This document shows, in pieces, positions 1 through 64,000 of a stretch of DNA of 64,000 bases. A program made the position numbers and the translations under genes. Source of the stretch: Patescibacteria group bacterium (GTDB taxonomy: Bacteria > Patescibacteriota > Patescibacteriia > Magasanikbacterales > UBA922); assembly GCA_028687045.1 (NCBI GenBank), contig JAQUAW010000001.1, positions 2,034 through 66,033 of the forward strand. The letters are read 5' to 3'. Numbering within the stretch: position 1 is the first letter of the stretch; the number at the start of each line of letters is the position of its first letter. The notes beneath the pieces were generated by a model, which saw only the letters and a program-made list of their open reading frames with translations, had not been told where the DNA came from and ran no database searches.

Positions 1-525
1 GATAAAATAAAAAACACAGAAACCTTTCCTGGGTGTTTGGCGGTGATTGATCAATTGGAAATCTTGGCAGATCAGCTTGATGATGGACCGATAATTTGTC
101 TCGATGCTATTAAAGATCCAGGTAATCTAGGTACTATTATTCGCACGGCCGATTGGTTTGGTTTCAAGAATATTTTACTTTCTGAAGACACTGTGGATGT
201 CTACAATCCCAAAACTGTGCGTAGTACTATGGGTTCAATTTTTCATTTGAAGATTGCAAAAACCAGTAATCTTTTAAAAACTCTAGAAAAGCTCAAAAAA
301 GAGTCTGAATACAAAATTTACTCACTAGATTTGAAAGGGGAGAGTCACAAAAAAATGAAATATGAAGAAAAAGTTGTCTATATTTTTGGTAGTGAATCTC
401 AAGGAATTAGAGAAGGTCTTGAAAAAATAGTCGATAAGAGCTATAATATAGCAGGTCAAGGTCAAGCTGAATCACTCAATGTGGCAATTTCAGCTGCTAT
501 TGTAATGGCTAATTTATCATCCTAA
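1..525 (+). CDS. SpoU/TrmH-family RNA 2'-O-methyltransferase, C-terminal part. The 5' end is cut by the window edge and the frame is open back to position 1.
   Basis: ORF track 37..525 with no in-frame stop upstream. It has SpoU-like motifs (DPGNLGTIIRTADWFG, ESLNVAISAAI). Confidence 0.6.
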   Translation, partial: DKIKNTETFPGCLAVIDQLEILADQLDDGPIICLDAIKDPGNLGTIIRTADWFGFKNILLSEDTVDVYNPKTVRSTMGSIFHLKIAKTSNLLKTLEKLKKESEYKIYSLDLKGESHKKMKYEEKVVYIFGSESQGIREGLEKIVDKSYNIAGQGQAESLNVAISAAIVMANLSS

Positions 526-558
526 GTCGAGAATACGACGAGGGATCTGTAGACTCTG
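526..558 (+). repeat. Intergenic hairpin repeat, Y-type (…GA.GGATCTGTAGAC…)
   Basis: GTCGAGAATACGACGAGGGATCTGTAGACTCTG. Paired with an inverted X-type copy at 631..678. Confidence 0.6.
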
Positions 559-630
559 ATAACCTTCTTAATCTATTTAGCAACATCTTTTAGAATCAAT
601 TAATGATTTATTAAACAAAAACATTTATAC

Positions 631-678
631 TTAAGAAAGATCCCATGTCGAGCTTCGCCGACTTTGGGATTGTGAGAA
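631..678 (-). repeat. Intergenic hairpin repeat, X-type, abutting the gltX start
   Basis: CTTAAGAAAGATCCC…TTCGCCGACTTTGGGAT is the reverse complement of the X consensus GGTCATCCYGAGCCGACGAAGTACGGCGTAAGGATCTTTCTTAAG. Confidence 0.6.
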
Positions 679-681
679 CAT

Positions 682-2139
682 ATGATAAGAACACGTTTTG
701 CACCAAGTCCAACAGGCTATTTACATATTGGTAGTTTGCGTACAGCTCTTTATGCTTATCTTTTTGCACGCAAACATGATGGTAAGTTTTTGCTTCGTAT
801 TGAAGACACTGACCAAGGACGTTTTGTAGAAGGATCTCTTGAAAATATTCTTGAATCATTTGCTTGGACTCACGTTACAATAGATGAAGGAGTCGTTTTG
901 GAAAATGGAGAAATCAAACAAAAAGGTGATAAAGGTCCTTATATTCAATCCGAAAGATTGGAAATTTATCAAAAATATATCAAAGTTTTATTAGAAAAAA
1001 ATGATGCTTATCACTGTTTTTGTAGCAAAGAAAGATTGGACGAAATGCGTAAACAACAAGAAGAAAATAAACTTGCTACAGGTTATGATGGACATTGTCG
1101 TAATTTGACTAAAGAAGAAGTGGATGCAAAACTAGAAAATAAAGAAAGTTTTGTAATTAGAATGAAAATGCCAAAGGAAGGTGTGACTGTAATTGACGAT
1201 ATGGTGCGTGGCCGTGTGGAATTTCAAAACAAGTTAATTGACGATCAAGTTTTGATTAAAGCAGATGGATTTCCAACTTATCATTTTGCGGTAGTAGTAG
1301 ATGATCACTTGATGGAAATTAGTCATGCTATTCGTGCTGAAGAGTGGTTGGCTAGTACTCCAAAACATATTGTGCTTTATAATATGTTTGGTTGGGAAAC
1401 TCCAAAATTTGCTCATTTATCATTGCTCATCAATGAAAAGAAACAAAAACTTTCCAAACGTCATGGTGACGTATCGGTGATTGATTATGTCAAAAAAGGT
1501 TATTTACCTGAGGCTTTTGTTAATTTTATTGCTTTTTTGGGTTGGAATCCAGGTGATGATAGAGAATTTTTTACTTTGGAAGAATTAGAAAAAGAATTTG
1601 ATTTTGCCAAAGTTGGTAAGGCTGCTGCAGTATTTAATATTGAAAAACTAAATTGGTACAACAAACAATATATAATGAAAATGTCGAAAGAAGAATTGGC
1701 TAAAAGATGTGAAAGTTTTTTTCAAGAAAAAAGTGTAGATGTTAGTAGTTTTGATTTAGCAAAAATTGTTGCTTTGGAACAGGGGAGAGCCAATACTTTA
1801 TTTGAAATAGTAGAGAATACTTCCTTTATTTTTGCTTTGCCAGAGTATGAATCGTCTATGCTTGTCTGGAAAAAATCTGATAAAGAAACAACAAAAGTTA
1901 ATTTACAAAAGACTATTGAATTTTTAGAAAATATAACAGGGGAGTGGACACGTGAAAATCTGGAATCTTCTATGCTTACTTGGATAAAAGAGCAAGGATT
2001 AGGTAATGGTGATGTTTTGTGGCCAATGCGTGTTAGTTTGTCTGGTTTACAAAATTCTCCAGGACCTTTGGAAATTGCTGGAGTACTAGGAAAAGAAGAA
2101 ACTTTGACTAGAATGAGACAGGCTGTAGATAAAATTTAG
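682..2139 (+). CDS. gltX: Glutamyl-tRNA synthetase
   Basis: N-terminal RFAPSPTGYLHIGSLRTALY (HIGH motif) and a KLSKR (KMSKS-like) motif. 485 aa. Confidence 0.9.
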   Translation: MIRTRFAPSPTGYLHIGSLRTALYAYLFARKHDGKFLLRIEDTDQGRFVEGSLENILESFAWTHVTIDEGVVLENGEIKQKGDKGPYIQSERLEIYQKYIKVLLEKNDAYHCFCSKERLDEMRKQQEENKLATGYDGHCRNLTKEEVDAKLENKESFVIRMKMPKEGVTVIDDMVRGRVEFQNKLIDDQVLIKADGFPTYHFAVVVDDHLMEISHAIRAEEWLASTPKHIVLYNMFGWETPKFAHLSLLINEKKQKLSKRHGDVSVIDYVKKGYLPEAFVNFIAFLGWNPGDDREFFTLEELEKEFDFAKVGKAAAVFNIEKLNWYNKQYIMKMSKEELAKRCESFFQEKSVDVSSFDLAKIVALEQGRANTLFEIVENTSFIFALPEYESSMLVWKKSDKETTKVNLQKTIEFLENITGEWTRENLESSMLTWIKEQGLGNGDVLWPMRVSLSGLQNSPGPLEIAGVLGKEETLTRMRQAVDKI

Positions 2140-2176
2140 AATTTTTTGAGAAAACATGCTATAATAGTTTCTAACT

Positions 2177-3433
2177 ATGAAAAAGCGTGTTTTTTTATTT
2201 ATTTCTATTCTTATATCGGTTTTTTTGATAAACCCGTTTTTTGTTTTTACTGTCGATGCTACAGAAGTTGCTAGTACAAAAACAGATATTGATGAATTAA
2301 ATAAACAAATAGCTGACAAGAAAAATAAAGTAGCTGAATTAGAAAAGACGATTAAGGCTTACAAAGAAAAAATAGAACAAACAAAATTGGATTTTACGTC
2401 CTTGTCAAATCAATTATCTATTTTGGATAATTATATAGCCCAAGTAGATTTGGATATTCAATTTACACAACAAAAAATAGAACAAGCAGAGTTACAAATC
2501 AAAGAGATGTCTTTGTCAATTCAAGAAAAAGAAAGAGTAATAGCTGAACAACAAAGGCTTTTGTCTGGTCTTATCAGAACTATTCATTATGAAAATAATA
2601 AAAAGTATATAGAAGTAATGGCTGCTTATAATAGTTTTTCTGATTTTTATAATCGTGTTCATTATGTACAAAATCTTGAAAAAGATATGGGTAAAAGTGC
2701 CAAAACTGTTCGTTTAGCTAGAGAAGATTTGGAAAATAAGAAAAAACAAAAAGAAGAACAACAAAAGAGTTATCAAGAATTAAATGATAAATTGGATAAT
2801 AGAAAGAAAGATTTACAAGAACAAACACAATACAAAGAGAATTTACTTCTAAAAACAAAATCATCTCAACTTACTTTTAGTACTTTGGTAAATAATTTGA
2901 AACAACAGTATAGTCAAATTGAAAATGATATAAGTAGTATTGAAAATCAAGTTAGAAAAAGATTGGAAGAACAAAATAAAATAAATAATGGCAATCCACA
3001 GCAATCTGGTTTGTTGCCTCTTTCTTGGCCAACAGATAGTCGTTATGTGACAGCTTATTTTCATGACAAATCTTACCCTTTTAGAAATATTTTTGAACAT
3101 TCAGCTATTGATATTAGAGCTGCACATGGTACGCCTGTACGAGCATTAGCTTCTGGTTATATAGCCCGTACTACTCATTGTGCAACTTCTAGTTGTTATG
3201 CTTATGCTATGATAATCCATTCTGATGGTTTTTCGACTGTTTATGGACATTTGAGTAAAATTATAGTTTCAGAAGATCAGTTTGTGACTAGAGGTGATGT
3301 TATTGGTTATTCTGGTGCAACACCTGGTACTATTGGTGCTGGTCCTTTTACTACAGGCCCTCATTTACATTTGGAAGTACGTAAGAATGGTATTCCAGTA
3401 AATGCCTTAACTTACTTAGTTCAAGACTATTAA
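2177..3433 (+). CDS. Secreted coiled-coil protein with a C-terminal M23 (LytM) metallopeptidase domain; EnvC-like murein hydrolase or activator
   Basis: Signal peptide or TM at the N-terminus, a long K/E/Q-rich coiled coil, and a C-terminal HxxxD...HLHLEVRKNG motif typical of peptidase M23. Confidence 0.7.
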   Translation: MKKRVFLFISILISVFLINPFFVFTVDATEVASTKTDIDELNKQIADKKNKVAELEKTIKAYKEKIEQTKLDFTSLSNQLSILDNYIAQVDLDIQFTQQKIEQAELQIKEMSLSIQEKERVIAEQQRLLSGLIRTIHYENNKKYIEVMAAYNSFSDFYNRVHYVQNLEKDMGKSAKTVRLAREDLENKKKQKEEQQKSYQELNDKLDNRKKDLQEQTQYKENLLLKTKSSQLTFSTLVNNLKQQYSQIENDISSIENQVRKRLEEQNKINNGNPQQSGLLPLSWPTDSRYVTAYFHDKSYPFRNIFEHSAIDIRAAHGTPVRALASGYIARTTHCATSSCYAYAMIIHSDGFSTVYGHLSKIIVSEDQFVTRGDVIGYSGATPGTIGAGPFTTGPHLHLEVRKNGIPVNALTYLVQDY

Positions 3434-3438
3434 TTTTT

Positions 3439-3996
3439 ATGGAATTTAAAAATAAAAAAGATTTTTTTAGTGATAATGTTATATTTTTTGATACTGAATT
3501 TACCAATATTGATACAGAAATCGGTGAACTTATGTCTATAGCACTTGTAAAGCCTAATGGTGAAGAACTTTATCTAGAATTGGCTTATGATGAAAGAAGC
3601 GTGCATCCTTGGGTAACTGAGAATGTAGTACCTTACTTGTCAGGAAACAAAATCTCCAAAGAAGAAGCTCTAAATCAAATCTGGGAGTTTATTGGTAGGG
3701 GAGAAGAGAAGCCTTTTTTGATGGCTTATGTCAATCAATTTGATAGTATTTATTGGTATAGATTATTTTCAGACCCAAAAGAGCATCCTGTTTTTTGGAT
3801 ACCAATTGATTTCGCCTCTATTTTGTTTGCTTATGGTTTTGATCCTGAAATAATGAGAGTAGAGGACTTCTATCAATGGTTGGATATTGATACCAAAAAA
3901 TATAATAAACACAACGCCTTAGATGATGCTAGAAAGTTGAAAGAAGTCTATGATAAATTTAAGAGTAGGGTCCTAGTGTCGCACAATATAGAGTAG
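3439..3996 (+). CDS. DEDDh-family 3'-5' exonuclease (DnaQ/RNase T-like)
   Basis: Exo I FFDTEFT, Exo II YVNQFDSIYW and Exo III HNALDDARKL motifs. Confidence 0.6.
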   Translation: MEFKNKKDFFSDNVIFFDTEFTNIDTEIGELMSIALVKPNGEELYLELAYDERSVHPWVTENVVPYLSGNKISKEEALNQIWEFIGRGEEKPFLMAYVNQFDSIYWYRLFSDPKEHPVFWIPIDFASILFAYGFDPEIMRVEDFYQWLDIDTKKYNKHNALDDARKLKEVYDKFKSRVLVSHNIE

Positions 3997-4001
3997 TAAA
4001 T

Positions 4002-4042
4002 TATAAAAAATAAAAAGGGGAGAGATTAGTTTAATTGTCTCT
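4002..4042. terminator. Bidirectional rho-independent terminator hairpin
   Basis: AAAAAGGGGAGAGA..TCTCTTCCCTTTTTT, a 14-bp perfect stem flanked by an A run and a T run, directly after the stop of 3439..3996. Confidence 0.65.
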
Positions 4043-4864
4043 TCCCTTTTTTAATTATACTTTTCTAATTTATGAATTTATAATTTTGAATTTTGAAACA
4101 ATTTTCAATTTAATAATTTTGAAAAATATTTTTGATAAATTTCAAAAAAAATTATAAAATGATATTTTATTTAAAATAAAATTTTAGATAAATAATCAAA
4201 AGTACTTGCTAGTTGGATGTTTAGAATTGGATTTCTGATTACTACAATAGTCATGGGGATTTTTTAATAAAAAAGATGATACACTATACCTTGAGAAATA
4301 AAGCCCTGTTTTGTAGTGTCGTAAAATATAGATAATAATGGCTAAGTAGAGCCAAAAAGAGGAGATTGTTGTACTACCGAGTAGGTATCTATAATAAGCT
4401 AATAATTACTATAAAATAGCTGTAAAAAAATAGAACAATTATGTATTAAATATTTTTTTGTTAATTTTAAAGTTACATAAGTATTGGATATTAATGTTAG
4501 ATGTAGGGTACTAATGGCTGATGAAACATTTAAATATTATCTTATATTATAGTAGTATGTCGCATAAGGTATATTGTGCGACATTGCTTTAAACTAGTAT
4601 AAATGCTACCCAACTATACTTTTTTGTGTCTCTTCCCTATCAATGTTTTTGTTGCAAACAAAATATATCTAATATATTATTTTACCTTAAATAAAAAATA
4701 GACAATTATATTATTGTGTCTATTTTTTTTATAAATTTGCAGCGACGGTCGTGTGAAGTTTGGTATGGGTAACTAAACTTCTCACGACCGTCTATAGCGT
4801 CCCCTACTCTAGTAGAAAACGCTCTACATATTATATAACTACGTTTCTGAAATCTTGTCAACTG

Positions 4865-5683
4865 TTATTTAATTGTTGCAAAAAGTATTTTTGCGTAGTT
4901 TGGATTTGCGTTGTATAAATTGCTCATTTGTTTGATTACTCTCAAAAGAGATGGTTCAAAATCATTTACTTTTATAGTATCCCCTTCTGTTACATTGTCT
5001 AATACTGTATTTGCTACAGTTTTGACATTTTTGAATTCTCTATCTGTCAAAATCCAAAAAGCCAATTCATTTTCAATATGTCTTTTTTTGTTGTCTTGAA
5101 TAAGATAAACTTTAGGATTATTTGAAGTTTTTACCAAGTCTCCTTCTTTGACAGTATTCTCTGTTGAGGCCACAGTAGCTTCACCTATTTGTTGGCGATA
5201 TTTTGTAAGTTCAGTCAAAACCCATTGTTTAGTAATAGCATTGCCTGGGCAACTTTTTTTTGAGTAATCACGGTGAAAATGTATTTCAGAATCTGGAATA
5301 TTTAATTTTTTTAATAAAGTATTTATAGAATGTAGTGTATTCGTCTTGGTTTCTCCACACCAAACTTGGTTATCATAATCACCAACAACTTCAATACCAA
5401 TACTAAGATGATTGCCACTTCCGGCGTGAATACCATCACGACTCATATCAGAGAATAACCAAATACCATCTTCTGCCACAAAGAGATGTGGTCCTGCAGA
5501 CCAGCCTAGTCCTTCATAATAATGTTTTAAGCCTAGTACAGTGTTTTGTCCGTTCCATTCTTCTTTACTTGGACTCCAAGTATGATGGATTACTAGTTTG
5601 TTTGGGGGTAATGATCCATAATTTTTACTATTTGCGTAGCTAGTAAATTGATTACGATTTAATTTTTGATTTACAATATCCAT
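4865..5683 (-). CDS. N-acetylmuramoyl-L-alanine amidase (amidase_2/PGRP fold) with a C-terminal putative cell-wall-binding repeat
   Basis: Motifs HHTWSP...GWSAGPHLFV...HRDYSKKSCPG. The C-terminal segment VYLIQDNKKRHIENELAFW is shared with the protein at 55586..56989. Confidence 0.7.
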   Translation of the reverse strand: MDIVNQKLNRNQFTSYANSKNYGSLPPNKLVIHHTWSPSKEEWNGQNTVLGLKHYYEGLGWSAGPHLFVAEDGIWLFSDMSRDGIHAGSGNHLSIGIEVVGDYDNQVWCGETKTNTLHSINTLLKKLNIPDSEIHFHRDYSKKSCPGNAITKQWVLTELTKYRQQIGEATVASTENTVKEGDLVKTSNNPKVYLIQDNKKRHIENELAFWILTDREFKNVKTVANTVLDNVTEGDTIKVNDFEPSLLRVIKQMSNLYNANPNYAKILFATIK

Positions 5684-5719
5684 ATATATTATATTTTAAA
5701 ATTAATTTGTTTTATTTTT

Positions 5720-6751
5720 TTATTTCCAATAAATTCTATCAGAATAACGTAGATCTATATAATCCAAAAACTTATTTTCATCTTTTATTTTGTCTCTATA
5801 CAAAGCTTCTATTTTATTTATTTGAGATTTCACATCTATATCAAAACGTGTTTTCATATAAAATCCTTTGTATGTTTTTATGGTAAGATCTTGATGGTTA
5901 TCTTCAAATACAAAATATTTTAAAGGAATTTTTTCATTATTATCTAAATTTTTAAACCAAGCTATAATTGAGCTAACTTCATTTTTGTCTAAAACATTTT
6001 GATTGATAGTTACCTCTTGAAAATTATTTTTATCATAAATAATTGGATAATTACCTAAATCTTTTTTTATTGCATTTATGTCAGGTTCATGAAATCTAGC
6101 TATTACTATGGTAGTGGTAACTGTAGTACCATCATTTGTAGTCGTGGCTACATTTTTGGTAATATCTTTCCATTCATAATCACTGGTTTTACGCATTATT
6201 TCTACTATTTTTCCATCTAAATCAACATAGCTATATTCAATTCCATTATCATAGATAATAGTTGATATTTTTTCTTGAATAATAATTTCTAATTTATTAG
6301 GGAAACTTTTTTTGACTATTATTTTTTCTATAGGATATCTATCTTTTATAATATTTTTTATGTCATTAATATTGGCAATTAAATAGCTGTTTTGTTTGAT
6401 AAAACCGAATTTATTATAATTTAATATACCATTCACAGTGTCCAAAAGTTCTGTTTTGTTTATTCTTTGTATTCCTTCAATATTTATATTTTTGATAGAG
6501 AAAAATGGATGAAAAATAAATAAAGAAAATGTAAAAGATAAACTAAAAACTATAATAACTACTTTTAGATAAATATGATTATTGACTTTTTCATGTAAAA
6601 ATGGATTTTCCATTTCTTTGCCTTGCCAAGCAAAATCACGTCTTGTTTTTTTATAATTAAAAAAAGAGCTAAAAAACTTTTTGGTATTTTTTACTTTATG
6701 ATGAAACTTTCTTTGTAGTTTGTGATGATTTATGATTTTTTTGACTGACAT
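5720..6751 (-). CDS. ftsQ: Cell division protein FtsQ/DivIB-like (single TM plus POTRA)
   Basis: Basic N-terminus, one TM helix, then INIEGIQRINKTELLDTV, which is a POTRA signature. Confidence 0.55.
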   Translation of the reverse strand: MSVKKIINHHKLQRKFHHKVKNTKKFFSSFFNYKKTRRDFAWQGKEMENPFLHEKVNNHIYLKVVIIVFSLSFTFSLFIFHPFFSIKNINIEGIQRINKTELLDTVNGILNYNKFGFIKQNSYLIANINDIKNIIKDRYPIEKIIVKKSFPNKLEIIIQEKISTIIYDNGIEYSYVDLDGKIVEIMRKTSDYEWKDITKNVATTTNDGTTVTTTIVIARFHEPDINAIKKDLGNYPIIYDKNNFQEVTINQNVLDKNEVSSIIAWFKNLDNNEKIPLKYFVFEDNHQDLTIKTYKGFYMKTRFDIDVKSQINKIEALYRDKIKDENKFLDYIDLRYSDRIYWK

Positions 6752-6757
6752 AGAGTA

Positions 6758-6803
6758 CGGTCATCCTGAGCCGACGAAGTACGGCGTAAGGATCTTTCTT
6801 AAG
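6758..6803 (+). repeat. X-type hairpin repeat directly upstream of the ftsQ start
   Basis: CGGTCATCCTGAGCCGACGAAGTACGGCGTAAGGATCTTTCTTAAG. Confidence 0.7.
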
Positions 6804-6933
6804 AAGTACTTTTTAGAAATAATTTATGCTAATTGATTCTTATGATTTTGCTAATACTACTTAAAATATAAACATAATAAATTTTCCCCTCCATATTATT
6901 CTGTTAAATATAATTTATATTTTAGAGTTTGTA

Positions 6934-6966
6934 GGGTCTACAGATCCATCGCTCCGCTCAGGATAA
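6934..6966 (-). repeat. Y-type repeat, the inverted partner of 6758..6803
   Basis: Reverse complement is TTATCCTGAGCGGAGCGATGGATCTGTAGACCCT. Confidence 0.65.
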
Positions 6967-6967
6967 T

Positions 6968-7993
6968 TTAAAATCCACGTTTTTTATTTCTGATAGTTTC
7001 AATAATCCAGTTGAACCAATATAGTGGTGAGACTATATAGTCTTGTGCTGGTAATAAATCAATTTTGAAACCACCAAAACCTTTTTTGAAATGAGTAATA
7101 CCTTTGAAAGGATGACTATCAGGCGCATCGTCAGGAGCTATACCCCAGAAGTTGTAATAGTTTAATCCCCTTCTTTTGGCTTCTTTGATAGCTTCCCATT
7201 GTAGTAAATATGATGTTGGTAATTTTTTGTCTTGAACAAGTGAAGCCCCATGTCTATAAGCTGCTGAATTTCCATAATAATAGACTACAGCAGAAGAATC
7301 TAGCGTGTTGTTGTTTGGTAAGTATGCTTTGATTATAGCGACTTCATTGTCTTTGGAAAAATTTAAAAATTCTTTTTCTACATAACTATTTGAAAAACGT
7401 ACAAAATGATGTTTTTTTGCAGTATAATCATGCAAAACATTGAATTCTTCCAAAACTTTTTTATCATTAGAAAATTCTATTTTTACATTTTCTCTTAGGC
7501 ATCTATTTATTAGATTTCGATGATTTTTGTTCATATTCATCAAAATATTTTCTTCACTATCACGCAAATCCAAAAGCCAAGTCGTTTCAGCTAATACGTG
7601 GGTAGGCGCTTTACGAAAACCTATTTCGGCATAATTTTGTTTGTTTGTTTCAGTATCTTCTATGAAAGGTGAAACACGGATAAAAGAATAATTTTCTTTT
7701 TTGGCTTTTTGTTTTAAAAAATCTAACCAAGACTGCAAAGCTTCTTTGTTATTTTCTGTTATATAAGGTCCATAAGGTACAAAAAGAAAGTTGCCACGTT
7801 TAGCATGTACACTTAATACCAAAGAACCTCCTACAAGTTCATTATTTTTATAAATACCAATAAGCCAGTACTTCTCCCCCATCAATTTATAAAACTCACC
7901 ATATTTGTAAGATTGGTTCATGAGAGTGTATTTTTGTTTTAGCAAAAATTCTTCCCAATTTTTTTTATTTTCAATTTCTTTTATTTCGTACAT
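6968..7993 (-). CDS. FemAB-family peptidoglycan interpeptide-bridge aminoacyltransferase (paralog 1)
   Basis: About 340 aa with a FemABX-like motif layout (GNFLFVPYGP, HHFVRFS, LNYYNFWGI). Tandem with its paralog. Confidence 0.5.
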   Translation of the reverse strand: MYEIKEIENKKNWEEFLLKQKYTLMNQSYKYGEFYKLMGEKYWLIGIYKNNELVGGSLVLSVHAKRGNFLFVPYGPYITENNKEALQSWLDFLKQKAKKENYSFIRVSPFIEDTETNKQNYAEIGFRKAPTHVLAETTWLLDLRDSEENILMNMNKNHRNLINRCLRENVKIEFSNDKKVLEEFNVLHDYTAKKHHFVRFSNSYVEKEFLNFSKDNEVAIIKAYLPNNNTLDSSAVVYYYGNSAAYRHGASLVQDKKLPTSYLLQWEAIKEAKRRGLNYYNFWGIAPDDAPDSHPFKGITHFKKGFGGFKIDLLPAQDYIVSPLYWFNWIIETIRNKKRGF

Positions 7994-7995
7994 AA

Positions 7996-8988
7996 TTATT
8001 TTTCTTTTGTACTATGACCAACAATGGTTCTTTTTCTTAGTTTTTGAATTAAAGAAAATATTTTGTATTTGAAAGGATTCAGAATTATTTCCAAAGGTTT
8101 TGGATAGCATTCTAATTTACCATTAAAACCAGCTTTAAACTTCGCTACACCATCAAGAGGATGAGATTTTTGCCAAGTATAATTATGGTGTGAATTTTTG
8201 TCAGTACTTCCCTCTTTGGCTGGCGGAGCCATTCCCCAAAAGTCATAAACTTTGCAACCAAGTTGTTTGGCTAATTTTATTATTTCAAATTGATTTAGAT
8301 AAGGTCCCATCAAGTTGCGATGACTATTGGAAGACGCACCAAATAAATAATACATTTTGTTTTCATATTTGAAAACAATAGCTGAGGATAATACATCTTC
8401 ACCAAAATAAGTTGTGAGTTGGTAAACAGTATCTAACTTCAATAATTTTTCAATATAAGTTTTGTCATGAGTTCTAATACTATTTCTCTCAGTTGTCATT
8501 TCATTCAATTTCCAATAGGTTTCTAGATTTTTTTCTTGTTTGCATACTACACCTTTTTTGATAGCTAGATTTATATTGTATCTAGTTTTGCTATGCATTT
8601 CAGATAATATTTCATTTTCAGATTTTTCTAGATCTAGTAACCAAGTACATTCTGGTTGACGATTTCTTACTTCGGTGTAACTAAAATTTTTTGTAGTGGT
8701 GCTATTCAATCTTTCAATTCGCCAAAATACAAAATTTTTTTCTTTGAAAAATTTACTTATTTCATCAAGTATTTCTTCAGAAAAAGAAACGCGAGGTACG
8801 TAAATAAATTTCAAACCAAGAGCATTGGAAGTTACTACACCTTGAAATTGTATTTTTTCATTGTCAGTTATCAATTCGTATCTAAGTAGTTGTCTGCCTG
8901 TATCTTTCAAAAATTCACCATATTCCCAAGATTGTAAAAATTCTTTTTTTAGTGTCCAATCCTCTTTTTTTAATACTTCTTTTATCAT
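7996..8988 (-). CDS. FemAB-family aminoacyltransferase (paralog 2)
   Basis: Same architecture as 6968..7993 (FIYVPRVS, KVYDFWGMAP). The stop and start are 3 bp apart. Confidence 0.5.
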   Translation of the reverse strand: MIKEVLKKEDWTLKKEFLQSWEYGEFLKDTGRQLLRYELITDNEKIQFQGVVTSNALGLKFIYVPRVSFSEEILDEISKFFKEKNFVFWRIERLNSTTTKNFSYTEVRNRQPECTWLLDLEKSENEILSEMHSKTRYNINLAIKKGVVCKQEKNLETYWKLNEMTTERNSIRTHDKTYIEKLLKLDTVYQLTTYFGEDVLSSAIVFKYENKMYYLFGASSNSHRNLMGPYLNQFEIIKLAKQLGCKVYDFWGMAPPAKEGSTDKNSHHNYTWQKSHPLDGVAKFKAGFNGKLECYPKPLEIILNPFKYKIFSLIQKLRKRTIVGHSTKEK

Positions 8989-10223
8989 ACATTATTATTT
9001 ATTAATTCAACTATCATCTTAGCTTGCGTATAGGTAATGTCTTTGTTAATTGGTAAGTTTATAGATCTGGTAGCTAAATATTCAGCTTTGGGACAACTAT
9101 TTTTTATATAACCAGTTCTTTCTATATCTAAATATTTATCATTTGGAGCAATCACTGAGTCATACCAGTTACCCAAGATAATTCTTTTTTTCTTAGCTAA
9201 TTGAATCAAATTTTTTGGATTATCTACTAAAATTGTATACCTCAAAAGAATTTCATCATTAGATATTTGAGGTTTTTGAATATTTTTGGCTACTAACATT
9301 CTATCATATATTTCAGAAATTTCTTGTCGGTGTTTGTTCATTTGTTCCAATTTTTGCAATTGGTTCAACAAAATTTTTGCCAAAGAATTCGGATATTTTG
9401 CTGGATAAAAATTTAATTTGTGGCAAGATTTTTCTTCTTTATAAATTATTTTGCCTGTTATACCCATTTTTTGAGCCAAAGCTAATCCTAGTTTCCCTAA
9501 ATTAGCTACATCATAAAGAGCTTTACCAATATAAAAGATTGGGAAATTACAAAGATTTTGGAGTATTGTTTTTGTACTTGATTCTGGTAGTTTCTTATTT
9601 AACAACATTATTTTTTCGGCTATTTTGTCATTGTTGGTAATAAGTGCCCCACCTCGTGATGATGATATAACTTTGTCAGTACCAAAACTAAACATGCCAA
9701 TATCTCCCCAAGTTCCTATTAATTTGTCTTGGTATTTACCACCTATAGTATGAGCACAGTCTTCTATGACTATTAGATTATTTTCTTTGGCTATTTGTAA
9801 TAAATTTTCTAAATCTGCAGCTTTACCAAAAGTATGTTGAATAATTAATATTTTTGATTTTGGTGTTATTTTCTTTTTCAAATCTTCTACAGACATGTTC
9901 AAATCTTCGTTTATGTCTACATATACAGGTTTAGCTCCTGCCCAATTAATAGCATTACTAACAACAAGACAAGTATAGGCTTGAACCAAGACTTCATCAC
10001 CATACTTTATGTCTGTTGCTTCTATAGCTTTTTGTAAAGCAGTACGTCCACTATCAAAAGTAATCGCATATTTTACAGAAAAATAATTTTGTAACCAATT
10101 TTCAACTTGAATAATATTATTACCTTTTTTTAGTTGAGACCATTTCCAAGGTAAAAGTAAAAAAGACAAAGCAGTACTTACATCTTTTTTAGAAATGTTA
10201 GGATGAAAACCTGTAAAAATCAT
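8985..10223 (-). CDS. DegT/DnrJ/EryC1/StrS-family PLP-dependent sugar aminotransferase
   Basis: IEDCAHTIGG and FSFGTDKVISSSRGGAL motifs. Overlaps the upstream gene by 4 bp. Confidence 0.75.
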   Translation of the reverse strand: MIFTGFHPNISKKDVSTALSFLLLPWKWSQLKKGNNIIQVENWLQNYFSVKYAITFDSGRTALQKAIEATDIKYGDEVLVQAYTCLVVSNAINWAGAKPVYVDINEDLNMSVEDLKKKITPKSKILIIQHTFGKAADLENLLQIAKENNLIVIEDCAHTIGGKYQDKLIGTWGDIGMFSFGTDKVISSSRGGALITNNDKIAEKIMLLNKKLPESSTKTILQNLCNFPIFYIGKALYDVANLGKLGLALAQKMGITGKIIYKEEKSCHKLNFYPAKYPNSLAKILLNQLQKLEQMNKHRQEISEIYDRMLVAKNIQKPQISNDEILLRYTILVDNPKNLIQLAKKKRIILGNWYDSVIAPNDKYLDIERTGYIKNSCPKAEYLATRSINLPINKDITYTQAKMIVELINNNV

Positions 10224-10227
10224 AATT

Positions 10228-11823
10228 TTATTTAGCTAATTCTTGTCTTACGTTATCAGGTATTCTGTTTTCTAATAAAATAACTGATTTTTTATTTTTT
10301 TGATTTTTTATAAATTCTAATAAATCTTTACTACTCAGTTTTACCATAATTTTTGTATTGTATTTTGTTCCTACACCTTTTTTTAAAGGTTCTATGAAAT
10401 CAGGAGTTGTAATGACTAATTCATCAGCTACAAAAGCTACTTCACCACCAATTTGTTCGTGTATTTCATCACTTAGCTCCCCTAGTTCTATTATTCCTCT
10501 AGTAATAACTACTCTATTATATTCATGAGGATAACCAGCTAACATATTTATAGCAACGCGAAAACCATCAGGATTGGAGTTGTAAGTATCATCAATTATA
10601 ATAGCTTTACCATAATTATAAATTTGCAAAGCATGTTTTGGATTTTCTATTTTTTTGACAGCTTCTTTTATTTCTTCAATAGAAAAACCTAAATAATTAG
10701 CAACCAAAAGAGAAGGTGCCAAATTCAAAATATTGTATTCGCCGGTAATTTTTGTTTGTATTTCAATTAAAGTTTCTTTTCCTTCAATTGTTTTTTTGAA
10801 TTTACCAATTATTCCTATTTCATTACTTTTTATATCTTCAATTAGACATGTCGGTTGGTATTCTTCTTCAAAACCAAAAGTTAAAACTTTGGCTTTTATT
10901 TCATCTAAAAATTCTCGACAATACTTGTTGTCAGAATTTGTCACTGCCAAACCATTTTTTGGTAAAAATCTTAATAGCTCATATTTTGCTTTTTGAATGT
11001 TTTCAATAGATCCAAACAAACTTAAGTGCTGAGGACTAATAGCTGTAAGTATGCCAATTTCAGGGTGGACAATATTACAATGTTCTGTCAAATCACCAAC
11101 ATTATAAGCTCCCATTTCAACTATAAAAAAGTCAATATCTTTGAAGTTGTTTTGTAAAATAAATTTACTGATACCAAAATCTGTATTAATATTTTTTGGT
11201 GTGCAAATAACTTTGAATTTGTAAGCGAGTAATTGAGTAAGAATTTCTTTGGTACTAGTTTTACCATAACTACCAGTGATACCTATCACACGTAATTTTT
11301 TTATTTTTTGCAATTTCTTTCTGGCCATTCTAGCGATATGATCTTTGACAAATTGGGAAGCAATATTTAGTAAATGTACTAAAATAGTAATAGTTATAAA
11401 ACGCAAGAAACTAAAAGCAGCAATAGTCCTAATATCTTCTGTCTTTAAATAAAAAGCAATTTCAATTAATACTGAAGAAAAAATTAACAAAATTATTTTC
11501 AAACTAAATTTTGGTTTCTTGATTGGTTTTTTGAGAATTATCTTTGCTAAAAAATATAAAAAGTCCAAAAAGTATATTAGAAAAACTGCCCACTCAATCA
11601 CCAAAAAATAGCTTTGATTCCAAAAAAATACTACCAAAACAAGTGGCATTTTGTAAATAAAATCATAACGGAAAATAATCCGTTTACCTTCAGAAGTGCG
11701 AAGTAAATCCAAAAATCTATCCCAACGATATTCTTTTAGTTGCCAAAAATAAGCAAATTGCAAATATTCATTGCTCATGCTGATTAGCCAAAGTAAAATA
11801 ATGGATAAATCTAAAAGATTCAT
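10228..11823 (-). CDS. Mur ligase family protein (MurF-like) with an N-terminal multi-TM extension
   Basis: IGITGSYGKTSTKE P-loop typical of Mur ligases, with about 170 aa of hydrophobic N-terminus. Confidence 0.6.
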   Translation of the reverse strand: MNLLDLSIILLWLISMSNEYLQFAYFWQLKEYRWDRFLDLLRTSEGKRIIFRYDFIYKMPLVLVVFFWNQSYFLVIEWAVFLIYFLDFLYFLAKIILKKPIKKPKFSLKIILLIFSSVLIEIAFYLKTEDIRTIAAFSFLRFITITILVHLLNIASQFVKDHIARMARKKLQKIKKLRVIGITGSYGKTSTKEILTQLLAYKFKVICTPKNINTDFGISKFILQNNFKDIDFFIVEMGAYNVGDLTEHCNIVHPEIGILTAISPQHLSLFGSIENIQKAKYELLRFLPKNGLAVTNSDNKYCREFLDEIKAKVLTFGFEEEYQPTCLIEDIKSNEIGIIGKFKKTIEGKETLIEIQTKITGEYNILNLAPSLLVANYLGFSIEEIKEAVKKIENPKHALQIYNYGKAIIIDDTYNSNPDGFRVAINMLAGYPHEYNRVVITRGIIELGELSDEIHEQIGGEVAFVADELVITTPDFIEPLKKGVGTKYNTKIMVKLSSKDLLEFIKNQKNKKSVILLENRIPDNVRQELAK

Positions 11824-11828
11824 ATCAT

Positions 11829-12560
11829 TTAATTAGAAAATGTTTTTATTATATTTAATAATTCTTCTTTTTTCCAAAGGTGTAAACCATGTGTACCATT
11901 TTTTATCACTTCAAGTTTTGAACCTACGATATTATTGGCAATTAATTCAGCATCTTTGACAGGAACAAAACTATCTTTGTCTCCCCAGACAATTAGAGTT
12001 GGGATTTTTATTGCTGGTAAAAACTCGCTAACATCTTGCTTATTGATTTTGAGGAAAATATCTCTTTTGATGCCAGTTGTCTTATTGTAGTCCCCTGTTC
12101 CTGCTGATTTGTAAAGTAATTTACGCATAAAACCAGCAAGCTTATTTAGCCCTGGTAAACTAAATACTATTTTACCACTTTTGGCAATAAATTTAAAGAT
12201 TTTATTTCTAATACTTTCTGGTCGACGATAAATAGCAGCGCCACTCAAAATTAATTTATCAACAATGTTTGGTTCGTGAGATAGTAAATAAGAAGCAACT
12301 TGTCCACCAAAACTATGACCAAGCAAAATTGTGGGCTGTCCTTCTTGTTTGAGACTAATTATTTTGTCTTTAACAAACTGTGAGTACTCCTCCACACCCC
12401 AAATTGAGCTAGGACAGCTTTCCTCACCAAAACATGGTAGTTCTATCACTTCTACTTCAAAATCACTCTCCGCCAACAATACAAAATCAGACCAAGTTTG
12501 TTTTGATCCGTTCCAGCCGGGGAGGATAATCAATTTTTTATTTTGTGGAGTGCTCTCCAT
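11829..12560 (-). CDS. Alpha/beta-fold hydrolase
   Basis: GHSFGG nucleophile elbow; 243 aa. Confidence 0.6.
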   Translation of the reverse strand: MESTPQNKKLIILPGWNGSKQTWSDFVLLAESDFEVEVIELPCFGEESCPSSIWGVEEYSQFVKDKIISLKQEGQPTILLGHSFGGQVASYLLSHEPNIVDKLILSGAAIYRRPESIRNKIFKFIAKSGKIVFSLPGLNKLAGFMRKLLYKSAGTGDYNKTTGIKRDIFLKINKQDVSEFLPAIKIPTLIVWGDKDSFVPVKDAELIANNIVGSKLEVIKNGTHGLHLWKKEELLNIIKTFSN

Positions 12561-12602
12561 AATTTTGAATTTAGTAATTTTAAATTTTAAAATTTTGAAA
12601 AC

Positions 12603-13082
12603 TTATTTTATTGCTTTTTTGACAATACTTTTTATATTATCATCGGCACTAGTTATTTTCAAATTATCTATTTCAGACAAAGGAATCCATTCTAATTTGG
12701 CATTCAACTGTATTTCTTTTTCTTCAAAATTTTGTTCTTTTGCATTACCTACTAATTCACAGACATAAAAAAACTTAATAGCATGTGATGATCCTAAATT
12801 AAATGGCATCTCAAAAAAACGAGTGTTTATTTCTATCAAATCTTTTACTTTAATTTCAAAACCTGTTTCTTCCAAAAATTCTCTACGCAAAGCGTCAATA
12901 TGATCTTCACCGAGTTCAATCCCACCACCAATCAAATAATAACCTAAATCTCCAAATTTTATCATGAAAACTTTATCATCTTTTATTACCACAGCATATA
13001 CTGATGGACGAAAATATAAATCACTAACTTTCATTATTACTTTTTCACCTTCCATATTGTAGCCTTCAACAGTATTTGACAT
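12603..13082 (-). CDS. Nudix hydrolase (paralog A)
   Basis: Nudix box GGGIELGEDHIDALRREFLEETGF. Confidence 0.75.
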   Translation of the reverse strand: MSNTVEGYNMEGEKVIMKVSDLYFRPSVYAVVIKDDKVFMIKFGDLGYYLIGGGIELGEDHIDALRREFLEETGFEIKVKDLIEINTRFFEMPFNLGSSHAIKFFYVCELVGNAKEQNFEEKEIQLNAKLEWIPLSEIDNLKITSADDNIKSIVKKAIK

Positions 13083-13083
13083 A

Positions 13084-13493
13084 TTAGTTTATTGATTTTT
13101 TTATAATAGAAACTAAGTCAGTACTATCACCTATTTTAATTTTTTCTAATTTTGAAAGTTCAACCCATTTTCACAACTGAAAAATATTCTGATAGCATGA
13201 ACATCTTTATTAAATGAAGGATGTCTGAAAAAACTAGTTTGCACATCAATAATTTTCTTTATTTGTACATTATATCCAGTTTCATCTAGTACTTCTCTAC
13301 TTATTGCATTCTCTATTGTTTCTCCCAAGTCTATTCCCCCACCTGGTAAAGAGTATCCAAAATTTTGGCTTATCATTAAGACTTTTTCATCTTTTGTTAC
13401 TATACCATAAACAGAAATTCTCCAACTCAAATCAGAAATATTCATTTCTATTTTGTTTCTATCTTTATCTTCTCCTGTAACAGTTTTGTTCAT
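13084..13493 (-). pseudogene. Nudix hydrolase paralog B, apparently frameshifted near the 3' end
   Basis: The ORF 13146..13493 stops early (…ENGLNFQN*). A different frame just downstream encodes VELSKLEKIKIGDSTDLVSIIKKSIN, which is homologous to the C-terminal tails of paralogs A and C. Confidence 0.45.
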
Positions 13494-13494
13494 A

Positions 13495-13977
13495 TTATTT
13501 TTTAATACAATTTTTTACTATTTCAAGCAATGTACCATCGTCCCCTGCCATTTTTAGATTTTCTATTTCAGATAAATTTACCCACTCCACACTAACATTC
13601 AAAATATTTTCAGACTCAGTCAATTTTATATCTTCTGGATTTTCCGATATTATTTCAGCTTTATAAAATATTTTTATAGTATGACTGTATTTTTCTTTTA
13701 TTGGTGATTTGAAAAAAGCTGTTTGTATATCAAGTAAATCTCCTACTTCCACAGTATAGCCGGTTTCTTCTTTCAATTCTCTTATCAAGGTATCTATGTG
13801 ATCTTCACCAAGATCAATTCCACCACCTGGTAAAAAATAACCATACTTACCAAACTTTGTCATTAATAATTGATTGTCTTTAATTATGATAGCATAAATT
13901 GATGGTCTAAAATATAAATCATCAACATTGATAATTATTTTTTCATTAGATATTGTTAGTCCGTCAACTGTTTTCAT
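13495..13977 (-). CDS. Nudix hydrolase (paralog C)
   Basis: Nudix box GGGIDLGEDHIDTLIRELKEETGY. Confidence 0.75.
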   Translation of the reverse strand: MKTVDGLTISNEKIIINVDDLYFRPSIYAIIIKDNQLLMTKFGKYGYFLPGGGIDLGEDHIDTLIRELKEETGYTVEVGDLLDIQTAFFKSPIKEKYSHTIKIFYKAEIISENPEDIKLTESENILNVSVEWVNLSEIENLKMAGDDGTLLEIVKNCIKK

Positions 13978-13989
13978 GTTTTTTTGTTT

Positions 13990-15249
13990 TTATGCTTTTA
14001 TAGTATCCTTGCCCATAAAATTCTGCAAAACTTTCGGTACTCTAATACTTCCATCCGCTTGCTGATTGTTTTCAAGTATAGCAATTGGAAAACGACTTAG
14101 TACTACAGCTGTACCATTTAGTGTATGCACAAATTCATTTTTGCCTTCCTCATTTTTATATTTGATATTTAATCTTCTTGCTTGATAATCTGTACAGTTA
14201 CTGGTACTAGTGATTTCACCATAACCACCTTTAGCTTCATCTTCAGCTTTCATCGTCATCCAAGCTTCAATATCATATTTGCGGTAAGCAGGACCACCAA
14301 GATCGCTAGTTGGAATGTCAATAACGCGATAAGGAATTTCTAAACCATCACAGATTTCTTTTTCAATACTTAATAATTCTTGATGCAAGGTTTCACTTTC
14401 TTCTGGTTTACAGAAAATAAACATTTCTAATTTGGTAAATTGATGCACACGATAAAGACCTTTGCTAGTGCGACCATAAGCTCCAGCTTCAGTACGGAAA
14501 CAGTGAGACATAGCAGCATATTTCTTTGGTCCAGAGCTCAAATCCAAAACTTCGTCAGCATGATAGCCGAGCATTGTAATTTCTGCAGTGCCAACTAAAC
14601 TCAAACCTTCATCATTAATATTATAAATTTGTTTTTCTGCTCCACGAGGATTGAAACCAGCACCAAGCAAAATTTCATGCTTAGCTAAATCTGGAGTTTC
14701 GACAAGATTGTAACCGTGTTTTGCCAAAATATCCATGCCGTAATTTAGCATCGCTTGGTTTAGTCTGACCATATCATTTTTGACAAAGTAAAACTTACTA
14801 CCAGTTACTTTGGCACCACGTTCGAAATCTATCAAATCAAGATTGATCATAAGTTCTTCATGATCTTTGGCAGGAAAATCAAAGTTTGGAATAGTTCCAC
14901 GTTCTTCGACTGTGACAAAATCTTCTTCGCCACCAATCGGACTTTGTGGATGAGTCATATTTGGTACTTGGAGCATTAGTTCCATAAAATCAGCATCAAC
15001 TTTTGCTAGTTCTTCTTCCAAAGATTTTATTTTCTCCCCTACTTCACGCATTTGTTTTATTTCTTCATCAGTTGGTTTACCTTTTGATCCACTATTTCTT
15101 TTTGAACGTAGTTCTTCTACTTCTTGCATTTTTTCTCTTTTTTGTTTGTCCAAATCAAGAAGAGTATCAATATTTATTTTGACTCTTCTATTTACACAAT
15201 TTTGTTTTATGAGTTCGCTATTGTCGCGAATGAATTTTATGTCGAGCAT
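13990..15249 (-). CDS. serS: Seryl-tRNA synthetase. The likely true start is the second Met (MLDIKFIRDN…); the ORF track extends to 15264.
   Basis: N-terminal coiled coil and class II motifs (FRTEAGAYGRTSKGLYRVHQF, GTAV…SR). Confidence 0.9.
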   Translation of the reverse strand: MLDIKFIRDNSELIKQNCVNRRVKINIDTLLDLDKQKREKMQEVEELRSKRNSGSKGKPTDEEIKQMREVGEKIKSLEEELAKVDADFMELMLQVPNMTHPQSPIGGEEDFVTVEERGTIPNFDFPAKDHEELMINLDLIDFERGAKVTGSKFYFVKNDMVRLNQAMLNYGMDILAKHGYNLVETPDLAKHEILLGAGFNPRGAEKQIYNINDEGLSLVGTAEITMLGYHADEVLDLSSGPKKYAAMSHCFRTEAGAYGRTSKGLYRVHQFTKLEMFIFCKPEESETLHQELLSIEKEICDGLEIPYRVIDIPTSDLGGPAYRKYDIEAWMTMKAEDEAKGGYGEITSTSNCTDYQARRLNIKYKNEEGKNEFVHTLNGTAVVLSRFPIAILENNQQADGSIRVPKVLQNFMGKDTIKA

Positions 15250-15258
15250 ATGGGCAAT

Positions 15259-15302
15259 GGTCATCCCGATCCGCCGAAGGACGGAAAGGGATCTTTCTTA
15301 AA
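15259..15302 (+). repeat. X-type repeat overlapping the serS 5' end
   Basis: GGTCATCCCGATCCGCCGAAGGACGGAAAGGGATCTTTCTTAAA. It has compensatory stem changes relative to copy 6758..6803. Confidence 0.7.
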
Positions 15303-15370
15303 TATAAATGTTTTTAAAATAATTGACGTTAATTGATTCTAAAAAATGTTTTTGAATAAATAAAAGTTAT

Positions 15371-15416
15371 CAGGGTCTACAGATCCATCATCGTATTCTC
15401 GACTCAGGATGACATT
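15371..15416 (-). repeat. Y-type repeat, the inverted partner of 15259..15302
   Basis: CAGGGTCTACAGATCCATCATCGTATTCTCGACTCAGGATGACATT. Confidence 0.65.
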
Positions 15417-16465
15417 GAATTACAATACTCAATCAACTCTGGCAAAATTTCTTGATATAACTTATTATTGGCTCCAATCATATCTTCGTCTCCTGCTTTT
15501 TCCAAATCAAACCATTCAATTCCCAAAGTCTCGGCGTCAGATATTTCGTTAATGTTGGAAATTACTTTACAAAGCATTGGTACTAGATACACTTGATATT
15601 TTACAACTGAATCTAACTGAGCTTCAACATATATTTTGCTGAGTTGTCTGACTACTTCTACCACATAGCCAACCTCTTCTTGAGTTTCTCTAATTACATT
15701 TGTTTCAAATGTTTCACCAAGTTCCATACTGCCACCTGGGAATTCCCACTTGTTATGGTAGTCTGGTCGATGGGGGTCATTCCTCTTGGACATAAGAATT
15801 TTTCCATTGTCTACAATGATGGCAAGTGGAACAACGATGTGTTTGACACCATACTGATTTTGTAAATAATATTTTATTTTTATCAAAGCTTTGCCGCGGT
15901 GACTTGTTGCATTTTTTTCATTCGGTGTTAGTTCTGCATAAGTTTTTCCTAAATCTTCCAAATAAAATATTGGATCATAGCCCCAAGCAGTCTCTGTGTC
16001 TACACGTTTTTCTAATACCACCCCTTCTCTTACTCCGGTATTAGAAAAAAAACTTTTTTGTTGAGGGTCATAACAAACAAGACAAGATTTGAACTGTGCT
16101 TGTCTTTTTTCTAGTGGGACATCTTTTAATTTTTCTAGTAAAATATTTATACGTTCATCAGCATCAGCACCTACTCGAGCACTAATTACTCCAGGCCAAC
16201 CATCCAAAGCATCTACAAAAATTCCACCATCGTCAGCAATACTCATTAGACCTGTTTTTTCAGCGTAGTATTTGGCTTTAAGCACGGCATTGGCTTCTAT
16301 GGTACTTTCTGTTTCTTCAGGCTCTACTATTTTTTCGGGTAATTCAGCTAGAGACAAAAAATTAAATGGCAAATCTGCCAAAAATTTTTTCATTTCTCTG
16401 AATTTACCTTCATTGGTAGTAGCGATTAATATTTTTCTTTTTTCTTCTGTCATAAGGTTTTTCAC
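15404..16465 (-). CDS. Fusion protein: an RdgB/Ham1-type non-canonical NTP pyrophosphatase (N-terminal) joined to a Nudix hydrolase (C-terminal)
   Basis: N-terminus ILIATTNEGKFREMKKFL with a Ham1-like layout. C-terminus FPGGSMELGETFETNVIRETQEEVGY is a Nudix box. Confidence 0.65.
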   Translation of the reverse strand: MKNLMTEEKRKILIATTNEGKFREMKKFLADLPFNFLSLAELPEKIVEPEETESTIEANAVLKAKYYAEKTGLMSIADDGGIFVDALDGWPGVISARVGADADERINILLEKLKDVPLEKRQAQFKSCLVCYDPQQKSFFSNTGVREGVVLEKRVDTETAWGYDPIFYLEDLGKTYAELTPNEKNATSHRGKALIKIKYYLQNQYGVKHIVVPLAIIVDNGKILMSKRNDPHRPDYHNKWEFPGGSMELGETFETNVIRETQEEVGYVVEVVRQLSKIYVEAQLDSVVKYQVYLVPMLCKVISNINEISDAETLGIEWFDLEKAGDEDMIGANNKLYQEILPELIEYCNSMSS

Positions 16466-16506
16466 AATCCCGAACCCGAGGAACGAGGGAAGGGATCTTT
16501 CTTAAA
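16462..16506 (+). repeat. X-type repeat at the start of the RdgB-Nudix gene
   Basis: TCACAATCCCGAACCCGAGGAACGAGGGAAGGGATCTTTCTTAAA. Confidence 0.7.
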
Positions 16507-16584
16507 TTAAAATTTTTAGAAAATACTTATGTTAATTGATTTTGAAAAACATGCAATTGAAATAGGTATTTTTATTATCACGTT

Positions 16585-16624
16585 TTGACAAATTTCTCCG
16601 CCAAATCGGCGGATCAATTTGTCA
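16585..16624. promoter_or_regulatory. Split palindrome TTGACAAATT–(22-bp GC hairpin)–AATTTGTCA
   Basis: The same half-sites recur at 33788..33809 and 50728..50752. Confidence 0.45.
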
Positions 16625-16628
16625 TTCC

Positions 16629-17048
16629 TTATGTTTTTTCTAATAACTTTTTTCTTATCTCCCCAGACTTATGTTGTTCTGGTTTGTAAGATTTCAACCG
16701 AACAACTTTTGTGTTCAATCTAAATTCTTTGATTTTTTCTTCTAATTTATCAATAAAATTTTGTTGATCATAACCAAGAGCTATTACATCTGGTTTTTCA
16801 GTTTTGATAACTTTGTAATAATCTATTTTATTTCCTAAAACAGCTTGGTCAATTATTCTTATATTTTTCAAGAATTCTAATCTCTCTTTTTCGTTATGAA
16901 CTAAAGTAATTTTCTTTATTTTTTTTGAAGTAATATCTCTTCCAACTACAACCACTAAATAACTCCCTAGTTTCTTGGCTTGTTTGAAAAGATTCAAGTG
17001 TCCCAAATGTACAATATCAAATGTTCCAAAGACCATTACTTTTTTCAT
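16629..17048 (-). CDS. Cytidylyltransferase-like nucleotidyltransferase (HxGH family)
   Basis: FGTFDIVHLGH motif; 139 aa. Confidence 0.55.
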   Translation of the reverse strand: MKKVMVFGTFDIVHLGHLNLFKQAKKLGSYLVVVVGRDITSKKIKKITLVHNEKERLEFLKNIRIIDQAVLGNKIDYYKVIKTEKPDVIALGYDQQNFIDKLEEKIKEFRLNTKVVRLKSYKPEQHKSGEIRKKLLEKT

Positions 17049-17056
17049 AAATAAAA

Positions 17057-18556
17057 TTATTTCTTTTTTTCATCTTTCTCTTCCACTTCTTCTACAGGTT
17101 TCATAAGTGGAAAAGCTGTAACTTCACGCAAAGTATGTGAACCAGTGATAAGAGCTGCAAATCTATCAATACCAATACCAGTGCCTGTAGCTGGAGGCAT
17201 GCCGTGTTCTAGAGCTTCTACATAACTCCAGTCGTTGGCCATAGCTTCATCATCCCCTTCTGCTTTATTTTTTACTTGTTCTTCAAATCTTTCACGTTGA
17301 TCGATTGGATCGTTTAGCTCTGTATAAGAATTACTAAGCTCAAAACCATTGACGATAAGTTGGAACATTTCAGTATATCTTGGATCTTCAGCTTTTTTGG
17401 CTAGAGGTTTGAGTTCAATTGGATAATTCAAGACAAAAGTTGGTTGAATCAATTCTTTGCGAGCTGATTGTTTGTATAAATTATCAAGCAATTTTCCACG
17501 TTCGGTAAGATTTTCATGATCATAACCTTTGGCTGACATGACTTTTTTCAATTCTTCCAAATCTGTAAATTCATCAATATCAATACCAGAATATTTGAGA
17601 ACTGCATCATGAAAAGTAATACGAGGATATGGACCTGCAAAATTTATTTTGTGTTCATCGACTTCTACTTCCAATTTACCTATAGAATTTTCAACGACAT
17701 AAGGAATCAATTTTTCATGCAAGGTCATGTTGTCTTCATAATCAGCATAAGCCCAATAATATTCAAGCATGGTAAATTCTGGATTGTGTTGGTGGTCAAC
17801 GCCTTCATTGCGGAAAGCTCTACCCATTTCAAAAGTTTTTTCAAAACCACCTACCAACAATCTTTTTTGCCAAAGCTCACCCATACAAATACGTAAATGC
17901 ACATCTAAATCATAAGCATTCAAGTGTGTATCAAAAGTACGAGCCATAGCACCAGAAGAAATAGTTTCAAGCACTGGTGTTTCTACTTCAATAAAATTTT
18001 CATTTTGTAAAAATTCACGAATATAACGTAATATTTTTCCACGAACAATAATTTTGGCTTTTTCTTCTGGGTTGACCAAAAGATCCAAATATCTCTTACG
18101 ATAGCGCACTTCTTCATCATTCAAACCATGAAATTTGTCTGGCAGTGGTAATAAAGTTTTTGCGAGTAGTGTCCAAGAACTAACCAAGATAGAAGGTTCG
18201 CCTTTGTGTGTCATGAATTTTTTGCCTTGAACTTCAACAATATCACCTGAATCAATTTTTTTACTAAATAATTTGTAATTGTCAATTCCAATGTCATCTT
18301 GCTTAAAAGCTATTTGCATTCTGCCTGATTCATCTTGTAAATGACAAAACATAAGCTTTCCCATATCACGCTTTGTCATAAGACGTCCAGCAACACTAAG
18401 TTCAGCATCTTCTTTTGCGTCAAGAGCTTCTTTTATAGTTTGTTTACGATTTATTCTAGCAGGATAAATACTTATATTCATTTCCTGAAGTTCTTTCAAT
18501 TTACGAAGACGTATTTCACGCTCGTCATTGATATTGATTTCTATATTATTTGTCAT
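17057..18556 (-). CDS. lysS: Lysyl-tRNA synthetase, class II
   Basis: OB-fold N-terminus and class II motifs (FRNEGVDHQHNPEFTMLE, GIGIDR). Confidence 0.9.
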   Translation of the reverse strand: MTNNIEININDEREIRLRKLKELQEMNISIYPARINRKQTIKEALDAKEDAELSVAGRLMTKRDMGKLMFCHLQDESGRMQIAFKQDDIGIDNYKLFSKKIDSGDIVEVQGKKFMTHKGEPSILVSSWTLLAKTLLPLPDKFHGLNDEEVRYRKRYLDLLVNPEEKAKIIVRGKILRYIREFLQNENFIEVETPVLETISSGAMARTFDTHLNAYDLDVHLRICMGELWQKRLLVGGFEKTFEMGRAFRNEGVDHQHNPEFTMLEYYWAYADYEDNMTLHEKLIPYVVENSIGKLEVEVDEHKINFAGPYPRITFHDAVLKYSGIDIDEFTDLEELKKVMSAKGYDHENLTERGKLLDNLYKQSARKELIQPTFVLNYPIELKPLAKKAEDPRYTEMFQLIVNGFELSNSYTELNDPIDQRERFEEQVKNKAEGDDEAMANDWSYVEALEHGMPPATGTGIGIDRFAALITGSHTLREVTAFPLMKPVEEVEEKDEKKK

Positions 18557-18621
18557 AGCTATTTAACTTAAATTTAGGCTAATTTACTGACTTATTGTAA
18601 CAGATTTCTTTCAAAAATACA

Positions 18622-18646
18622 AATACTCCCAAGAAGGGAGTATTTT
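18622..18646. terminator. Rho-independent terminator between greA and lysS
   Basis: TACTCCCaagaaGGGAGTA hairpin followed by a T run. Confidence 0.6.
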
Positions 18647-18768
18647 GGCTAATTAAAGATAATTTTTTCAAAATAAGACTTTAGTTCTTAACTAAGTGTA
18701 TATAAAGCAGATACAGCAAGTACAACCTATATAACTATAATTAAAACCTAATACCTAAAACCTAATAA

Positions 18769-19230
18769 CTATTTAATATCTACAATCTTATAAACCTGTA
18801 CACCAGATGGTAAAGTCACTTGTATTTCTTCATTTTTTTCTCTTCCTAGAAAAGCAGAACCTAGAGGTGATTCATTGGATATTTTACCAGATACAGGGTC
18901 AGCTTCTTGAGCTCCGACAATAGTATAGTCTTTTTCTTTACCATTTATCTTTACAGTAACAGTAGAACCTATTTGAACAAAGCTACTTTTTCCTTCTGAA
19001 ATTATTTCAGCATTGTCCAATAGATTTTTCAATTCTATTACTCTACTTTTTGCCCAAGACATTTCGTCACGAGCAGCATGATATTCAGCATTTTCTGACA
19101 AATCACCCATTTGTTTAGCTTCATCAATACGTTTGGCAATAGTAGGTGTCTTTTCATTTTCTAATTCGTCCAATTCTGCTTTCAAATTGTCTAATTTTTG
19201 TTGAGTCATATATTGTACATCATCCGTCAT
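18769..19230 (-). CDS. greA: Transcription elongation factor GreA
   Basis: 153 aa. N-terminal coiled coil and a C-terminal FKBP-like domain (GSTVTVKINGKEKDYTIVG). Confidence 0.8.
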   Translation of the reverse strand: MTDDVQYMTQQKLDNLKAELDELENEKTPTIAKRIDEAKQMGDLSENAEYHAARDEMSWAKSRVIELKNLLDNAEIISEGKSSFVQIGSTVTVKINGKEKDYTIVGAQEADPVSGKISNESPLGSAFLGREKNEEIQVTLPSGVQVYKIVDIK

Positions 19231-19336
19231 ATATTTTGTTACTTAAAATGAGTTAAAAAAATAGTACCGCATACGCGGACCTGTCAGCTACTAGTATAAC
19301 AGGTTTTGAATTAAGGTCAAATTTTCTTTCCACAAA

Positions 19337-21358
19337 TTATCTTTTTTTATAATCTGCCCACCATTTATAAAATTCATTAGCTATTGGCTCGGCTGCAATA
19401 CCACCTTCACCACCCTCTTCTACTAGCACGGTAACTACTATTTCAGGATTTTCAAATGGTGCAAAAGAAGTAAACCATGCATGGGTATCTTTATTTTGAC
19501 TCCATTGAGCCGTACCTGTTTTACCAGCTGAACTAAAAGGTAAATTTTTCAAACCAGCACAAGAACCATAAGCCACACAATCTTTCATACCTAAACGAAT
19601 CGTTTCTAAGTTAGCTTTATCAATAAAATTTTCTGATAAAATTTTTGGAGTAATTTCAGTTCTTTCATTTGTTTCTGGATTGATAATTTGTTTTACAAGA
19701 TGAGGTTGATAGACTGTGCCTCCATTGGCAACACTAGCCGTCATATCCGCAATTTGTAAAGGGGTAGTCAAAAAGTCACCTTGTCCAATAGAATAATTGT
19801 AAGTGTCACCAATATACCAAGGTTCTTTTTTTGTACGTTGTTTCCATTGTGGTGTTGGCAAAAACCCACTTGATTCAGCTGGTAAATCAATACCAAGTAC
19901 TTTACCAAAACCAAATTTTTTCAGATATTCATTTATCGTGTCTACTCCCATACCTGCAAAATCACCATAACCACCGCCAATATAATAATAAAATGTATTA
20001 ACCGAAAGAGCTAGTGATTTACGAACATTAGTCAAACCGTGTCCTCCAACTTGCCAATCTGGAAAAAACCATTGTTGTACTCTAAGTCCTCCCGTACTCA
20101 AAAAAGTAGTATTAGCTGTAATAATATTTTCTTGTAAAGCTGCTGATGAGATGGCAGGTTTGATAACTGAACCAGAAGGAAAACTACCACTTATAGCTCT
20201 ATTGAAAAGAGGTCTGTTTTCATTATTCAAATATTCACTATATTTTGTTTGGCTAATTCCTCCAGAAAAATCATTATTGTCAAAACCAGGATAACTTACC
20301 AAAGCAAGGATTTCACCGTTACGAGGATCCATGACAACTGCCGAGGCTCTTTCTTTTTTTAATTCTTGAAGTTTTTTAGAAATTATTTCTTCTAGTTGTA
20401 TTTGCATATTATTGTCTATAGACAATATCAAATTAGAACCAGAAGTTGGGTCTTTTTCTGCCAAAACTTGTTGTTCTCTACCTTGAGCATTTACTTCTAT
20501 TCTTTTTTCACCATAAATGCCTCTTAGATAATTTTCATATTTTTTTTCTACTCCAGTTTTACCTATAGAATCAGAAGGTAGATAACCTTTTCGATAATAA
20601 GTTTCCAATTCTGTAGGAGATAATTTACCCACATAACCTAAAATATGTGCCAAGGTATTGTTAGTATAATTTTGTTCATCTTCTGGATGTAAAAAATCTA
20701 CAGTACTAGTTGAAATATTAATATTTTTGCTAGAATCCAAAATATATAATCTCTTACTACCAAATTGAATATTGATACCAGGTAAATCCAAACTAGCAAT
20801 TTGAATTTTTAAAGTAGTTTCATAAGGTATATCTTCGGCAATAATAATTGAATCTTGACGATAATTTTTATATTTTTCAATAGTATTTTGTACGTCTTGT
20901 TTATCTTGACCCGTTATACTAATTAATTTTTCAATTACGTTATTTAATTCTTTTTTATCCTTTGGTAAATCTTTTGGAACAACAGTGAGTGAAAAATTTG
21001 CTACATTTTGTGTAAGTTGAAAATTGTTTCTATCGAAAACGAGTCCCCTTTCAGATTGTATAGGTATGACTTTTTGTCTATTTCCTTCAGCTTGTGCGCG
21101 ATAATTATTTCCCATCAAAATTTGTAAAAAAAATCCTCTACCAAGAATAAAAGAAAAACAAAAAACTATAAATAATAAGAAAAAGAAAGTTTTTTTGCTA
21201 TCTGAAAAACTGGAGCCGAGGTGTGAACTGCCAGAAGTAGTAATATCTTCACTATGGTTATTACCCATAAACAAACTATCTTCTGTCCAAGATAATTTAT
21301 ATTTACCTTTTAGTGAGATATCCTTTTTAGGATTTATTAAGTATGGATCTATTTCCAT
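19337..21358 (-). CDS. mrdA: Penicillin-binding protein 2 (peptidoglycan D,D-transpeptidase)
   Basis: 673 aa with an N-terminal TM, a dimerisation domain and a transpeptidase domain. Lies directly upstream of mreD/mreC/mreB. Confidence 0.8.
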   Translation of the reverse strand: MEIDPYLINPKKDISLKGKYKLSWTEDSLFMGNNHSEDITTSGSSHLGSSFSDSKKTFFFLLFIVFCFSFILGRGFFLQILMGNNYRAQAEGNRQKVIPIQSERGLVFDRNNFQLTQNVANFSLTVVPKDLPKDKKELNNVIEKLISITGQDKQDVQNTIEKYKNYRQDSIIIAEDIPYETTLKIQIASLDLPGINIQFGSKRLYILDSSKNINISTSTVDFLHPEDEQNYTNNTLAHILGYVGKLSPTELETYYRKGYLPSDSIGKTGVEKKYENYLRGIYGEKRIEVNAQGREQQVLAEKDPTSGSNLILSIDNNMQIQLEEIISKKLQELKKERASAVVMDPRNGEILALVSYPGFDNNDFSGGISQTKYSEYLNNENRPLFNRAISGSFPSGSVIKPAISSAALQENIITANTTFLSTGGLRVQQWFFPDWQVGGHGLTNVRKSLALSVNTFYYYIGGGYGDFAGMGVDTINEYLKKFGFGKVLGIDLPAESSGFLPTPQWKQRTKKEPWYIGDTYNYSIGQGDFLTTPLQIADMTASVANGGTVYQPHLVKQIINPETNERTEITPKILSENFIDKANLETIRLGMKDCVAYGSCAGLKNLPFSSAGKTGTAQWSQNKDTHAWFTSFAPFENPEIVVTVLVEEGGEGGIAAEPIANEFYKWWADYKKR

Positions 21359-21359
21359 G

Positions 21360-21863
21360 TTATTTTATTAATCTAAATTTTGTAAAAGTCTTTTCTAAAA
21401 TAAAATATAATAAAAAAGATAAACTAGTTGTAAGTAGTATTTCCCAACCATAATATACAAACAAAGTTGCTTTTATTTTTGTATTAGAAAATATAATCAA
21501 AATTGTATAAAAAATTCTAAAAATAACAACTTCTAATAATGTCATTGTGGCCAAAGCCCAAATAGATTTATTAGCAAAAAATTCATAATACAACCAATAT
21601 ACCAACAAAAAACTAATAGTCAAAGATATAGTGAAAACTCCAAAAGATAATTCACTATACAAATCCATCAAAATTCCTGCCAGAAAAGCCAACCAAACAA
21701 CACTCCCTGTACCATAAAAACTCAACATTATTATCAAAAAAATAATAACTAAATTGATGTTTTCAAAAGGATATGGTAATAAATAAGAAAAATACAAATT
21801 TAATACAAAAACAGTAACTATCAAAAAAATATAAAAAAGTGTCTTCAATACAGACTTAATCAT
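21360..21863 (-). CDS. mreD: Rod shape-determining protein MreD-like polytopic membrane protein
   Basis: Sits between mreC and mrdA; 167 aa and entirely hydrophobic. Confidence 0.5.
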   Translation of the reverse strand: MIKSVLKTLFYIFLIVTVFVLNLYFSYLLPYPFENINLVIIFLIIMLSFYGTGSVVWLAFLAGILMDLYSELSFGVFTISLTISFLLVYWLYYEFFANKSIWALATMTLLEVVIFRIFYTILIIFSNTKIKATLFVYYGWEILLTTSLSFLLYFILEKTFTKFRLIK

Positions 21864-21880
21864 AACAATAAAAAATTATT

Positions 21881-22675
21881 TTAAGATTTTTTTGGAATAA
21901 TAACTGCTACCAAATTTATATAACCCAAATCAGCAGCCGGTGTAATAACAGCTTGTTGAAAAGGTTCGTGTGGTTGCTTATCAACTACCTCAATATTACC
22001 AATTATCAATCCTCTAGGTATACCAACAGTAAGACCTGAAGAAATAATAGTATCTCCAGGTGCGACTATTTCATTTTGTGGAATATAATTCATTCTAACT
22101 CCTAAGCCATAACCACCTTCTACCAAACCAATACTTCTTTCTCCATTCATAATAGTAGCACCTATAGCACTACTGTTGTCATTGATAAGTCTAACCACAG
22201 ATCTATCATCTTCTACTTTTGTTATTCTCCCAATAAGAATTCCACCACCCACAACGACAGGATTATCCAAACTAATACCATTTTTAGAACCCTTATCGAT
22301 CATAAGAGTAGTCCCTAATGGATTGATGGTTCTACTCAAAACTATTGCTCCTATATGTTCATAATCATTTTCTAGAAAAAAATTTAATTCTTTTTTCAAT
22401 TCATCATTTTCTTCGTTTAACAATTTTATATTTGTTAAAGCTACTTGATTTTGTTGTCTGAGTTGTTCCAAAGTATTTTTATCTTCTTCGGTTAATACCT
22501 GCTTGGATTTTTTAAAATAAGTTTTTACATTATTTACAGGTTTCAAACTCCAATCAATAACAGCTATAAATGGTTTTTCAATAAAATTTAACAAATGGAA
22601 ATGATTAAAAAATATAACAAAAATAATCACAAAAAAAATAGTAAAAAATGTTTTTGTTTTACTTTTGTTAACCAT
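21881..22675 (-). CDS. mreC: Rod shape-determining protein MreC
   Basis: N-terminal TM, coiled coil, and a C-terminal beta domain (VVVGGGILIGRITKV). Confidence 0.7.
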   Translation of the reverse strand: MVNKSKTKTFFTIFFVIIFVIFFNHFHLLNFIEKPFIAVIDWSLKPVNNVKTYFKKSKQVLTEEDKNTLEQLRQQNQVALTNIKLLNEENDELKKELNFFLENDYEHIGAIVLSRTINPLGTTLMIDKGSKNGISLDNPVVVGGGILIGRITKVEDDRSVVRLINDNSSAIGATIMNGERSIGLVEGGYGLGVRMNYIPQNEIVAPGDTIISSGLTVGIPRGLIIGNIEVVDKQPHEPFQQAVITPAADLGYINLVAVIIPKKS

Positions 22676-22687
22676 ATAGTATCTTAT

Positions 22688-23734
22688 TTATCTCTTTTGT
22701 TTAGATGAAGGTAATGCTATGTTTTTCAAAAGTTCATCTTCTTCCAACAAAATACCAGCTCCTCTCACAGTAGTTGTAAGTGGATCGTCGGCTATTCTTA
22801 CAGAAATTTCAGTAGCACGAGAAATTATTTTATCAATACCTCTAAGCATAGCTCCTCCACCAACTAATAATAAACCTCGTTCATGAATATCAGCTATTAA
22901 TTCTGGTGGTGTAGTTTCCAAAGTCATTTTGATATGGTCTACAATAGTTTTGATACTACGAGCCAATGCTTCACGAATTTGAGCATCGTTTACCAAGACT
23001 TCTTTTGGTAGACCAGTCACGACGTCTCTTCCTTTCATATTAAATTCTAGTAATTCACCAGAAGGCAAAGCTGAACCAACTTTGATTTTTATTTGTTCAG
23101 CATGACTTTCACCAACCAATAAATTGAAAACTTCTCTAGCATATTGTGTAATATTTCTGTTCATTTCGTCACCAGCAATTTGAGTAGATTTCCAGGTAAC
23201 CACACCATTCAAAGACAGAACTGCTATTTCGGTATTGCCAGCACCAATATCAACTACCATACTACCAACAGCTTCTTGAATTGGTAAACGAGCTCCAATA
23301 GCGGCTGCCATAGGACCTTGCACAACAATAACTTCACGTGCTCCTGCAGACGTCACAGCATCTTCTACCGCTTTTATTTCTACTTCAGTGACATCTAACG
23401 GAACAGCAATAATAACGCGTGGTCTATTTGTAAATGAAAAACCGTCTTTTTGAACTTTATCAATAAAATATTTAAGCATTTTTTCGGTCACTTCGTAATC
23501 AGATATTACACCTGCTGTAAGTGGTTTGGTAACTTGAATATGAGATGGAGTTTTTCCAAGCATTTGTTTGGCTTCTTGTCCTACTGCCAAAATTTGCTCG
23601 GTTTTGATGTTTATAGCGACAACAGATGGTTCATCTATCACAATACCTTTTTCAGAAGTATAAACCAAAGTATTGGCTGTACCTAAGTCAATGGCGATAT
23701 CTTTTCCTATTTTTTTAAACAATTTTTCAAACAT
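22688..23734 (-). CDS. mreB: Rod shape-determining protein MreB (actin homolog)
   Basis: DLGTANTLVY and VVDIGAGNTEIAV motifs. Confidence 0.9.
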   Translation of the reverse strand: MFEKLFKKIGKDIAIDLGTANTLVYTSEKGIVIDEPSVVAINIKTEQILAVGQEAKQMLGKTPSHIQVTKPLTAGVISDYEVTEKMLKYFIDKVQKDGFSFTNRPRVIIAVPLDVTEVEIKAVEDAVTSAGAREVIVVQGPMAAAIGARLPIQEAVGSMVVDIGAGNTEIAVLSLNGVVTWKSTQIAGDEMNRNITQYAREVFNLLVGESHAEQIKIKVGSALPSGELLEFNMKGRDVVTGLPKEVLVNDAQIREALARSIKTIVDHIKMTLETTPPELIADIHERGLLLVGGGAMLRGIDKIISRATEISVRIADDPLTTTVRGAGILLEEDELLKNIALPSSKQKR

Positions 23735-23832
23735 ATTTTCATTAAAACACTAGAACATAAAAACATTAAAACAATTTTTTCAAATAAATTATTATTTCAA
23801 TGTATTCATTTATATCTACTAAATAATTTTTA

Positions 23833-25086
23833 CTATTTTAATAATTCATCAATTGCAATAATTTTAGCTTCACTTTCATTACGTTTTTTAATTTCAACAG
23901 AATCTTGTGCCAAAGTCTTTGGACTTATGATGACACGAAGAGGAATACCAATTAAATCACTATCGGCAAACTTCTCCCCTGCTCGCACACCAATTCTATC
24001 ATCATACAAAACTTCTTTGCCTTGTTTTGTCAAAGTTTCATATAGTTCATCAGCTTTCTTCACATCAGCTTCTTCGCTACAAAGTGAAACAAGATGAATT
24101 TGGAATGGTGCGACGCTCTCTGGCCAAACAAGACCTTTTTCATCAGCAAAGCGCTCAACAATCACTCCCATCAAACGAGTAACACCAATTCCATAAGATC
24201 CTAGATGTACATATTTTTTTTCACCATTTTCGTCTGTAATATAAAGATTCATTTGTTCAGATTTTTTGGTACCAAAATTAAAAATATTTCCCACTTCAGC
24301 TGTTTTGACTTCTTCTAATTCATCACGAGTTACACCCAAATCTTGCAAAACTTTGTCACTCAAAACTTCATTATTGATAGCTATCTTTTTATCACGATTG
24401 ATATAGATAACATCTTCGCCAGCATCGGTAATTGTTTGAAATTCGTGAGAGAACTGTGTGAAGGCTCCACCAGAAGCAAAAGTAACAAAAGTATCGTCAC
24501 CTAGTCCAACACGTTCAAATACGCGCATATAAGCATCTATCACACCTTGATAAAATTTTTCATGTTGTTCTGCATCTAAGCTGTATGAATATAAATCTTT
24601 CATGACAAATTCACGACCACGCAAAATACCTGATTTTGCTCTTAGTTCATTACGCATTTTTGTTTGAAATTGATAAACATAAGCAGGTAAATCTTTGTAA
24701 CTAGAAATGTAATTTTTCATCATTTCACTAATAGGTTCTTCGTGTGACCAACCAAAACCGACTTCTGTGCCATTTTTTAATTTAGATTTGAACCAGACAT
24801 CCACATTTTCATCACTCCAGCGATCGGTATTTTCCCAAAGTTCTTTTCTTTGAAGACTAGTCATGATGAGTTCTTGTCCTCCAACAGCATTCATTTCTTC
24901 ACGAATAATTTGTTTTATTTTTTCAAGTACACAAATACCTAATGGTAGATAAGCATAAGCACCGGCCATTTCTTTGTAAATATATCCTGCGCGTGTCAGA
25001 AATTCTGCATTTTTTGACACTTCATCAGCAGGCGCTTCTTTGCGAGTTTTGGTAAATAATTGTGATTGTTTCATATGTTTTATCAT
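23833..25086 (-). CDS. proS: Prolyl-tRNA synthetase (short, archaeal/eukaryal-like form)
   Basis: 417 aa with class II motifs. Lacks the long bacterial insertion domain. Confidence 0.8.
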   Translation of the reverse strand: MIKHMKQSQLFTKTRKEAPADEVSKNAEFLTRAGYIYKEMAGAYAYLPLGICVLEKIKQIIREEMNAVGGQELIMTSLQRKELWENTDRWSDENVDVWFKSKLKNGTEVGFGWSHEEPISEMMKNYISSYKDLPAYVYQFQTKMRNELRAKSGILRGREFVMKDLYSYSLDAEQHEKFYQGVIDAYMRVFERVGLGDDTFVTFASGGAFTQFSHEFQTITDAGEDVIYINRDKKIAINNEVLSDKVLQDLGVTRDELEEVKTAEVGNIFNFGTKKSEQMNLYITDENGEKKYVHLGSYGIGVTRLMGVIVERFADEKGLVWPESVAPFQIHLVSLCSEEADVKKADELYETLTKQGKEVLYDDRIGVRAGEKFADSDLIGIPLRVIISPKTLAQDSVEIKKRNESEAKIIAIDELLK

Positions 25087-25087
25087 A

Positions 25088-25116
25088 TTGAGCGAAGCGA
25101 AATATCTTTCTTAAGG
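25088..25116 (+). repeat. X'-type repeat at the proS start
   Basis: TTGAGCGAAGCGAAATATCTTTCTTAAGG. Confidence 0.6.
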
Positions 25117-25227
25117 AATACTTCTATAACGCTTCAAATTAATTTTTATTAAATAACTATTTTAAATAACTTTTCTGAGAAGAAATAAATATTTTGTAAG
25201 AAAATTTTTCTTATTATAATATATTTA

Positions 25228-25253
25228 GGAAAGATTCTTCGCTCCGCTCAGAA
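25228..25253 (-). repeat. X'-type repeat, the inverted partner of 25088..25116 (about 110-bp spacer)
   Basis: GGAAAGATTCTTCGCTCCGCTCAGAA, the reverse complement of TTCTGAGCGGAGCGAAGAATCTTTCC. Confidence 0.6.
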
Positions 25254-25640
25254 TTAATTTGCCTTATGCTTGACTGAAATATTGAACGAAATAATCAAGA
25301 CAAACATAATCAAGAGTAAACTTCCAGTAACCATATTTAAATAATTTTGACCTTGTAAAAACAAAGCTAAAATCATAAATAATGACAAAAATAATGATTG
25401 ACGAAAGCTTATTTGGACATAGCGGAATAGCGGCAAATCTTTGGCTCCGAAAAATCTATAAAAGAAAAAGAATATAATTGACAAAGTCCCAAGTACTGAC
25501 AAAAAAAGGCTTCCATAAAAGAAAAGAAAGCCTGATAAAGGTGATGAAGTAGGATCAACATTTAAAATAACAAAAAACCAAGATACCCAACATAGTATCG
25601 TGGCAAAGAGCATTGTAGCAATATATTGACGTAAATTCAT
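25254..25640 (-). CDS. Small polytopic membrane protein of unknown function
   Basis: 128 aa with about 4 TM helices. Confidence 0.4.
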   Translation of the reverse strand: MNLRQYIATMLFATILCWVSWFFVILNVDPTSSPLSGFLFFYGSLFLSVLGTLSIIFFFFYRFFGAKDLPLFRYVQISFRQSLFLSLFMILALFLQGQNYLNMVTGSLLLIMFVLIISFNISVKHKAN

Positions 25641-25726
25641 AATAAGACAAAAATATAGCTATATTTAGCTATATCTTATATTACACTTTTTTTGTGGCTT
25701 TGGCAAGGGTAGTTTTTAGGCTATTT

Positions 25727-26026
25727 TTAAGCCAAATACCTAATCCTATCCACTTCATTTCTACCCAATTTTTCATTCAATTTATCCACTATTTGCGTTT
25801 GATTTAGCCTTATTTCCTGTGCCATAGCTGAACTACTACAACTTATAGTCAAAGTTCTGTTTTTGAGAAAAAGTGGAAGGGCTGTTTTTGCTAAATCTTC
25901 ACCAAATATCTCAGACAACACAACTTTGGCTTCTTCAACTACTTGAGAATCATCGAGTTGTTTTTTGAGTGGGCCTTTTTGAGTGAACCTGCTGTTTAGT
26001 GTGTCTCCGAGGGAGGAAAAGGGCAT
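25727..26026 (-). CDS. DUF721/DciA-like protein
   Basis: C-terminal pattern LKNRTLTISCSSSAMAQEIRLNQTQIVDKLNEKLG..V.RIRY matches the DUF721 consensus (GVLxVxVxSSAWAxEL…LN…G). Confidence 0.5.
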   Translation of the reverse strand: MPFSSLGDTLNSRFTQKGPLKKQLDDSQVVEEAKVVLSEIFGEDLAKTALPLFLKNRTLTISCSSSAMAQEIRLNQTQIVDKLNEKLGRNEVDRIRYLA

Positions 26027-26043
26027 AAATTCTTTGTATAAAT

Positions 26044-26150
26044 AAATGGAGATAAACTTGAGATAAATAGAGATGATACAATAATTTTTCGGTTAAAACT
26101 CATCTCAAGTGTATCTCTATCTTATCTCTTCGTCTTTTATCTTATCACAC
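26044..26150. repeat. GAGATAA/TTATCTC motif cluster upstream of the DciA-like gene
   Basis: GGAGATAAACTTGAGATAAATAGAGATGATAC … ATCTCAAGTGTATCTCTATCTTATCTCTTCG. Homologous to 43707..43778 but with the two arms in swapped order. Confidence 0.55.
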
Positions 26151-26194
26151 ATCATTTCAAAATCCAAATTATTCTTAATAAACAAAGCCCAACA

Positions 26195-29134
26195 TCAAAG
26201 CTGTCTAAACTCACATATCTCCTTAAAATCACAATACTGACAAACATGTTTATTTGGGGTGGCTTTGAAATCCCCTTTTTGGATTCGTTCCATCGCGTCA
26301 AACAGCTTAGCTTCTAACTTTTCTTTGTCTTTGTCTGTACCTACAAAAGACATTTTCTTGTTTTCATTTAAATAAAAGAAAGTTAATTTGTCTATCTTTC
26401 CTAAATTTTGGTATTGTGGCAAAGTTTCCACAGCAATTTGATAAATAAGCAATTGTTGTTTGTCGTCAATTGTTAGTTTATCTTTTGGTGTACCAGTCTT
26501 ATAATCTATAATCTCCAATTTATTATCTTCCACAGCATCAATTCTATCTATTCTACCTTTGACAAAGTATTCCCCTATTTTGATTTTAAATCCGCCTTCA
26601 ATTGTCACTGGGATTGTCCAATTATTTTCTTGTGATTTGTAAAATTCTTTGAGTAATTCTTCACCTTTGGCAAAATATTCTTCTCTTTGGTTTTTACTCT
26701 TGTACCAATCAGGGATCCATTTTCTTTTGTAAATTGCGAGTAATTCTTCTTCATTTGGAATTTTTATTTTGCCCGTACTTTTGTTTTCGGTAACAGTCTC
26801 AAACAAAGATACTTGCTTAGCACTATTCATATCTTGTACTTTTTCATAAAATTCTTGCAAAGTCCCGTGAATAGTATTACCAAAACTAAAATGTGGACTA
26901 CCTTTACTTGGCAAATTCAAAACGTAAGCCAACTTGTAATTGTAAGGGCACTTTTGGTAAGTACTAATACGAGAATAAGAAAATATTTTTGGTGGAATGT
27001 ATTCTATTTCTTCCTCATCATTTTCTATTTGCGTATTTAGTTTTTTTATTTCTTGCATCAGAGTTTGTTCTTTTTCAACAAGTTTTTTTTCTTTATTATC
27101 GAAATCAAGCTCAGCCAAAAAGCGACTTATTTTCTTGGCTCTAGTTCCACCATAACTACTCGCACTTGTCAAAAATAATCTTTGTTTGGCACGAGTCACT
27201 GCCACATAGAAAAGACGACGCTCTTCCTGATAATGCAAATCATTGTTTTCCAAAAACTTTTCTCTAATAAGTTCATCTGGCAAAGCTATTCCTTCACTCT
27301 TGCGTCTAGTTGGAAATCTTTCTTCTACCAAATTTACAATGAAAACATTTTTGTATTCTAGACCTTTTGAACCATGAATAGTGATGATATTGACTGAGTC
27401 TGGTGTATCTTTGATTTGATTTATTTTGCCACCGTCCCCTGATTCGATGATGAATTCATAATTCTCGACAAAACCAGCCACATGGGCTCCAGGTACATTT
27501 TCTTCGTAAGTCCGAATAAGATCAAAAAATTGTTTCAAATGATAAATTTGTCTGATAACGTCTTTGTTTCCTTTATTTTCTTCAATAGTCAAATATGACA
27601 AATAACCAATGCTTTCCATAAATTGATAAAGCAAACTGGTTGGCTTTTCAAATTTACTTTGCTTGATTCCTTCGTGACAGGCGTTTAATAATTTGTTAGC
27701 CATTTCTATCGCGTGAGTAGACAAAAATAATTCTTGAGCTCGCTTGAGTGTTTCATAATAAGACATACTTTTTCTCTTGGCTGTACTTGTCACTTTTTGC
27801 AAATCGTTTTGACTAAATTCCAAAAACGGCATTTTTAGCAAACGAAAAAATGCTTTGTCATCATAAATATTAGTCAGAAGTGTGAGGAAATTGAAAGCAT
27901 CAATCACAATATCTTGACGATAAAGCCCTGCTGAAGCAAGATACTCAAAAGGAATGCCAAAGCTCTCCAAAGCGTTGCTAAATGGCTCTACGTGAGAATT
28001 GGCACGAACAAGAATTGCGAAATCATCCCAATTACTATCTTTATCATTTTCTTTTATTTCCACTATTTTGTTTATCACTCCTACTACTTCTTCATCAAGT
28101 GTTTCATAGTGTAAATGTTCTATTTGAGTGTGCAAATCTTTGAGACCACTTTCCAATCTTTTACTAATTTGTAATTTTTCTTCTAGACGATGTGGATTAT
28201 TATTTTTGATAGAGTTGTAAGCCAAATCCAAGATTTCTTGACCAGAACGATAATTGTCTGTCAGAACAATATTTTTGGCATTAGGATAATCTGTTTTGAA
28301 ATTCATGATGATAGCAACATTGGAACCACGAAAAGAATAGATAGCTTGGTCATCATCCCCTACTACTGTCAGTTTATTATTTTCGCCTGCTAACAATTTT
28401 ACCAATTGATATTGCGCCCAATTGACATCTTGAAATTCATCTACCATTATATATTTAAATCTTTTTTGTAATTTTTTGAGTACGTTTGGTCTGTCTTGCA
28501 AAAGTTTGACTGCATAAAAAATAATATCACCAAAATCCATTGACTCATTATCCAACAATAATTTTTGATATTTATTATAGGCATCAGCCAACTCAATCAA
28601 TCTATTTTTTTCTTGTTTTTCAGCTTCGTCTTTGTCCAAAATCAAAGACTTTACATAATCCAAATAAGCTTGAGGTGTTATCATTTCATCTTTGGCTTTG
28701 GAAAAGTGTGTAAGAAGTTCATGAATATAACGATTTGGACTACCCATTGGTCGATAATAATCAAAATTAAAATCATAAATATGTTCTCGCAAAAGCAACC
28801 AAGCGTCGGTCTCATTTAATAATTTGAAATGATTTGGTAGACCAATTTCAAGACCATATTCTTCCAAAACTTTTTGACAAAAACTATGAAATGTAGAAAT
28901 TTGCATTTCAGTATAATTGGCTTCAATCAGGTCGTCTACTCTATCTTGCATTTCTTGTGCTGCTTTGTCAGTAAAAGTCAAAGCCAAAATTTCTTCGGGC
29001 AAAGCCAATTTTTGCTCGACAATGTGAGCAATTTTTTTGGTAATGACGGTAGTTTTGCCAGTACCAGCACCAGCAATAATCAACAAATTACCATCGTTGT
29101 ATTCTATGGCTTCTTTTTGGTTTTTATTTAACAT
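26195..29134 (-). CDS. UvrD/PcrA-type superfamily-1 helicase fused to a C-terminal PD-(D/E)XK nuclease with a Cys cluster (AddA/RecB-like)
   Basis: N-terminal GAGTGKTT Walker A. C-terminal RIDRIDAV..IIDYKTG plus CQYCDFKEIC. Confidence 0.75.
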   Translation of the reverse strand: MLNKNQKEAIEYNDGNLLIIAGAGTGKTTVITKKIAHIVEQKLALPEEILALTFTDKAAQEMQDRVDDLIEANYTEMQISTFHSFCQKVLEEYGLEIGLPNHFKLLNETDAWLLLREHIYDFNFDYYRPMGSPNRYIHELLTHFSKAKDEMITPQAYLDYVKSLILDKDEAEKQEKNRLIELADAYNKYQKLLLDNESMDFGDIIFYAVKLLQDRPNVLKKLQKRFKYIMVDEFQDVNWAQYQLVKLLAGENNKLTVVGDDDQAIYSFRGSNVAIIMNFKTDYPNAKNIVLTDNYRSGQEILDLAYNSIKNNNPHRLEEKLQISKRLESGLKDLHTQIEHLHYETLDEEVVGVINKIVEIKENDKDSNWDDFAILVRANSHVEPFSNALESFGIPFEYLASAGLYRQDIVIDAFNFLTLLTNIYDDKAFFRLLKMPFLEFSQNDLQKVTSTAKRKSMSYYETLKRAQELFLSTHAIEMANKLLNACHEGIKQSKFEKPTSLLYQFMESIGYLSYLTIEENKGNKDVIRQIYHLKQFFDLIRTYEENVPGAHVAGFVENYEFIIESGDGGKINQIKDTPDSVNIITIHGSKGLEYKNVFIVNLVEERFPTRRKSEGIALPDELIREKFLENNDLHYQEERRLFYVAVTRAKQRLFLTSASSYGGTRAKKISRFLAELDFDNKEKKLVEKEQTLMQEIKKLNTQIENDEEEIEYIPPKIFSYSRISTYQKCPYNYKLAYVLNLPSKGSPHFSFGNTIHGTLQEFYEKVQDMNSAKQVSLFETVTENKSTGKIKIPNEEELLAIYKRKWIPDWYKSKNQREEYFAKGEELLKEFYKSQENNWTIPVTIEGGFKIKIGEYFVKGRIDRIDAVEDNKLEIIDYKTGTPKDKLTIDDKQQLLIYQIAVETLPQYQNLGKIDKLTFFYLNENKKMSFVGTDKDKEKLEAKLFDAMERIQKGDFKATPNKHVCQYCDFKEICEFRQL

Positions 29135-29164
29135 ACTGAGCGGAGCGAAGTATCTTTCCTAAGG
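29135..29164 (+). repeat. X'-type repeat at the helicase-nuclease start
   Basis: ACTGAGCGGAGCGAAGTATCTTTCCTAAGG. Confidence 0.6.
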
Positions 29165-29283
29165 AAAATATCAATAATAAAAAAAAACTTCATCTATATT
29201 AAAATTGTTTAAGCTAGTATTATTCTACTACAATTCTTCAAAAAAACAAAATCTCCCCAACTAAGAGAGATTCTATTCCGCGT

Positions 29284-29320
29284 ATATCCGCGTAAATATC
29301 CGTTTAATCTGCGTTTTTAA
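29284..29320. repeat. Four phased TCCGCGT-like units with a 10-11-bp period
   Basis: TCCGCGTatatCCGCGTaaataTCCGTTTaaTCTGCGT. Related units occur at 46213..46239 and 19271..19287. Confidence 0.5.
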
Positions 29321-29463
29321 ACTCCACAATTACATCCACCACAACAACTGTCTTCTTTTTCTGTTTCCTCGTCACAAGCGCAAAAACCTTCATTATTGCA
29401 ACAGGTATCTTCTTGCTTTGGCTCTTCTTGTGAATCTTTTTCTTCTTTTGTTTCGTCTGACAT
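29317..29463 (-). CDS. Candidate 48-aa micro-protein: acidic N-terminus and a C-terminus with 8 Cys (…TCCNNEGFCACDEETEKEDSCCGGCNCGV). Not in the ORF track because it is under 60 aa.
   Basis: The ATG lies 13 bp downstream of the stop of 29477..30676 on the same strand, and the frame is open for 147 nt. Confidence 0.35.
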   Translation of the reverse strand: MSDETKEEKDSQEEPKQEDTCCNNEGFCACDEETEKEDSCCGGCNCGV

Positions 29464-29476
29464 ATATTTATTTTAG

Positions 29477-30676
29477 TTATTTAAGTAAATTTGGATACTT
29501 TTGAAAAAACATCTCCAAAACCTGACCATTTAGTCTGTAAACTTGATTTTCCTCGTCTTTCGTTACCCACATAGTATCTAGCAAATTTTGCATTATGCCT
29601 TCATTACTTAATGCAAAAGGCAGTTTTTTTCCCTGCATTATTTTTTTCAAAACATCCCTTTCTTCATCATTAAAAGTTTTTTGAAAAACTTGTCTATAAT
29701 GGTTAAATATGTTGTCAAAGTTTCTCTCTATTCTTTCAATGACATCTTCCATATCACTAGCCGTATAATTTAATTTCTTTACGTCAACAGAACAAAATTC
29801 AGCCAAAAATTCATTGACAAAATAATTTATTTCTCTAGCTTTACCACCGGTAAACTCGTAAATTTTTTCTATGGCATCAGGGGCAAAAGTAAGATAGCTC
29901 CCTTCCAAGTCTTTTTCTACTAATAATCTTGTCTCTTCCAAAGTAAGTGGTCTAATATAAAATTCTTGATAATCCTCACCAAATATTTTTTGTAACATCT
30001 TATTATTTTCTATATCTACAAAATGCAATACCAAAGCTATCTGCAGTTCATCCAAATTACCTAAACTTGCGATATATCTCAAAAATCCCTCATTATCTAT
30101 AACATTGACTACCTCATCAATGGCTATAAAACATTTAATATTATTATCTTTTAGATATTGATTTAAATACTCAAACGGTGTTTGTCCACTTTCTGTAATT
30201 TTTTCTCTTATTTCCTCAATACTAGCTTGTTTACCTTGTTCAATCTCTTTTTGACGAATAAATTTACAAACTTCATACAATCCAAATCGTTTTTTAAAAT
30301 AGTCTAAACTACTATCTGAAAGAATCGGAATAGCGTCAAACTTGATAGAATTATCTGCACCAAAGTCATTGACCAAGGAATTCAACATACTACTTTTGCC
30401 AATCCTTTTGAGACCTCTTATTGCTACATTTTGTCCAGCGAGTAAAGTATCTTGAATTTTCTTTTCTTGATCCAGACGAACAATACTTCTTTCTATACTG
30501 GCTTCACGTGTAATTCTTTCTCTTGTTTTTTCAAGATGAACTTCAAAAATTTCAGGTGATAATCTTGCTCTTACTTCTTCTAAAGTCAGTTCTTTTTCTT
30601 GTTGCTCAGTACTTTCATTCATTGTTAGTTTTTCTTCCTCTGGCACAAAAGGAAGATAATTATCACCTGTACCCAT
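29477..30676 (-). CDS. AAA+/P-loop ATPase of unknown function
   Basis: Walker A IRGLKRIGKSSML and Walker B CFIAIDEV. 399 aa. Confidence 0.55.
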   Translation of the reverse strand: MGTGDNYLPFVPEEEKLTMNESTEQQEKELTLEEVRARLSPEIFEVHLEKTRERITREASIERSIVRLDQEKKIQDTLLAGQNVAIRGLKRIGKSSMLNSLVNDFGADNSIKFDAIPILSDSSLDYFKKRFGLYEVCKFIRQKEIEQGKQASIEEIREKITESGQTPFEYLNQYLKDNNIKCFIAIDEVVNVIDNEGFLRYIASLGNLDELQIALVLHFVDIENNKMLQKIFGEDYQEFYIRPLTLEETRLLVEKDLEGSYLTFAPDAIEKIYEFTGGKAREINYFVNEFLAEFCSVDVKKLNYTASDMEDVIERIERNFDNIFNHYRQVFQKTFNDEERDVLKKIMQGKKLPFALSNEGIMQNLLDTMWVTKDEENQVYRLNGQVLEMFFQKYPNLLK

Positions 30677-30733
30677 AATATAAAAAATATAGTTGATTTA
30701 TGAAACTATAATATCATCTCTATAATACCCAAG

Positions 30734-32518
30734 TCAAGCCATAAAACCACCAACTTGAATATCCCACAAATTACGATAAATACCATTTTTTTTCTTCAAA
30801 AGTACTTTGTGTGAACCTTGTTCAAGAATTCCACCTTGTTCTATCACCAAAATTCTATTTGAATTCATAATAGTCGAAAGTCTGTGTGCGACGATAATGA
30901 CAGTCTTACCTTTCATCAGATTTCCCAAAGCATCTTGGATAAGCTTTTCTGACTTAGAATCTAAACTAGAAGTTGCTTCGTCCAAAATCAAAATTGGGGA
31001 ATTTTTTAGTATTGCTCGAGCTATAGCTACGCGCTGTCTTTCACCGCCCGAAAGCTTGATACCTCTTTCTCCTACCAAAGTATTGTAACCATCTGCCAAA
31101 TTCAAAATAAAATCATGAGCATTGGCTTGCTTGGCAACAGACATCACTTCTTCATCACTAGCATCTGGTTTAGCATAACGAATATTTTCCATGATACTTC
31201 TATGAAAAAGCATCGGGTCTTGTGGCACAAGACTGACATTTTGCCATAAACTTTCTTGCGTACACTTGGCAATGTTTTGTCCATCTATCAGAATTTTTCC
31301 ACCAGAAATATCATGTTGACGTAAAAGCAATTTTACAATAGTAGACTTCCCTGCACCTGAGGAACCAACGAGGGCTATTTTTTCTTGAGGCTTGATTACC
31401 AAATCCATTTTTTTGATTATTTCTCTAGTTTTGTTGTAAGCAAAAGAAACTTCTTTGAATTCTATTTTACCTGTCGTAACTTGTAATTTTTTGGCATTTT
31501 TGACATCTTGTATGTCATAAGGCATATTTAGTATCTCAGTCATTTCTTCGGCGTCAGCCAGTGATTCATAAAAATCTCTAATTACACGACCAAAGCCAAA
31601 AAACTTTTCAAAAATAATAATAAGATAAGATTGAATCAAAATAAAATCACCAACTGTAATACTACCAGCTTGCCAAACTTTGACAGCATAAAACAACATC
31701 ACGATTTCCAACAAAATCATCAACATCCATTGTATACCATCAAACCAAGTGGAAATGTCCCAAGAAAATTTTCTTATTTTCCTTAGATCTTCTGTTTTTT
31801 GTTCAAATTCTTTACACTCTCTACCATAACCAACCAACAACTTTACATTGGTATTATTAGTAAAAGAATCAGCCAAAAAAGCTCCAACCTTGGAATCTAG
31901 CTGACTTCTCTCAAAATCATATTTTAATTTGAATTTACTAAAAAAGTAACTAGTCAAAACAAAGATGAATATCCAAGAAATTATTATTAAAGCAAAAAAC
32001 TTGTTACGACTAAATAAGACAATAGAAATAAGTGTAACATTGATAATGATAGGCAAAAGATCCCAAATTATTCTATCTGAAATTCTATCAAAAGCTTGTA
32101 CAAATCTACCAACTTTTTTTACCAGAGAACCTACGAAGCTGTTGTTGAAAAAAGAAAAAGAATGTTTGTGAACTTTGGAAAAACAAGCATCATTCAAATC
32201 TTTTAGACTGTCTGTGCTAAACTTTATGTACAAAAAAGCCATGACACGGATAAAAAACCACTGCAAAATTTTTATACCCAAAATAATAAATAATGTGGTA
32301 TAGAGAATCTCAACATTAGGATTAGTAGACAAGACATCAAAAAACTTTTTGTACCAATAAGGAGCCAATATTGAAAAAGCATCACCAATCAATAACAACA
32401 AAAACATAGACATAAAGCTCCATTTGTATTTCCAAGCTTGTTGCCAATAAATTTTCAAAGTTATTTTGGTATTATTTTTCATAAGTAATTTATTTTTTTT
32501 GCAATAAAAAAACGTCAA
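30734..32518 (-). CDS. ABC exporter with fused permease and ATPase (MsbA-like half transporter)
   Basis: Six-TM N-terminal half, then GSSGAGKST Walker A, LSGGERQRVAIARAIL signature and ILILDEATS Walker B. Confidence 0.85.
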   Translation of the reverse strand: MTFFYCKKNKLLMKNNTKITLKIYWQQAWKYKWSFMSMFLLLLIGDAFSILAPYWYKKFFDVLSTNPNVEILYTTLFIILGIKILQWFFIRVMAFLYIKFSTDSLKDLNDACFSKVHKHSFSFFNNSFVGSLVKKVGRFVQAFDRISDRIIWDLLPIIINVTLISIVLFSRNKFFALIIISWIFIFVLTSYFFSKFKLKYDFERSQLDSKVGAFLADSFTNNTNVKLLVGYGRECKEFEQKTEDLRKIRKFSWDISTWFDGIQWMLMILLEIVMLFYAVKVWQAGSITVGDFILIQSYLIIIFEKFFGFGRVIRDFYESLADAEEMTEILNMPYDIQDVKNAKKLQVTTGKIEFKEVSFAYNKTREIIKKMDLVIKPQEKIALVGSSGAGKSTIVKLLLRQHDISGGKILIDGQNIAKCTQESLWQNVSLVPQDPMLFHRSIMENIRYAKPDASDEEVMSVAKQANAHDFILNLADGYNTLVGERGIKLSGGERQRVAIARAILKNSPILILDEATSSLDSKSEKLIQDALGNLMKGKTVIIVAHRLSTIMNSNRILVIEQGGILEQGSHKVLLKKKNGIYRNLWDIQVGGFMA

Positions 32519-33236
32519 TAGTATTATACACCTTTTGACGTTTTTTTAAAATAGTTTTTTTAAAAAATAAAAAACAATAATAAAAAATAATTATTGTTTA
32601 TCTTTAAAATCTTATAATTATTATTTACAAAATAAATTATAAAAAATTCAAATTACAATAATTAACAAATCTTTTGTCAAAATCAATCTAAATTTTTGTT
32701 TCAAAAAACCAAAACTTAGATTGATTGAGACGACGTACCTCCTTTGTTAAAGTAATCTCAATCCTCCTTTTGTTCTTCTTTTTTTTCGATGAGCCCTCAC
32801 AATGGGGGCTTTACCGAAGAATGGTGTTGAATGGCTCTGCCAAACACCACCACAAAGCTGAACCGAGCTACAAGAGGATGATCGGAACCCTCCACTTTAA
32901 ACTCGTATATACCAGACGTAACAAAAATAAACAGAAAATTATGATGCACTTCTTCGACTACTCGGCACTGTGGCCGCTTAGCCAAAAAGTGAATCATATA
33001 CATCAAAACGCCTTCATGCGTTTTGATGTGTTGACCACAAAAAGTTGGAAGAAAAGAGATACTACGTAGGTGATAAAGTCTGCAAACAGTCTTGATATCT
33101 CCACTGTTCACAGCACCAACACACCTCCCTAAAAAAGCTGTATTGCGCCGCCACGACTCTGTCGCGGCAGCTAAAAATAGAAACAAAGCCAAGAAAGGCA
33201 CTGTTGCCAAAAGATCCACCTGGACCTCCTAGAAAT

Positions 33237-33458
33237 GCGACTTCACAACGTGAGAACTTCTCACGCCATTCAGTCGCTGGTTTCTATCTAAAAAATAGAC
33301 AAAAATCAGCAACTGAATTTTTTGGCACGCACAAAATCATACTCTCCGACATATCCACTGTCAATTACTATATCCTTGACAGAGTGTAATTTGTCGTTCT
33401 ATTTGTAAAAGTTCTCTATACAAAAAAATACACCTAATTTAATAGATGTATTTTTTTT
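33237..33458. repeat. Copy 1 of a 210-220-bp direct repeat. It contains a GC-rich nested hairpin, a degenerate TTGACA palindrome and a terminal hairpin with a T run.
   Basis: About 90% identical to 33650..33866. Starts GCGACTTCACAACGTGAGAACTTCTCACGCCATTCAGTCGC. Confidence 0.7.
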
Positions 33459-33649
33459 GCCCCTCCTTTCCTCCTTTGTGTATGTGAATGGTTGGGCAAT
33501 TACCTCAAGCGGATCCCCAATAGCGGGAATCTCCACCTGAAGCCCCTGATTTCCGGCGGCTGTTTAGCCAGCCGGAAACCATCAACAACACAATGACGGG
33601 AGACACTCCCGCCAAAAACTCCAAAAAGCTCATGTGAGCCTCCGAAACG

Positions 33650-33866
33650 GCGACTTCGCAACGTGAGTACTTCCCACGCCATTCAGTCGCTAGTTTCTAT
33701 CTAAAAAATAGACAAAAATCAGCAACTGAATTTTTTAGCACGCACAAAATAATACTCTTTGACATATCCACTGTCAATTACTTTACCCTTGACAAATTTC
33801 AATTTGTCGTTCTATTTGTAAAAGTTATTTATATAAAAAAATACACCTATTTTCTAGGTGTATTTT
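33650..33866. repeat. Copy 2 of the same direct repeat. It contains the perfect palindrome CTTGACAAATTTCAATTTGTCG and the terminator TACACCTAttttcTAGGTGTATTTT.
   Basis: Aligns to copy 1 with a 413-bp period. Confidence 0.7.
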
Positions 33867-33885
33867 AATTAATTTATTTTAATTT

Positions 33886-35160
33886 CTAAACAAGATAACG
33901 TAAGAAAATATAGACAGTACACATCACCAAAGCTACAAAAGTCAAAGGTAATGCCATCTTCATATACTCCCAAAAACCAATACCATGACCTTCTTTACTA
34001 GCAATACCACTTACTACAACATTGGCTGAAGCACCAACCAAGGTCGCATTTCCACCAATATCAGCACCAAGAGCCAATGCCCACCAAATTGGTGCCAAAG
34101 GTAGTCCTGCAATAGTTCCTAAATCTTTGACAAGTGGGATCATAGTAGCTACAAATGGAATATTATCAATTACAGCTGAAAATATAGCTGAACCCCACAA
34201 AACACTCAAAGTAGTAGCTGTCATGTTTCCACCAGTAAGATTTAGCAAACCTTCAGCCAACATACGAATAGCGCCAACTTCTTCTAGAGCTACAACCAAG
34301 ATGAAAAGTCCCATGAAGAAAAATATTGTAGTCCATTCTACTTCTTTCAAATGTTCTTCTGGATCATGCATGGTCAAAAGCAACATAAGAGCAGCACCAC
34401 CAAGAGCGATAGTAGCACCTTCTAAATGAGTTACACTATGGGTAAAAAATCCAACCAAAACTATAGCCAAGACAAATAATGCTTTTTTTAACAATTTTAC
34501 GTCAGACAAAGCTTCTCTTGGATTAAATTTTGCGATAGTAGCTTGTGCTTCTGCAGTAGCCACAAGTTGCTTGCGATAAATGAAAACCAAAAGTGCAATA
34601 GTAACAATAGAAACAAGAACAGAAATAGGTCCAAGATTAACCAAAAAATCATTGAAAGTAAGACCACTAGCACTACCAATAAGAATGTTTGGCGGATCTC
34701 CGATAAGAGTAGCTGTACCACCAATATTGGCCAACAAAATAGCACCTATAAGAAATGGCTTAGGGTGAATTTTCAAATTATGAGCAACCACAAAAGTGAC
34801 TGGTATCATAAGAAGTACAGTAGTCACATTGTCGAGCAAAGCAGAAAAAACAGCAACAATAGTTAGTAATAATATATATATTTTTACAGGGTTACCCTTA
34901 CCAACTTTGGTAGCCCAGATAGCCACATATTGAAACATACCACTGTGTTTGGCTATTCCCACAATAATCATCATACCAATCAAAAGGCCTAGAGTATTGA
35001 AGTCAATCCCCTCAATTGCTTTTTCTTGTGTCACAATACCAAGCAAAACCATCAATCCCGCACCAGCCATAGCAATGACAGTACGATGAATTTTTTCAGA
35101 GATGATAATAGCGTAAGTAGTAATAAAGACAACAAGTGTAATCCAAAAAAAGATTCCCAT
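33886..35160 (-). CDS. ArsB/NhaD-superfamily ion transporter permease
   Basis: 424 aa, about 10-12 TM helices, with a duplicated internal-repeat architecture typical of the ArsB/NhaD/CitMHS group. Confidence 0.65.
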   Translation of the reverse strand: MGIFFWITLVVFITTYAIIISEKIHRTVIAMAGAGLMVLLGIVTQEKAIEGIDFNTLGLLIGMMIIVGIAKHSGMFQYVAIWATKVGKGNPVKIYILLLTIVAVFSALLDNVTTVLLMIPVTFVVAHNLKIHPKPFLIGAILLANIGGTATLIGDPPNILIGSASGLTFNDFLVNLGPISVLVSIVTIALLVFIYRKQLVATAEAQATIAKFNPREALSDVKLLKKALFVLAIVLVGFFTHSVTHLEGATIALGGAALMLLLTMHDPEEHLKEVEWTTIFFFMGLFILVVALEEVGAIRMLAEGLLNLTGGNMTATTLSVLWGSAIFSAVIDNIPFVATMIPLVKDLGTIAGLPLAPIWWALALGADIGGNATLVGASANVVVSGIASKEGHGIGFWEYMKMALPLTFVALVMCTVYIFLRYLV

Positions 35161-35187
35161 ATAGTTTATAAATCTTTATTATATTTA

Positions 35188-35658
35188 TTAATGAATTCCG
35201 AGTACACGAGCGATAGCTTTTTTGATATCAGTACGATTGATATAGCCAACCAATTTTTCTTCAGCATCGACTACTGGAATTTGACGAATCTTGAATTCAG
35301 AAAGCATAGTAGCAGCTTCCATCAAAGTATGACTTTCTTTGATAGTGTGAACCTCTTTGGTCATAAATTTGGTAATAGGTTCATCAGCAACTTCTTTGAT
35401 TCTAACACTAAATTCTTCAGCCGCCTCAAAAGAAGCTAAATGTTTGTCTTCTTCCAAATAATCTGGAACTACATATTGAATCAAATCCATACTAGACAAA
35501 ATCCCTTTTACATATTTTTCATCGTCAACGACAACCACTCCATTGGTACGACCGTCAACCATTTTTTGCAATGCTTCTCTAAAAGTAGCATTAATATTTA
35601 CTGTTGTCACAACATCTTGCATGTTGTTTTTGACAAGATATTTTTCTTGTTCTGTCAT
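35188..35658 (-). CDS. Tandem CBS-domain protein
   Basis: 156 aa with two CBS-like motifs (GVVVVDDEKYVKGILS; IPVVDAEEKLVGYINRTD). Sits directly upstream of the permease. Confidence 0.7.
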   Translation of the reverse strand: MTEQEKYLVKNNMQDVVTTVNINATFREALQKMVDGRTNGVVVVDDEKYVKGILSSMDLIQYVVPDYLEEDKHLASFEAAEEFSVRIKEVADEPITKFMTKEVHTIKESHTLMEAATMLSEFKIRQIPVVDAEEKLVGYINRTDIKKAIARVLGIH

Positions 35659-35781
35659 ATATTCTATATATTATATATAAATTAAATTGCTTTTTGCATT
35701 ATTTCTAATTTAGAACATACAACATTATAAGATAATTTTAGTATAATTTCAAGGGTAACAGTGGATAAATATTTAAACAAC

Positions 35782-35819
35782 AAAAAATACCAGATTGTAA
35801 CTGGTATTCTTTATTTTTT
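35782..35819. terminator. Bidirectional rho-independent terminator
   Basis: ACCAGATTGTAACTGGT hairpin with an A run on one side and a T run on the other. Confidence 0.6.
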
Positions 35820-35840
35820 ATTTCTAATAAACAATCATTC

Positions 35841-37436
35841 TTATAAATCGTTTCCTGTATATGACATATTGAAACTTTTATTAATCAAAGGAAAATCTGG
35901 CACAATATTGTTCAAACCAGCCTCACCCAAAGCTGACCAGTTGACAAAGGAAGGATCTCTTGGAAATACTCTACTAATATTGCCTTGTGCGTCTGTAGCT
36001 ACGAAATAAGATATCTCTCCACGCCAACCTTCCACCATACTTACAGCATAAGCACTTTTTTGCAAAATAAGGCTAGTAATATTGGCTACAATAATCTCTC
36101 CCTCAGGTATTTTTTGCAAAGATTCTTGTACTATTTCCAATGATTTACGAATTTCTTTTAAACGAATCTGAAATCTAGCGTTGACATCACCCTCTTCTTC
36201 TACAGGTATTTGCCCCATAGAAACTTCGGCGTAAGCAGCATAAGGGTGATCAACACGTGTATCATGTTTTACACCTACAGCTCTACCAGCGACACCCAGA
36301 GTACCTTGGTTATTAGCTACTTCTAGAGAAATGATGCCTGTACCTTTTAGACGATTCAAAAGTGATGCACTATCTTCAGCGATAGCAATCACTTCTTCAA
36401 AATCTTTAGCAATTTTTATCAGTTCTTTACTTAGATAATCTTGTTCACTTTTGTTTAAATCTTTTTTTACACCACCAATAGTATTTACACTACGCAAAAA
36501 TCTACTTTTTGTTAATTTTTCATTTATTTGCATCATCATTTCACGCAAACGTGATCCATTGGCTCCACCAAAACTGAAACCAGTATCCATCATAATAGCT
36601 CCAATATCACCAAAATGATTAGCTAGTCTTTCAAGTTCAGCAAAAATGGTTCTCAAATACAAAGCACGTTTTGGCACTTCAATTCCAGCTAATTTTTCTA
36701 TAGTTTGACAAAAAGCTAAAGAATGACTAAAAGAACTATCACCAGAAATTTTTTCTGACAAACGTATCTTATTTTCCAAAGACAAAACTTCAAATAATTT
36801 TTCACTACCTTTGTGTACATATCCCAAACGTGGTTCAAGTTGCACAATACTTTCTCCAGCCATACTAAAACGAAAATGACCAGGTTCGATAATACCAGCA
36901 TGAATTGGTCCAACAGGAATTTCATAAATCCCCTCACCTTTTACTTCTTGAAATTCATATTTACCGGTTACTTCTTTCAATTTGGTTTTCCATTCAAAAT
37001 CTTTTCTAAGAGGAAAAACATTACTTGGATAATTTTCATGCAAAATAAGCGGTCTATTGTCTGGAATATCTGTAGCTACTAAACCAAAAAAAGTCTGAAT
37101 TCTTCTTTCGTAGTTTAATATTTCAGGTACAAGGTTAGCCAATGAAGGAAAATCAGTAGTATTTTTCAATTCAATAAAAGGACAGATAAAAAAATTATCA
37201 CCAGGTACAGCAAATAAATACCAAATTTTGAAAGCTCCTTTTTCTTTTCTTTCGTCTGTAGCGGTGACTAGCTTAAGTGAAAGTTTTTTTTGATTATGTA
37301 ACTCTCCTACAATTTCAGCTATTTGTGTAGAAGATACTTCGAAGATAGCCAAGTTATCGTGATACTCTACGTTAGCATTCTTTGGAAGGTATGATTGTAT
37401 TTTTTCTTTTATCATATTAGTATTGCAAAACAGCAT
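35841..37436 (-). CDS. Fused NuoC-like/NuoD-like subunit, homologous to the group-4 [NiFe]-hydrogenase large subunit but lacking the Ni-binding cysteines (Ehr large subunit-like)
   Basis: VGPIHAGIIEPGHFRF and LGYVHKGSEK are NuoD/HycE-like. The L1 position reads KISGDSSFSH where hydrogenases have RxCGxCxxxH. The C-terminus has no CxxC. Confidence 0.7.
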   Translation of the reverse strand: MLFCNTNMIKEKIQSYLPKNANVEYHDNLAIFEVSSTQIAEIVGELHNQKKLSLKLVTATDERKEKGAFKIWYLFAVPGDNFFICPFIELKNTTDFPSLANLVPEILNYERRIQTFFGLVATDIPDNRPLILHENYPSNVFPLRKDFEWKTKLKEVTGKYEFQEVKGEGIYEIPVGPIHAGIIEPGHFRFSMAGESIVQLEPRLGYVHKGSEKLFEVLSLENKIRLSEKISGDSSFSHSLAFCQTIEKLAGIEVPKRALYLRTIFAELERLANHFGDIGAIMMDTGFSFGGANGSRLREMMMQINEKLTKSRFLRSVNTIGGVKKDLNKSEQDYLSKELIKIAKDFEEVIAIAEDSASLLNRLKGTGIISLEVANNQGTLGVAGRAVGVKHDTRVDHPYAAYAEVSMGQIPVEEEGDVNARFQIRLKEIRKSLEIVQESLQKIPEGEIIVANITSLILQKSAYAVSMVEGWRGEISYFVATDAQGNISRVFPRDPSFVNWSALGEAGLNNIVPDFPLINKSFNMSYTGNDL

Positions 37437-38862
37437 TATTAATTAAAGTCTGCAAAAATGGTGGCAAATAGACACTCAAAATAACTATAATAGTAACAAA
37501 TAAAATTTGTGGAATAAACAACCAAATATTATTTTCACCTTTTTCAATATTGTCTGGTTTTTCTCCAAAAAACATAGCTGTAAAATGTTTCAAAAAACTT
37601 ACAAAAACTAAAGCGAGAAAAAACAGAGCAATCAAACTAACGACAGGATACTCTTTCATACCAGCTGACAAAATGTAAAGTTTGGTCATAAACATTCCAA
37701 ATGGTGGCACACCTGTCACAATCAGAAAACCAATAAGGGAAAGTACACCCGTCACAGGCAAGACTTTCAAAGCTCCTTTGACATTGAAAATTTTGGCAGA
37801 ACTATATTTCAATAACAAATTTCCTGTAGATAAAAAGAGTACGACTCTGACACAAGAATGATAAACAATATGAAGTATTGCTGCAAAAATACCTAATCCT
37901 CCAAAACCAAAACCAAGTGCCATTACACCGGCATTTTCAATACTAGAATAAGCAAGCAATCTTTTGTAATTTTTGGCATTGAACATAATCAAAGCTGAGA
38001 CAACAATAGACAATAGACCAAAAACAATCAATAGTGTTTGACTAAACAAAGGTCCAACGGCAATGTCTACAATAACCTTGTATCTAAGCATAATCACAAA
38101 AGCAATTGGCAACAAAGCGCCGGATAACAAAGCGCCTATAGGTGCTGGTGCTTTGCTATAAGCATCTGGTTTCCAAGTGTGCATTGGTACAAAACCAATC
38201 TTAGTACCATAACCAATAAGTACAAAAACAAAAGCAATTTTAGCAAGCAAGGGGTCAAGATGAATAGCATTACTAGTCAATGTTTGCCAGTCCACCAAAC
38301 CAACACTAGACAAATCAATAGAGGTAAAAAATAATAATGTTCCAAAAAATCCCAAAAGTAAACCAACAGAATTGATAATCAAATATTTCCAAGCTCCTTC
38401 AATCGCTGATGGTTTATTGTAAAAACTTATCAAAAAGGCAGTAGACAGTGTGGTAGCTTCAATAGAAATCCAAGCAAAAATAGGATTGCTAGAGGTAATT
38501 GCCAAAAACATCGCTACAAAAAACATATTCAACAAAACAAAATATTGTTTTACACGTGTAAAACCAATAATACTTTTTTGCATTTCTTGACGTAAATATT
38601 GTACAGAATAAATAGTAGTAGCAAAACCAACAAAACCAAGAACCAAGACAATAATAGCACCCAAAGAATCAATTGAAAAAAATCTTCCAGAACCTGGTGT
38701 ATAAATTCCCAATGAAGACACTTTTAGAGCTACTACAATAGACAACACCAAAGAAATTAATGAAGAAACTACTGATACAACTTCAATAACTACTTTTCTT
38801 TTAGAAAGAAGATTTATTATCGCTGCAATAAACAAAGTTATTATTATAAAAAAAATTTCCAT
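37417..38862 (-). CDS. NuoN/NuoM/MrpD-like antiporter-type membrane subunit
   Basis: 481 aa, about 14 TM helices, with family-typical motifs. Confidence 0.7.
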   Translation of the reverse strand: MEIFFIIITLFIAAIINLLSKRKVVIEVVSVVSSLISLVLSIVVALKVSSLGIYTPGSGRFFSIDSLGAIIVLVLGFVGFATTIYSVQYLRQEMQKSIIGFTRVKQYFVLLNMFFVAMFLAITSSNPIFAWISIEATTLSTAFLISFYNKPSAIEGAWKYLIINSVGLLLGFFGTLLFFTSIDLSSVGLVDWQTLTSNAIHLDPLLAKIAFVFVLIGYGTKIGFVPMHTWKPDAYSKAPAPIGALLSGALLPIAFVIMLRYKVIVDIAVGPLFSQTLLIVFGLLSIVVSALIMFNAKNYKRLLAYSSIENAGVMALGFGFGGLGIFAAILHIVYHSCVRVVLFLSTGNLLLKYSSAKIFNVKGALKVLPVTGVLSLIGFLIVTGVPPFGMFMTKLYILSAGMKEYPVVSLIALFFLALVFVSFLKHFTAMFFGEKPDNIEKGENNIWLFIPQILFVTIIVILSVYLPPFLQTLINNAVLQY

Positions 38863-38866
38863 ATTT

Positions 38867-39514
38867 TTAATCTTTTAATTTTTTCATTGAAGAAACATTC
38901 AATGTTCCAAAATGTTTATACAACATTGAAATAAAAATTGAGGCAATCATAATCCAAATAAAAATATTAAAAATAATTCCTAATTGAAGAGAAGCCGACT
39001 GCTCTAACTCAGCAAAAACAGCAAACATCACGATACTATTTTCAAAAGACAAAATACCAATAATTTGTGACAAAGCCCCTTTACGATTGACTATCAAAAA
39101 CAAAGAAAGAAACATCGATGACAAAGCAAGAGATAACAGCATTTGATGATCTGACACAATACTAGTCAAAGGAACAAACTTTTGTGAATGAGCTATAAAA
39201 ATTAAAACAGCAATAACAATTAAAGTAATTGGTGTATTTAGATAAGTACTAACAGAAAAAGACAAAGCATATTTTTTGATCAGACTAATAAAAAACTTTG
39301 GTGCTACAATAACTTTGACAATCAACATCACAAGTATAACTAATAACATCCACAAATCTTTGGTCTCAAAAAAAGAATTTAATAATATAATAACAACTAC
39401 TAATGATTGCAAGGCATAAGTATACACAGCTGAAACGTTTTTCTTCATTATAAGCAAAAAGACAACAGATAATAGAACTATCTCAGATAAAAATTGTAAA
39501 GTTAATAGATTCAT
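38867..39514 (-). CDS. Small polytopic membrane subunit of the same module, possibly NuoJ/K- or MbhD/HyfE-like
   Basis: 215 aa and hydrophobic. Embedded between the NuoH-like and NuoN-like genes. Confidence 0.4.
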   Translation of the reverse strand: MNLLTLQFLSEIVLLSVVFLLIMKKNVSAVYTYALQSLVVVIILLNSFFETKDLWMLLVILVMLIVKVIVAPKFFISLIKKYALSFSVSTYLNTPITLIVIAVLIFIAHSQKFVPLTSIVSDHQMLLSLALSSMFLSLFLIVNRKGALSQIIGILSFENSIVMFAVFAELEQSASLQLGIIFNIFIWIMIASIFISMLYKHFGTLNVSSMKKLKD

Positions 39515-39547
39515 AAATTATCACTATAAAAAACAAAGTTAGATGTT

Positions 39548-40483
39548 TTATTTAATTGAATAAATAAGTCCAATTGCCACAACATTGAAAATAAAAGAAA
39601 TAAATAATAAATCTGGCAATCGAAAAAATCTAAATTTAGCAATAGTTGATTCTAGCACAGCAATAGCACCACAAAATAAAAATATTTTTATTAAAAAATA
39701 AAAAATACTCAAAGATATCGAAGCCAACCCAACATCAGTACCAAAACCAAATGGAAAAAATAAGTTAGCGCCAAGTACCATAAAAATAAGTAATTTGTTG
39801 GCAGCAGCCCATTCCATCAGTGCCAAACGTTTACCAGAAAATTCCAAAATCATAGCTTCATGCACCATAGTCAATTCCAAATGAGTAGCTGGATTATCAA
39901 AAGGAAATCTGGCAGTCTCAGCCAATAAAACAATGAAAAATCCACCAAAAGCAAGTAATACTGGCAAAAAGTATTGACCACCAATTGATTGACTAAAACT
40001 TGCGATATCAAACAAATTACTAGAACCAGCTATCAAAGCCATGGTTAAAAGTGAAAAAATGAAGCCTCCTTCAGCTAAAGCTGAAATAGTCATTTCACGA
40101 CTTGAACCAAAACCACCAAAAGCACTACCTGTATCAACACCAGCCAAAGCCATAAAAAAAGTACCAATAGCTAAAGTATAAACAACAAATAAAATATCAC
40201 TAGTAACAAAACCTGCAATGCGTGGAAAAAAGATAGGTATACTAAAGCCAACTACCAAAGTTACTGCAAAAACAATATAAGGAGTAAATCGAAAAACCCA
40301 AGAAGCGTCATTACTTATTACTTCATCTTTGTGTAAAAGTTTCCAGATATCTCTGTAAGGTTGAAAAATATTAGCACCTTGACGATTTTGTAACTTAGCT
40401 TTTATTTTTCTAATAATACCAATACACAAAGGTGACAAAGCTGGTACAAAAAATAATTGGATTATCCAAATAAATATTGACAT
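39548..40483 (-). CDS. NuoH/HycD/EchB-like membrane subunit
   Basis: 311 aa; the RIAGFVTSD…GFGSSREMTISALAEGG region matches the NuoH/HyfC fold pattern. Confidence 0.7.
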   Translation of the reverse strand: MSIFIWIIQLFFVPALSPLCIGIIRKIKAKLQNRQGANIFQPYRDIWKLLHKDEVISNDASWVFRFTPYIVFAVTLVVGFSIPIFFPRIAGFVTSDILFVVYTLAIGTFFMALAGVDTGSAFGGFGSSREMTISALAEGGFIFSLLTMALIAGSSNLFDIASFSQSIGGQYFLPVLLAFGGFFIVLLAETARFPFDNPATHLELTMVHEAMILEFSGKRLALMEWAAANKLLIFMVLGANLFFPFGFGTDVGLASISLSIFYFLIKIFLFCGAIAVLESTIAKFRFFRLPDLLFISFIFNVVAIGLIYSIK

Positions 40484-40487
40484 AAAA

Positions 40488-42539
40488 TTATAATATTACG
40501 AGTAGAGCTAGCATAAGAGCTACAAAAATATAAGTGATATAAAGATCGATATTACCATTCTGTATAGTCTTAGCTTTTACAGATAACTTATTGATTACTA
40601 TATGTATAGGTTGATAAAAGTAAGTATTGTATATATTACTAATACTCAAAGTTATTGTTCTTGATTTTGGTAAATATCTATTTTGATCATCATAATACTC
40701 AATATTATTTTGAATAGTTGGTTTGAGCAAACCTTTGAAAATCAATATTATTGATCGTGAGAATCCTGTAGCTGTTATTTCAGCACGTGGAGTAAGATCT
40801 GTACCACAATCCCAAGTATTGGTCTTACATTCTTTTTGTGTTTTGTTAATTACTTTTTTGAAAACGAAAATTACCAAAAAAGTAGCAACCACAAGTAAAA
40901 GAAAAATAAACATACCAGAGATTGAAGAAAATCCATCAGAAACAGTCATACTCTGGTTAGAAGAAATATTTACAGCAGAAGCTGAATTTTTGAAGATACT
41001 CAAACTTTGACTTACGGTATTGATAAGACTAATTACATATCCAGAAAATACACCAAACAAAAGTGTTAATAATGCTAAAGCGCCCATACCTAAACGCATA
41101 GAAAAAGGAGATTCTTTGGCATGTTTCACTTCCTCACTACGTGGACGAGCCAAAAAAGTAGCAGCAAAAGCTTTGACAAAACAAGCAAGTGCTAATCCCC
41201 CAGTAAATACCAATGATCCTGCTGCCAAAATAAAGATCCATTGTGTTACAAACTGCATTTGATTTATTCCTTGAAACAAAGCTTGATAAGTCAACCATTC
41301 ACTAAAAAAACCATTAAACGGTGGCAAAGCAGAAATAGCAATTGAACCAATAAGAAAGAAGAAAGCTGTTTGTGGCATGTACTTTATTAGACCACCATAT
41401 TCTTCCATATTACGAGTATGTACTTGGCTTATTACCGAGCCTGCACTTAAGAAGAGTAAAGCCTTGAAAATAGCATGATTAAGTGTGTGAAATAATGCTG
41501 CACCAAGGCCAAGCAAAGCCAAAGCTGGTAAATTTAGAGAATAAAAAGTCAAAGCACTGCCCAAACCAAGCAAAATAATACCAATGTTTTCTATACTATG
41601 ATAAGCAAGCAATCTCTTGATATCATGTTCAGTCAAAGCATATAAAACTCCGAGTAGAGATGAGATTGAACCAACCACCAAGATTACTAATCCCCACCAG
41701 TATGGTGCTGGAGAAAGAATATCCAAAAACAATCTTACCATCATATAGATACCAGTCTTGATCATAACACCTGAGAGTATTGCTGAAACATAAGAAGGAG
41801 CAGCTGGATGAGCGGCTGGTAACCAAATATGCAATGGGATAATACCAGCTTTCAAGCCAAAACCAATAAAAGCAGAAACAAAAATAATATTTTTTATAAA
41901 TGCAGGAACAAGAGCTATATTTTCTTTTATCACTAGAAAATCAAAAGAACCAATATACTTAAACAAAAGTAAAAAAGCTAAAATAATAAAGGCTGTACCA
42001 ATATAAGTCATCACCAAATACAAAAAACCTGCCTTTACATTATCTTGATCATTTTTTTCATAAACAATCAAGAAATATGAAGTAACTGCCATTATTTCCC
42101 AAAAAATAAGGAAAAAAAGAGCATTAGAAGAAGTTACTACTAAAATAACACTGGCAATAAAAATGTTATAGAAAAATCCAAGAGCGCCAATATTATATTT
42201 TTTGTAATAATGTTTTATATAACCTACACCATAGATAGAACAGAATAAGACTATCAAAGAAACTACAAAAACAAAAAAACTAGACAACAAGTCGATATGA
42301 AAAGACAATGTAAAAAGTGAAAAAACAGATGTTTTCAGATCAAACAACAAACTACTTTTTGTCAAAATTGCTGTAATAGAAAAAATCAAACCCCATAAAG
42401 AACCAGCGATAGCAAAAAAACTACCCCAGCCATTTGCATATTTATCATTTTTGAGGAAAAACAAAGATCCAATGCCTCCAACAAAAAATAAGGAAAGTAA
42501 AATAAAAAAGCTAATTGGTGAGGTAATGATTTCTAACAT
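40488..42539 (-). CDS. NuoL/MrpA/HyfB-like large antiporter subunit
   Basis: 683 aa, about 16-18 TM helices, with the conserved WLPAAHPAAPSYVSAI-type motif. Confidence 0.75.
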   Translation of the reverse strand: MLEIITSPISFFILLSLFFVGGIGSLFFLKNDKYANGWGSFFAIAGSLWGLIFSITAILTKSSLLFDLKTSVFSLFTLSFHIDLLSSFFVFVVSLIVLFCSIYGVGYIKHYYKKYNIGALGFFYNIFIASVILVVTSSNALFFLIFWEIMAVTSYFLIVYEKNDQDNVKAGFLYLVMTYIGTAFIILAFLLLFKYIGSFDFLVIKENIALVPAFIKNIIFVSAFIGFGLKAGIIPLHIWLPAAHPAAPSYVSAILSGVMIKTGIYMMVRLFLDILSPAPYWWGLVILVVGSISSLLGVLYALTEHDIKRLLAYHSIENIGIILLGLGSALTFYSLNLPALALLGLGAALFHTLNHAIFKALLFLSAGSVISQVHTRNMEEYGGLIKYMPQTAFFFLIGSIAISALPPFNGFFSEWLTYQALFQGINQMQFVTQWIFILAAGSLVFTGGLALACFVKAFAATFLARPRSEEVKHAKESPFSMRLGMGALALLTLLFGVFSGYVISLINTVSQSLSIFKNSASAVNISSNQSMTVSDGFSSISGMFIFLLLVVATFLVIFVFKKVINKTQKECKTNTWDCGTDLTPRAEITATGFSRSIILIFKGLLKPTIQNNIEYYDDQNRYLPKSRTITLSISNIYNTYFYQPIHIVINKLSVKAKTIQNGNIDLYITYIFVALMLALLVIL

Positions 42540-42540
42540 A

Positions 42541-43083
42541 TTATTTTTTTTGTGAAGGTTTATTTTCTATTGTTTCAAGAATCTTGAGTAATGATTGAAG
42601 AATAAAAGTAGGTGTAGGAGGATCACCCAGAATTTGATAATCTACAGGTATCACTGAATCTACACCATTTAACACAGCATAAGAATCTTTGAATATTCCA
42701 CCATCAATAGCATCATCCCCTATTGCTACCACAATTTTTGGGTTAGGTGTGCCATCATAGGCATCTTTGAGAGCCTTGGCCATATTTTTCGCTACAGGAC
42801 CAGTCACAAGCAACATGTCAGCGTGTCTTGGTGAAGCCACAAAATGAATACCAAAACGTTCAACATCATAGAAACTGTTAGACAAAGCTACCAATTCTTG
42901 TTCACAAGAGTTGTCTGATCCAGCATCAATTTGTCTGATAGCCAAAGAACCCCTAAATAATTTTTTTACTTTATCTTGTATTTTTTCTCCAATTTCAAAA
43001 AAATCCTTTTGATTAAGATCATCTTTTGAAATAGAAATTATATTTTTTGGTGTTTTGAATATTTTTACAAAAAGTTTCAACAT
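42541..43083 (-). CDS. NuoB/hydrogenase small-subunit homolog with 3 of the 4 Fe-S ligand cysteines replaced
   Basis: Aligns to NuoB: GCCAVEMM becomes NSCEQELV, MGSCANGGG becomes IGDDAIDGG, and PGCPP becomes LGDPP. Confidence 0.7.
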   Translation of the reverse strand: MLKLFVKIFKTPKNIISISKDDLNQKDFFEIGEKIQDKVKKLFRGSLAIRQIDAGSDNSCEQELVALSNSFYDVERFGIHFVASPRHADMLLVTGPVAKNMAKALKDAYDGTPNPKIVVAIGDDAIDGGIFKDSYAVLNGVDSVIPVDYQILGDPPTPTFILQSLLKILETIENKPSQKK

Positions 43084-43267
43084 ATAGACCTTAAAATAAT
43101 ATTTTATTATACTTTACAAAAAATCACTAAAATATAAATATACCTATGATTGGCAAATTTATAACAGGACATATTTTCTCACTAAATAAACTAATTGTCA
43201 ACCCAATAAATTTATATTATACACATGAAAAAATCAAAAAACCACTTTTGAAAAGTGGTTTTACCTT

Positions 43268-43696
43268 TTATCTTAATTTTCTGTATTTGTTGGCAACCCT
43301 GATTCTGTTCATTTCTTTATCAATAAGTGCTTGCAGTCTAGCATAATCAACATCTTCAATATTTTTGACTTTTTCCATTTCTTCTTCAGCTCTCTTATGA
43401 GCTTCTTCAGCTCTAGCAAGATCAATATTATCAGCTCTTTCAGCACTATCAGCCAAGATGACTAATTCACTATTTGCTCTCACTTCCAAAAAACCACCAG
43501 AGATAGCATAAGGATGTTCACCATCTTTATCTTTGATTCTCATTTCTCCAGCTTGAAGAACAGAAACCATAGGAATATGGCTTGGCAATACGGTAATTTC
43601 ACCAGAAGTTGTTGGAATACTTACTTGAAAAACATCATTTTCGTAAACTTTTTTTTCTGGTGTGATTATTGTAAATTTTAAAGTTTGTGTTGACAT
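43268..43696 (-). CDS. atpC: F1 ATP synthase epsilon subunit
   Basis: 142 aa with a beta sandwich and a helical hairpin. Last gene of the atp operon. Confidence 0.8.
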   Translation of the reverse strand: MSTQTLKFTIITPEKKVYENDVFQVSIPTTSGEITVLPSHIPMVSVLQAGEMRIKDKDGEHPYAISGGFLEVRANSELVILADSAERADNIDLARAEEAHKRAEEEMEKVKNIEDVDYARLQALIDKEMNRIRVANKYRKLR

Positions 43697-43706
43697 AGAT
43701 ACAAAT

Positions 43707-43778
43707 TTTATCTCAATATATCTCTATTTTATCTCTATCTTATTATAAGGAGATAAATGGAGATAATGTAGAGATATG
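43707..43778. repeat. GAGATAA/TTATCTC motif cluster between atpD and atpC
   Basis: TTTATCTCAATATATCTCTATTTTATCTCTATCTTATTATAAGGAGATAAATGGAGATAATGTAGAGATATGG. Confidence 0.55.
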
Positions 43779-43785
43779 GTTTTAT

Positions 43786-45174
<1,389 letters not shown>

Positions 45175-45204
45175 TTAATTAATTGATTTGTTTTAAAATA
45201 TTTA

Positions 45205-46170
45205 TTAATTTAACGCTGCAGCACCACCAGCAATTTCCGCAATTTCTTGAGTAATAGCAGCTTGTCTAGTCTTGTTATAAGTAAGATTCAATTCTTTGAT
45301 CATATCATTTGCTGAGTCACCGGCATTTTTCATAGCCAACATGCGAGCACTGTGTTCACTAGCAGAACTTTCAAGTAGAGATTGATATATTTGCATTTCT
45401 ACAAGTCTAGGTAAAATTGTTTTCAAAACTTCAGCTTTACCTGGTTCAAATAAATATTCGTTCAATTGTTCTTGCTTTCCTTTATTCAAAGTTCTTTCTT
45501 TCAAATCTTCATCACGACCAAGCTCAGTAATCATTTTTTCCAAATCAAATTCTGAAATTGGTAACACTTGACGAATCTTAGCTTCTTGAGCCACAGCTGA
45601 ACGATAATCTGTATAAGATACTACAACTTTATCATATTTTTTTTCTATATAATTTCCAATTATCATTTGAGAAGCTACCATTACATCTTCAAGTACTGGT
45701 TTATCTGAAATACTATTGAAAGAAGCAATCAAGTTGTAACCGTGTTTTTTACAAAAATCAGCACCTTTTTTACCAATACCAATCACATCTACTTCCACAC
45801 TTTCACTAGACTGGGTATGTTTATTACGAGCACGTTGAAAACTAATATTTTTTGGATCTTTTAGTTGAGCTGCAGTTTTTTTGATAATATTGGAATTGAA
45901 ACTTCCACACAAACCACGATTGGAAGTAATCAAAATTAATAATATTCTTTTTACTTGTCTTATCTCAAGCAAAGGCATTGATTCCTTTTCAGTCTTTGAC
46001 AAATTTATCAACAAATCCCACGCAGTAGTAGCGTATTCTCTAGTATCCAAAGCAGCCTGCACAGCTTTGCGCATTTTGGCAGCCGAAACCATTTCCATCG
46101 CCTTAGTAATTTTTTTGGTGTTGGAAACTGATTTGATTCTAGTTTTTATTGCTTTAGCACTTACAGCCAT
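45205..46170 (-). CDS. atpG: F1 ATP synthase gamma subunit
   Basis: 321 aa with conserved termini (MAVSAKAIKTRIKSVSNTKKITKAMEMVSAAKMRKA …AITQEIAEIAGGAAAL). Confidence 0.85.
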   Translation of the reverse strand: MAVSAKAIKTRIKSVSNTKKITKAMEMVSAAKMRKAVQAALDTREYATTAWDLLINLSKTEKESMPLLEIRQVKRILLILITSNRGLCGSFNSNIIKKTAAQLKDPKNISFQRARNKHTQSSESVEVDVIGIGKKGADFCKKHGYNLIASFNSISDKPVLEDVMVASQMIIGNYIEKKYDKVVVSYTDYRSAVAQEAKIRQVLPISEFDLEKMITELGRDEDLKERTLNKGKQEQLNEYLFEPGKAEVLKTILPRLVEMQIYQSLLESSASEHSARMLAMKNAGDSANDMIKELNLTYNKTRQAAITQEIAEIAGGAAALN

Positions 46171-46241
46171 ATTATTAAATAAAAAGTTTAAAGTTTAAAG
46201 TATCTGTGTTAATCCGCGTTGTTATCTAATTATTCTGCGTA

Positions 46242-47729
46242 TTATTTCTTAAATTCTTCACAAACACCTTTCAAATCCGCAATGATACTATCATCCCATT
46301 CACCTTTAGAGATTTTTTCTAACAATGATTGGTGACTACCTCTAACAAAATCCAAAAATTTTTCTTCTGTTTTCAAAATATCAGTAACAACAACATCATC
46401 GAAATAACCATTATCTACTGCAAAAATAGAAGCAACTTGATCTTCAACATGCATCGGACTATATTGAGGTTGTTTCATAAGTTCTACTACTCTAGCACCT
46501 CTATCCAATTGTTTCTTTGTTTCGACATCTAGATCACTAGCAAATTGAGCAAAAGCTTCAAGTTCACGATATTGAGCAAGAGCAAGCTTAATTTTACCAG
46601 AAACTTTTTTCATTGGTTTAGTTTGAGCAGCACCACCTACACGAGAAACAGAGATACCGACGTTGACAGCTGGACGAATACCCTTGAAAAACAAATCTGT
46701 TTCCAAGAAAATTTGTCCATCAGTAATAGAAATTACGTTGGTTGGAATATAAGCAGTCACGTCAGAAGCTTGTGTTTCAATAATAGGAAGAGCGGTAATA
46801 GATCCACCACCATGTTCTTTGTTCAAGTTACAAGCACGTTCCAAAAGACGGGAATGAAGATAAAAAACATCTCCAGGATAAGCCTCACGTCCTGGTGGGC
46901 GTCTCAAAAGCAAAGAAATTTCACGATAAGCCCAAGCTTGTTTTGTCAAATCATCATAAACGATTAAGACATCTTCACCTTTATCAGCGAAGTATTCAGC
47001 CATAGTTACACCAGCATACGGAGCAATAAAAGACATCGCAGCAGGATCAGATGCACCAGCTACCACTACAGTTGTGTATTCCATAGCACCATTTTCTTCA
47101 AGTTTAGCTACGATACGAGCTACTTTTGACTCTTTTTGTCCAATAGCTACATAAATACATTTCATGTTTTGACCTTTTTGGTTGATGATAGCATCAATTG
47201 CAATAGCTGTTTTACCAGTTTGACGATCACCAATGATAAGCTCACGTTGTCCACGTCCAATTGGAATCATAGCGTCAATAGCTTTGATACCAGTCTGTAC
47301 AGGAACACCAACAGGTTGACGACTCATCACACCAGGAGCTGTTTTTTCGATAGGATAAAATTCTTTTGTAACAATATCACCTTTACCATCAATAGCTTGT
47401 CCAAGAGCGTTTACCACACGACCAATCACTTTTTCACCAACTGGTACTGACAAAATTCTACCAGTTCTCTTGACAGTATCACCTTCTTTGATTTTTTCAT
47501 ATTCACCCAAAATCATAGCACCTACAGTTTCTTCTTCCAAATTCAAAGCTACACCCATAATACCGCCTGGGAATTCAAGCATCTCTTGAGATTGACAACT
47601 TGTCAGACCACTCATACGAGCAATACCGTCCCCTACTTCAATAACAGTACCGACTTCTTCTACTTCTACTGTTTTTTGAAAAGCAGAAATATGTTTTTTT
47701 AGTTCTTCGATTACTTGATTTGTAGACAT
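46242..47729 (-). CDS. atpA: F1 ATP synthase alpha subunit
   Basis: [11 protein letters not shown] Walker A; 495 aa. Confidence 0.95.
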
Positions 47730-47744
47730 ATATTTTTTACTAAT

Positions 47745-47775
47745 CTTGAGCGGAGCGAAAGATCTGTAGACCCTG
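47745..47775 (+). repeat. Y-type repeat upstream of the atpA start
   Basis: CTTGAGCGGAGCGAAAGATCTGTAGACCCTG. Confidence 0.6.
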
Positions 47776-47804
47776 CGAACGCTTCTTTTAATTTAAATGT
47801 TTTT

Positions 47805-48191
47805 TTAAATAGTTAAACTTTTTTTTAAATTTGTCAATTGTGTTTTCACACTAGCATCCAATATTTTATCTTCTATTTTCACTCTAATACCACCTATCAA
47901 ATTTTTATCAATCTTTTCTTGAACAAAAACTTCTTTACCAAAAGATTCTTTAATTTTTTTGATAATTTCACTATCCAAATCTCTTGCAGAAGTTACTTCC
48001 AATTCAACTATTCCTTGTTTCTTCTTAAGAATAGTTTCAAATTCAGCTATAATATTATTGGTTTGTTTTATTTTGTGTTTTTTAGCTAGTAGACCCACAA
48101 AATTTTTCAAAACAATATCTAAATCACTAGCATTCAAACCAATAGTCAATTCGTAAAGAGCTTCAGCAAATTGTTTATTAGAAATTTTCAT
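47805..48191 (-). CDS. atpH: F1 ATP synthase delta (OSCP) subunit, short form
   Basis: C-terminal IGGIRVKIEDKILDASV is typical of delta. It sits between atpF and atpA. Confidence 0.65.
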   Translation of the reverse strand: MKISNKQFAEALYELTIGLNASDLDIVLKNFVGLLAKKHKIKQTNNIIAEFETILKKKQGIVELEVTSARDLDSEIIKKIKESFGKEVFVQEKIDKNLIGGIRVKIEDKILDASVKTQLTNLKKSLTI

Positions 48192-48200
48192 ATATTTACG

Positions 48201-48243
48201 TCATTCCGACCCGCCGAATCGGCGGGGAGGGATATTTCTTAAA
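48201..48243 (+). repeat. X-type repeat upstream of the atpH start
   Basis: TCATTCCGACCCGCCGAATCGGCGGGGAGGGATATTTCTTAAA, with the perfect inner stem CCCGCCGA/TCGGCGGG. Confidence 0.65.
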
Positions 48244-48308
48244 TCTAAATTATTTTAATTTACAAAACTTTCAAATGATTCTAAAATACTTTTTCAATTA
48301 ATTTATTA

Positions 48309-48869
48309 TTATTTTTTTAGACTAGCTAAACTATCTTCAATTATTTTTTTGTCAATTTTACCATCCATTTTTTCATTCAAGATTTTTTCTAAAGCAGTTA
48401 CAATAAGTGTAGCTGATTCCTGTCTAATCTCTTCCATCATTTGTACTTTTTCTGTTTGAATACTTTTTTTAGCTTGATCCACAATCACTTCGACTTCACT
48501 TTTAGCTTTTACTTTCATATCCTCACCAAGTTGTTTAGCTTCAGTATGTGCTTTTTCAATTACTTTATTAGCTTCAGCTTTGGCTTCTTTCAATTTGTCT
48601 TGATATTCTTTTTCACTAAGAGCTAAATTAGTTTCAATTTCTTTAGCATTATCAATACTATCATCAATCATTTTTTTACGTTCAGCCAATGTTTTAGTCA
48701 AAGGTTTCAAAATCAAAAACCATAAGATTATAGCAACAACAGTAAAGTTAATAAGTTGAAAAACAAAAAGTTGAGCATTTAAACCCAAAGATGCTGGTAA
48801 ACTTTGTTCAGCAACGCCTGTTTCCTCATGTGTATTTAATGTTTCTTCTGTCATAATAATATTAAACAA
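48309..48869 (-). CDS. atpF: Fo ATP synthase b subunit
   Basis: Single N-terminal TM followed by a long charged helix. Confidence 0.7.
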   Translation of the reverse strand: MFNIIMTEETLNTHEETGVAEQSLPASLGLNAQLFVFQLINFTVVAIILWFLILKPLTKTLAERKKMIDDSIDNAKEIETNLALSEKEYQDKLKEAKAEANKVIEKAHTEAKQLGEDMKVKAKSEVEVIVDQAKKSIQTEKVQMMEEIRQESATLIVTALEKILNEKMDGKIDKKIIEDSLASLKK

Positions 48870-48979
48870 GTAAATAATTATTTGTGTTTATTTGTGTAAC
48901 ATTTGTATTATTTTCAAACAAATAAACCAATGAAACCAAGTTTACCAGTTTTTAGCTAGTAAACTTAGTCTACAACGAT

Positions 48980-49267
<288 letters not shown>

Positions 49268-49338
49268 TTATAAATTAAGTGACCTTTCGATCTTAGTCCC
49301 CTTGAAAATTTCAAGAAGATTGAAGATTGAAATGTCTT

Positions 49339-50157
49339 TTAGTGATGTGCTTCTTCTTCATCTCCATGTGGAACAGAAGTGGCTACCGTCATATATACCA
49401 AAGTAAGCATCGCAAATACCGTAGCTTGAATCACACCTACCAATATCTCAAGTAACATGAAAGGTGTTGGAACAAAAGCCGCAACTAAAGCCGAAATCAC
49501 AGAAATCAAGATTTCTCCAGCAAAAATATTACCAAAAAGACGTAGAGAAAGAGATACAACTTTTGCAACCTCAGAAACTATTTCGATAAGACCCACACCA
49601 AATTCAATGATAGCTGCAAAAACAGCAATGAACCCTTCGCCAATACCATTTTTGAATTTTTTAAAACTTTTGAAAACATTTTTTATTTGTACAAACTTAC
49701 CCAAATGTGTAAAAACACCAATAGTAGCAAAAGCATAGAGATGCGAACCAATCACAGAAACAAGTGCCATAGCGAGAGTAAGATTCAAATCAGTGTTGGC
49801 AGGACGAAGCAACATATTGTGTCCAACAGTAATACTTCCTGTACCTGGTAAAAGTCCAAGCCAATTTGATAACAAAATAAAAAAGAAGATAGCACCAACT
49901 ATTGGCAAAAATCTAATAGTCTTTTTTCTATCTCCTGTAACTTGATCAAAATAACCAAGTAGCGTGTCTAAGAAAAATTCACTAGCATTTTGTAATTTTC
50001 CTGGTTTCAAACTTATACTTCTTTTTATAAAAATTCCTAAAATCAAAAAAATGACAATCGCAAGCCAAGCATTTACCATAGTATTGGTAATATTTAGATT
50101 ACCAATGTGAAATACTGCTTCTGGAGCAAGTGTAGGAATGTGAATTTCTGCGCTCAT
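49339..50157 (-). CDS. atpB: Fo ATP synthase a subunit
   Basis: 272 aa with a conserved Arg in the LSLRLFGNIFAGE motif. Confidence 0.85.
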   Translation of the reverse strand: MSAEIHIPTLAPEAVFHIGNLNITNTMVNAWLAIVIFLILGIFIKRSISLKPGKLQNASEFFLDTLLGYFDQVTGDRKKTIRFLPIVGAIFFFILLSNWLGLLPGTGSITVGHNMLLRPANTDLNLTLAMALVSVIGSHLYAFATIGVFTHLGKFVQIKNVFKSFKKFKNGIGEGFIAVFAAIIEFGVGLIEIVSEVAKVVSLSLRLFGNIFAGEILISVISALVAAFVPTPFMLLEILVGVIQATVFAMLTLVYMTVATSVPHGDEEEAHH

Positions 50158-50192
50158 AATTTATTTATTTTGATTTCCATAATTAATGGTGT

Positions 50193-50278
50193 TCTCCCCC
50201 TTGTAGGGGGAGCTAGAGGGGGTTAATGACAATTTAATCAACGTCGAACCCCACCTGACCTCCCCTACAAGGGGAGGA
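50193..50278. repeat. GC-rich composite hairpin element between atpZ and atpB
   Basis: CTCCCCCttgtaGGGGGAG and its inverted twin CCTCCCCtacaaGGGGAGG flank a third hairpin, AGGGGGTT…AACCCCAC. Confidence 0.55.
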
Positions 50279-50297
50279 ACTCTCTAAAAAGTTTTAT

Positions 50298-50558
50298 TTA
50301 TTTTTTTTCGTCAAGTTTCTTATACTCTTCCCCATACAACTTAGCTTTCTTATAAATCATTTTAGTAGAAAGAAAGGCAGCCAAGAGAAAAGCTGAGATA
50401 GTAAACCAAGGAGCGTGTCCATATTTACCTTCAAGCCACTGACCAATTAAGACAAAAACTATAATAGGTACAGCAATTATGGCTCCAAAATCACCCACAA
50501 TACGTAGACCCAACATCATATATTTTCTATCTTTTGGATCTTCTGGTAAAAGAGACAT
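50298..50558 (-). CDS. AtpZ/AtpI-like small membrane protein encoded upstream of atpB
   Basis: 86 aa with two TM helices, in the leader position of the atp operon. Confidence 0.5.
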   Translation of the reverse strand: MSLLPEDPKDRKYMMLGLRIVGDFGAIIAVPIIVFVLIGQWLEGKYGHAPWFTISAFLLAAFLSTKMIYKKAKLYGEEYKKLDEKK

Positions 50559-50727
50559 ATTTTTTGAAAGAATGTCTAGAATAAAAACGGTGCTATTATA
50601 ACTGTTTTAACCCATTTAGTCAATTATTTAGCAAATTTGTTGTGAATAATAATAACTAGACAAAATTTGGCCAAAAAATAACACGCCATCAGTTTAGCAA
50701 AAACAAATACGATGTCAATCTGATTAC

Positions 50728-50752
50728 CCTTGACAAATTGGAATTTGTTGTT
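50728..50752. promoter_or_regulatory. Operator-like palindrome CCTTGACAAATTggAATTTGTTG. It overlaps a -35-like TTGACA and lies upstream of tatD.
   Basis: Near-identical to the site at 33788..33809. Confidence 0.45.
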
Positions 50753-50842
50753 CTAAAACAAATAAGCGTTATTTACTCTTAAATAACAAAGAATCTCAAA
50801 ATTACCGAGATTCTTTTTTATTTTATAAATTTTTCAATCAAA

Positions 50843-50880
50843 ACTTTCGTAATTTCGTACTGTTCGTATTTCGTATCCCT
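50843..50880. repeat. TTCGTA array (4 units with an 8-9-bp period) downstream of tatD
   Basis: CTTTCGTAATTTCGTACTGTTCGTATTTCGTATCCCT is a direct repeat of 51790..51830. Confidence 0.6.
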
Positions 50881-50886
50881 CAAAAC

Positions 50887-51732
50887 CTAAATTTTAATCT
50901 TATCAAACAACCTCAAACTATTTTCCCAAATAATATTTTGGACTTCCTTAACACTCAAATCTTTTATAATAGCTACTTGTTTGAGGACTTCTTCTACCAT
51001 CCAAGGTTCACAACGTTTGCCACGATACTTTTGAGGAGCGAGATATGGAGCATCTGTTTCTATCAAAAATCTATCCAAAGGAACATTTTTTACTACTTCC
51101 CACAAATCTTTTTGAATTTTTGGTTCTGTCTTTTTGCTAGGAAAAGTGATAATACCCGTGAAACCCAGATACAAACCAAAATCCAAATATTTTTGAGCAA
51201 CTTCCCAATCTCCACTAAAACAATGTACTACTCCACGTATTGGCTTAGGTAATGTTTCTAATACAGCAATTAGCTCTTTGTGAGCATCACGAACGTGAAT
51301 TACCAATGGTAAATTATGTTTTATAGCAAAATGATATTGCGCCAAAAATATTTCTTTTTGTTTTTTCAAAACTTCTTCAACTGTTTTGTCTTTCGGAACA
51401 TGATACAATTCAAAACCACATTCCCCTACTGCAATTACTTTGTCTGACTTAGCAAGTTCAGCAAAATATTCTTCATCAAAATTTTCTTCACGAGAAACAA
51501 AAGATGATTCTTCTTCATCGACATAAGTTGGAAATAAGTGTATTGGATGAATCCCGATTGAAGCAAAAATATTAGAATTACTTTCAGCTAACTCCACCGC
51601 TTTTCTACTCGTTTCTTTTTGGGTACCAATAGCATGAAGCCAAATATTTTTTTCAGCACAAACTTCAAGCACTTTTTCACGCTCTTCATCAAAACCTTTG
51701 AATTGTATATGGCAGTGAGAGTCAAACAACAT
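50887..51732 (-). CDS. tatD: TatD-family metal-dependent DNase/hydrolase
   Basis: N-terminal FDSHCH and a TIM-barrel motif layout. Confidence 0.85.
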   Translation of the reverse strand: MLFDSHCHIQFKGFDEEREKVLEVCAEKNIWLHAIGTQKETSRKAVELAESNSNIFASIGIHPIHLFPTYVDEEESSFVSREENFDEEYFAELAKSDKVIAVGECGFELYHVPKDKTVEEVLKKQKEIFLAQYHFAIKHNLPLVIHVRDAHKELIAVLETLPKPIRGVVHCFSGDWEVAQKYLDFGLYLGFTGIITFPSKKTEPKIQKDLWEVVKNVPLDRFLIETDAPYLAPQKYRGKRCEPWMVEEVLKQVAIIKDLSVKEVQNIIWENSLRLFDKIKI

Positions 51733-51742
51733 ACTATTAACT

Positions 51743-51830
51743 GGATACGAAATACGAAAATTTACGAAAGTACGAACTACGGAACTTTCGTATGTTCGTA
51801 CTTTTCGTATTTCGTATCCCTATTAACGAA
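51743..51830. repeat. Long imperfect palindrome built from the same TTCGTA/TACGAA units, upstream of tatD
   Basis: GGATACGAAATACGAAAATTTACGAAAGTACGAAC…CTTTCGTATGTTCGTACTTTTCGTATTTCGTATCC. Confidence 0.6.
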
Positions 51831-52437
51831 TTAAATTCTCAGCGTAATCTACAGTAGAATGAAGCAATTGCAAAGCCTTTGGCAAAAGTGGAATAAAGAT
51901 AGAGGCAATATCACTCAAAATTGGAGCGATTATTGAATTTGCCAAACTTGTCATTATTTTTTCAGAAAGCGGAATTCTTTCAATAAAATATACAAACAAG
52001 CCAAGACTTAGAATACCTTCAATAATACCCAAACCTAAACCAAACAAACGATTGAAAGTTTTGACAAAAGGAACGATAGAAACTATCTTAAAAATTCTAT
52101 CAATAAACCAAAACAAAACACCAACCAAACTAGTAATAATAAAAAAAGCCAAAACAAACATCAAAACCTTACTAGTATTTACTCCCCAACCTGTTACAGA
52201 AATAAGCCAATTAGCCAAATCCTGATAATATCTACCGGCCAAATAAACACCTAAGAAAGTACCAATGAGTGATCCAAATGCACGGACAAATCCAGACCAA
52301 AAACCATAAATACCAAAACTACCTATAATTATAAGAAAAATGATATCAGTGACATTCATACATATATAATAAAAATTATGCTTATATTTTACTATAAAAA
52401 AAATAAAAAGTAAATAAAAAAGCCCAATATTGGGCAA
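51823..52437 (-). CDS. cvpA: CvpA-family membrane protein. The start may be an internal Met (MNVTDIIF…).
   Basis: Four TM helices with GxxxG-rich segments typical of colicin V production protein. Confidence 0.55.
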   Translation of the reverse strand: MPNIGLFYLLFIFFIVKYKHNFYYICMNVTDIIFLIIIGSFGIYGFWSGFVRAFGSLIGTFLGVYLAGRYYQDLANWLISVTGWGVNTSKVLMFVLAFFIITSLVGVLFWFIDRIFKIVSIVPFVKTFNRLFGLGLGIIEGILSLGLFVYFIERIPLSEKIMTSLANSIIAPILSDIASIFIPLLPKALQLLHSTVDYAENLIR

Positions 52438-52454
52438 TTATTTTTGTGGTTTGT

Positions 52455-52602
52455 GAGGAGAACGGTGGGACTCACGTTTGTCTGTCGACTACGGGTATTG
52501 ACGCGAAGGAGGCACGTCAGCACCGCACGTAGAGCAAACTACCAGTCCATCTAGGGAGCAAACTCCCCAGACTATGGCCGCGAGCACTCCACCGTTCCCC
52601 TC
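52455..52602. ncRNA. Candidate structured ncRNA of about 150 nt, identity unknown. It has a long terminal helix and two internal hairpins. The strand is uncertain.
   Basis: About 60% GC in a roughly 30% GC genome. The 5' GAGGAGAACGGTGGGACTCACG pairs with the 3' CGCGAGCACTCCACCGTTCCCCTC. Internal hairpins are CTACG..TGACG..CGTCA..CGTAG and GGGAGcaaaCTCCC. Confidence 0.45.
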
Positions 52603-52662
52603 AACCACAAACTACGATATTTTAGTTAATTTGTCAATAGTTAGTTATAAAAGCAGTTCAAT

Positions 52663-54183
52663 CTATTTCTCTAATCTTACAAACAAAATATCTGCTTTTT
52701 TGATTTTTTTTCCTTCTTGCAATAAACCCCATTTTTTTTCTTCAGCAAAATTGTCTGAAACTTCCAAATTCAATTGAGACAAAATCTTTTCTGCAGTTCC
52801 AGGAATAATTGGTACCAGTGATAAAGCCAAATGTCGTAGACCTTCTACCAATTGATACAATAAAACAGAGATATTTTCACCAGTCTTCACTTTTTCCCAA
52901 GGTTTTTCTTCAGAAATTTTCAAATCTATCTTAGAAACCAAGGAATTGATATTTTTTATTACTTCTTCAAAATCAAATTTAGCAAAAGCACTTTCATAAT
53001 CTAACCAAAATTTTTCTGTTCCAAAAATATCTGTTGCAAGGGCTGGTACCTTATTTTCTTGATATTTTTCAATCATAGTCAAAATACGAGAAGTAAGATT
53101 ACCAATACCATTTACTAGATGAGCGGTGTAGAAATTTTCAAAACGTGATACTGAAAAATCACCATCTTTAGTTGAAGAAACTGCTCCAAGCAAATAATAA
53201 CGTACAGCATCTGTTCCATATTTAGTAACAACATCTTCTGGATTCACGACATTTCCTAGAGATTTACTCATCTTCTCTCCTTCAGTTGTCAAATAACCAT
53301 GTATAAATTCTGTTGTTGGCAAATCCAAACCTGCAGAAATAAGCATAGCCGGCCAGTAAAGAACATGAAATTTGCCAATACCTTTGCCAATTACATGCAC
53401 TACTTCCCTATTTTCTTGATCATTTTGTTCCCAATATTTTGCAAACAAACTTTCATCACTACTACCAAAATTTAAACCTGTTATATAATTTGACAAAGCA
53501 TCCACCCAAACATACATAATTTGACTTTCATCACCTGGAACTTTTACCCCCCAATTGTGAGCACGCTCTGCACTACGAGAAATACTAAAATCTTCCAATC
53601 CTCTATCTATAAAAGCAAGCCACTCATTTTTACGAAATTCTGGAGTAATATTTATAATGTTTTTTTCTAACAATTCTTTCAATTTTTCTTGGTAATTGGA
53701 AAGTTTGAAAAACCAATTTTCTTCTTCAACCACTTCCGGTACAGTCTTATGTTCCAAACATTTACCATCCTCGAGTTCTTCTTCTTTATAAAAAGCTTCA
53801 CAACCAACGCAATACAAACCTTTGTATTTTCTTTTTTCTAAATCTTCTTTCTTGAAATTATTCCACAATTTTTGGGCACCTTTCATATGTCTATCTTCTG
53901 TAGTACGAATGAAGCCATCAAAAGAAATATTCAAAATATTTTTGAAATTATAAAATTCTTTGTAGTATTCATCAACAAATTCTTGAACACCCTTGCCAGC
54001 TTTTTCAGCTGCTTGTACATTTTTGAGAGAGTTTTCATCAGTACCGGACAAAAAGAAAACATCTTTACCCACAAGTCTATGATAACGAGCTATTGCATCT
54101 GTTTGAATATATTCAAGAGCATGTCCAATATGAGGTTTGCCATTGATATAAGGAATAGCGGTTGAAATATAATACTTATTCAT
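52663..54183 (-). CDS. metG: Methionyl-tRNA synthetase
   Basis: HIGH (PHIGHALE) and KMSKS motifs. Confidence 0.9.
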   Translation of the reverse strand: MNKYYISTAIPYINGKPHIGHALEYIQTDAIARYHRLVGKDVFFLSGTDENSLKNVQAAEKAGKGVQEFVDEYYKEFYNFKNILNISFDGFIRTTEDRHMKGAQKLWNNFKKEDLEKRKYKGLYCVGCEAFYKEEELEDGKCLEHKTVPEVVEEENWFFKLSNYQEKLKELLEKNIINITPEFRKNEWLAFIDRGLEDFSISRSAERAHNWGVKVPGDESQIMYVWVDALSNYITGLNFGSSDESLFAKYWEQNDQENREVVHVIGKGIGKFHVLYWPAMLISAGLDLPTTEFIHGYLTTEGEKMSKSLGNVVNPEDVVTKYGTDAVRYYLLGAVSSTKDGDFSVSRFENFYTAHLVNGIGNLTSRILTMIEKYQENKVPALATDIFGTEKFWLDYESAFAKFDFEEVIKNINSLVSKIDLKISEEKPWEKVKTGENISVLLYQLVEGLRHLALSLVPIIPGTAEKILSQLNLEVSDNFAEEKKWGLLQEGKKIKKADILFVRLEK

Positions 54184-54298
54184 ATTTATTTTTTGGATTA
54201 TTAGAATAACATAAAAAATATTTGTGTCTATTCGTTAGTATTTGTGTTATTCTTAAACTTTTTTAATTCACAAAACGTAAAATTTAAAATTCACTTTT

Positions 54299-54979
54299 TT
54301 ATTTAGAAATGATAACAACGAATTCTCCTTTATCCTTCACCTGCATATCACCAAGTCCACCTACTGTCCCACGATAAATCGTTTCAAATTTTTTGGTAAG
54401 TTCCCGACAAATGCAAATCTTAGTTTCTGGATTCAAAAACTCTTGCATACTTGCCACGGCTTTGAGAATTCTGTGATTTGATTCATAAAAACAAACTGTC
54501 TGTTCAATATTTGCTAAATTTTTAAAATAAGTTTGTCTACCATTTTTTTGTGGAGGAAAACCAAGGAAAACAAATTTGTCAGTAGGAAATCCAGAAATAG
54601 AAAGTGCTGTCACTACAGCAGAAACACCAGGAATTGGAATAATAGTTAATTGGTTACTTAGTTTATTAGTTAATTCACTAATTAAAAGATTACCTGGATC
54701 ACTTATACCCGGTGTTCCTGCATCAGTAACTAATGCTAAATTTTTACCTTCTTCAAGCAATTCTTTTATTTCAGAAACTTTTCTTTCGTCACTATGTTGG
54801 TGATAACTAATTGTCTTAGTGGTGATTTCATAATGATTCAACAATTTTTGAGTGACTCTAGTATCTTCACACAAAACAAAATCAACGCTTTTCAAAGTTT
54901 CCAAAGCGCGCAAAGTAATATCACCTAAGTTTCCAATCGGTGTAGCGACAATATATAATTTTCCAAAATCAGTCGTCAT
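54299..54979 (-). CDS. rsmI: 16S rRNA (cytidine1402-2'-O)-methyltransferase RsmI (tetrapyrrole-methylase fold)
   Basis: LYIVATPIGNLGDITLRALETL…LCEDTR. Confidence 0.8.
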   Translation of the reverse strand: MTTDFGKLYIVATPIGNLGDITLRALETLKSVDFVLCEDTRVTQKLLNHYEITTKTISYHQHSDERKVSEIKELLEEGKNLALVTDAGTPGISDPGNLLISELTNKLSNQLTIIPIPGVSAVVTALSISGFPTDKFVFLGFPPQKNGRQTYFKNLANIEQTVCFYESNHRILKAVASMQEFLNPETKICICRELTKKFETIYRGTVGGLGDMQVKDKGEFVVIISK

Positions 54980-55232
54980 AATCCTTATTTCTTAATTCTT
55001 AGTTCTTATATAATAACAAATCTAGCCAAAAAATCAAACTATTGACAAAAAAACGAATTTAAAGTAGATTGACTAATCAATTTTGACTAAACAAGGTCAA
55101 ATTTTGTCTACCAAAGATGCTGTCAAACTATTTAACATTATCTTTGGCAGACCAAAAGTCTGCAAACAGACCTGAGAAGGAACGAGCTGGAAGTACCAGA
55201 ACGTCTCTTCTCACCTGCACCTTGGGAGAGGT

Positions 55233-55460
55233 GTGGAAATAAGACGAACAAAGGCCGACACCTACATCAGTGTAGGTTCGGCCATCGGCGCTATAGCGGG
55301 CGCCGTCTTCGGCCTCGAGGCCGGAGGAAACATGGGTGCAGGAATCTTCTGCACCGTGGTCGGCTCCGCACTTGGAGTCGTCCTTGGACTGGTCGCTATG
55401 CCAGTCCTAAAACTAACCGCTGCGGCGTTTGTCAGATCTGACAAACGCCGCGATCTCTAA
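55233..55460 (+). CDS. Small Gly-zipper membrane protein encoded in a GC-rich island. Alternate start codon; the gene model is uncertain.
   Basis: GSAIGAIAGAVFGLEAGGNMGAGIFCTVVGSALGVVLGLVAM carries GxxxG repeats. Local GC is near 58%. It is followed by two hairpin terminators. Confidence 0.4.
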   Translation: MEIRRTKADTYISVGSAIGAIAGAVFGLEAGGNMGAGIFCTVVGSALGVVLGLVAMPVLKLTAAAFVRSDKRRDL

Positions 55461-55510
55461 CAGCCGTGGGCAGAAGCTAAAAACTTCTTTGCCCACGGCC
55501 ATCCAATCTT
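55413..55510 (+). terminator. Tandem hairpins ending in T8 downstream of the Gly-zipper ORF
   Basis: GCGGCGTTTGTCAGATCTGACAAACGCCGC is a perfect palindrome. It is followed by CCGTGGGCA…TGCCCACGG and then ATCTTGccaaaaCAAGATTTTTTTT. Confidence 0.6.
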
Positions 55511-55585
55511 GCCAAAACAAGATTTTTTTTATTTTTTATGCTATAATATGAAAACTAAATAGAAATTAATGTCTAAAATAAAAAT

Positions 55586-56989
55586 ATGAAAAAACCTGTA
55601 GTTTATATAGCTCTACTGAGCTTATTACTTCCCCAAATTTCTTTAGCAACTGAATTCAACCCTAATTTTATTATTACTGATGAAGCTTTGCAAAACAAAG
55701 ATACCATGACAGTCTCTGATATTCAGATTTTTTTGGAAGAAAAAAATAGTGCTTTAGCTGACTTCATTACTGAATACCAAGATGGATCAAGACAAAAAGC
55801 TTCTAGCATCATCTATAATTCAGCTCAAAAATATAATATCAATCCCAAATATTTACTTGTAAAACTACAAAAAGAACAAAGTCTAATTACCGAAAAAAAT
55901 CCTAGCCAAAAACAATTAGATTGGGCTACAGGCTACGCTGTATGCGACAGTTGTAGTAAAGATGATCCAAGTATTCAAGAATACAAAGGTTTTGCCAAAC
56001 AAGTAGACAAAGCTGCGGATGTAATGCGTGGTTATTATGAAAAAGTAAGTTCTCAAGCTTGGATAAAAAGAGCTGGACAAACTTATAATATAGACGGACA
56101 AGATATTACACCAGCCACCAATGCTACAGCGTTTCTTTATACCTATACTCCACATTTGCATGGCAACCAAAATTTTTGGACAATCTGGCAATCTTGGTTT
56201 GAACAAAGCTATCCAGATGGTACCTTAGCCAAAACATCTACTGATACTACAGTATATTTGATTCAAAATGGCAAAAAAAGAAAAATATCTAATATGACTT
56301 CTTTGATTACCCGCTTTGATCCAAAACTTATAATTACCATAACAAAATCAGAACTAGACAAATTAGAAGAAGGAATAGAAATCAAATTACCAAACTATGC
56401 TATTGTTAGTTCCCCTTCTGGTTATTACTTGCTTGATTATGATTACAAAAGAAAATTTGATAGTTATGATGTTGTCAGAGCTATAGGTTACAATCCTGCC
56501 GAAATTATGGAAGTCACAGATACTGAATTATCTGAATATTTACCTGGCAAAAATATTAGTGCCGATGTAAAAGATTTAACAGGTCGTCTAGTGCAATTGA
56601 AAGGAACCAACAATTTTTATTATATAAAAGATGACACTTATGCTCCAATACTTGATAAAAAAATAATACAATTGAACTTCCCAAATTTAACTATTGATAA
56701 AGTAGACAATAGTGCTTTCAACAACTTAAACAAAACAGAACCACTATTACCAAAAAATGGTACTATCATTGGTGTAGAAGGTGAAGCTACTATCTATGTT
56801 ATGGAAAATGGTAAAAAAAGACATATCAACAATGAAGAGACTTTCTTACAATATGGCTATAATTGGAAAAATGTTGTCTGGATAAATTTTGGAGCAGCCC
56901 TAATCATTCCAGAAGGTCAGCCCTTGCAATTAATCGAACAACTTGATAATTTAGATGTAGTCACAACTTCGGACGTATCAAGTCTTTAA
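55586..56989 (+). CDS. Secreted protein with two copies of a roughly 35-aa repeat shared with the amidase at 4865..5683. Possibly a cell-wall-binding or murein-hydrolase-associated protein.
   Basis: Signal peptide MKKPVVYIALLSLLLPQISLA. Repeats are TTVYLIQNGKKRKISNMTS and ATIYVMENGKKRHINNEETFLQYGYNWKNV. Confidence 0.5.
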   Translation: MKKPVVYIALLSLLLPQISLATEFNPNFIITDEALQNKDTMTVSDIQIFLEEKNSALADFITEYQDGSRQKASSIIYNSAQKYNINPKYLLVKLQKEQSLITEKNPSQKQLDWATGYAVCDSCSKDDPSIQEYKGFAKQVDKAADVMRGYYEKVSSQAWIKRAGQTYNIDGQDITPATNATAFLYTYTPHLHGNQNFWTIWQSWFEQSYPDGTLAKTSTDTTVYLIQNGKKRKISNMTSLITRFDPKLIITITKSELDKLEEGIEIKLPNYAIVSSPSGYYLLDYDYKRKFDSYDVVRAIGYNPAEIMEVTDTELSEYLPGKNISADVKDLTGRLVQLKGTNNFYYIKDDTYAPILDKKIIQLNFPNLTIDKVDNSAFNNLNKTEPLLPKNGTIIGVEGEATIYVMENGKKRHINNEETFLQYGYNWKNVVWINFGAALIIPEGQPLQLIEQLDNLDVVTTSDVSSL

Positions 56990-56999
56990 ATTATAATTT

Positions 57000-57791
57000 A
57001 TGCCCATAGTATTTGCAGCTATCACACCTCATCCACCTATTATTATAGATGGCATAGGAAAAAACAAAAAAGAACTAGTAAACAAAACAATAACAGCTTT
57101 TGAAAAACTTGAACAAAATCTATATACTAGTAAACCAGATGTTATTGTTATAATTTCTCCACATGGTGATATTTTTGAAAATACTTTTGCAGTAAACCTG
57201 TCTGAAAATTTTGTTTCTCATTATGAAAAATTTGGTGATTTTGCTACCCAAGAATCATGGACAGGTGAAATAATGTTGGGACATATTATCAAAGAAAAAT
57301 CTTACGAAAAAAATTTACCAGTACAACTAATCACCGAAGCAAAACTAGATCATGGTTCATCAATACCACTTTCAAAATTAACAAAACACTTCCAAAATAT
57401 AAAAATATTACCAATTGGCAATACTCAACTAGATCCAAAAACACAATTAGAATTTGGACAACTTTTATACGAAATATTTTCAGAATCAGAAAAACGAATA
57501 GCTATTATCGCCTCAGCTGATTTGTCACATGCTTTAAATAGTGATTCTCCGGCAGGCTTTCACAAAGATGGTGAAGAATTTGATAAAAAAATTATTGAAT
57601 TACTAGAATCTCATAATACAGCTGGTATCGTCAACTTAGATCCAGAACTTGTAAAGAATGCTTCTCAGTGTGGCTACAACTCAATAATTACAATACTTGG
57701 ATGTCTAAGAAACATCAACTATTCTTTCAAAAATATTTGCTATGAAACTAGTGTAGGTATTGGCTATCTAACTGGAGAATTTGTCTTTTAA
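57000..57791 (+). CDS. LigB/MEMO1-family protein (class III extradiol dioxygenase-like fold)
   Basis: N-terminal FAAITPHPPII and SPHGD motifs. Confidence 0.5.
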   Translation: MPIVFAAITPHPPIIIDGIGKNKKELVNKTITAFEKLEQNLYTSKPDVIVIISPHGDIFENTFAVNLSENFVSHYEKFGDFATQESWTGEIMLGHIIKEKSYEKNLPVQLITEAKLDHGSSIPLSKLTKHFQNIKILPIGNTQLDPKTQLEFGQLLYEIFSESEKRIAIIASADLSHALNSDSPAGFHKDGEEFDKKIIELLESHNTAGIVNLDPELVKNASQCGYNSIITILGCLRNINYSFKNICYETSVGIGYLTGEFVF

Positions 57792-57811
57792 AAACCAAAT
57801 ATTTTAATTTT

Positions 57812-59680
57812 GTGATTGCCAAAATCATTCCACTTACAAGACTACCTAGGGCTTTTTCTTTTTTTGATTATACCATACCTGAAAATTTGGAAAAATCACT
57901 AAAAACAGGTCAATTGGTAGAAATACCTTTCCGCTCCAAAAGTATCTTTGGTATTGTTTATGATATTGAAAAAAATGATAATGAAAAATTAAAAGAACTA
58001 AAAAGTATTGTAAACGAAATAGCTATTTTTAGTAAAAAACAATTGGAGATGTACTTACTTTTGTCTGAAATTTATCTAATATCTCCTTCGGTATTACTAA
58101 AAATGAGTTTGTTGCCACTACAAAAAAGAAAATTACAAAAGATAGCACTGCAAACTTTTACAGAAAAAGCTAAAAAAGAAAATACCCAAAGTTATCATTT
58201 TTATAATTCAAAAGAAGAACATAAAAAAATATATAAAAATATAGAAAATAATAGTTTGCTAATAGTACCAGAAGTTAGACAAATTGAAGAAATAAAAAAA
58301 ATTCTCCCAAAAAAATTACAAGACAAAATAGTCGTCTGGTATTCTGAACTTAGTACCAAACAAAAATTTGAAAATTGGCTACAAATAAAAAATGGTGAAA
58401 AAACAATTATCATAGGTACACGCAATGCTCTATTTTTACCATTCAATAATTTGGACAAAATTATTATTGACTTTGAACATGATGAAAATTTAAAAAGTTG
58501 GGATAGTACACCTAAATTCCAAACCAAAGACATTGTAAAATTTTTACAAAAATTATATTCTTGCGATATTAGCTTTGCTAGTTTTTCACCTAGTTTTGAA
58601 AAGTATTACGAAATAAACAAAGGACAAATTGAATACTCCCAAAAATTGACTAAAGATAAATTACTATTCAAAAATACAAAATCAAATTTACCAACAGTCA
58701 TAAATATTTCAAACAAAAATTTTAGTCAAAATAAAAGTGTTTTTTCACTAGATTTGGAAGAGAGAATAAGAACAGCTACCAAAGATGTCTTCATTTATAT
58801 AAATAGAAAAGGTTTTGCCACAACCACACAATGTCTAAATTGTGGTTATATAGCTCGTGATCCTCAGACAAATCTACCTCTTATTTACGACCAAAGCAAA
58901 AATATTCTCTATTCACCTTACAGCAAATTTAGTCAAAAGTTCTCCCCTACCTGTCCCGAATGCAAAAGTGAATTGATAAAAAACTATGGCTACGGCACAG
59001 AGTTAGTAGAACAAGAAGTAAAAAAAATAATGAACACAGAAAGTTCTCATGATATTATTAAGCTAGACAAAGATAGTAATCAATTAGAAACAACATCTAA
59101 TCAAGCTCGTATTATCATTGGTACAAATGCAGCTATCAAAGCTATCAACTGGGAACAGACTGACTTGATCATTTTTCTCGATATTGATAGACAATTAGCG
59201 ATACCTGAATATTTATCCCAAGAAAACATCTGGCACAATATTCAAGAAATAAATTATTATCGAAATGAACAAAGCAAATTTTATATTCAAACTAATAATC
59301 CAGAACATACTATTTTCAAATCACTAGGCGAAAAAGACAGAATATATAGGACAGAACTAAACACTCGACAAAAACTAGGTTTATTTCCTTACCAATATGT
59401 AGTAAAATATTACTGTGGAACTGATAGTGAAAACAAAAGCAAGAACCTATCAGAACAAACTGCCAAAAATGTTATGACAGCATTGACAAAACTAGCCAAA
59501 AATGCTACAATACTCGGCCCTTACGAAATGCAACCAAAATATTTTCGTAAGCAATATTGGTATGGTTTCGCTCTAAAAATTGCTGATAAAAACTCATTAT
59601 CAGTAATCAGGCAAATCAATCAATATATTCCTGGCAACTTCAAAATAGATCCTAATCCTATTTCGTTGCTTTCTCCTTAA
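57812..59680 (+). CDS. priA: Primosomal protein N' (PriA)-like protein with a Zn-ribbon and an atypical, apparently degenerate Walker A region
   Basis: N-terminal KIIPLTRLPRAFSFFDYTIPENL…GQLVEIPFRSKSIFGIVYDI is PriA-like. The CxxC…CxxC Zn ribbon is present. No GxGKT is recognisable. Confidence 0.55.
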   Translation: MIAKIIPLTRLPRAFSFFDYTIPENLEKSLKTGQLVEIPFRSKSIFGIVYDIEKNDNEKLKELKSIVNEIAIFSKKQLEMYLLLSEIYLISPSVLLKMSLLPLQKRKLQKIALQTFTEKAKKENTQSYHFYNSKEEHKKIYKNIENNSLLIVPEVRQIEEIKKILPKKLQDKIVVWYSELSTKQKFENWLQIKNGEKTIIIGTRNALFLPFNNLDKIIIDFEHDENLKSWDSTPKFQTKDIVKFLQKLYSCDISFASFSPSFEKYYEINKGQIEYSQKLTKDKLLFKNTKSNLPTVINISNKNFSQNKSVFSLDLEERIRTATKDVFIYINRKGFATTTQCLNCGYIARDPQTNLPLIYDQSKNILYSPYSKFSQKFSPTCPECKSELIKNYGYGTELVEQEVKKIMNTESSHDIIKLDKDSNQLETTSNQARIIIGTNAAIKAINWEQTDLIIFLDIDRQLAIPEYLSQENIWHNIQEINYYRNEQSKFYIQTNNPEHTIFKSLGEKDRIYRTELNTRQKLGLFPYQYVVKYYCGTDSENKSKNLSEQTAKNVMTALTKLAKNATILGPYEMQPKYFRKQYWYGFALKIADKNSLSVIRQINQYIPGNFKIDPNPISLLSP

Positions 59681-59754
59681 ACTAGTAAACACAACAGATT
59701 CGGCCTAATAAACCGATAAACTAATAAACTCAATATTTCATGAAGCAACATGCA

Positions 59755-59786
59755 CAGGATCTACAGATCTCTCGCTACGCTTCGAG
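59755..59786 (-). repeat. Y-type repeat upstream of the def start
   Basis: CAGGATCTACAGATCTCTCGCTACGCTTCGAG. Confidence 0.55.
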
Positions 59787-59804
59787 ATTTATTATAGAAT
59801 TCCT

Positions 59805-60302
59805 ATGACACTAGACATTATCACAATCCCTAATGAGAATCTTAGAAAAAAATCTGTAGAAGTAGATCTTGATTTTGTGCGTGATGAAAATAGTCAAAAA
59901 CTTTTTGACGACATGATAAAAACTATGTATGAAGATGATGGTATTGGCTTGGCAGCACCTCAGATTGGCAAAAATATTCGTGTCTGTGTAATAGGCAGAG
60001 AAGCTCTCAAGATGGACAAACACAATACTCTACCAGTAGAAGATCTAGTACTTATAAATCCAACTTGGCAAAAAATAAACAAAAAAACTCATGTGGAATT
60101 AGAAGGTTGCCTTTCTGTACCAAAAACTTATGGCAAAGTAAAACGCTACAAAAATGTTTATGTAGAAGCACTAAATCGTAAAGGAGAACATATCGAGTTT
60201 GAAGCCAACAACTTTTTTGCTAAGGCTGTCCAACATGAAGTAGATCATCTTAATGGCGTTTTGTTTATTGACAAAGCGACTGGGATTTACGAGATAGAGT
60301 AA
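59805..60302 (+). CDS. def: Peptide deformylase
   Basis: GIGLAAPQIG, EGCLSVP and HEVDHLNG motifs. Confidence 0.9.
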   Translation: MTLDIITIPNENLRKKSVEVDLDFVRDENSQKLFDDMIKTMYEDDGIGLAAPQIGKNIRVCVIGREALKMDKHNTLPVEDLVLINPTWQKINKKTHVELEGCLSVPKTYGKVKRYKNVYVEALNRKGEHIEFEANNFFAKAVQHEVDHLNGVLFIDKATGIYEIE

Positions 60303-60438
60303 TTAAATATACTAATATACAAATTATACGAATGATACTAATAATACAAATACTCAATTAAACAATTATTTAGTAGAAAAAAATTAGTAATATTTGTATC
60401 ATTTGTAACATTAGTATATTGGTATAATATTCATTAGT

Positions 60439-61362
60439 ATGCAAAAAATAAAAATCATTTTCTTTGGAACACACGAATTTGCCAAAACAATTTTACAAGG
60501 ACTTATTGATAGTTCTCTTTTTGAAATAGAAAAAGTCATTACCCAACCAGACAAACCAGTTGGACGTAAACAAATTTTGCAAAAATCCCCTGTTAAAATT
60601 CTAGCCGAAGAATTTGGATTAGAAATTGATCAACCAGAAAGCTTAAAAAACTACGAACTATTGGTTAATGACTCTGAACTATTCATCGTCGCTCAATATG
60701 GTCTACTCATTCCTGAAAACATTTTGAATATTCCAAAATTTGGAACAATAAATACTCACACTTCCCTACTACCAAAATATCGTGGAGCTTCACCTATTCA
60801 ATCAGCAATTTTCAATGGTGAAAAAGAAACAGGTGTCACCATCATGCTAATGGACAGAGGTATGGACTCTGGGCCTATTTTGAGCCAAAAAACAGTACCA
60901 ATACTAGCAGATGAAACTTATATAGATTTAGATGAAAAAATGGCGCAAATCGCCTCACAATTGCTTCTAGATACAATACCAAAGTATATTGACGATGAAA
61001 TAAAGCCACAAACTCAAAATGAAGCTGAAATAACATTTTGTAAAAAATTAGACAGAGATGATGGTAAAATTGATTGGAAAAAATCTACATCAGAAATTTA
61101 CAATCAATATCGTGCTTTCACACCATGGCCAGGTGTCTGGACTACTTGGAATGACAAACGTCTAAAACTTTTGAAAATGTATCCCAGTGATAAAAAAATA
61201 GAAACTGGTAAAGTATCTATAGAAAATGGTAAAATATATATTGGCACTATCGACAGTTCTTTAGAAATACTGGAATTACAATTAGAAGGAAAACCTTCTA
61301 TGATGGTCTCAGTGTTTATAAATGGTTATGGTAAAAATTTTGATAACACTCTCCTAAAATAA
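60439..61362 (+). CDS. fmt: Methionyl-tRNA formyltransferase
   Basis: N-terminal formyltransferase motifs (INTHTSLLPKYRGASPIQ) and a C-terminal OB-like domain. Confidence 0.9.
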   Translation: MQKIKIIFFGTHEFAKTILQGLIDSSLFEIEKVITQPDKPVGRKQILQKSPVKILAEEFGLEIDQPESLKNYELLVNDSELFIVAQYGLLIPENILNIPKFGTINTHTSLLPKYRGASPIQSAIFNGEKETGVTIMLMDRGMDSGPILSQKTVPILADETYIDLDEKMAQIASQLLLDTIPKYIDDEIKPQTQNEAEITFCKKLDRDDGKIDWKKSTSEIYNQYRAFTPWPGVWTTWNDKRLKLLKMYPSDKKIETGKVSIENGKIYIGTIDSSLEILELQLEGKPSMMVSVFINGYGKNFDNTLLK

Positions 61363-61370
61363 CCAATTTT

Positions 61371-61413
61371 GTCATCCTGAACCGACGAAGTACGGTGAAG
61401 GATCTTTCCTAAA
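61371..61413 (+). repeat. X-type repeat between fmt and the GIY-YIG gene
   Basis: GTCATCCTGAACCGACGAAGTACGGTGAAGGATCTTTCCTAAA. Confidence 0.7.
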
Positions 61414-61437
61414 ATAATTTTAATTAATAAATAATTT

Positions 61438-61728
61438 ATGGGAGGAAATAATTATTATGTTTATATAATGACAAGTATAAGTGGCGTTTTATATATTGGG
61501 GTTACAAATGATTTAAGACGTCGAGTGATTGAACATAAAAATGAATTAATAGATGGTTTTACAAAAAAATATAAATGTCATAAGTTAGTGTACTACGAAT
61601 ATTTTACTGATATAAATTATGCCATTCGACGTGAAAAAGAATTAAAAGGTTGGAAAAGAATCAAAAAAATAGAATTAATTAAAAAAGATAATTATAATTT
61701 AATTGATTTATTTCCGAAAATTAATTAG
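61438..61728 (+). CDS. Small stand-alone GIY-YIG nuclease (YhbQ/UPF0213-like)
   Basis: YYVYIMTS…VLYIGVTNDLRRRVIEH…; 96 aa. Confidence 0.8.
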   Translation: MGGNNYYVYIMTSISGVLYIGVTNDLRRRVIEHKNELIDGFTKKYKCHKLVYYEYFTDINYAIRREKELKGWKRIKKIELIKKDNYNLIDLFPKIN

Positions 61729-61749
61729 TTGGAAGTGTATAAATTTAAA

Positions 61750-61784
61750 AAAGATTCTTCGTCCTCTACGGGACTCAGAATGAC
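61750..61784 (-). repeat. Diverged X-type repeat in inverted orientation, downstream of the GIY-YIG gene
   Basis: AAAGATTCTTCGTCCTCTACGGGACTCAGAATGAC. Confidence 0.5.
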
Positions 61785-61807
61785 AGTTAGAAAGATTAGT
61801 TTAATCC

Positions 61808-63253
61808 GTGTTCCAATCTAAACATTTCAATGTGAAAAATTTTAATAAAGAAATGACACCTAAAAAGTTAGAATATTTACTTCTAACATTTTTTTTGATT
61901 CTACGTCTAGCTTCTTTTTGGACTTACCAAAATCTTGTTTGGAATTCTAGTTTAGCAACTATTTTGATAATCAGCTTCACTTATTTGACTCTAAAAAATC
62001 TACCACTAGCCTGGACAATTCTCGTAACAGAACTTTTCTTAGATGGAGCTGGCGGTTTTTTTCAACTAGGTGGACTAATACTCCGTACTTGGTTTCTTGG
62101 TATTTTTGCTCTTGCCTGGCTAGGGTCAAAAATAAAAAATAGAAAACTAAATCTGAGTCTTCCAAAACCAATACTAATCACTCTCCTACTTTCTATTTTT
62201 ACAATCTTACTAGCTATAATCTTGGGATTGAAAAATGGACATGGAACTATACTTGTTTTACAAGATGCAATTCTATATTTCTTTGTTTTCTTATTATTTC
62301 CAACTTTGGAATTTACCAACTTCCCAAAAAAATATTTTATAAGTCTCAGCAAGATATTTATCATATTATCAGGAGTATTTTCTCTTTTAACTTTTTTTAT
62401 TTATTCTAGTGCTTTAGGTTTTTTACAAAACCCTTATTACCACTGGTTTCGTGACATTGCTGGTGGCAAAATTACAGATCTAGGAAATCACTTTTTTCGA
62501 GTAGTATTGTCCAATCAAATTATCATAGTTCCTCTTGTTTTAATCTTTATTTCTTATTTGATTAAACAATCTACAAATAAAAAATGGTGGTTTTTGACAT
62601 CATTATCTTTGTTGATTCTAATCATGAATTTTTCACGTATTTATTTTCTAGCCCTTGCTTTCGGCATGCTGATTTTGGCATACAAAAATAACTTCAAAAA
62701 ATGGTTTCTAACTTCCCTTACGATTACAACTTTATTTATCACAATCTTTATTTCTTTGAACCTTGTTTCTAGCCGTTTCAATTCTATTGGTTTAGAACTT
62801 ATTGGTTTAAAAATATCTTCTATACAAAAACCAAGTGATGATATTAGTGGAGCCATTCGACTCGCAATGTTACCAGATATAAAAGAAAAAATATCTACAC
62901 ATCCCTATTTTGGCTCTGGTCTAGCTACCCAAGTAAGCTATGAAGATCCTGCTACAAAAGAAATAGTTACTCGCACTCAGTTTGATTGGGGTTATTTTGA
63001 AATGTTGGCTGAACTAGGCTTTGTAGGTACCTTCATATTCTTACTTTTTATTATCATGGTACTTTATTATTTAGCAAAATTAGTTTATAAACAAAAAAGC
63101 CCACTTCATTTAGGACTTTTTGCCGGAGCTATTTCACTATTTGTTATCAATATTACAACTCCTGCTCTATTTCAAGGTTTTGGAATACTCTACTTTGTAT
63201 TTATTATGAAAATTATTTCTGAAAATCATCAAGATGATGTTTCTCTACAATAA
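61808..63253 (+). CDS. O-antigen ligase/polymerase-like polytopic membrane protein (Wzy_C-like). The start may be the downstream ATG (MTPKK…).
   Basis: 481 aa, about 12 TM helices, with a large periplasmic loop near the C-terminal third. Confidence 0.5.
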   Translation: MFQSKHFNVKNFNKEMTPKKLEYLLLTFFLILRLASFWTYQNLVWNSSLATILIISFTYLTLKNLPLAWTILVTELFLDGAGGFFQLGGLILRTWFLGIFALAWLGSKIKNRKLNLSLPKPILITLLLSIFTILLAIILGLKNGHGTILVLQDAILYFFVFLLFPTLEFTNFPKKYFISLSKIFIILSGVFSLLTFFIYSSALGFLQNPYYHWFRDIAGGKITDLGNHFFRVVLSNQIIIVPLVLIFISYLIKQSTNKKWWFLTSLSLLILIMNFSRIYFLALAFGMLILAYKNNFKKWFLTSLTITTLFITIFISLNLVSSRFNSIGLELIGLKISSIQKPSDDISGAIRLAMLPDIKEKISTHPYFGSGLATQVSYEDPATKEIVTRTQFDWGYFEMLAELGFVGTFIFLLFIIMVLYYLAKLVYKQKSPLHLGLFAGAISLFVINITTPALFQGFGILYFVFIMKIISENHQDDVSLQ

Positions 63254-63962
63254 TTTTTTTAGCTTTTTCATAATTACTAACTTTCTCACTCCACCATGGC
63301 AAATTTTTACATGGTTTTTTGTAAGCAAATTTCGGCAACCAACCACTTATTATTCCTGTAGAAATGATGGTAAACAAATATTCATCAATCCACTCTCCTT
63401 TTTTACCAAGTTCTAACATAGTTAACCACAAATCCCAATCTTGAAAACGTTTTAATTTTTCATCAAACAAAGGAAAATCCTCCCGACGAATAAGTGAACT
63501 AGTATGTATATAATTATTTTTTTGTAATTCTATTGGTGAAAATTTCTTAGCCAACATTTTTTTCTTACCCAAATTGAAACTAGAATAAACAAAACTAAGA
63601 TCTTGCTTTTTATCCAATTTTTTTGCCATTTTTTCCAGCATATCGCTTTCCGCTTCAATATCTGCATCCCAAAATATAACATACTCCCCTTTTGATAAGT
63701 CAAATCCTTTATTTCTGGCAGCTGGAGCACCTTTGTTTTCTTGACGGTAATAAATAATGTTTACGTTTGTATTTTTTTTCACATTCCTCATTCCTCGTTC
63801 CACATTCCCCTCGACACTGCCATCATCCACCACAATAATTTCTTTATTCTCATAATTTTGTTGTGTAGCCGAAAGCAAAGACTTCTCGAAAATCTCGACA
63901 CGATTGTAAACTGGGATAATAATACTAATCAATTTTGGCATATATTTTTTTATTTTTGACAA
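63213..63962 (-). CDS. Family-2 glycosyltransferase
   Basis: IISIIIPVYNR…VVDDGS (DxD motif). Confidence 0.75.
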   Translation of the reverse strand: MSKIKKYMPKLISIIIPVYNRVEIFEKSLLSATQQNYENKEIIVVDDGSVEGNVERGMRNVKKNTNVNIIYYRQENKGAPAARNKGFDLSKGEYVIFWDADIEAESDMLEKMAKKLDKKQDLSFVYSSFNLGKKKMLAKKFSPIELQKNNYIHTSSLIRREDFPLFDEKLKRFQDWDLWLTMLELGKKGEWIDEYLFTIISTGIISGWLPKFAYKKPCKNLPWWSEKVSNYEKAKKIIVEKHHLDDFQK

Positions 63963-64000
63963 TAAAAGGAAATACTAAATAAAGTACAGAAAAAAACAAA

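What the first reader, a model, noticed from the sequence alone, without database searches (positions are those of the whole stretch)
32740..33236. Roughly 500-bp GC-rich island (near 50% GC against a roughly 30% background) with no credible ORF and dense hairpins
Seen: composition shifts abruptly after the AT-rich promoter region of the ABC exporter. The two overlapping antisense ORFs (114 aa and 140 aa) have no recognisable domain. Several strong hairpins are present, including GATTGAGA/TCTCAATC, AGCCC/GGGCT and GCCGCCACGAC/GTCGCGGC.
Inference: this is either a structured ncRNA or a decayed fragment of foreign, higher-GC DNA. I could not find RNase P, tmRNA or SRP signature motifs.
Basis: partly seen in the sequence, partly recalled or inferred. 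Interest (0 to 1): 0.55.

Follow-up and report, generated by a model that had tools for sequence, protein, structure and literature searches.

The report
Hidden NTF2-like gene, hairpin-rich mRNA
The GC-rich "island" is not a non-coding RNA or dead foreign DNA but an overlooked, intact small gene for an NTF2-fold (DUF4440) protein in a Patescibacteria genome. Its messenger RNA is unusually GC-rich and packed with hairpins, which is mildly interesting but otherwise ordinary.

Summary
The island is real but weaker than described. GC is 43%, not about 50%, against 32% for the window, and all quoted hairpins exist. The claim of "no credible ORF" is wrong. The 140-aa minus-strand ORF (33219-32797) has a consensus-like sigma70 promoter and an AGGAGG Shine-Dalgarno sequence (SD). 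It keeps all 17 invariant residues of the DUF4440/CaMKII_AD/SgcJ-EcaC (NTF2-like) family. On its own it gets 106 significant HMMER hits in 1.84 billion proteins, and its model has an NTF2-like fold. Orthologues occupy the same slot upstream of the ABC exporter in other Magasanikbacteria. One passes the curated Pfam and NCBIfam cut-offs. One lineage has a 5'-truncated copy and one has none. The gene is native, hypervariable (27-36% aa identity where neighbours are 71-85%) and GC-rich in every lineage. The "structured RNA" intuition is partly right. The mRNA folds far better than chance (z -5.6 for the CDS, -11 for the transcript, -5.2 against synonymous-codon shuffles). It shows compensatory changes against the nearest lineage, but no fold is conserved across deep lineages and there is no Rfam match. 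A 204-nt promoter and leader module is duplicated upstream, in front of a 42-codon hydrophobic ORF. Verdict: a new, divergent member of a known protein family with an unusually structured mRNA.

The parts
32797..33219 (-). CDS of a 140-aa protein (GTG start at 33219, TGA stop at 32799-32797). Residues 1-22 are a hydrophobic helix and residues about 23-138 are a DUF4440/CaMKII_AD/SnoaL_3 (NTF2-like) domain.
   Evidence: ORF list. A 97%-identical protein is called on a 474-kb JGI contig, and there is a DUF4440 hit at E = 1.8e-5 in 5.8e9 sequences. About 1000 family members are found with the profile. All 17 invariant family residues are kept. phmmer alone gives 106 hits at E <= 1e-3 and 15 at E <= 1e-10. 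The AlphaFold2 (AF2) model has pLDDT 73.5 and its top 50 Foldseek hits are all NTF2-like folds.
33163..33213 (-). Codons 3-19 (LLATVPFLALFLFLAAA): the predicted single membrane-spanning or anchor helix. Only this lineage has it.
   Evidence: Kyte-Doolittle 17-residue mean is 2.48. The flanks are MD| and |TESWRRN. The helix is absent from the orthologues in L095 and L100. Five of the 6 substitutions against strain L082 cluster in codons 11-33.
33336..33364 (-). Sigma70-type promoter of the island gene: -35 TTGACA (33364-33359), 17-nt spacer, -10 TATGAT (33341-33336). The inferred transcription start site (TSS) is near 33330.
   Evidence: 11/12 consensus match, one of the two best sites in 32450-33950. 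It lies inside direct repeat D1.
33365..33400 (-). Conserved promoter-upstream module (TAGAAC ... TTGTCAAGG ... ATTGACAGTGG).
   Evidence: It aligns with the upstream regions of the orthologues in L100 and L095, with unit 2, and with the atp-operon promoter at about 50700-50790.
33220..33330 (-). 5' leader of about 110 nt. It holds the 23-bp hairpin P1 (33318-33268), hairpin P2 (33267-33247) and the SD AGGAGG (33230-33225). The SD is paired with U-rich codons 2-4, with the start codon in the loop.
   Evidence: Fold z = -7.1. The same design occurs in unit 2 with compensatory differences (UCC/GGA against CUC/GAG). The transcribed leader is about 95% identical between the two units.
33000..33029 (-). 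12-bp hairpin inside the CDS (ACAUCAAAACGC-AUGAAG-GCGUUUUGAUGU), overlapping the conserved protein motif I-K-T-H-E-G-V.
   Evidence: Four of 12 pairs changed on both sides in L002 (CAUUCGGACGC/GCGUCCGAAUG) with pairing kept.
32723..32763 (-). 3'UTR hairpin H1 (GAUUGAGA ... UCUCAAUC) with a 25-nt loop carrying the purine motif ACAAAGGAGG. The upstream AAAAGGAGGA (32772-32762) is predicted to pair with the CU-rich tract 33052-33047.
   Evidence: Folds. The 3' element as a whole is 94% identical between the window and L002 (85 aligned nt, 5 differences), against 83-84% in the flanking genes, P = 0.004. The motif recurs in L100 and L095.
32677..32726 (-). Intrinsic-terminator-like, AT-rich 16-17-bp hairpin followed by UUUU. 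It marks the end of the transcript.
   Evidence: Inverted repeat I4. Folds. Conserved in L002, L100 and L095.
33237..33440 (-). Direct repeat D1, copy 1. It contains the terminator of unit 2, the upstream module, the promoter and the leader.
   Evidence: 204 nt, 91% identical to 33650-33853.
33650..33853 (-). Direct repeat D1, copy 2: the same module in front of unit 2. Its promoter has -35 at 33777-33772 and -10 TATTAT at 33754-33749.
33505..33633 (-). Unit 2 payload: a 42-codon ORF (MSFLEFLAGVSPVIVLLMVSGWLNSRRKSGASGGDSRYWGSA). Its N-terminal hydrophobic helix resembles that of the 140-aa protein. GC is 53.5%. Coding status is unproven.
   Evidence: ORF list. It is called as a gene in L082. 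It has no family hits. The CDS folds at z = -6.0 (dinucleotide shuffles) and -4.8 (synonymous shuffles), and the full unit at z = -10.0.
33422..33457 (-). Terminator hairpin of unit 2.
   Evidence: Inverted repeat I22. Fold.

Best explanation
The island is the coding region of an intact, previously overlooked small gene on the minus strand of a Candidatus Magasanikbacteria-like (Patescibacteria/CPR) genome. The gene encodes a 140-aa protein. Its residues 23-138 form an NTF2-like cone domain of the DUF4440 / CaMKII-association-domain / SgcJ-EcaC (TIGR02246) family. Its first 22 residues are a lineage-specific hydrophobic helix. By the positive-inside rule this helix would tether the domain to the cytoplasmic face of the membrane; that step is inferred.

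The gene is transcribed from its own near-consensus sigma70 promoter and ends at an AT-rich intrinsic terminator. The transcript of about 650 nt is exceptionally structured:
- a 23-bp 5' hairpin, a likely stabiliser;
- a G.U-rich hairpin that masks the SD, a likely translation throttle;
- a chain of near-perfect hairpins through the CDS;
- a 3'UTR purine motif that pairs back to a CU-rich tract.

The high GC content is a maintained property of the gene and provides the stable stems. It is not a trace of recent foreign origin. The gene sits in a variable slot between a CitMHS transporter and an ABC exporter and evolves very fast.

Shown: the gene, its family and fold, synteny, excess RNA structure, and compensatory changes.
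Inferred: the function of the mRNA structure (stability and/or translational control), the membrane topology, and the biochemical role. The role is presumably small-molecule binding or catalysis in the NTF2 pocket, lined by the invariant Y49, Y74, H92, Y105, R119 and HHSS132-135.
For: Coding and family:
- A 97%-identical 140-aa protein is called on a 474-kb contig. A DUF4440 protein matches at E = 1.8e-5 (38% identity, 79% coverage) in 5.8e9 sequences.
- A profile search gives 997 family members.
- The ORF keeps all 17 invariant columns of a 57-sequence alignment.
- The family profile built from that alignment hits PDB 3h51, a CaMKII_AD-like protein, at E = 4.6e-13.
- The ORF alone gives 106 hits at E <= 1e-3 in 1.84e9 proteins, and these carry CaMKII_AD, SnoaL_3 and DUF4440 domains.
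- The AF2 model has pLDDT 73.5 and pTM 0.67 with H-H-H-E4 topology. Its top 50 Foldseek PDB hits are all NTF2-like.

Native and syntenic:
- Orthologues lie upstream of the ABC exporter in L095-L098 and L099-L101.
- The L100 orthologue passes curated cut-offs: CaMKII_AD 45.1 > 22.1 bits and TIGR02246 34.2 > 33.95 bits.
- The promoter module is shared with the atp operon.
- GC is 44-51% and GC3 is 40-62% in every lineage, against GC3 of 0.21 +/- 0.03 in the host.

Expression signals:
- The promoter matches the consensus at 11/12 positions. AGGAGG lies 5 nt upstream of GTG. A terminator follows.

RNA structure:
- z = -5.6 for the CDS and -11.2 for the transcript against dinucleotide shuffles.
- z = -5.2 against synonymous-codon shuffles that preserve the protein and the codon usage. 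Controls are about 0.
- An unrelated DUF4440 gene gives z = -0.2.
- 95 consensus pairs with L002 show 0 broken pairs and 11 double compensatory changes, against 1-3 in slid controls.
- 13-15 of these pairs are G.U, so the structure works only on the sense strand.
Against: - The window ORF itself is below the Pfam gathering score (14.4 against 22.1 bits) and has no NCBIfam hit.
- Its codon usage is very atypical for the genome: GC3 z = +6 and synonymous-codon score z of about -6.
- Codon-position bias of substitutions against L002 is weak (29/17/38, compared with 39/14/146 in the neighbouring gene). L002 is a truncated copy, which blurs this test.
- There are no expression data (RNA-seq, proteomics).
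- The exact 140-aa product is not on record for the source assembly.
- The AF2 confidence is only moderate.
- The structure is not positionally conserved between deep lineages, so a specific RNA function is unproven.
- Template-switch mutation at quasi-palindromes could mimic compensatory evolution.
Confidence: 0.8

Rival explanations
1. Dual-function or RNA-first element. The selected function would be the hairpin-rich RNA itself, for example as a regulatory or sponge RNA, or as a very long-lived transcript. The NTF2-like ORF would be secondary or on its way to being lost.
For: The structure is extreme: transcript z = -11.2, unit 2 z = -10.0. It persists under synonymous-codon shuffling. The 5'-truncated L002 copy, which cannot make a complete NTF2 domain and has lost the promoter, still folds at z = -5.7 to -10.3 and keeps 95 shared pairs with compensatory changes. 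The 3' element is more conserved than the flanking genes (94% against 83-84%, P = 0.004). The strong promoter is shared with the atp operon.
Against: All 17 family-invariant residues and a good SD and start codon are retained. No fold is shared between deep lineages: 0-9 shared pairs, no better than shifted controls. There is no Rfam family. L094 lacks the element entirely, so it is dispensable.
Confidence: 0.13
2. Pure structured non-coding RNA, with the 140-codon ORF arising by chance in GC-rich sequence.
For: Strong folding z-scores and compensatory pairs. A GC-rich island in an AT-rich genome is a classic ncRNA signature. Pfam finds only a sub-threshold hit.
Against: The ORF alone gets 106 significant protein hits, 15 of them at E <= 1e-10. 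All invariant residues are retained and the model has an NTF2 fold. Syntenic orthologues pass curated family cut-offs. There is no Rfam hit and no conserved fold across lineages.
Confidence: 0.02
3. Decayed fragment or pseudogene of horizontally acquired, higher-GC DNA.
For: GC3 is 0.40 against 0.21 +/- 0.03 (z = +6) and codon usage is atypical. The sister lineage L002 carries only the 3' 85 codons, with no promoter. L094 has lost the element. The closest non-orthologous relatives are unplaced metagenomic proteins.
Against: In the window lineage the ORF is full length with no frameshift or stop and with all invariant residues. The gene occupies the same slot in lineages whose ABC exporter is only 71% identical, and it is GC-rich in all of them. 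The composition is therefore maintained and not un-ameliorated. It is driven by a native promoter module.
Confidence: 0.05
4. Part of a peptide toxin or bacteriocin module. The 42-aa hydrophobic peptide would be the toxin or bacteriocin, or a type I toxin. The fast-evolving DUF4440 protein would be its immunity factor, and the adjacent ABC exporter would be the export pump.
For: A small hydrophobic ORF and a DUF4440 gene share one duplicated promoter and leader module, next to an ABC exporter. The DUF4440 gene is hypervariable, as immunity proteins are. Highly structured mRNAs with a masked SD resemble type I toxin mRNAs. As precedent, the DUF4440 protein MctD, together with MctE, confers immunity to microcin Mcc1229 in a cluster that has an ABC exporter (PMC8853679).
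Against: The ABC exporter has no C39 peptidase domain. It is conserved with or without the DUF4440 gene; L094 has the exporter only. The 42-aa ORF exists only in the window lineage, while the DUF4440 gene is older. The ORF has no double-glycine leader and no hit in Pfam, NCBIfam or PADLOC. No antisense RNA promoter better than 9/12 was found.
Confidence: 0.07

Closest known systems
DUF4440 / CaMKII_AD / SnoaL_3 proteins of the NTF2-like superfamily (NCBIfam TIGR02246, SgcJ/EcaC family; solved example PDB 3h51)
   Same: The domain length is about 115 aa. All 17 family-invariant residues are present (N38, Y49, PTF58-60, Y74, H92, GIY103-105, ARF118-120, HSS133-135, P138). The model shows the alpha+beta cone fold. 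Sequence hits are significant. The syntenic orthologue passes curated thresholds.
   Different: Typical members are 127-128-aa soluble proteins. This one has an extra 22-residue hydrophobic N-terminus, and it is the most divergent copy, sub-threshold in Pfam. Its gene is GC-rich, hairpin-dense and hypervariable, unlike an ordinary family member (L083, z = -0.2). Its closest non-orthologous relatives carry 2-6 tandem copies of the domain.
MctD, the DUF4440 protein of the microcin Mcc1229 cluster in E. coli (PMC8853679)
   Same: A DUF4440 protein encoded beside an ABC exporter and a small peptide gene. An immunity role would fit the fast evolution seen here.
   Different: Only the Pfam family is shared. 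No MctE (DUF2164), cupin or cysteine-rich precursor is present. The exporter lacks a peptidase domain, and the gene pairing is not conserved. This is an analogy from the literature, not a test.
Highly structured mRNAs with a masked SD: type I toxin mRNAs (hok, aapA1-like) and fourU-type RNA thermometers
   Same: The SD is paired with a U-rich stretch through G.U/A.U pairs. There is a stable 5' hairpin and a long-range 5'/3' pairing, and the ORFs are small and hydrophobic at the N-terminus. The comparison rests on my own knowledge of these systems.
   Different: There is no Rfam match. No antitoxin RNA was identified. The main product is a 140-aa globular-domain protein, not a toxin of fewer than 60 aa. 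Temperature or processing dependence is untested.
GC-rich intergenic islands used to discover structured ncRNAs in AT-rich genomes (for example OLE, GOLLD, ROOL, raiA)
   Same: A GC-rich, strongly folding stretch of about 500 nt with no annotated gene in a 32% GC genome. This is exactly the signature such screens use.
   Different: None of those families match. The region encodes a conserved protein, and the fold is not conserved across lineages. It is the classic false positive of such screens, an unannotated small ORF, although with real excess structure.

Membership tests
NTF2-like superfamily: DUF4440 / CaMKII_AD / SnoaL_3 (TIGR02246 SgcJ/EcaC) | Statistically significant sequence similarity to family members over the whole domain | tested here: met
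   E = 1.8e-5 to a DUF4440 protein in 5.8e9 sequences. phmmer with the ORF alone gives 106 hits at E <= 1e-3 and 15 at E <= 1e-10, covering residues about 30-138. These hits carry the Pfam domains.
NTF2-like superfamily: DUF4440 / CaMKII_AD / SnoaL_3 (TIGR02246 SgcJ/EcaC) | Score above the curated Pfam or NCBIfam cut-off | tested here: inconclusive
   The window ORF scores 14.4 bits for CaMKII_AD against a cut-off of 22.1 (E = 0.042) and has no NCBIfam hit. The syntenic orthologue in L100 passes: CaMKII_AD 45.1, SnoaL_3 34.7, DUF4440 30.7 and TIGR02246 34.2 > 33.95. This is an operational threshold, and the window copy is the most diverged.
NTF2-like superfamily: DUF4440 / CaMKII_AD / SnoaL_3 (TIGR02246 SgcJ/EcaC) | Conservation of the family's invariant residues | tested here: met
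   All 17 invariant columns of a 57-sequence alignment are kept in the window ORF. One nearly invariant Trp is Cys33 in the window but Trp in strain L082.
NTF2-like superfamily: DUF4440 / CaMKII_AD / SnoaL_3 (TIGR02246 SgcJ/EcaC) | Alpha+beta cone fold (three helices packed on a curved antiparallel sheet) | tested here: met
   The AF2 model has pLDDT 73.5 and pTM 0.67, with helices 3-39, 42-50 and 68-81 and four strands. Its top 50 Foldseek PDB matches are all NTF2-like (ketosteroid isomerase, SnoaL and others), with TM 0.5-0.65. The family profile hits PDB 3h51 at E = 4.6e-13.
Structured non-coding RNA (any Rfam family) | Covariance-model match at or above the gathering score | tested here: not met
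   There are 0 matches in the whole window at gathering thresholds. Only chance-level matches (best E 0.06-0.1, snoRNA and miRNA models) appear in 32400-34100.
Structured non-coding RNA (any Rfam family) | A secondary structure conserved in position across diverged homologues, with covariation | tested here: inconclusive
   Window against L002: 95 shared pairs, 11 double compensatory changes, none broken, and 48 of 113 MFE pairs shared against <= 4 in shifted controls. Between deep lineages (window, L095, L100), 0-9 pairs are shared, no better than controls. Only two informative lineages exist.
Structured non-coding RNA (any Rfam family) | Absence of a conserved protein-coding frame | tested here: not met
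   A conserved, homologous ORF spans 85% of the island.
Type I toxin-antitoxin locus | Toxin ORF shorter than about 60 aa with one transmembrane helix | tested here: inconclusive
   This is not true of the island gene (140 aa with a globular domain). The neighbouring unit 2 has a 42-codon ORF with a hydrophobic helix (KD 2.32), but its translation is unproven and it has no family hit.
Type I toxin-antitoxin locus | An antisense or divergent small RNA antitoxin that base-pairs with the toxin mRNA | not testable with these tools
   This needs RNA-seq. The promoter scan finds only weak (9/12) plus-strand candidates at 32725-32753 and 32918-32945.
Microcin/bacteriocin cluster with DUF4440 immunity (Mcc1229-like) | ABC exporter with an N-terminal C39 peptidase domain and a precursor peptide with a double-glycine leader | tested here: not met
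   The exporter has only ABC_membrane and ABC_tran domains. The 42-aa ORF begins with a hydrophobic helix and has no leader-like N-terminus.
Microcin/bacteriocin cluster with DUF4440 immunity (Mcc1229-like) | Conserved co-occurrence of the DUF4440 gene with the exporter and the peptide gene | tested here: not met
   L094 keeps the exporter without the DUF4440 gene. The peptide ORF is found only in the window lineage.
RNA thermometer (fourU/ROSE-like) | SD sequestered by a weak U-rich or G.U-rich helix that melts with temperature | not testable with these tools
   The pairing of AGGAGG with UCUUUU is predicted in both units. Melting behaviour needs experiments. There is no Rfam thermometer match.

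The most novel reading that the evidence does not exclude
In these Patescibacteria a class of small genes may be maintained as GC-rich, hairpin-saturated messages. The class would include this DUF4440 gene, the 42-codon unit beside it, and the 75-codon glycine-rich ORF at 55233-55460. Under this reading, selection acts on RNA structure at synonymous and even non-synonymous sites and helps drive the extreme protein divergence. This would be an RNA-encoded expression or stability programme, or a dual RNA/protein function, peculiar to AT-rich, reduced CPR genomes. The conserved promoter and terminator flanks would act as a cassette slot in which the coding part turns over.
Probability: 0.2. Interest if true: 0.6.

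Novelty: new member of a known kind. Interest (0 to 1): 0.3.

Why it matters
There are three practical points.

1. The case is a clean example of how a GC-rich, strongly folding "island" in an AT-rich genome can be an unannotated small gene and not an ncRNA. Gene callers and Pfam both nearly miss it, because its codon usage is atypical and its sequence is highly diverged.

2. It documents a protein-coding message in a CPR bacterium whose secondary structure is as extreme as that of bona fide structured RNAs. The transcript has z = -11, the excess survives synonymous-codon shuffling, and there are compensatory changes against a sister lineage. If this is general, mRNA structure may be an under-appreciated layer of expression control or mRNA longevity in these slow-growing, RNase-poor symbionts.

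3. The locus is a hypervariable slot with conserved flanks. It shows gene loss, truncation, N-terminal anchor gain and tandem module duplication among close relatives. This makes it useful for studying the micro-evolution of Patescibacteria accessory genes.

None of this overturns current understanding.

Tried and rejected
- Rfam at gathering thresholds over the whole window, and at E <= 10 over 32400-34100 and 52350-55600, gave nothing credible. tRNA and tmRNA scans found none.
- Exact look-up of the 140-aa product found it not on record.
- Viral-contig scans for the 3' element (0 hits) and the leader 16-mer (5 hits) gave only bare 16-18-mers with no extension, so they are chance matches.
- The metagenome scan with the 20-mer from the 3' element returned only the two lineages already known.
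- PDB phmmer with the ORF alone gave only a chance hit.
- PADLOC defence models found nothing for the ORF, its orthologue, the 42-aa ORF or neighbouring unknown genes.
- A recent-HGT explanation for the GC content was rejected, because syntenic orthologues in lineages down to 71% ABC identity are all GC-rich and use a native promoter module.
- A single conserved ncRNA fold was rejected, because structure is not positionally shared between deep lineages.
- A DGR, retron or integron-cassette reading was considered from the repeats and conserved flanks and dropped. No reverse transcriptase or integrase was seen among the neighbouring genes I scanned, the repeat is a promoter and leader and not a template/variable repeat pair, and each unit has its own promoter. 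I did not scan the whole window for these enzymes.
- The plus-strand 114-aa ORF has no hits and runs antisense to the real gene.
- A literature search for CPR GC-rich ncRNAs found no papers.
Full report
**Observation**

The window is 31.8% GC. GC falls to 13.5% at 32500-32699 and then jumps to 42-47%. The stated island, 32740-33236, has 43.1% GC. That is z = +2.8 and the top 0.9% of 497-nt windows, which is clearly atypical but not "near 50%".

Hairpin density is far beyond chance:
- The minus strand folds at -178.8 kcal/mol against -135.1 +/- 6.0 for dinucleotide-preserving shuffles, z = -7.3.
- The plus strand gives z = -5.2.
- A scan of the whole window in 400-nt steps has a background of z = -0.8 +/- 1.8. 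The region 32.8-34.0 kb contributes three of the six most structured windows.

There is no Rfam match at gathering thresholds anywhere in the 64 kb. Nothing better than chance appears at E <= 10 around the island, and no tRNA or tmRNA was found.

**Anatomy**

Read on the minus strand, the island is the downstream unit of a two-unit tandem arrangement. A 204-nt direct repeat (33237-33440 and 33650-33853, 91% identical) precedes two different GC-rich segments. Each repeat copy contains the following:
- the terminator hairpin of the preceding transcript;
- a conserved upstream motif;
- a near-consensus sigma70 promoter (TTGACA-17-TATGAT or TATTAT). These two promoters are the two best sites in the region at 11/12.
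- a leader of about 110 nt, with a 23-bp hairpin, a second hairpin and then a Shine-Dalgarno (SD) sequence.

In unit 1, AGGAGG lies 5 nt upstream of GTG at 33219, which opens the 140-codon ORF ending at 32797. In unit 2, GGAGG lies 5 nt upstream of ATG at 33633, which opens a 42-codon ORF. Both predicted products begin with a 17-residue hydrophobic helix followed by Trp and basic residues. In both units the SD is predicted to pair with U-rich codons 2-4, and the two units differ by compensatory changes. Unit 1 ends in a 3'UTR hairpin carrying an ACAAAGGAGG loop, followed by a 16-17-bp AT-rich terminator hairpin.

**The ORF is a real gene**

Pfam alone gives only a sub-threshold CaMKII_AD hit (E = 0.042), which is why the domain was missed. 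Other evidence is strong:
- Against 5.8 billion proteins, the ORF finds a 97%-identical 140-aa protein on a 474-kb JGI contig. It also finds an Ignavibacteriaceae DUF4440 protein at E = 1.8e-5, 38% identity over 79% of the query. The alignment runs through the whole domain.
- A three-sequence profile recovers 997 members of a family of 127-128-aa proteins annotated NTF2 family or DUF4440.
- In a 57-sequence alignment the window ORF keeps all 17 invariant columns.
- That family profile hits PDB 3h51, a CaMKII-association-domain-like protein, at E = 4.6e-13.
- An exhaustive phmmer search with the ORF alone gives 106 hits at E <= 1e-3 and 15 at E <= 1e-10 in 1.84 billion representatives. The best are proteins with 2-6 tandem CaMKII_AD/SnoaL_3/DUF4440 domains, annotated as TIGR02246 family.
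- The AlphaFold2 (AF2) model (pLDDT 73.5, pTM 0.67) has three helices and a four-stranded sheet. Its 50 best Foldseek matches in the PDB are all NTF2-like folds.

**Origin and evolution**

The flanking CitMHS transporter places the window in Patescibacteria, closest to a Candidatus Magasanikbacteria MAG at 90% aa identity. I used the downstream ABC exporter as an anchor and fetched orthologous loci. These give five states of the slot:
- A near-identical strain (L082). It has 6 substitutions in 1.4 kb, five of them in codons 11-33.
- L002 (ABC exporter 86% identical). Only the last 85 codons and the 3' element survive, and the promoter is gone.
- L094 (88%). It has no element at all.
- L095-L098 (85%). 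These carry an orthologue of about 114 aa without the hydrophobic helix.
- L099-L101 (71%). These carry a 123-aa orthologue that passes the curated cut-offs: CaMKII_AD 45.1 > 22.1 bits and TIGR02246 34.2 > 33.95 bits.

The promoter-upstream module and the terminator are recognisably conserved in all lineages that have the gene. The module also precedes the atpZ-atpB operon in the window.

The gene is therefore native and old. It is also hypervariable: orthologues share only 27-36% aa identity, and 52% with the L002 fragment, where the ABC exporter shares 71-86%. It is GC-rich in every lineage, with GC 44-51% and GC3 40-62% against a host GC3 of 0.21 +/- 0.03. This rules out simple lack of amelioration after a recent transfer. 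The hydrophobic N-terminus, the long leader and unit 2 are innovations of the window lineage.

**RNA structure**

- The CDS folds at z = -5.6 and the full transcript at z = -11.2. Unit 2 folds at z = -10.0.
- With a stricter null that shuffles synonymous codons, and so preserves protein, codon usage and GC3, the CDS still gives z = -5.2. The L002 fragment gives -5.2, L100 gives -2.9 and L095 gives -1.7.
- Under the same null, an unrelated DUF4440 gene, the CitMHS gene and atpZ give -0.4, +0.45 and -0.6.
- The window and L002 are only 65% identical at the nucleotide level in the CDS. Between them, RNAalifold finds 95 shared pairs with none broken. Eleven changed on both sides, against 1-3 in slid controls, and 16 changed on one side with pairing kept, nearly all through G.U wobble.
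- One 12-bp hairpin (33029-33000) has four consecutive compensatory pairs.
- Thirteen to 15 of the pairs are G.U, so the structure works only on the sense strand.
- In a codon-aware alignment, the deep lineages share no more pairs than shifted controls.

The trait that is maintained is therefore "GC-rich and hairpin-dense", not one specific fold. With only two informative lineages, and a structure derived from those same sequences, the covariation evidence is suggestive and not conclusive. Template-switch mutation at quasi-palindromes is an alternative source of apparent compensation.

**Mechanism (inferred)**

- A strong, native promoter produces a transcript of about 650 nt.
- The 5' hairpin and the chain of stems probably protect the transcript from single-strand-specific RNases, in a genome whose other messages are AU-rich and unstructured.
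- The weak G.U-rich helix over the SD probably limits or conditions translation.
- The 3' purine motif is predicted to pair with a CU-rich tract in the CDS and close a domain of about 280 nt. This pairing is conserved with L002.
- The product is an NTF2-cone protein tethered by an N-terminal helix. Its biochemical role is unknown.
- The rapid divergence, and a precedent in which a DUF4440 protein contributes to microcin immunity (PMC8853679), make an immunity-like or ligand-binding role conceivable. The features that define such clusters were not found here.

**Verdict**

The finding is a false-positive ncRNA candidate. It resolves into a new, very divergent member of a known protein family. 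The added curiosity is an exceptionally structured, compositionally maintained mRNA in a variable genomic slot.

Noticed in passing
window 55116-55536 (+): This is the most structured stretch of the window (z = -12.1; 51% GC, peaking at 63%) and has no Rfam hit. It contains a 75-codon ORF (GTG 55233-55460) that is glycine/alanine-rich with two hydrophobic helices. The ORF has only sub-threshold Pfam hits (DUF456, DUF6223). Its CDS folds at z = -8.2 even against synonymous-codon shuffles. It looks like a second example of a GC-rich, hairpin-saturated small-protein message.
   Followed up: partly
window 52425-52640 (-): A GC-rich (about 50%) transcript candidate of about 165-190 nt lies behind a TTGACA promoter. 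It has a closing stem of about 23 bp and an internal multi-branch structure (z = -7.6 to -7.9), followed by a terminator-like hairpin. It has no Rfam match even at E <= 1. It is a candidate unclassified ncRNA; a divergent 6S or SRP-like RNA is possible.
   Followed up: partly
window 4401-4800: This AT-rich (26% GC) intergenic stretch has a very strong folding excess (z = -7.2 on the minus strand). It includes long palindromes, for example CAGCGACGGTCGTGTGAAGTTTGG...CTTCTCACGACCGTC at about 4740-4790.
   Followed up: no
window 50690-50790 (-) and 50298-50558 (-): The promoter-upstream module of the island gene (TAGAAC...AAATT..AATTTGTCAAGGGTAA...ATTGACA, containing the palindrome ACAAATT-NN-AATTTGT) recurs in front of an AtpZ-like ORF (Pfam ATPase_gene1, E = 4e-11) and atpB. 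It may be a shared regulator-binding site or UP element.
   Followed up: partly
window 50190-50290 (-): GC-rich palindromes (CCCCTTGTAGGGGAGG ... CCCCCTACAAGGGGGAG) lie between the atpZ-like ORF and atpB.
   Followed up: no
window 32505-32548: A 17-nt-arm hairpin (AAAAAAACGTCAA...TTGACGTTTTTTT) sits immediately upstream of the ABC exporter start codon, with a TATAAT hexamer in its loop. It could be an attenuator, a bidirectional terminator, or a promoter occluded by structure.
   Followed up: no
window 29477-30676 (-) compared with L082 7487-7875: The window carries a 399-aa ATPase_2/AAA-like gene between the ABC exporter and the UvrD/PD-(D/E)XK helicase. It is absent from the 99.6%-identical strain L082, which has about 390 nt and a 50-aa ORF there. 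L095 and L002 have a 250-aa ORF at that place. This is a second variable slot, and PADLOC finds no hit for the ATPase.
   Followed up: partly
window 33121-33188 compared with L082: Five of the six substitutions separating the window from strain L082 over 1.4 kb fall in codons 11-33 of the DUF4440 gene (A11V, L14 synonymous, L16V, C33W); P is about 3e-5 for such clustering. Residue 33 is Trp in nearly the whole family, so the window strain carries the unusual allele.
   Followed up: partly
L095 3051-4421; L002 7786-8298: The slot between the DUF4440 gene and the ABC exporter holds different unknown genes in different lineages: a 456-aa ORF with no Pfam or PADLOC hit in L095-L098, and an ORF of about 150-170 aa in L002.
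   Followed up: partly
window 35188-35658 (-): The CBS-domain gene two genes upstream also shows a moderate folding excess (z = -2.3 against dinucleotide shuffles, -3.3 against synonymous-codon shuffles), unlike the transporter between them.
   Followed up: no
L001 (Logan SRR22315507 contig): The only public short-read contig with the identical transporter ends 179 nt after it, inside the first copy of the 204-nt repeat. The tandem repeat breaks assemblies, which may be one reason the locus is poorly represented.
   Followed up: no

What the first reader, a model, noticed from the sequence alone, without database searches (positions are those of the whole stretch)
33237..33866. Two 413-bp-period direct repeats, each carrying a GC hairpin, a TTGACA-centred palindrome and a terminator: candidate duplicated small-RNA or regulatory cassettes
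Seen: copy 1 (33237..33458) and copy 2 (33650..33866) are about 90% identical. Each starts with the nested hairpin GCGACT…CGTGAGAA…TTCTCACG…AGTCGC. Each contains a TTGACA box embedded in a palindrome (perfect in copy 2: GACAAATTtcAATTTGTC). Each ends in a hairpin followed by a T run (TACACCTA…TAGGTGTA TTTT). The GC-rich spacer between the copies has another long hairpin, TTTCCGGCTGGCT/AGCCGCCGGAAA.
Inference: these are tandem promoter-operator-terminator units, possibly short sRNA genes or a duplicated regulatory region feeding the CBS-permease operon at 33886..35658.
Basis: seen in the sequence. Interest (0 to 1): 0.6.

Follow-up and report, generated by a model that had tools for sequence, protein, structure and literature searches.

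The report
Duplicated promoter–leader heading two small genes
The repeat is real, but it is two copies of a terminator–promoter–5'UTR module on the opposite strand, each heading a small gene (a 42-residue membrane peptide and a membrane-anchored iota-carbonic-anhydrase-like protein) in a strain-variable spot of a candidate-phyla-radiation bacterium; it is a regulatory duplication, not a pair of small-RNA genes.

Summary
Copies at 33237-33458 and 33650-33866 are about 90% identical and 413 nt apart. The same arrangement is in three assemblies of two Candidatus Magasanikiibacteriota strains, so it is not an artefact.

Every flanking gene is on the minus strand. The only near-consensus promoters (TTGACA-17-TATTAT and TTGACA-17-TATGAT) are on the minus strand inside each copy. 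Every hairpin is more stable as minus-strand RNA. The CBS/permease operon lies upstream, so the repeat cannot feed it.

Read on the minus strand, each copy is an intrinsic terminator, a promoter, and a roughly 110-nt structured leader that occludes the Shine-Dalgarno sequence. Copy 2 heads an orphan 42-residue transmembrane ORF. Copy 1 heads a 140-residue protein: a transmembrane helix plus an NTF2/CaMKII-AD domain with the iota-carbonic-anhydrase residues (Thr, Tyr, His, Ser; motif QHHSS).

More distant relatives have an empty site. Others carry a single cassette with the same promoter and 3' module but a cargo only 31-48% identical, sometimes at another position. The promoter module also precedes the atp operon.

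This is a new member of an ordinary kind, of modest interest.

The parts
33831..33866 (-). T0: intrinsic terminator of the CBS/CitMHS operon (stop codon at 33886). It is the first element of repeat copy 2.
   Evidence: 12-bp stem, 5-nt loop and U7 on the minus strand. Energy -13.3 kcal/mol. Conserved in relatives that lack the cassette (L011).
33650..33866 (-). Repeat copy 2: terminator T0, promoter and 5' leader of unit 2.
33749..33814 (-). Promoter of unit 2: TAGAAC (33814-33809), dyad GACAAATTGAAATTTGTC (33808-33791), TTGTCAAGGGTAA, -35 TTGACA (33777-33772), 17-nt spacer, -10 TATTAT (33754-33749).
   Evidence: 11/12 match to the sigma-70 consensus. The block TAGAAC-N13-YTGTCAARG occurs 3 times in the window versus 0.02 expected. 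Homologous promoters are in L014, L006 and the atp operon.
33634..33745 (-). 5' leader of unit 2: H1 (33731-33681), H2 (33680-33660), and the SD-occluding hairpin (33647-33619) with GGAGG at 33643-33639.
   Evidence: Minus-strand energies: H1 -25.0, H2 -8.4, SD hairpin -9.2 kcal/mol. Plus-strand energies: -12.9, -3.4, -4.8. Leader z = -6.1. SD unpaired probability <=0.09.
33505..33633 (-). pep42: 42-residue ORF MSFLEFLAGVSPVIVLLMVSGWLNSRRKSGASGGDSRYWGSA, with one predicted TM helix and a basic tail. It is an orphan.
   Evidence: ATG lies 5 nt after GGAGG. Called as a gene by JGI. Only itself found among 5.8e9 proteins. No Pfam, NCBIfam or PADLOC hit.
33422..33497 (-). 3' module of unit 2: a hairpin displaying ACAAAGGAGG (33479-33470) in its loop, followed by terminator T1 (33457-33422). 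T1 is the first element of repeat copy 1.
   Evidence: T1 is -13.7 kcal/mol on the minus strand versus -8.7 on the plus strand.
33237..33458 (-). Repeat copy 1: terminator T1, promoter and 5' leader of unit 1.
33336..33401 (-). Promoter of unit 1: TAGAAC (33401-33396), degenerate dyad (33395-33378), -35 TTGACA (33364-33359), 17-nt spacer, -10 TATGAT (33341-33336).
33220..33332 (-). 5' leader of unit 1: H1 (33318-33268), H2 (33267-33247), and the SD-occluding hairpin (33232-33207) with GGAGG at 33229-33225.
   Evidence: Minus-strand energies -26.8, -10.4 and -12.1 kcal/mol; plus-strand energies -18.4, -8.8 and -2.7. SD unpaired probability <=0.16.
32797..33219 (-). orf140: a 140-residue protein with an N-terminal TM helix (residues 3-27) and an NTF2/CaMKII-AD domain with iota-carbonic-anhydrase hallmarks (T59, Y74, H133, S135; motif QHHSS).
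   Evidence: phmmer finds 106 relatives, whose Pfam domains are CaMKII_AD, SnoaL_3 and DUF4440. The family profile matches PDB 3H51 at E=1.9e-39 and iota-CA 7C5X at 1.4e-15. AF2 pLDDT is 94.4 and the best fold match is 3H51 at TM 0.73. GC1>GC2 periodicity.
32676..32772 (-). 3' module of unit 1: a hairpin displaying ACAAAGGAGG (32747-32738) in its loop (32763-32723), plus a long AU-rich terminator-like hairpin (32731-32676).
   Evidence: Conserved in L009, L014 and L019, with 3 pairs changed on both sides. Energies.
50711..50755 (-). Third copy of the promoter module only, upstream of the atp operon (atpZ/I-like 50558-50298, atpB, atpE).
   Evidence: ATTTGTCAAGGGTAA-N4-ATTGACA matches at all 22 specified bases, with 0 expected. 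Alignment. PF09527 hit for the 86-residue ORF.

Best explanation
The two repeats are duplicated copies of one regulatory module, read on the minus strand. The module consists of three parts:
1. An intrinsic terminator that closes the preceding transcription unit.
2. A sigma-70-type promoter with conserved upstream blocks: TAGAAC-N13-TTGTCAAGG-N8-TTGACA-17-TATNAT.
3. A roughly 110-nt 5' UTR that folds into two hairpins (H1, H2) plus a third hairpin. The third hairpin pairs the Shine-Dalgarno GGAGG with a U-rich stretch in codons 2-4.

The result is two tandem, separately terminated, monocistronic units:
- Unit 2: copy 2, then the 42-residue TM peptide, then T1.
- Unit 1: copy 1, then a membrane-anchored iota-carbonic-anhydrase-like protein, then the 3' hairpins.

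Both units should therefore be transcribed from the same promoter type, and that type is shared with the atp operon. Both are probably held at low or conditional translation by SD occlusion, with the 5' hairpins stabilising the mRNA.

The units are GC-rich gene cassettes sitting in a strain-variable site downstream of a group-4 hydrogenase / CBS / anion-transporter cluster.

Shown: the repeat, the strand, the promoter matches, the ORFs, the identity of orf140, the comparative distribution and the predicted structures. Inferred: that the promoters fire, that pep42 is translated, and that SD occlusion regulates translation.
For: Strand and promoters:
- All neighbouring genes are on the minus strand.
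- The only 11/12 promoter matches in 32400-34000 are the two minus-strand sites inside the copies.
- Every hairpin is more stable as minus-strand RNA, because it uses G.U pairs that become A.C mismatches on the plus strand.
- H2 shows A-U in copy 1, G.U in copy 2 and G-C in L014 at one pair.

Unit anatomy:
- SD-5 nt-start geometry is identical in both units, and the SD is paired in both.

Cargo:
- orf140 is a real protein.

Comparative evidence:
- The promoter is conserved at 71-88% nt identity in L014 and L006, which carry single cassettes. The atp promoter shares the blocks.
- The CitMHS-ABC site is empty in the 88%, 82% and 77% relatives.
- Both units end with the same kind of 3' module. 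ACAAAGGAGG occurs only twice in 64 kb, once in each unit.
Against: - There are no transcript data, so promoter and terminator activity are consensus predictions.
- pep42 has no homologue anywhere, and no substitutions between strains to test coding. It could be a relic.
- The leader H1/H2 sequence exists only in this lineage, so its structure lacks real covariation support.
- The cargos downstream of the two copies are unrelated, so a simple tandem duplication does not explain the arrangement.
- Between strains, the whole tract 32400-34400 is only 0.45% diverged against about 5% in the flanks. That looks like recent recombination rather than selection on the module.
Confidence: 0.75

Rival explanations
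1. One reading: + strand promoter-operator-terminator units that encode short sRNAs or feed the CBS/permease operon.
For: A TTGACA hexamer lies on the + strand inside the dyad. The T0 hairpin scores as a terminator on both strands.
Against: - No + strand promoter reaches 9/12 inside either copy. The best -10 after the + strand TTGACA is TATTTG, 3/6 and lacking the final T.
- A + strand transcript would be about 45 nt, made of the terminator hairpin only.
- The operon is on the minus strand and upstream.
- The hairpins are weaker on the + strand.
- No Rfam family matches.
Confidence: 0.03
2. Tandem type I toxin-antitoxin loci of the Fst/Ldr kind: pep42, and the TM start of orf140, act as membrane toxins whose highly structured mRNAs are controlled by an antisense RNA.
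For: - pep42 is 42 residues, with one TM helix followed by W and a basic tail.
- Its SD is occluded and its mRNA is unusually structured (z -4.7 to -6).
- The arrangement is tandem.
- On the + strand, the complement of H1 is followed by T6 and could terminate an antisense RNA.
- A second small TM ORF sits in a hairpin-dense GC-rich transcript at 55126-55526.
Against: - No + strand promoter lies upstream of the putative antisense terminator in either unit.
- H1 is much weaker on the + strand (-12.9 versus -25.0).
- Copy 1 heads an enzyme-like 140-residue protein, not a toxin.
- The single-copy cassettes in L014, L006 and L019 carry no small TM ORF.
- There are no Pfam or Rfam toxin or antitoxin matches.
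Confidence: 0.08
3. Unit 2 is a decayed cassette. It once carried a full TM-anchored cargo gene, and an internal deletion left the TM-coding start (now pep42) and the 3' module. Copy 2 would then be a leftover promoter with no selected function.
For: - Cassette decay by deletion is seen at this very locus in L009/L010. There the promoter, leader and 5' part of an orf140-type gene are deleted.
- Unit 2 retains the cassette's ends (promoter-leader and the ACAAAGGAGG hairpin plus terminator) around only 190 nt.
- pep42 is an orphan.
Against: - No remnant of the NTF2 domain is detectable in any frame, and there is no DNA similarity to unit 1's cargo.
- The ORF is intact, with perfect SD spacing, and is identical in two strains.
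- The promoter hexamers of copy 2 are the better of the two.
Confidence: 0.3
4. The shared leader is a sensing riboregulator (for a ligand, pH or temperature) that co-regulates the carbonic-anhydrase-like gene and the peptide. An example would be a fourU-like thermometer, because the SD is held by G.U/A-U pairs with a U-tract.
For: - The leader is the best-conserved part of the repeat (about 95%).
- An alternative nested hairpin competes with H1.
- The SD helix is weak and G.U-rich (-9 to -12 kcal/mol).
Against: - Orthologous cassettes in L014, L006 and L019 have leaders of unrelated sequence, each with just one generic hairpin. There is therefore no conserved aptamer-like core.
- No Rfam match.
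- The nested alternative is 6-8 kcal/mol worse than the MFE fold.
Confidence: 0.1
5. Assembly artefact (collapsed or mis-joined repeat).
For: None beyond the general risk in MAGs.
Against: The arrangement is identical in three independent assemblies and two strains. The copies are 9% diverged and have unique cargo between them.
Confidence: 0.01

Closest known systems
Ordinary bacterial expression unit with a translation-occluding 5' UTR (sigma-70 promoter, 5' stabiliser hairpins, SD sequestered in a hairpin, rho-independent terminator); the closest named relatives are fourU-type RNA thermometers
   Same: Near-consensus -35/-10 hexamers with a 17-nt spacer. 5'-proximal hairpins. An SD paired with a U-tract through A-U and G.U pairs. 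A hairpin plus U-run terminator.
   Different: The U-tract lies inside the coding region (codons 2-4) rather than upstream. The whole module is duplicated in tandem in front of unrelated cargos. The promoter has extra conserved upstream blocks (TAGAAC, TTGTCAAGG) that it shares with the atp operon. No temperature response has been shown.
Type I toxin-antitoxin loci (Fst/RNAI-RNAII, Ldr/Rdl), which are often tandemly repeated
   Same: A small hydrophobic ORF with a W and basic C-terminal side. A highly structured mRNA with an occluded SD. Tandem copies of the regulatory region.
   Different: No antisense promoter or antitoxin RNA could be found. One of the two copies drives an enzyme-like gene. 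There is no sequence-family membership.
iota-class carbonic anhydrases (COG4875/COG4337; LCIP63, BteCA-iota, PDB 7C5V/7C5X, homologue 3H51). This applies to the cargo of copy 1.
   Same: A single CaMKII-AD/NTF2-like domain, the HHSS motif, and the Thr/Tyr/His/Ser active-site residues with the same Thr-to-Tyr spacing (15 residues, orf140 T59/Y74 versus T. pseudonana T62/Y77) as in the T. pseudonana enzyme (PMC8395977, PMC8425729).
   Different: It has an N-terminal TM anchor. It carries QHHSS instead of HHHSS. It is only 25-40% identical to any relative. It is GC-rich in a 32% GC CPR genome. Its activity is untested.
Gene cassettes with conserved ends (integron cassettes; strain-variable 'replacement' loci)
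   Same: A short cargo between conserved 5' and 3' non-coding modules. The site is variably occupied, the position is variable among relatives, and two cassettes sit in tandem here.
   Different: Each cassette brings its own promoter and terminator. No attC-like site or integrase was seen. There are only two copies in the genome.

Membership tests
   No + strand site reaches 9/12 inside either copy. After the + strand TTGACA the best -10 is TATTTG.
   All hairpins are weaker on the + strand. Rfam gave 0 matches at gathering score and only chance-level hits at E<=1.
Type I toxin-antitoxin system (Fst/Ldr-like) | Small (<=60 residues) hydrophobic single-TM ORF | tested here: met
   pep42 at 33633-33505.
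Type I toxin-antitoxin system (Fst/Ldr-like) | Antisense or overlapping sRNA gene with its own promoter | tested here: not met
   No + strand promoter-like site at 33455-33660 or 33100-33240. The candidate antisense terminator (complement of H1) is weak.
Type I toxin-antitoxin system (Fst/Ldr-like) | Sequence membership in a toxin (Pfam) or antitoxin RNA (Rfam) family | tested here: not met
Type I toxin-antitoxin system (Fst/Ldr-like) | Toxicity of the peptide and its neutralisation by the RNA | not testable with these tools
   Needs expression experiments.
iota-carbonic anhydrase (cargo orf140) | CaMKII-AD / NTF2-like cone-shaped alpha+beta fold | tested here: met
   AF2 pLDDT 94.4. Best PDB match is 3H51 at TM 0.73 and rmsd 2.1 A. 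The profile matches 3H51 at E=1.9e-39 and 7C5X at 1.4e-15.
iota-carbonic anhydrase (cargo orf140) | HH(H)SS consensus near the C-terminus | tested here: met
   orf140 has QHHSS at 131-135. H132, H133, S134 and S135 fall in nearly invariant columns. The motif is as described in PMC8425729 and PMC8395977.
iota-carbonic anhydrase (cargo orf140) | Active-site Thr, Tyr, His and Ser | tested here: met
   T59 (in FLPT), Y74 (15 residues later, matching T62/Y77 of the T. pseudonana enzyme), H133 and S135. The assignment is by alignment only.
iota-carbonic anhydrase (cargo orf140) | CO2 hydration activity | not testable with these tools
   Needs an enzyme assay. NCBIfam names relatives only generically (TIGR02246 SgcJ/EcaC).
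Riboswitch / conserved cis-regulatory leader | Conserved sequence-structure core across orthologous leaders, or a match to a described family | tested here: not met
   The leaders of L014, L006 and L019 share only the first ~10 nt with the window's leader. The H1/H2 sequence is found in no other genome or metagenome record. No Rfam match.
fourU-type RNA thermometer | SD paired with a run of U through A-U and G.U pairs | tested here: met
   Predicted hairpins at 33647-33619 and 33232-33207.
fourU-type RNA thermometer | Temperature-dependent melting and translation | not testable with these tools
   Needs probing or reporter assays. In addition, the U-tract lies in the ORF rather than in the 5' UTR.
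MITE / REP-type dispersed repeat | Many dispersed copies per genome | tested here: not met
   The 25-nt and 21-nt leader patterns occur only twice, at this locus, in the 474-kb contig, and nowhere else in 185,579 genomes or the JGI metagenomes.
Integron gene cassette | attC recombination site, a nearby IntI integrase, and promoterless cassettes | not tested
   No attC model was run. Each cassette has its own promoter, and no integrase-like ORF was noticed in the ORF survey.

The most novel reading that the evidence does not exclude
The conserved 5' module (terminator-promoter) and the conserved 3' module (ACAAAGGAGG-loop hairpin plus AU-rich terminator) could form an 'expression socket'. Through it, Magasanikibacteria would exchange or rapidly diversify GC-rich cargo genes.

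Supporting pattern: the cargos are iota-carbonic-anhydrase variants only 31-48% identical, plus here a 42-residue TM peptide. The non-coding ends stay 70-90% identical. The cassette moves between positions around the hydrogenase cluster.

On this reading, the tandem repeat in this window would be two such cassettes caught side by side. That would make it a cassette-exchange system not described for CPR bacteria.
Probability: 0.15. Interest if true: 0.6.

Novelty: new member of a known kind. Interest (0 to 1): 0.3.

Why it matters
Practical value:
- It corrects the strand and the target of the element.
- It shows that two small, easily missed genes are separately promoted.
- It identifies one of them as a probable membrane-anchored iota-class carbonic anhydrase. 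That gene sits next to a group-4 hydrogenase, a CBS protein and an anion transporter in a CPR bacterium, which is a plausible CO2/bicarbonate/pH-handling neighbourhood.

Wider points:
- It documents a promoter architecture (TAGAAC-N13-TTGTCAAGG-N8-TTGACA) shared with the atp operon. Almost nothing is known experimentally about transcription signals in this group.
- It documents a strain-variable cassette site where the non-coding ends are conserved better than the coding cargo.

None of this overturns current understanding.

Tried and rejected
Searches that found nothing useful:
- Rfam, E<=1 on 30000-38000 and gathering score on the whole window: only chance hits (mir-4766, SNORA69).
- tRNA/tmRNA scan: none.
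- Leader pattern in viral contigs: none. In 185,579 genomes and in the JGI metagenomes: only this locus.
- BLAST of the 1.2-kb element against phages and plasmids: only 30-40-nt chance matches.
- pep42 against Pfam, NCBIfam, PADLOC and 5.8e9 proteins: nothing but itself.

Ideas tested and dropped:
- 'The GC-rich cargo of unit 1 is a large structured ncRNA.' I rejected this once orf140 proved to be a real protein.
- 'Unit 2's cargo is a decayed copy of unit 1's cargo.' There is no DNA or HMM similarity.
- 'A DGR hypermutates the cargo.' No RT-like ORF is in the window; this was a crude YxDD motif scan only.
- 'The palindrome is the operator.' It is not conserved in the sister strain's atp promoter or in L006.

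Technical failures:
- The exact-sequence look-up of the CitMHS protein failed.
Full report
OBSERVATION

The repeat is real. The repeat finder gives 33237-33440 and 33650-33853 as a 204-nt ungapped pair, 91% identical and 413 nt apart. BLAST extends the pair to 218 nt at 90.4-90.8% identity. The 41-nt GCGACT...AGTCGC motif occurs only twice in 64 kb, against 0 expected. The dyad is perfect only in copy 2, at 33791-33808.

The source is a Candidatus Magasanikiibacteriota (CPR) genome. The window is not identical to the public contig JBAYVA010000001.1 / Ga0172380_10000008. It is a sister strain, about 95% identical in the flanking genes. The same two-copy arrangement is in the window, in that contig, and in an independent ENA assembly (L005). 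Mis-assembly is therefore excluded.

WHICH STRAND

Every gene around the repeat is on the minus strand:
- CBS protein, 35658-35188.
- CitMHS/ArsB-type transporter, 35160-33886.
- ABC transporter, 32518-30734.

The repeat therefore lies 3' of the CBS/permease operon and cannot feed it.

In 32400-34000 the only 11/12 matches to the sigma-70 consensus are two minus-strand sites, one in each copy. These are TTGACA-17-TATTAT (33777-33749) and TTGACA-17-TATGAT (33364-33336).

Every hairpin is more stable as minus-strand RNA, because G.U pairs on the minus strand become A.C mismatches on the plus strand:

| Hairpin | Minus strand (kcal/mol) | Plus strand (kcal/mol) |
|---|---|---|
| H1 (copy 2 / copy 1) | -25.0 / -26.8 | -12.9 / -18.4 |
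| SD hairpin (copy 2 / copy 1) | -9.2 / -12.1 | -4.8 / -2.7 |
| T1 | -13.7 | -8.7 |

ANATOMY ON THE MINUS STRAND

Each copy contains, in order:
1. An intrinsic terminator. T0 (33866-33831) ends the CitMHS operon. T1 (33457-33422) ends unit 2.
2. A promoter.
3. A roughly 110-nt leader made of H1 (51 nt), H2 (21 nt) and a hairpin that pairs GGAGG with a U-tract in codons 2-4. The predicted SD unpaired probability is <=0.16 in both copies.

Identity falls sharply after GAAGTCGC. The SD, its 5-nt spacing to the start codon and a (C)TTTTGG tract persist beyond that point.

Downstream of copy 2 is a 42-codon ORF (33633-33505), followed by a hairpin whose loop displays ACAAAGGAGG, and then T1. Downstream of copy 1 is a 140-codon ORF (33219-32797), followed by another ACAAAGGAGG-loop hairpin and a long AU-rich hairpin. 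ACAAAGGAGG occurs only at these two places in the window, against 0.06 expected.

The transcripts are unusually structured. The z-score is -9.5 for unit 2 and -10.7 for unit 1. The leaders score -5.7 and -6.1, the orf140 CDS -5.1 and the pep42 CDS -4.7. Five control gene segments score between +1.2 and -3.0.

CARGO

I first suspected that the GC-rich segments (44-53% GC against 32% for the window) were structured non-coding RNAs. That is wrong for unit 1.

orf140 shows coding periodicity, with GC1 0.53 above GC2 0.39. It has 106 relatives at E<=1e-3 among 1.84e9 representative proteins. Those relatives carry CaMKII_AD, SnoaL_3 and DUF4440 domains and share these motifs: GD..LY..FLPT..YF..FL.K.P...G.Y.F..ARF.F..HHSS.P.

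Further evidence on orf140:
- A profile of the family matches PDB 3H51 over its full length (E=1.9e-39). It also matches the three domains of the Bigelowiella iota-carbonic anhydrase 7C5X (E=1.4e-15).
- The AF2 model (pLDDT 94.4) has an N-terminal helix at residues 3-27 and an NTF2 fold. Its best structural match is 3H51, at TM 0.73.
- The literature defines iota-CAs by the CaMKII-AD-like domain, the HH(H)SS motif and an active site of Thr, Tyr, His and Ser. It lists 3H51 as a bacterial homologue (PMC8395977, PMC8425729).
- orf140 has T59, Y74, H133 and S135 in the corresponding, nearly invariant columns. T59 and Y74 are 15 residues apart, as T62 and Y77 are in the diatom enzyme.

orf140 is therefore a probable membrane-anchored iota-CA. 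Its activity is untested.

pep42 (MSFLEFLAGVSPVIVLLMVSGWLNSRRKSGASGGDSRYWGSA) is an orphan. Among 5.8e9 proteins it finds only itself. It has no family hits. Unit 2's cargo contains no NTF2 remnant and has no DNA similarity to unit 1's cargo.

RELATIVES

CitMHS orthologues gave a graded series of loci:

| CitMHS identity to window | Loci | CitMHS-ABC site |
|---|---|---|
| 99-100% | window, L004, L005 | The two units |
| 95-96% | L006-L008, L013 | One cassette with a homologous promoter, a different leader and a GC-rich iota-CA-like gene 34% identical to orf140, plus a 456-residue gene |
| 90% | L009, L010 | An orf140-type gene whose promoter, leader and 5' part are deleted, plus the conserved 3' module |
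| 88% | L011, L012 | Empty |
| 82% | L014 | Empty |
| 77% | L015 | Empty |

L014, the 82% relative with the empty site, carries a cassette elsewhere, between the hydrogenase large-subunit gene and CBS. Its promoter is 86-88% identical to the window's copies. Its leader is shorter and has a GGGAAGUCUCCC hairpin. Its iota-CA-like cargo has GC3 0.71. Its 3' module is the same.

A further genome (L019) has hydrogenase, then an iota-CA-like gene, then UvrD.

Across these loci the cargos are 31-48% identical at the protein level. The non-coding promoter modules are 66-89% identical at the nucleotide level. The 3' module folds consistently, with three pairs changed on both sides, but this rests on only four sequences.

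A third copy of the promoter module alone precedes the atp operon. All 22 specified bases match, against 0 expected, and TAGAAC-N13-YTGTCAARG occurs 3 times against 0.02 expected. The sister strain's atp promoter keeps TAGAAC, TTGTCAAGGGTA and TTGACA but not the ACAAATT/AATTTGT dyad. The conserved blocks, rather than the palindrome, are therefore the likely functional upstream elements.

MECHANISM

The best reading is two tandem monocistronic units sharing a duplicated terminator-promoter-leader module. Both are transcribed from an atp-like promoter. Translation is limited by SD occlusion, and the 5' hairpins and 3' hairpins probably add mRNA stability. The promoter, terminator and occlusion steps are predictions. 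The ORFs, the protein identity, the strand asymmetry and the distribution among relatives are shown.

Because the two cargos are unrelated, the arrangement is better explained by two cassettes with like ends, or by recombination at those ends, than by a simple in-place duplication. Between the two strains, the tract 32400-34400 has 9 substitutions in 2 kb against about 5% in the flanks. That points to recent recombination. Of the five substitutions inside orf140, one is synonymous and the other four give A11V, L16V and C33W; the A11V and L16V changes lie in the TM segment.

RIVALS

- The + strand sRNA/operator model fails on promoter, strand and target.
- The type I toxin-antitoxin reading fits pep42's size, hydrophobicity and occluded SD. 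However, there is no antisense promoter, and the second copy drives an enzyme-like gene. Single-copy cassettes elsewhere also lack such an ORF, and there is no family membership.
- A decayed-cassette origin for unit 2 is plausible, because L009 shows decay at this locus. It is unproven.
- A sensing riboregulator is unlikely, because orthologous leaders share no core.

VERDICT

It is a new member of an ordinary kind.

The more interesting residue is the cassette pattern, with conserved ends, hypervariable GC-rich iota-CA cargo and a variable position, together with the atp-like promoter class. I rate the cassette-exchange reading as possible but unproven.

Noticed in passing
window 52440-52618 (minus strand): A 58% GC, ~179-nt intergenic island in a 32% GC genome. 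As minus-strand RNA it folds into a rod with a ~23-bp closing stem (E -90.6 kcal/mol, z -8.0, against z -3.9 on the plus strand). It matches no Rfam family even at E<=10. It is a candidate unclassified structured RNA, possibly 6S-like or SRP-like.
   Followed up: partly
window 55035-55526 (plus strand): A second GC-rich (63%) hairpin-dense transcript (z -11.1) behind a TTGACA-17-TAGATT promoter. It encodes a glycine-zipper membrane ORF: 75 residues from the GTG at 55233, or 41 residues from an internal SD-ATG. Pfam hits are only sub-threshold glycine-zipper matches. It has the same 'small membrane ORF in a very structured GC-rich mRNA' character as the cassettes.
   Followed up: partly
window 32723-32763 and 33459-33497; L009:5670-5710, L014:1733-1775, L019:3382-3425: Each cassette's 3' UTR has a hairpin whose loop displays a perfect extended Shine-Dalgarno-like sequence (ACAAAGGAGG), with no start codon after it. 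The motif occurs only at these two places in 64 kb. It is conserved in three other genomes with compensatory stem changes. Its function is unknown.
   Followed up: partly
window 50711-50755; L022:920-990; L023:118-190: The atp operon promoter shares the cassette promoter architecture (TAGAAC-N13-TTGTCAAGGGTA-N5-ATTGACA). This may define a promoter class or regulon in these CPR bacteria.
   Followed up: partly
window 29383-30732: A strain-specific ~1.35-kb insertion carrying a 399-residue ATPase_2/AAA-type ORF (30676-29477, minus strand), with no PADLOC hit. The sister strain lacks it and has ~140 nt and a 50-residue ORF there instead.
   Followed up: partly
window 32400-34400: A low-divergence tract between the two strains: 9 substitutions in 2 kb, against about 5% on both sides. 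It spans the cassettes, the 3' 500 nt of the CitMHS gene and the ABC promoter region. It looks like a recent recombination tract. Five of the nine changes cluster at 33121-33188.
   Followed up: partly
L014:1347-1721, L006:5499-5843, L019:3001-3357, window 32797-33219: iota-carbonic-anhydrase-like genes always sit next to the group-4 hydrogenase / CBS / anion-transporter cluster in these Magasanikibacteria. Their GC3 is 0.40-0.71 in 31-35% GC genomes, and they are only 31-48% identical to one another. This suggests repeated replacement or very fast divergence.
   Followed up: partly
L019:3495-3629: A 44-residue Cys-rich ORF (MSKKIETTIEELENKDTCCNEDGCACEEKKESEGDCCGGCNCGV) lies directly after the iota-CA-like cassette in another Magasanikibacteria genome. 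It has no family match.
   Followed up: no
window 1-64000: The whole 64-kb window has no tRNA, no tmRNA and no Rfam family at gathering score.
   Followed up: no

What the first reader, a model, noticed from the sequence alone, without database searches (positions are those of the whole stretch)
33788..33809. Recurrent operator-like palindrome TTGACAAATT-n2-AATTTGTC overlapping a -35 box at several loci
Seen: near-perfect copies occur at 33788..33809 and 50728..50752, the latter upstream of tatD and preceded by the same CCC. A degenerate copy lies at 33376..33398. At 16585..16624 the two half-sites are split by a 22-bp GC hairpin related to the X-type repeat core (CCGCCAAATCGGCGG), as if a repeat had inserted into the operator. 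A 10+10 palindrome that includes TTGACA is the classic layout of a repressor site occluding the -35.
Basis: seen in the sequence. Interest (0 to 1): 0.55.

Follow-up and report, generated by a model that had tools for sequence, protein, structure and literature searches.

The report
Duplicated promoter module carrying a palindrome
The repeated palindrome is real, but it is one variable piece of a short promoter-region block copied to a few sites in an uncultured (CPR, Magasanikbacteria) bacterium; it lies upstream of the real promoters rather than over their -35 box, and I found no sign of a wider regulon.

Summary
The copies exist and are far beyond chance. The reading as a repressor operator over a -35 box is mostly wrong. 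The window is from a Candidatus Magasanikbacteria genome (32% GC), and almost all local genes are on the minus strand. On that strand each copy reads TAGAAC-[GACAAATT nn AATTTGTC]AAGGGT-N6-ATTGACA(-35)-N16/17-TAnnnT(-10)-GCGTG. The palindrome therefore sits at about -66..-49, upstream of near-consensus minus-strand promoters. These promoters drive two tandem GC-rich small-ORF units and form the distal promoter of the atp operon. tatD lies upstream of the motif, not downstream. Across orthologous atp promoters only the promoter-proximal arm, TTTGTCAAGGGT, is invariant; the partner arm decays, and more distant relatives lack the whole distal promoter. Genome and metagenome scans found only orthologues of these two loci. 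The site at 16585-16624 is a conserved stem 4 nt after a stop codon, with different GC inserts in different lineages. A fifth, inverted partial copy at 35749-35767 uses the same block as the -35 of a good promoter. My best reading is a lineage-specific, duplicated promoter-upstream protein-binding element of modest interest.

The parts
33791..33808 (.). Copy A: perfect palindrome GACAAATT-tc-AATTTGTC, at about -49..-66 of the minus-strand promoter
33785..33796 (-). Invariant core TTTGTCAAGGGT of copy A (plus strand ACCCTTGACAAA, an inverted TTGACA back to back with the real -35)
   Evidence: 12 of 12 columns invariant in five orthologous atp promoters
33809..33814 (-). TAGAAC block on the distal side of the palindrome. 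It is shared by A, B, C, L041, L097 and L109 and absent in L110
33749..33777 (-). Promoter of unit A: TTGACA-17-TATTAT (11/12), followed by GCGTG, a hairpin leader and a GC-rich 42-codon ORF
33838..33866 (.). Bidirectional terminator of the ArsB-like gene 33886-35160. It lies between that gene and copy A
33378..33395 (.). Copy B: degenerate paralogue. The inner part of the proximal arm is changed; TAGAACGACAAATT and TGTCAAGGA are kept
33336..33364 (-). Promoter of unit B: TTGACA-17-TATGAT (11/12). It drives the same leader and the 140-codon GC-rich ORF 32797-33219
33237..33436 (-). Tandem duplicate (terminator end, motif, promoter, leader) of 33650-33849; 91.5% identical
50732..50749 (.). Copy C: GACAAATT-gg-AATTTGTT; core ACCCTTGACAA at 50726-50736, GTTCTA at 50750-50755
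50691..50718 (-). Distal atp promoter P1: TTGACA-16-TAAACT with an extended -10 TG
50595..50623 (-). Proximal atp promoter P2: TTGACT-17-TATAAT. This is the only atp promoter in more distant relatives, and it has no motif
50788..50816 (.). Terminator of tatD, between tatD and copy C
16586..16624 (-). Copy D: arms TGACAAATT / AATTTGTCA around the GC hairpin TCCGCC-n5-GGCGGA, 4 nt after the stop of the 139-aa cytidylyltransferase-family (FAD-synthase-like) gene 16629-17048. No promoter or terminator pattern here
35749..35767 (-). Copy E: inverted partial copy TATCCACTGT-TACCCTTGA. It shares two exact 9-mers with module A read on the plus strand
35724..35752 (-). Promoter TTGAAA-17-TATAAT (11/12) whose -35 is the ACCC-TTGAAA block of copy E. 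It drives the CBS-domain gene and the ArsB-like gene

Best explanation
The palindrome is one part of a short promoter-region module of about 45-75 bp. This narrow Magasanikbacteria lineage has copied the module to a few intergenic sites. On the strand of the genes the module reads TAGAAC-[GACAAATT nn AATTTGTC]AAGGGT-N6-ATTGACA(-35)-N16/17-TAnnnT(-10)-N4/5-GCGTG. It serves the distal promoter of the atp operon and the promoters of two tandem GC-rich small-ORF units. The palindrome sits at about -66..-49, upstream of the -35 and not over it. The constrained part is the promoter-proximal arm plus AAGGGT (TTTGTCAAGGGT, -54..-43), which is an inverted TTGACA placed back to back with the true -35. 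I think this block is a protein-binding upstream element of the minus-strand promoters. The conserved arm would be a strong half-site and the variable distal arm a weaker partner for a dimeric regulator that modulates these already strong promoters. Shown: the position, strand, copy relationships and conservation pattern. Inferred: that a regulator binds, and what it does.
For: Minus-strand promoters scoring 10-11 of 12 lie 13 bp from the palindrome in A, B and C, and genes follow in that direction. A and C share a 43-nt block running from TAGAAC to the -35, plus GCGTG near the start site. In five orthologous atp upstream regions the 12 columns of TTTGTCAAGGGT are invariant, as well conserved as the -35 and -10 elements of P1 and P2, while neighbouring columns vary. 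GACA-N10-TGTC survives in B and L110 although the inner arm positions changed. The arms form a perfect 8+8 palindrome in A and 7+7 in C, L041 and L097. The RNA hairpin is weak (-5.7 and -2.3 kcal/mol; z = -2.7 and +0.7), which argues against an RNA role at A and C.
Against: No regulator was identified; none of the 30 window proteins tested had an HTH domain. There are only two independent promoter loci, and A may simply be a copy of C. Conservation is asymmetric: the distal arm is lost in L109 and L110. P1 has a consensus -35 and an extended -10, so it should not need an activator. The centre at about -57.5 does not fit the classical class I positions of -61.5 and -71.5 (from memory). Copy D has the same arms with no promoter. 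Copy E uses the block in the opposite orientation, as a -35.
Confidence: 0.4

Rival explanations
1. A small hairpin-forming intergenic repeat family with arms GAAyGACAAATT ... AATTTGTCAA. It lies 3' of genes and has no dedicated regulator. At A and C it merely sits beside promoters, and only the arm that overlaps promoter-upstream DNA is kept by selection.
For: Copy D has identical arms, the same central GA and the same GAAy/AA flanks as A, but no promoter. Its arms are conserved in orthologues at 88-93% protein identity, while the sequence between the arms is 11, 21 or 30 nt long and different in each. One arm change (C to T opposite G) is compatible with G-U pairing on the sense strand. D folds at -23 kcal/mol, z = -6.1. 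All copies follow the 3' end of a gene, in the same orientation. The palindrome decays in B, L109 and L110.
Against: Only four or five copies were found in 64 kb and none elsewhere in about 238 kb of related DNA. The A and C hairpins are very weak as RNA and lie beyond the terminators. This reading does not explain the 12/12 invariance of one arm plus AAGGGT.
Confidence: 0.25
2. ACCC-TTGACA is the -35 of a weak plus-strand promoter placed back to back with the main promoter. The partner arm in its spacer is a repressor operator. The product would be a very short divergent or antisense transcript ending in the bidirectional terminator.
For: TTGACA is perfect in all seven variants. The variable part falls where a spacer would be, and TA of GTTCTA falls 18 nt downstream in six of seven variants. 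Copy E uses the same block as the -35 of an 11/12 promoter. By my reading of the sequence, L097 has TTGACA-18-TAAGAT. Perfect TTGACA inside a conserved 12-mer is unlikely by chance (about 0.003 by my estimate).
Against: No plus-strand promoter using this hexamer passes the scan at A, B or C. The -7 T is present in only two of seven variants, and the spacer is 18 bp. There is no downstream gene, only a terminator 12-25 nt beyond the putative start and the 3' end of a convergent gene.
Confidence: 0.15
3. An ECF-type sigma promoter (GAAC ... GTCAAG) in tandem with the sigma-70-type promoter.
For: GAAC and GTC(A)A resemble ECF -35 and -10 elements (from memory). Both are conserved in A, B, C, L041, L097 and L109.
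Against: The AAC-to-GTC distance is 15 nt, against about 17 in the ECF promoters I recall. L110 lacks GAAC but keeps the core. A conserved palindromic spacer is not expected in an ECF promoter.
Confidence: 0.04

Closest known systems
Upstream regulator sites of bacterial sigma-70 promoters (class I activator sites, auxiliary operators, LysR-type recognition sites near -65); from general knowledge
   Same: A dyad-symmetric sequence of 16-18 bp centred 20-30 bp upstream of a -35 hexamer, at a fixed distance from it, with one half better conserved than the other.
   Different: No cognate regulator is known. Only two independent promoters carry it. The centre at about -57.5 is off the classical class I positions. 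The conserved half is itself a perfect inverted -35 hexamer.
Classical repressor operator overlapping a -35 box
   Same: A palindrome that contains TTGACA.
   Different: That TTGACA is on the strand without a gene and without a passing -10. The gene-facing promoters have their own -35 13 bp away.
Back-to-back divergent promoters
   Same: Two TTGACA hexamers in opposite orientation, 11 bp apart. A paralogous copy (E) uses the 'reverse' hexamer as a working-looking -35.
   Different: There is nothing to transcribe on the divergent side except a terminator, and the -10 is poor.
REP-like extragenic palindromes, and mobile GC clusters of AT-rich genomes such as yeast mitochondria (from memory)
   Same: Copy D is a hairpin just after a stop codon in an AT-rich genome, with lineage-specific GC-rich hairpins between conserved AT-rich arms.
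   Different: Very few copies. No associated transposase was seen. The A and C copies have a 2-nt centre and sit at promoters.

Membership tests
Repressor operator overlapping the -35 of the regulated promoter | The palindrome overlaps the -35 (or -10) of a promoter that has a matching second hexamer | tested here: not met
   No plus-strand promoter using the palindrome's TTGACA passes the scan. The minus-strand promoters have their -35 13 bp away.
Repressor operator overlapping the -35 of the regulated promoter | A gene or RNA lies downstream of that promoter | tested here: not met
   Plus-strand downstream sequence is a bidirectional terminator followed by the 3' end of a convergent gene.
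Transcription-factor regulon | The motif recurs upstream of several unrelated operons in one genome | tested here: not met
   The exact extended motif occurs once per species-representative genome. Only orthologues of loci A and C were found in the genome and metagenome scans. No further copies were found in about 238 kb of related DNA. Degenerate sites elsewhere in the genome could not be scanned.
Transcription-factor regulon | The site is conserved at orthologous promoters | tested here: inconclusive
   The proximal arm plus AAGGGT is invariant in five orthologues. The distal arm is lost in L109 and L110. The whole distal promoter is absent in relatives with 63-78% AtpZ identity.
Transcription-factor regulon | A cognate DNA-binding regulator exists | tested here: inconclusive
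   None of the 30 window proteins tested had an HTH domain. About half of the window's ORFs and the rest of the genome were not examined.
ECF sigma promoter | GAAC-type -35 and GTC-type -10 separated by about 16-17 nt | tested here: not met
   The spacing is 15 nt, and GAAC is absent in L110. The consensus spacing is from memory.
LexA (Gram-positive type) box | GAAC-N4-GTTC dyad | tested here: not met
   Only a single GAAC is present, and there is no GTTC partner at N4 on either side. The consensus is from memory.
Intrinsic terminator | A stable GC-containing hairpin followed by a U run | tested here: not met
   A and C fold at -5.7 and -2.3 kcal/mol and are not flagged by the scan; the true terminators lie 28-40 nt upstream. 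D is stable but has no U run.
Known RNA families (Rfam 15) | A match at the gathering score | tested here: not met
   No match in the whole window, and only weak sub-threshold matches in 32400-34000.
REP/MITE-like repeat | Many dispersed copies with conserved inverted-repeat ends | tested here: inconclusive
   There are five related copies in 64 kb (A, B, C, D, E), three of them in promoter modules. A genome-wide count was not obtainable.

The most novel reading that the evidence does not exclude
The arms GACAAATT/AATTTGTC mark a small family of palindromic intergenic elements in a CPR bacterium, and these elements do two things. First, they recruit an unknown dimeric regulator that ties ATP-synthase expression to a pair of GC-rich small membrane-peptide genes. 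Second, they act as landing pads whose centre repeatedly acquires different GC-rich hairpins, a bacterial counterpart of mitochondrial GC clusters.
Probability: 0.12. Interest if true: 0.5.

Novelty: new member of a known kind. Interest (0 to 1): 0.25.

Why it matters
Almost nothing is known about transcription control in CPR/Patescibacteria, which cannot be grown alone. A conserved upstream element on the atp distal promoter would be a concrete handle on regulation there. The evidence, however, points to a narrow, lineage-specific promoter duplication rather than a regulon, so the general importance is limited. The variable GC hairpins between conserved AT-rich arms at copy D, and the many other intergenic repeats in this window, may say more about how such small AT-rich genomes evolve their intergenic DNA.

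Tried and rejected
Rfam at gathering score on the whole window, Rfam at E-value up to 10 on 32400-34000, and a tRNA scan found nothing relevant.

A viral-contig scan with the bare palindrome gave 39 hits. None had the flanks, so these are chance.

Non-Magasanikbacteria hits from the genome and metagenome scans fell into four groups: a conserved Clostridium sp. CAG:567 locus, coding-region matches, scattered strong sigma-70 promoters of the form TTGACAAATTnnAATTTGT-n3/4-TATAAT, and a T4-like phage contig (L075). The downstream genes I looked at were unrelated (a long ORF starting MPVQHLAIIMDGNGRW that looks like UppS by eye, a tRNA-like sequence, secreted and membrane proteins, an RHH-like small ORF), so there is no shared regulon.

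I rejected four alternative identities by reading the sequence against consensus sequences recalled from memory: an ECF promoter, a LexA box, a sigma-B-type -10 (GGGTAA) and dif/parS sites.

I rejected a terminator or RNA role for A and C.

Literature searches for the motif or for Patescibacteria operators returned only primers and an unheld LexA paper.

The local alignment of E against A and C was not significant by score alone. The shared pair of exact 9-mers is significant (expectation 5e-5).

Two exact-protein look-ups failed: tatD and the 139-aa protein.

Full report
**Where the window comes from and how it is laid out**

The window has 31.8% G+C. It is 98% identical to part of JBAYVA010000001.1, a Candidatus Magasanikiibacteriota MAG contig of 474,546 bp. 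It is 92% identical around tatD to a Magasanikbacteria RIFOXYD12_FULL_33_17 contig. Proteins identical to window proteins are on record from a 68,348-bp NCBI 'Patescibacteria group bacterium' contig. Nearly every ORF between 4865 and 54979 is on the minus strand, so the motif has to be read on that strand.

**The observation**

- The sequences are as described.
- There are two matches to GACAAATTNNAATTTGTC with at most one mismatch, against 0.007 expected.
- The copy at 33378-33395 is not independent. It belongs to a 200-bp tandem duplicate, 33237-33436 against 33650-33849, 91.5% identical.
- tatD (50887-51732, TIGR00010) is on the minus strand. The 50732 copy therefore lies downstream of tatD and its terminator, and upstream of atpZ (50298-50558; PF09527) and atpB.

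**Anatomy on the minus strand**

Copies A, B and C all sit 13 bp upstream of the -35 of a near-consensus promoter:

- 33777->33749: TTGACA-17-TATTAT (11/12).
- 33364->33336: TTGACA-17-TATGAT (11/12).
- 50718->50691: TTGACA-16-TAAACT with an upstream TG (10/12).

The scan finds no plus-strand promoter that uses the palindrome's own TTGACA. If the last base of the -10 hexamer is -7, the palindrome spans about -49..-66. Upstream of each copy lies the bidirectional terminator of the preceding gene (33838-33866 and 50788-50816).

Downstream of A and B is a shared hairpin leader followed by GC-rich ORFs of 42 and 140 codons. Downstream of C is a second, proximal atp promoter (TTGACT-17-TATAAT, 50623->50595) and then the atp operon.

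**The copies are parts of a larger homologous block**

A and C share TAGAAC-R-ACAAATT-nn-AATTTGTCAAGGGTAA-N4-ATTGACA and GCGTG near the start site. A and the L041 orthologue also share positions in the -35/-10 spacer.

**Distribution**

I scanned the species-representative genome collection and the metagenome collection with ACAAATTNNAATTTGTCAAGG. Among Magasanikbacteria the scans returned only orthologues of A (L046, L067) and of C (L041, L076, L093, L097, L099). The other hits are unrelated.

I then fetched atp loci from relatives through AtpZ homologues.

- Relatives at 63-78% identity (L105-L108, L111) have short intergenic regions with only the proximal promoter and no motif.
- Relatives at 83-86% identity have the distal promoter.

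Seven sequence variants are now available. The invariant pattern across them is TTGTCAAGG(G/A)T-N6-(A/G)TTGACA-N16/17-TAnnnT-N4/5-GCG.

- In L109 the distal arm reads GAGTTATT instead of GACAAATT.
- In L110 both TAGAAC and the inner arm are gone, although GACA-N10-TGTC remains.
- In B the inner proximal arm is changed.

In the five-way alignment of atp upstream regions, TTTGTCAAGGGT is invariant at 12 of 12 columns. That is as well conserved as the P1 and P2 hexamers. The palindrome as such is therefore not the conserved unit. The conserved unit is its promoter-proximal arm plus AAGGGT, which on the other strand reads ACCCTTGACAAA.

**Copy D (16586-16624)**

On the minus strand copy D reads GAAtGACAAATT-GA-[TCCGCCGATTTGGCGGA]-GA-AATTTGTCAA. 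That is copy A with a 19-nt insertion at the centre. The expectation for such a split match is 5e-4.

- It starts 4 nt after the stop codon of the 139-aa cytidylyltransferase-family gene 16629-17048, which some source records name FAD synthase.
- It has no promoter-like or terminator-like neighbour.
- It folds at -23 kcal/mol, z = -6.1.
- Orthologues keep the arms (TGACAAATT ... AAATTTGTTA) but differ between them. L112-L115 carry a different 30-nt stretch with a GC hairpin, and L116-L119 carry only 11 nt.

D is therefore a conserved stem with a hypervariable tip. No relative shows the uninterrupted 2-nt-spaced palindrome at this locus.

**Copy E (35749-35767, minus strand)**

TATCCACTGT-TACCCTTGA shares two exact 9-mers, in the same order, with module A read on the plus strand (expectation 5e-5). 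Here ACCC-TTGAAA is the -35 of an 11/12 promoter, TTGAAA-17-TATAAT (35752->35724). That promoter faces the CBS-domain gene and the ArsB-like gene. E and A are thus inverted copies flanking that two-gene unit.

**Interpretation**

The conservation pattern, the fixed distance to the -35 and the dyad symmetry fit best with a protein-binding upstream element of the minus-strand promoters. It would have one strong half-site and one weak half-site, and it spread by promoter duplication within a narrow lineage (confidence about 0.4). Binding and regulatory effect are inferred; no regulator was found among the 30 window proteins tested.

Three rivals remain.

- A hairpin-forming intergenic repeat that merely neighbours promoters, supported by D (0.25).
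It is supported by E and by the perfect TTGACA. It is weakened by poor -10 hexamers, an 18-bp spacer and the absence of anything to transcribe (0.15).
- An ECF-type promoter, for which the spacing is wrong and GAAC is missing in L110 (0.04).

**Verdict**

The feature is real and non-random. It is lineage-specific and modest: a new member of a known kind (a promoter-associated cis element or small intergenic repeat). The regulon idea is not supported by the scans I could run.

Noticed in passing
33225-33870 (minus strand): Two tandem units, each made of terminator, motif, strong promoter, a shared leader of about 95 nt and then a GC-rich segment (about 50% GC in a 32% GC genome) with a 42-codon or 140-codon ORF. 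The leader has hairpins with one compensatory change (GUGGGAAGUACUCAC against GUGAGAAGUUCUCAC). Terminator-like hairpins lie inside unit A (33643-33624, 33614-33594). No Rfam family matches. An ABC exporter gene (30734-32518) follows.
   Followed up: partly
52438-52662 (minus strand): A GC-rich, apparently structured stretch of about 170 nt lies after a TTGACA-17-TAGTTT promoter, between the 506-aa ORF 52663-54183 and the CvpA-like gene. No Rfam match at gathering score.
   Followed up: no
54980-55585 (plus strand): Another GC-rich island after a TTGACA-17-TAGATT promoter. It contains a glycine-zipper-like small ORF and a perfect palindrome TTTGTCAGATCTGACAAA at 55428.
   Followed up: no
526-681, 6752-6967, 15265-15403, 16466-16628, 25087-25253, 29135-29476, 47730-47804, 48192-48308, 59681-59804, 61363-61437, 61729-61807: Composite intergenic repeats. 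Just after stop codons: GTCGAGAATACGAyGAnGGATCTGTAGACyCTGATAAC or CTGAGCGGAGCGAAGnATCT. Mid-spacer: TTAGAATCAATTAAC. Just before start codons: TTAAGAAAGATCCC-[variable GC hairpin]-GGGATT. The two ends are partly complementary.
   Followed up: no
50840-50886 and 51733-51822: A GGGATACGAAATACGAA... repeat. The second copy forms a long hairpin between the CvpA-like gene and tatD.
   Followed up: no
50158-50297: Two GC-rich hairpins (CTCCCCTTGTAGGGGAG and CTCCCCCTACAAGGGGGAG) lie between atpZ and atpB.
   Followed up: no
33759-33809 (plus strand): Module A holds four TTGACA-like hexamers in alternating orientation: TTGACA 33759, TGTCAA 33772, TTGACA 33789, TTGTCg 33804. The minus-strand promoter therefore also has a 6-7-6 inverted repeat, TTGACAGTGGATATGTCAA, across its own -35 and spacer. 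This is present in A and B and only partly in L041.
   Followed up: partly
L048 5057-5082 and L050 462-487 (JACRNJ01, 'Deltaproteobacteria' groundwater MAG): A perfect 28-bp palindrome, CCCTTGACAAATTATAATTTGTCAAGGG, lies inside a repeat present on two contigs, between two hairpins. Its half-site equals the conserved arm found here, but most of that arm was fixed by the search pattern.
   Followed up: partly
L043, L045, L060, L062 and many of L064-L104: Human-gut Clostridium sp. CAG:567-type genomes share a highly conserved intergenic locus with ACAAATTTAAATTTGTCAAGGTATGAT next to a terminator-like hairpin. It is unrelated to the Magasanikbacteria module.
   Followed up: no
L105 1049-1450, L106 1280-1678: In more distant Magasanikbacteria an Rrf2-family regulator gene and Fe-S cluster assembly genes lie a few kb upstream of tatD-atp. 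No counterpart was seen among the window proteins tested.
   Followed up: no
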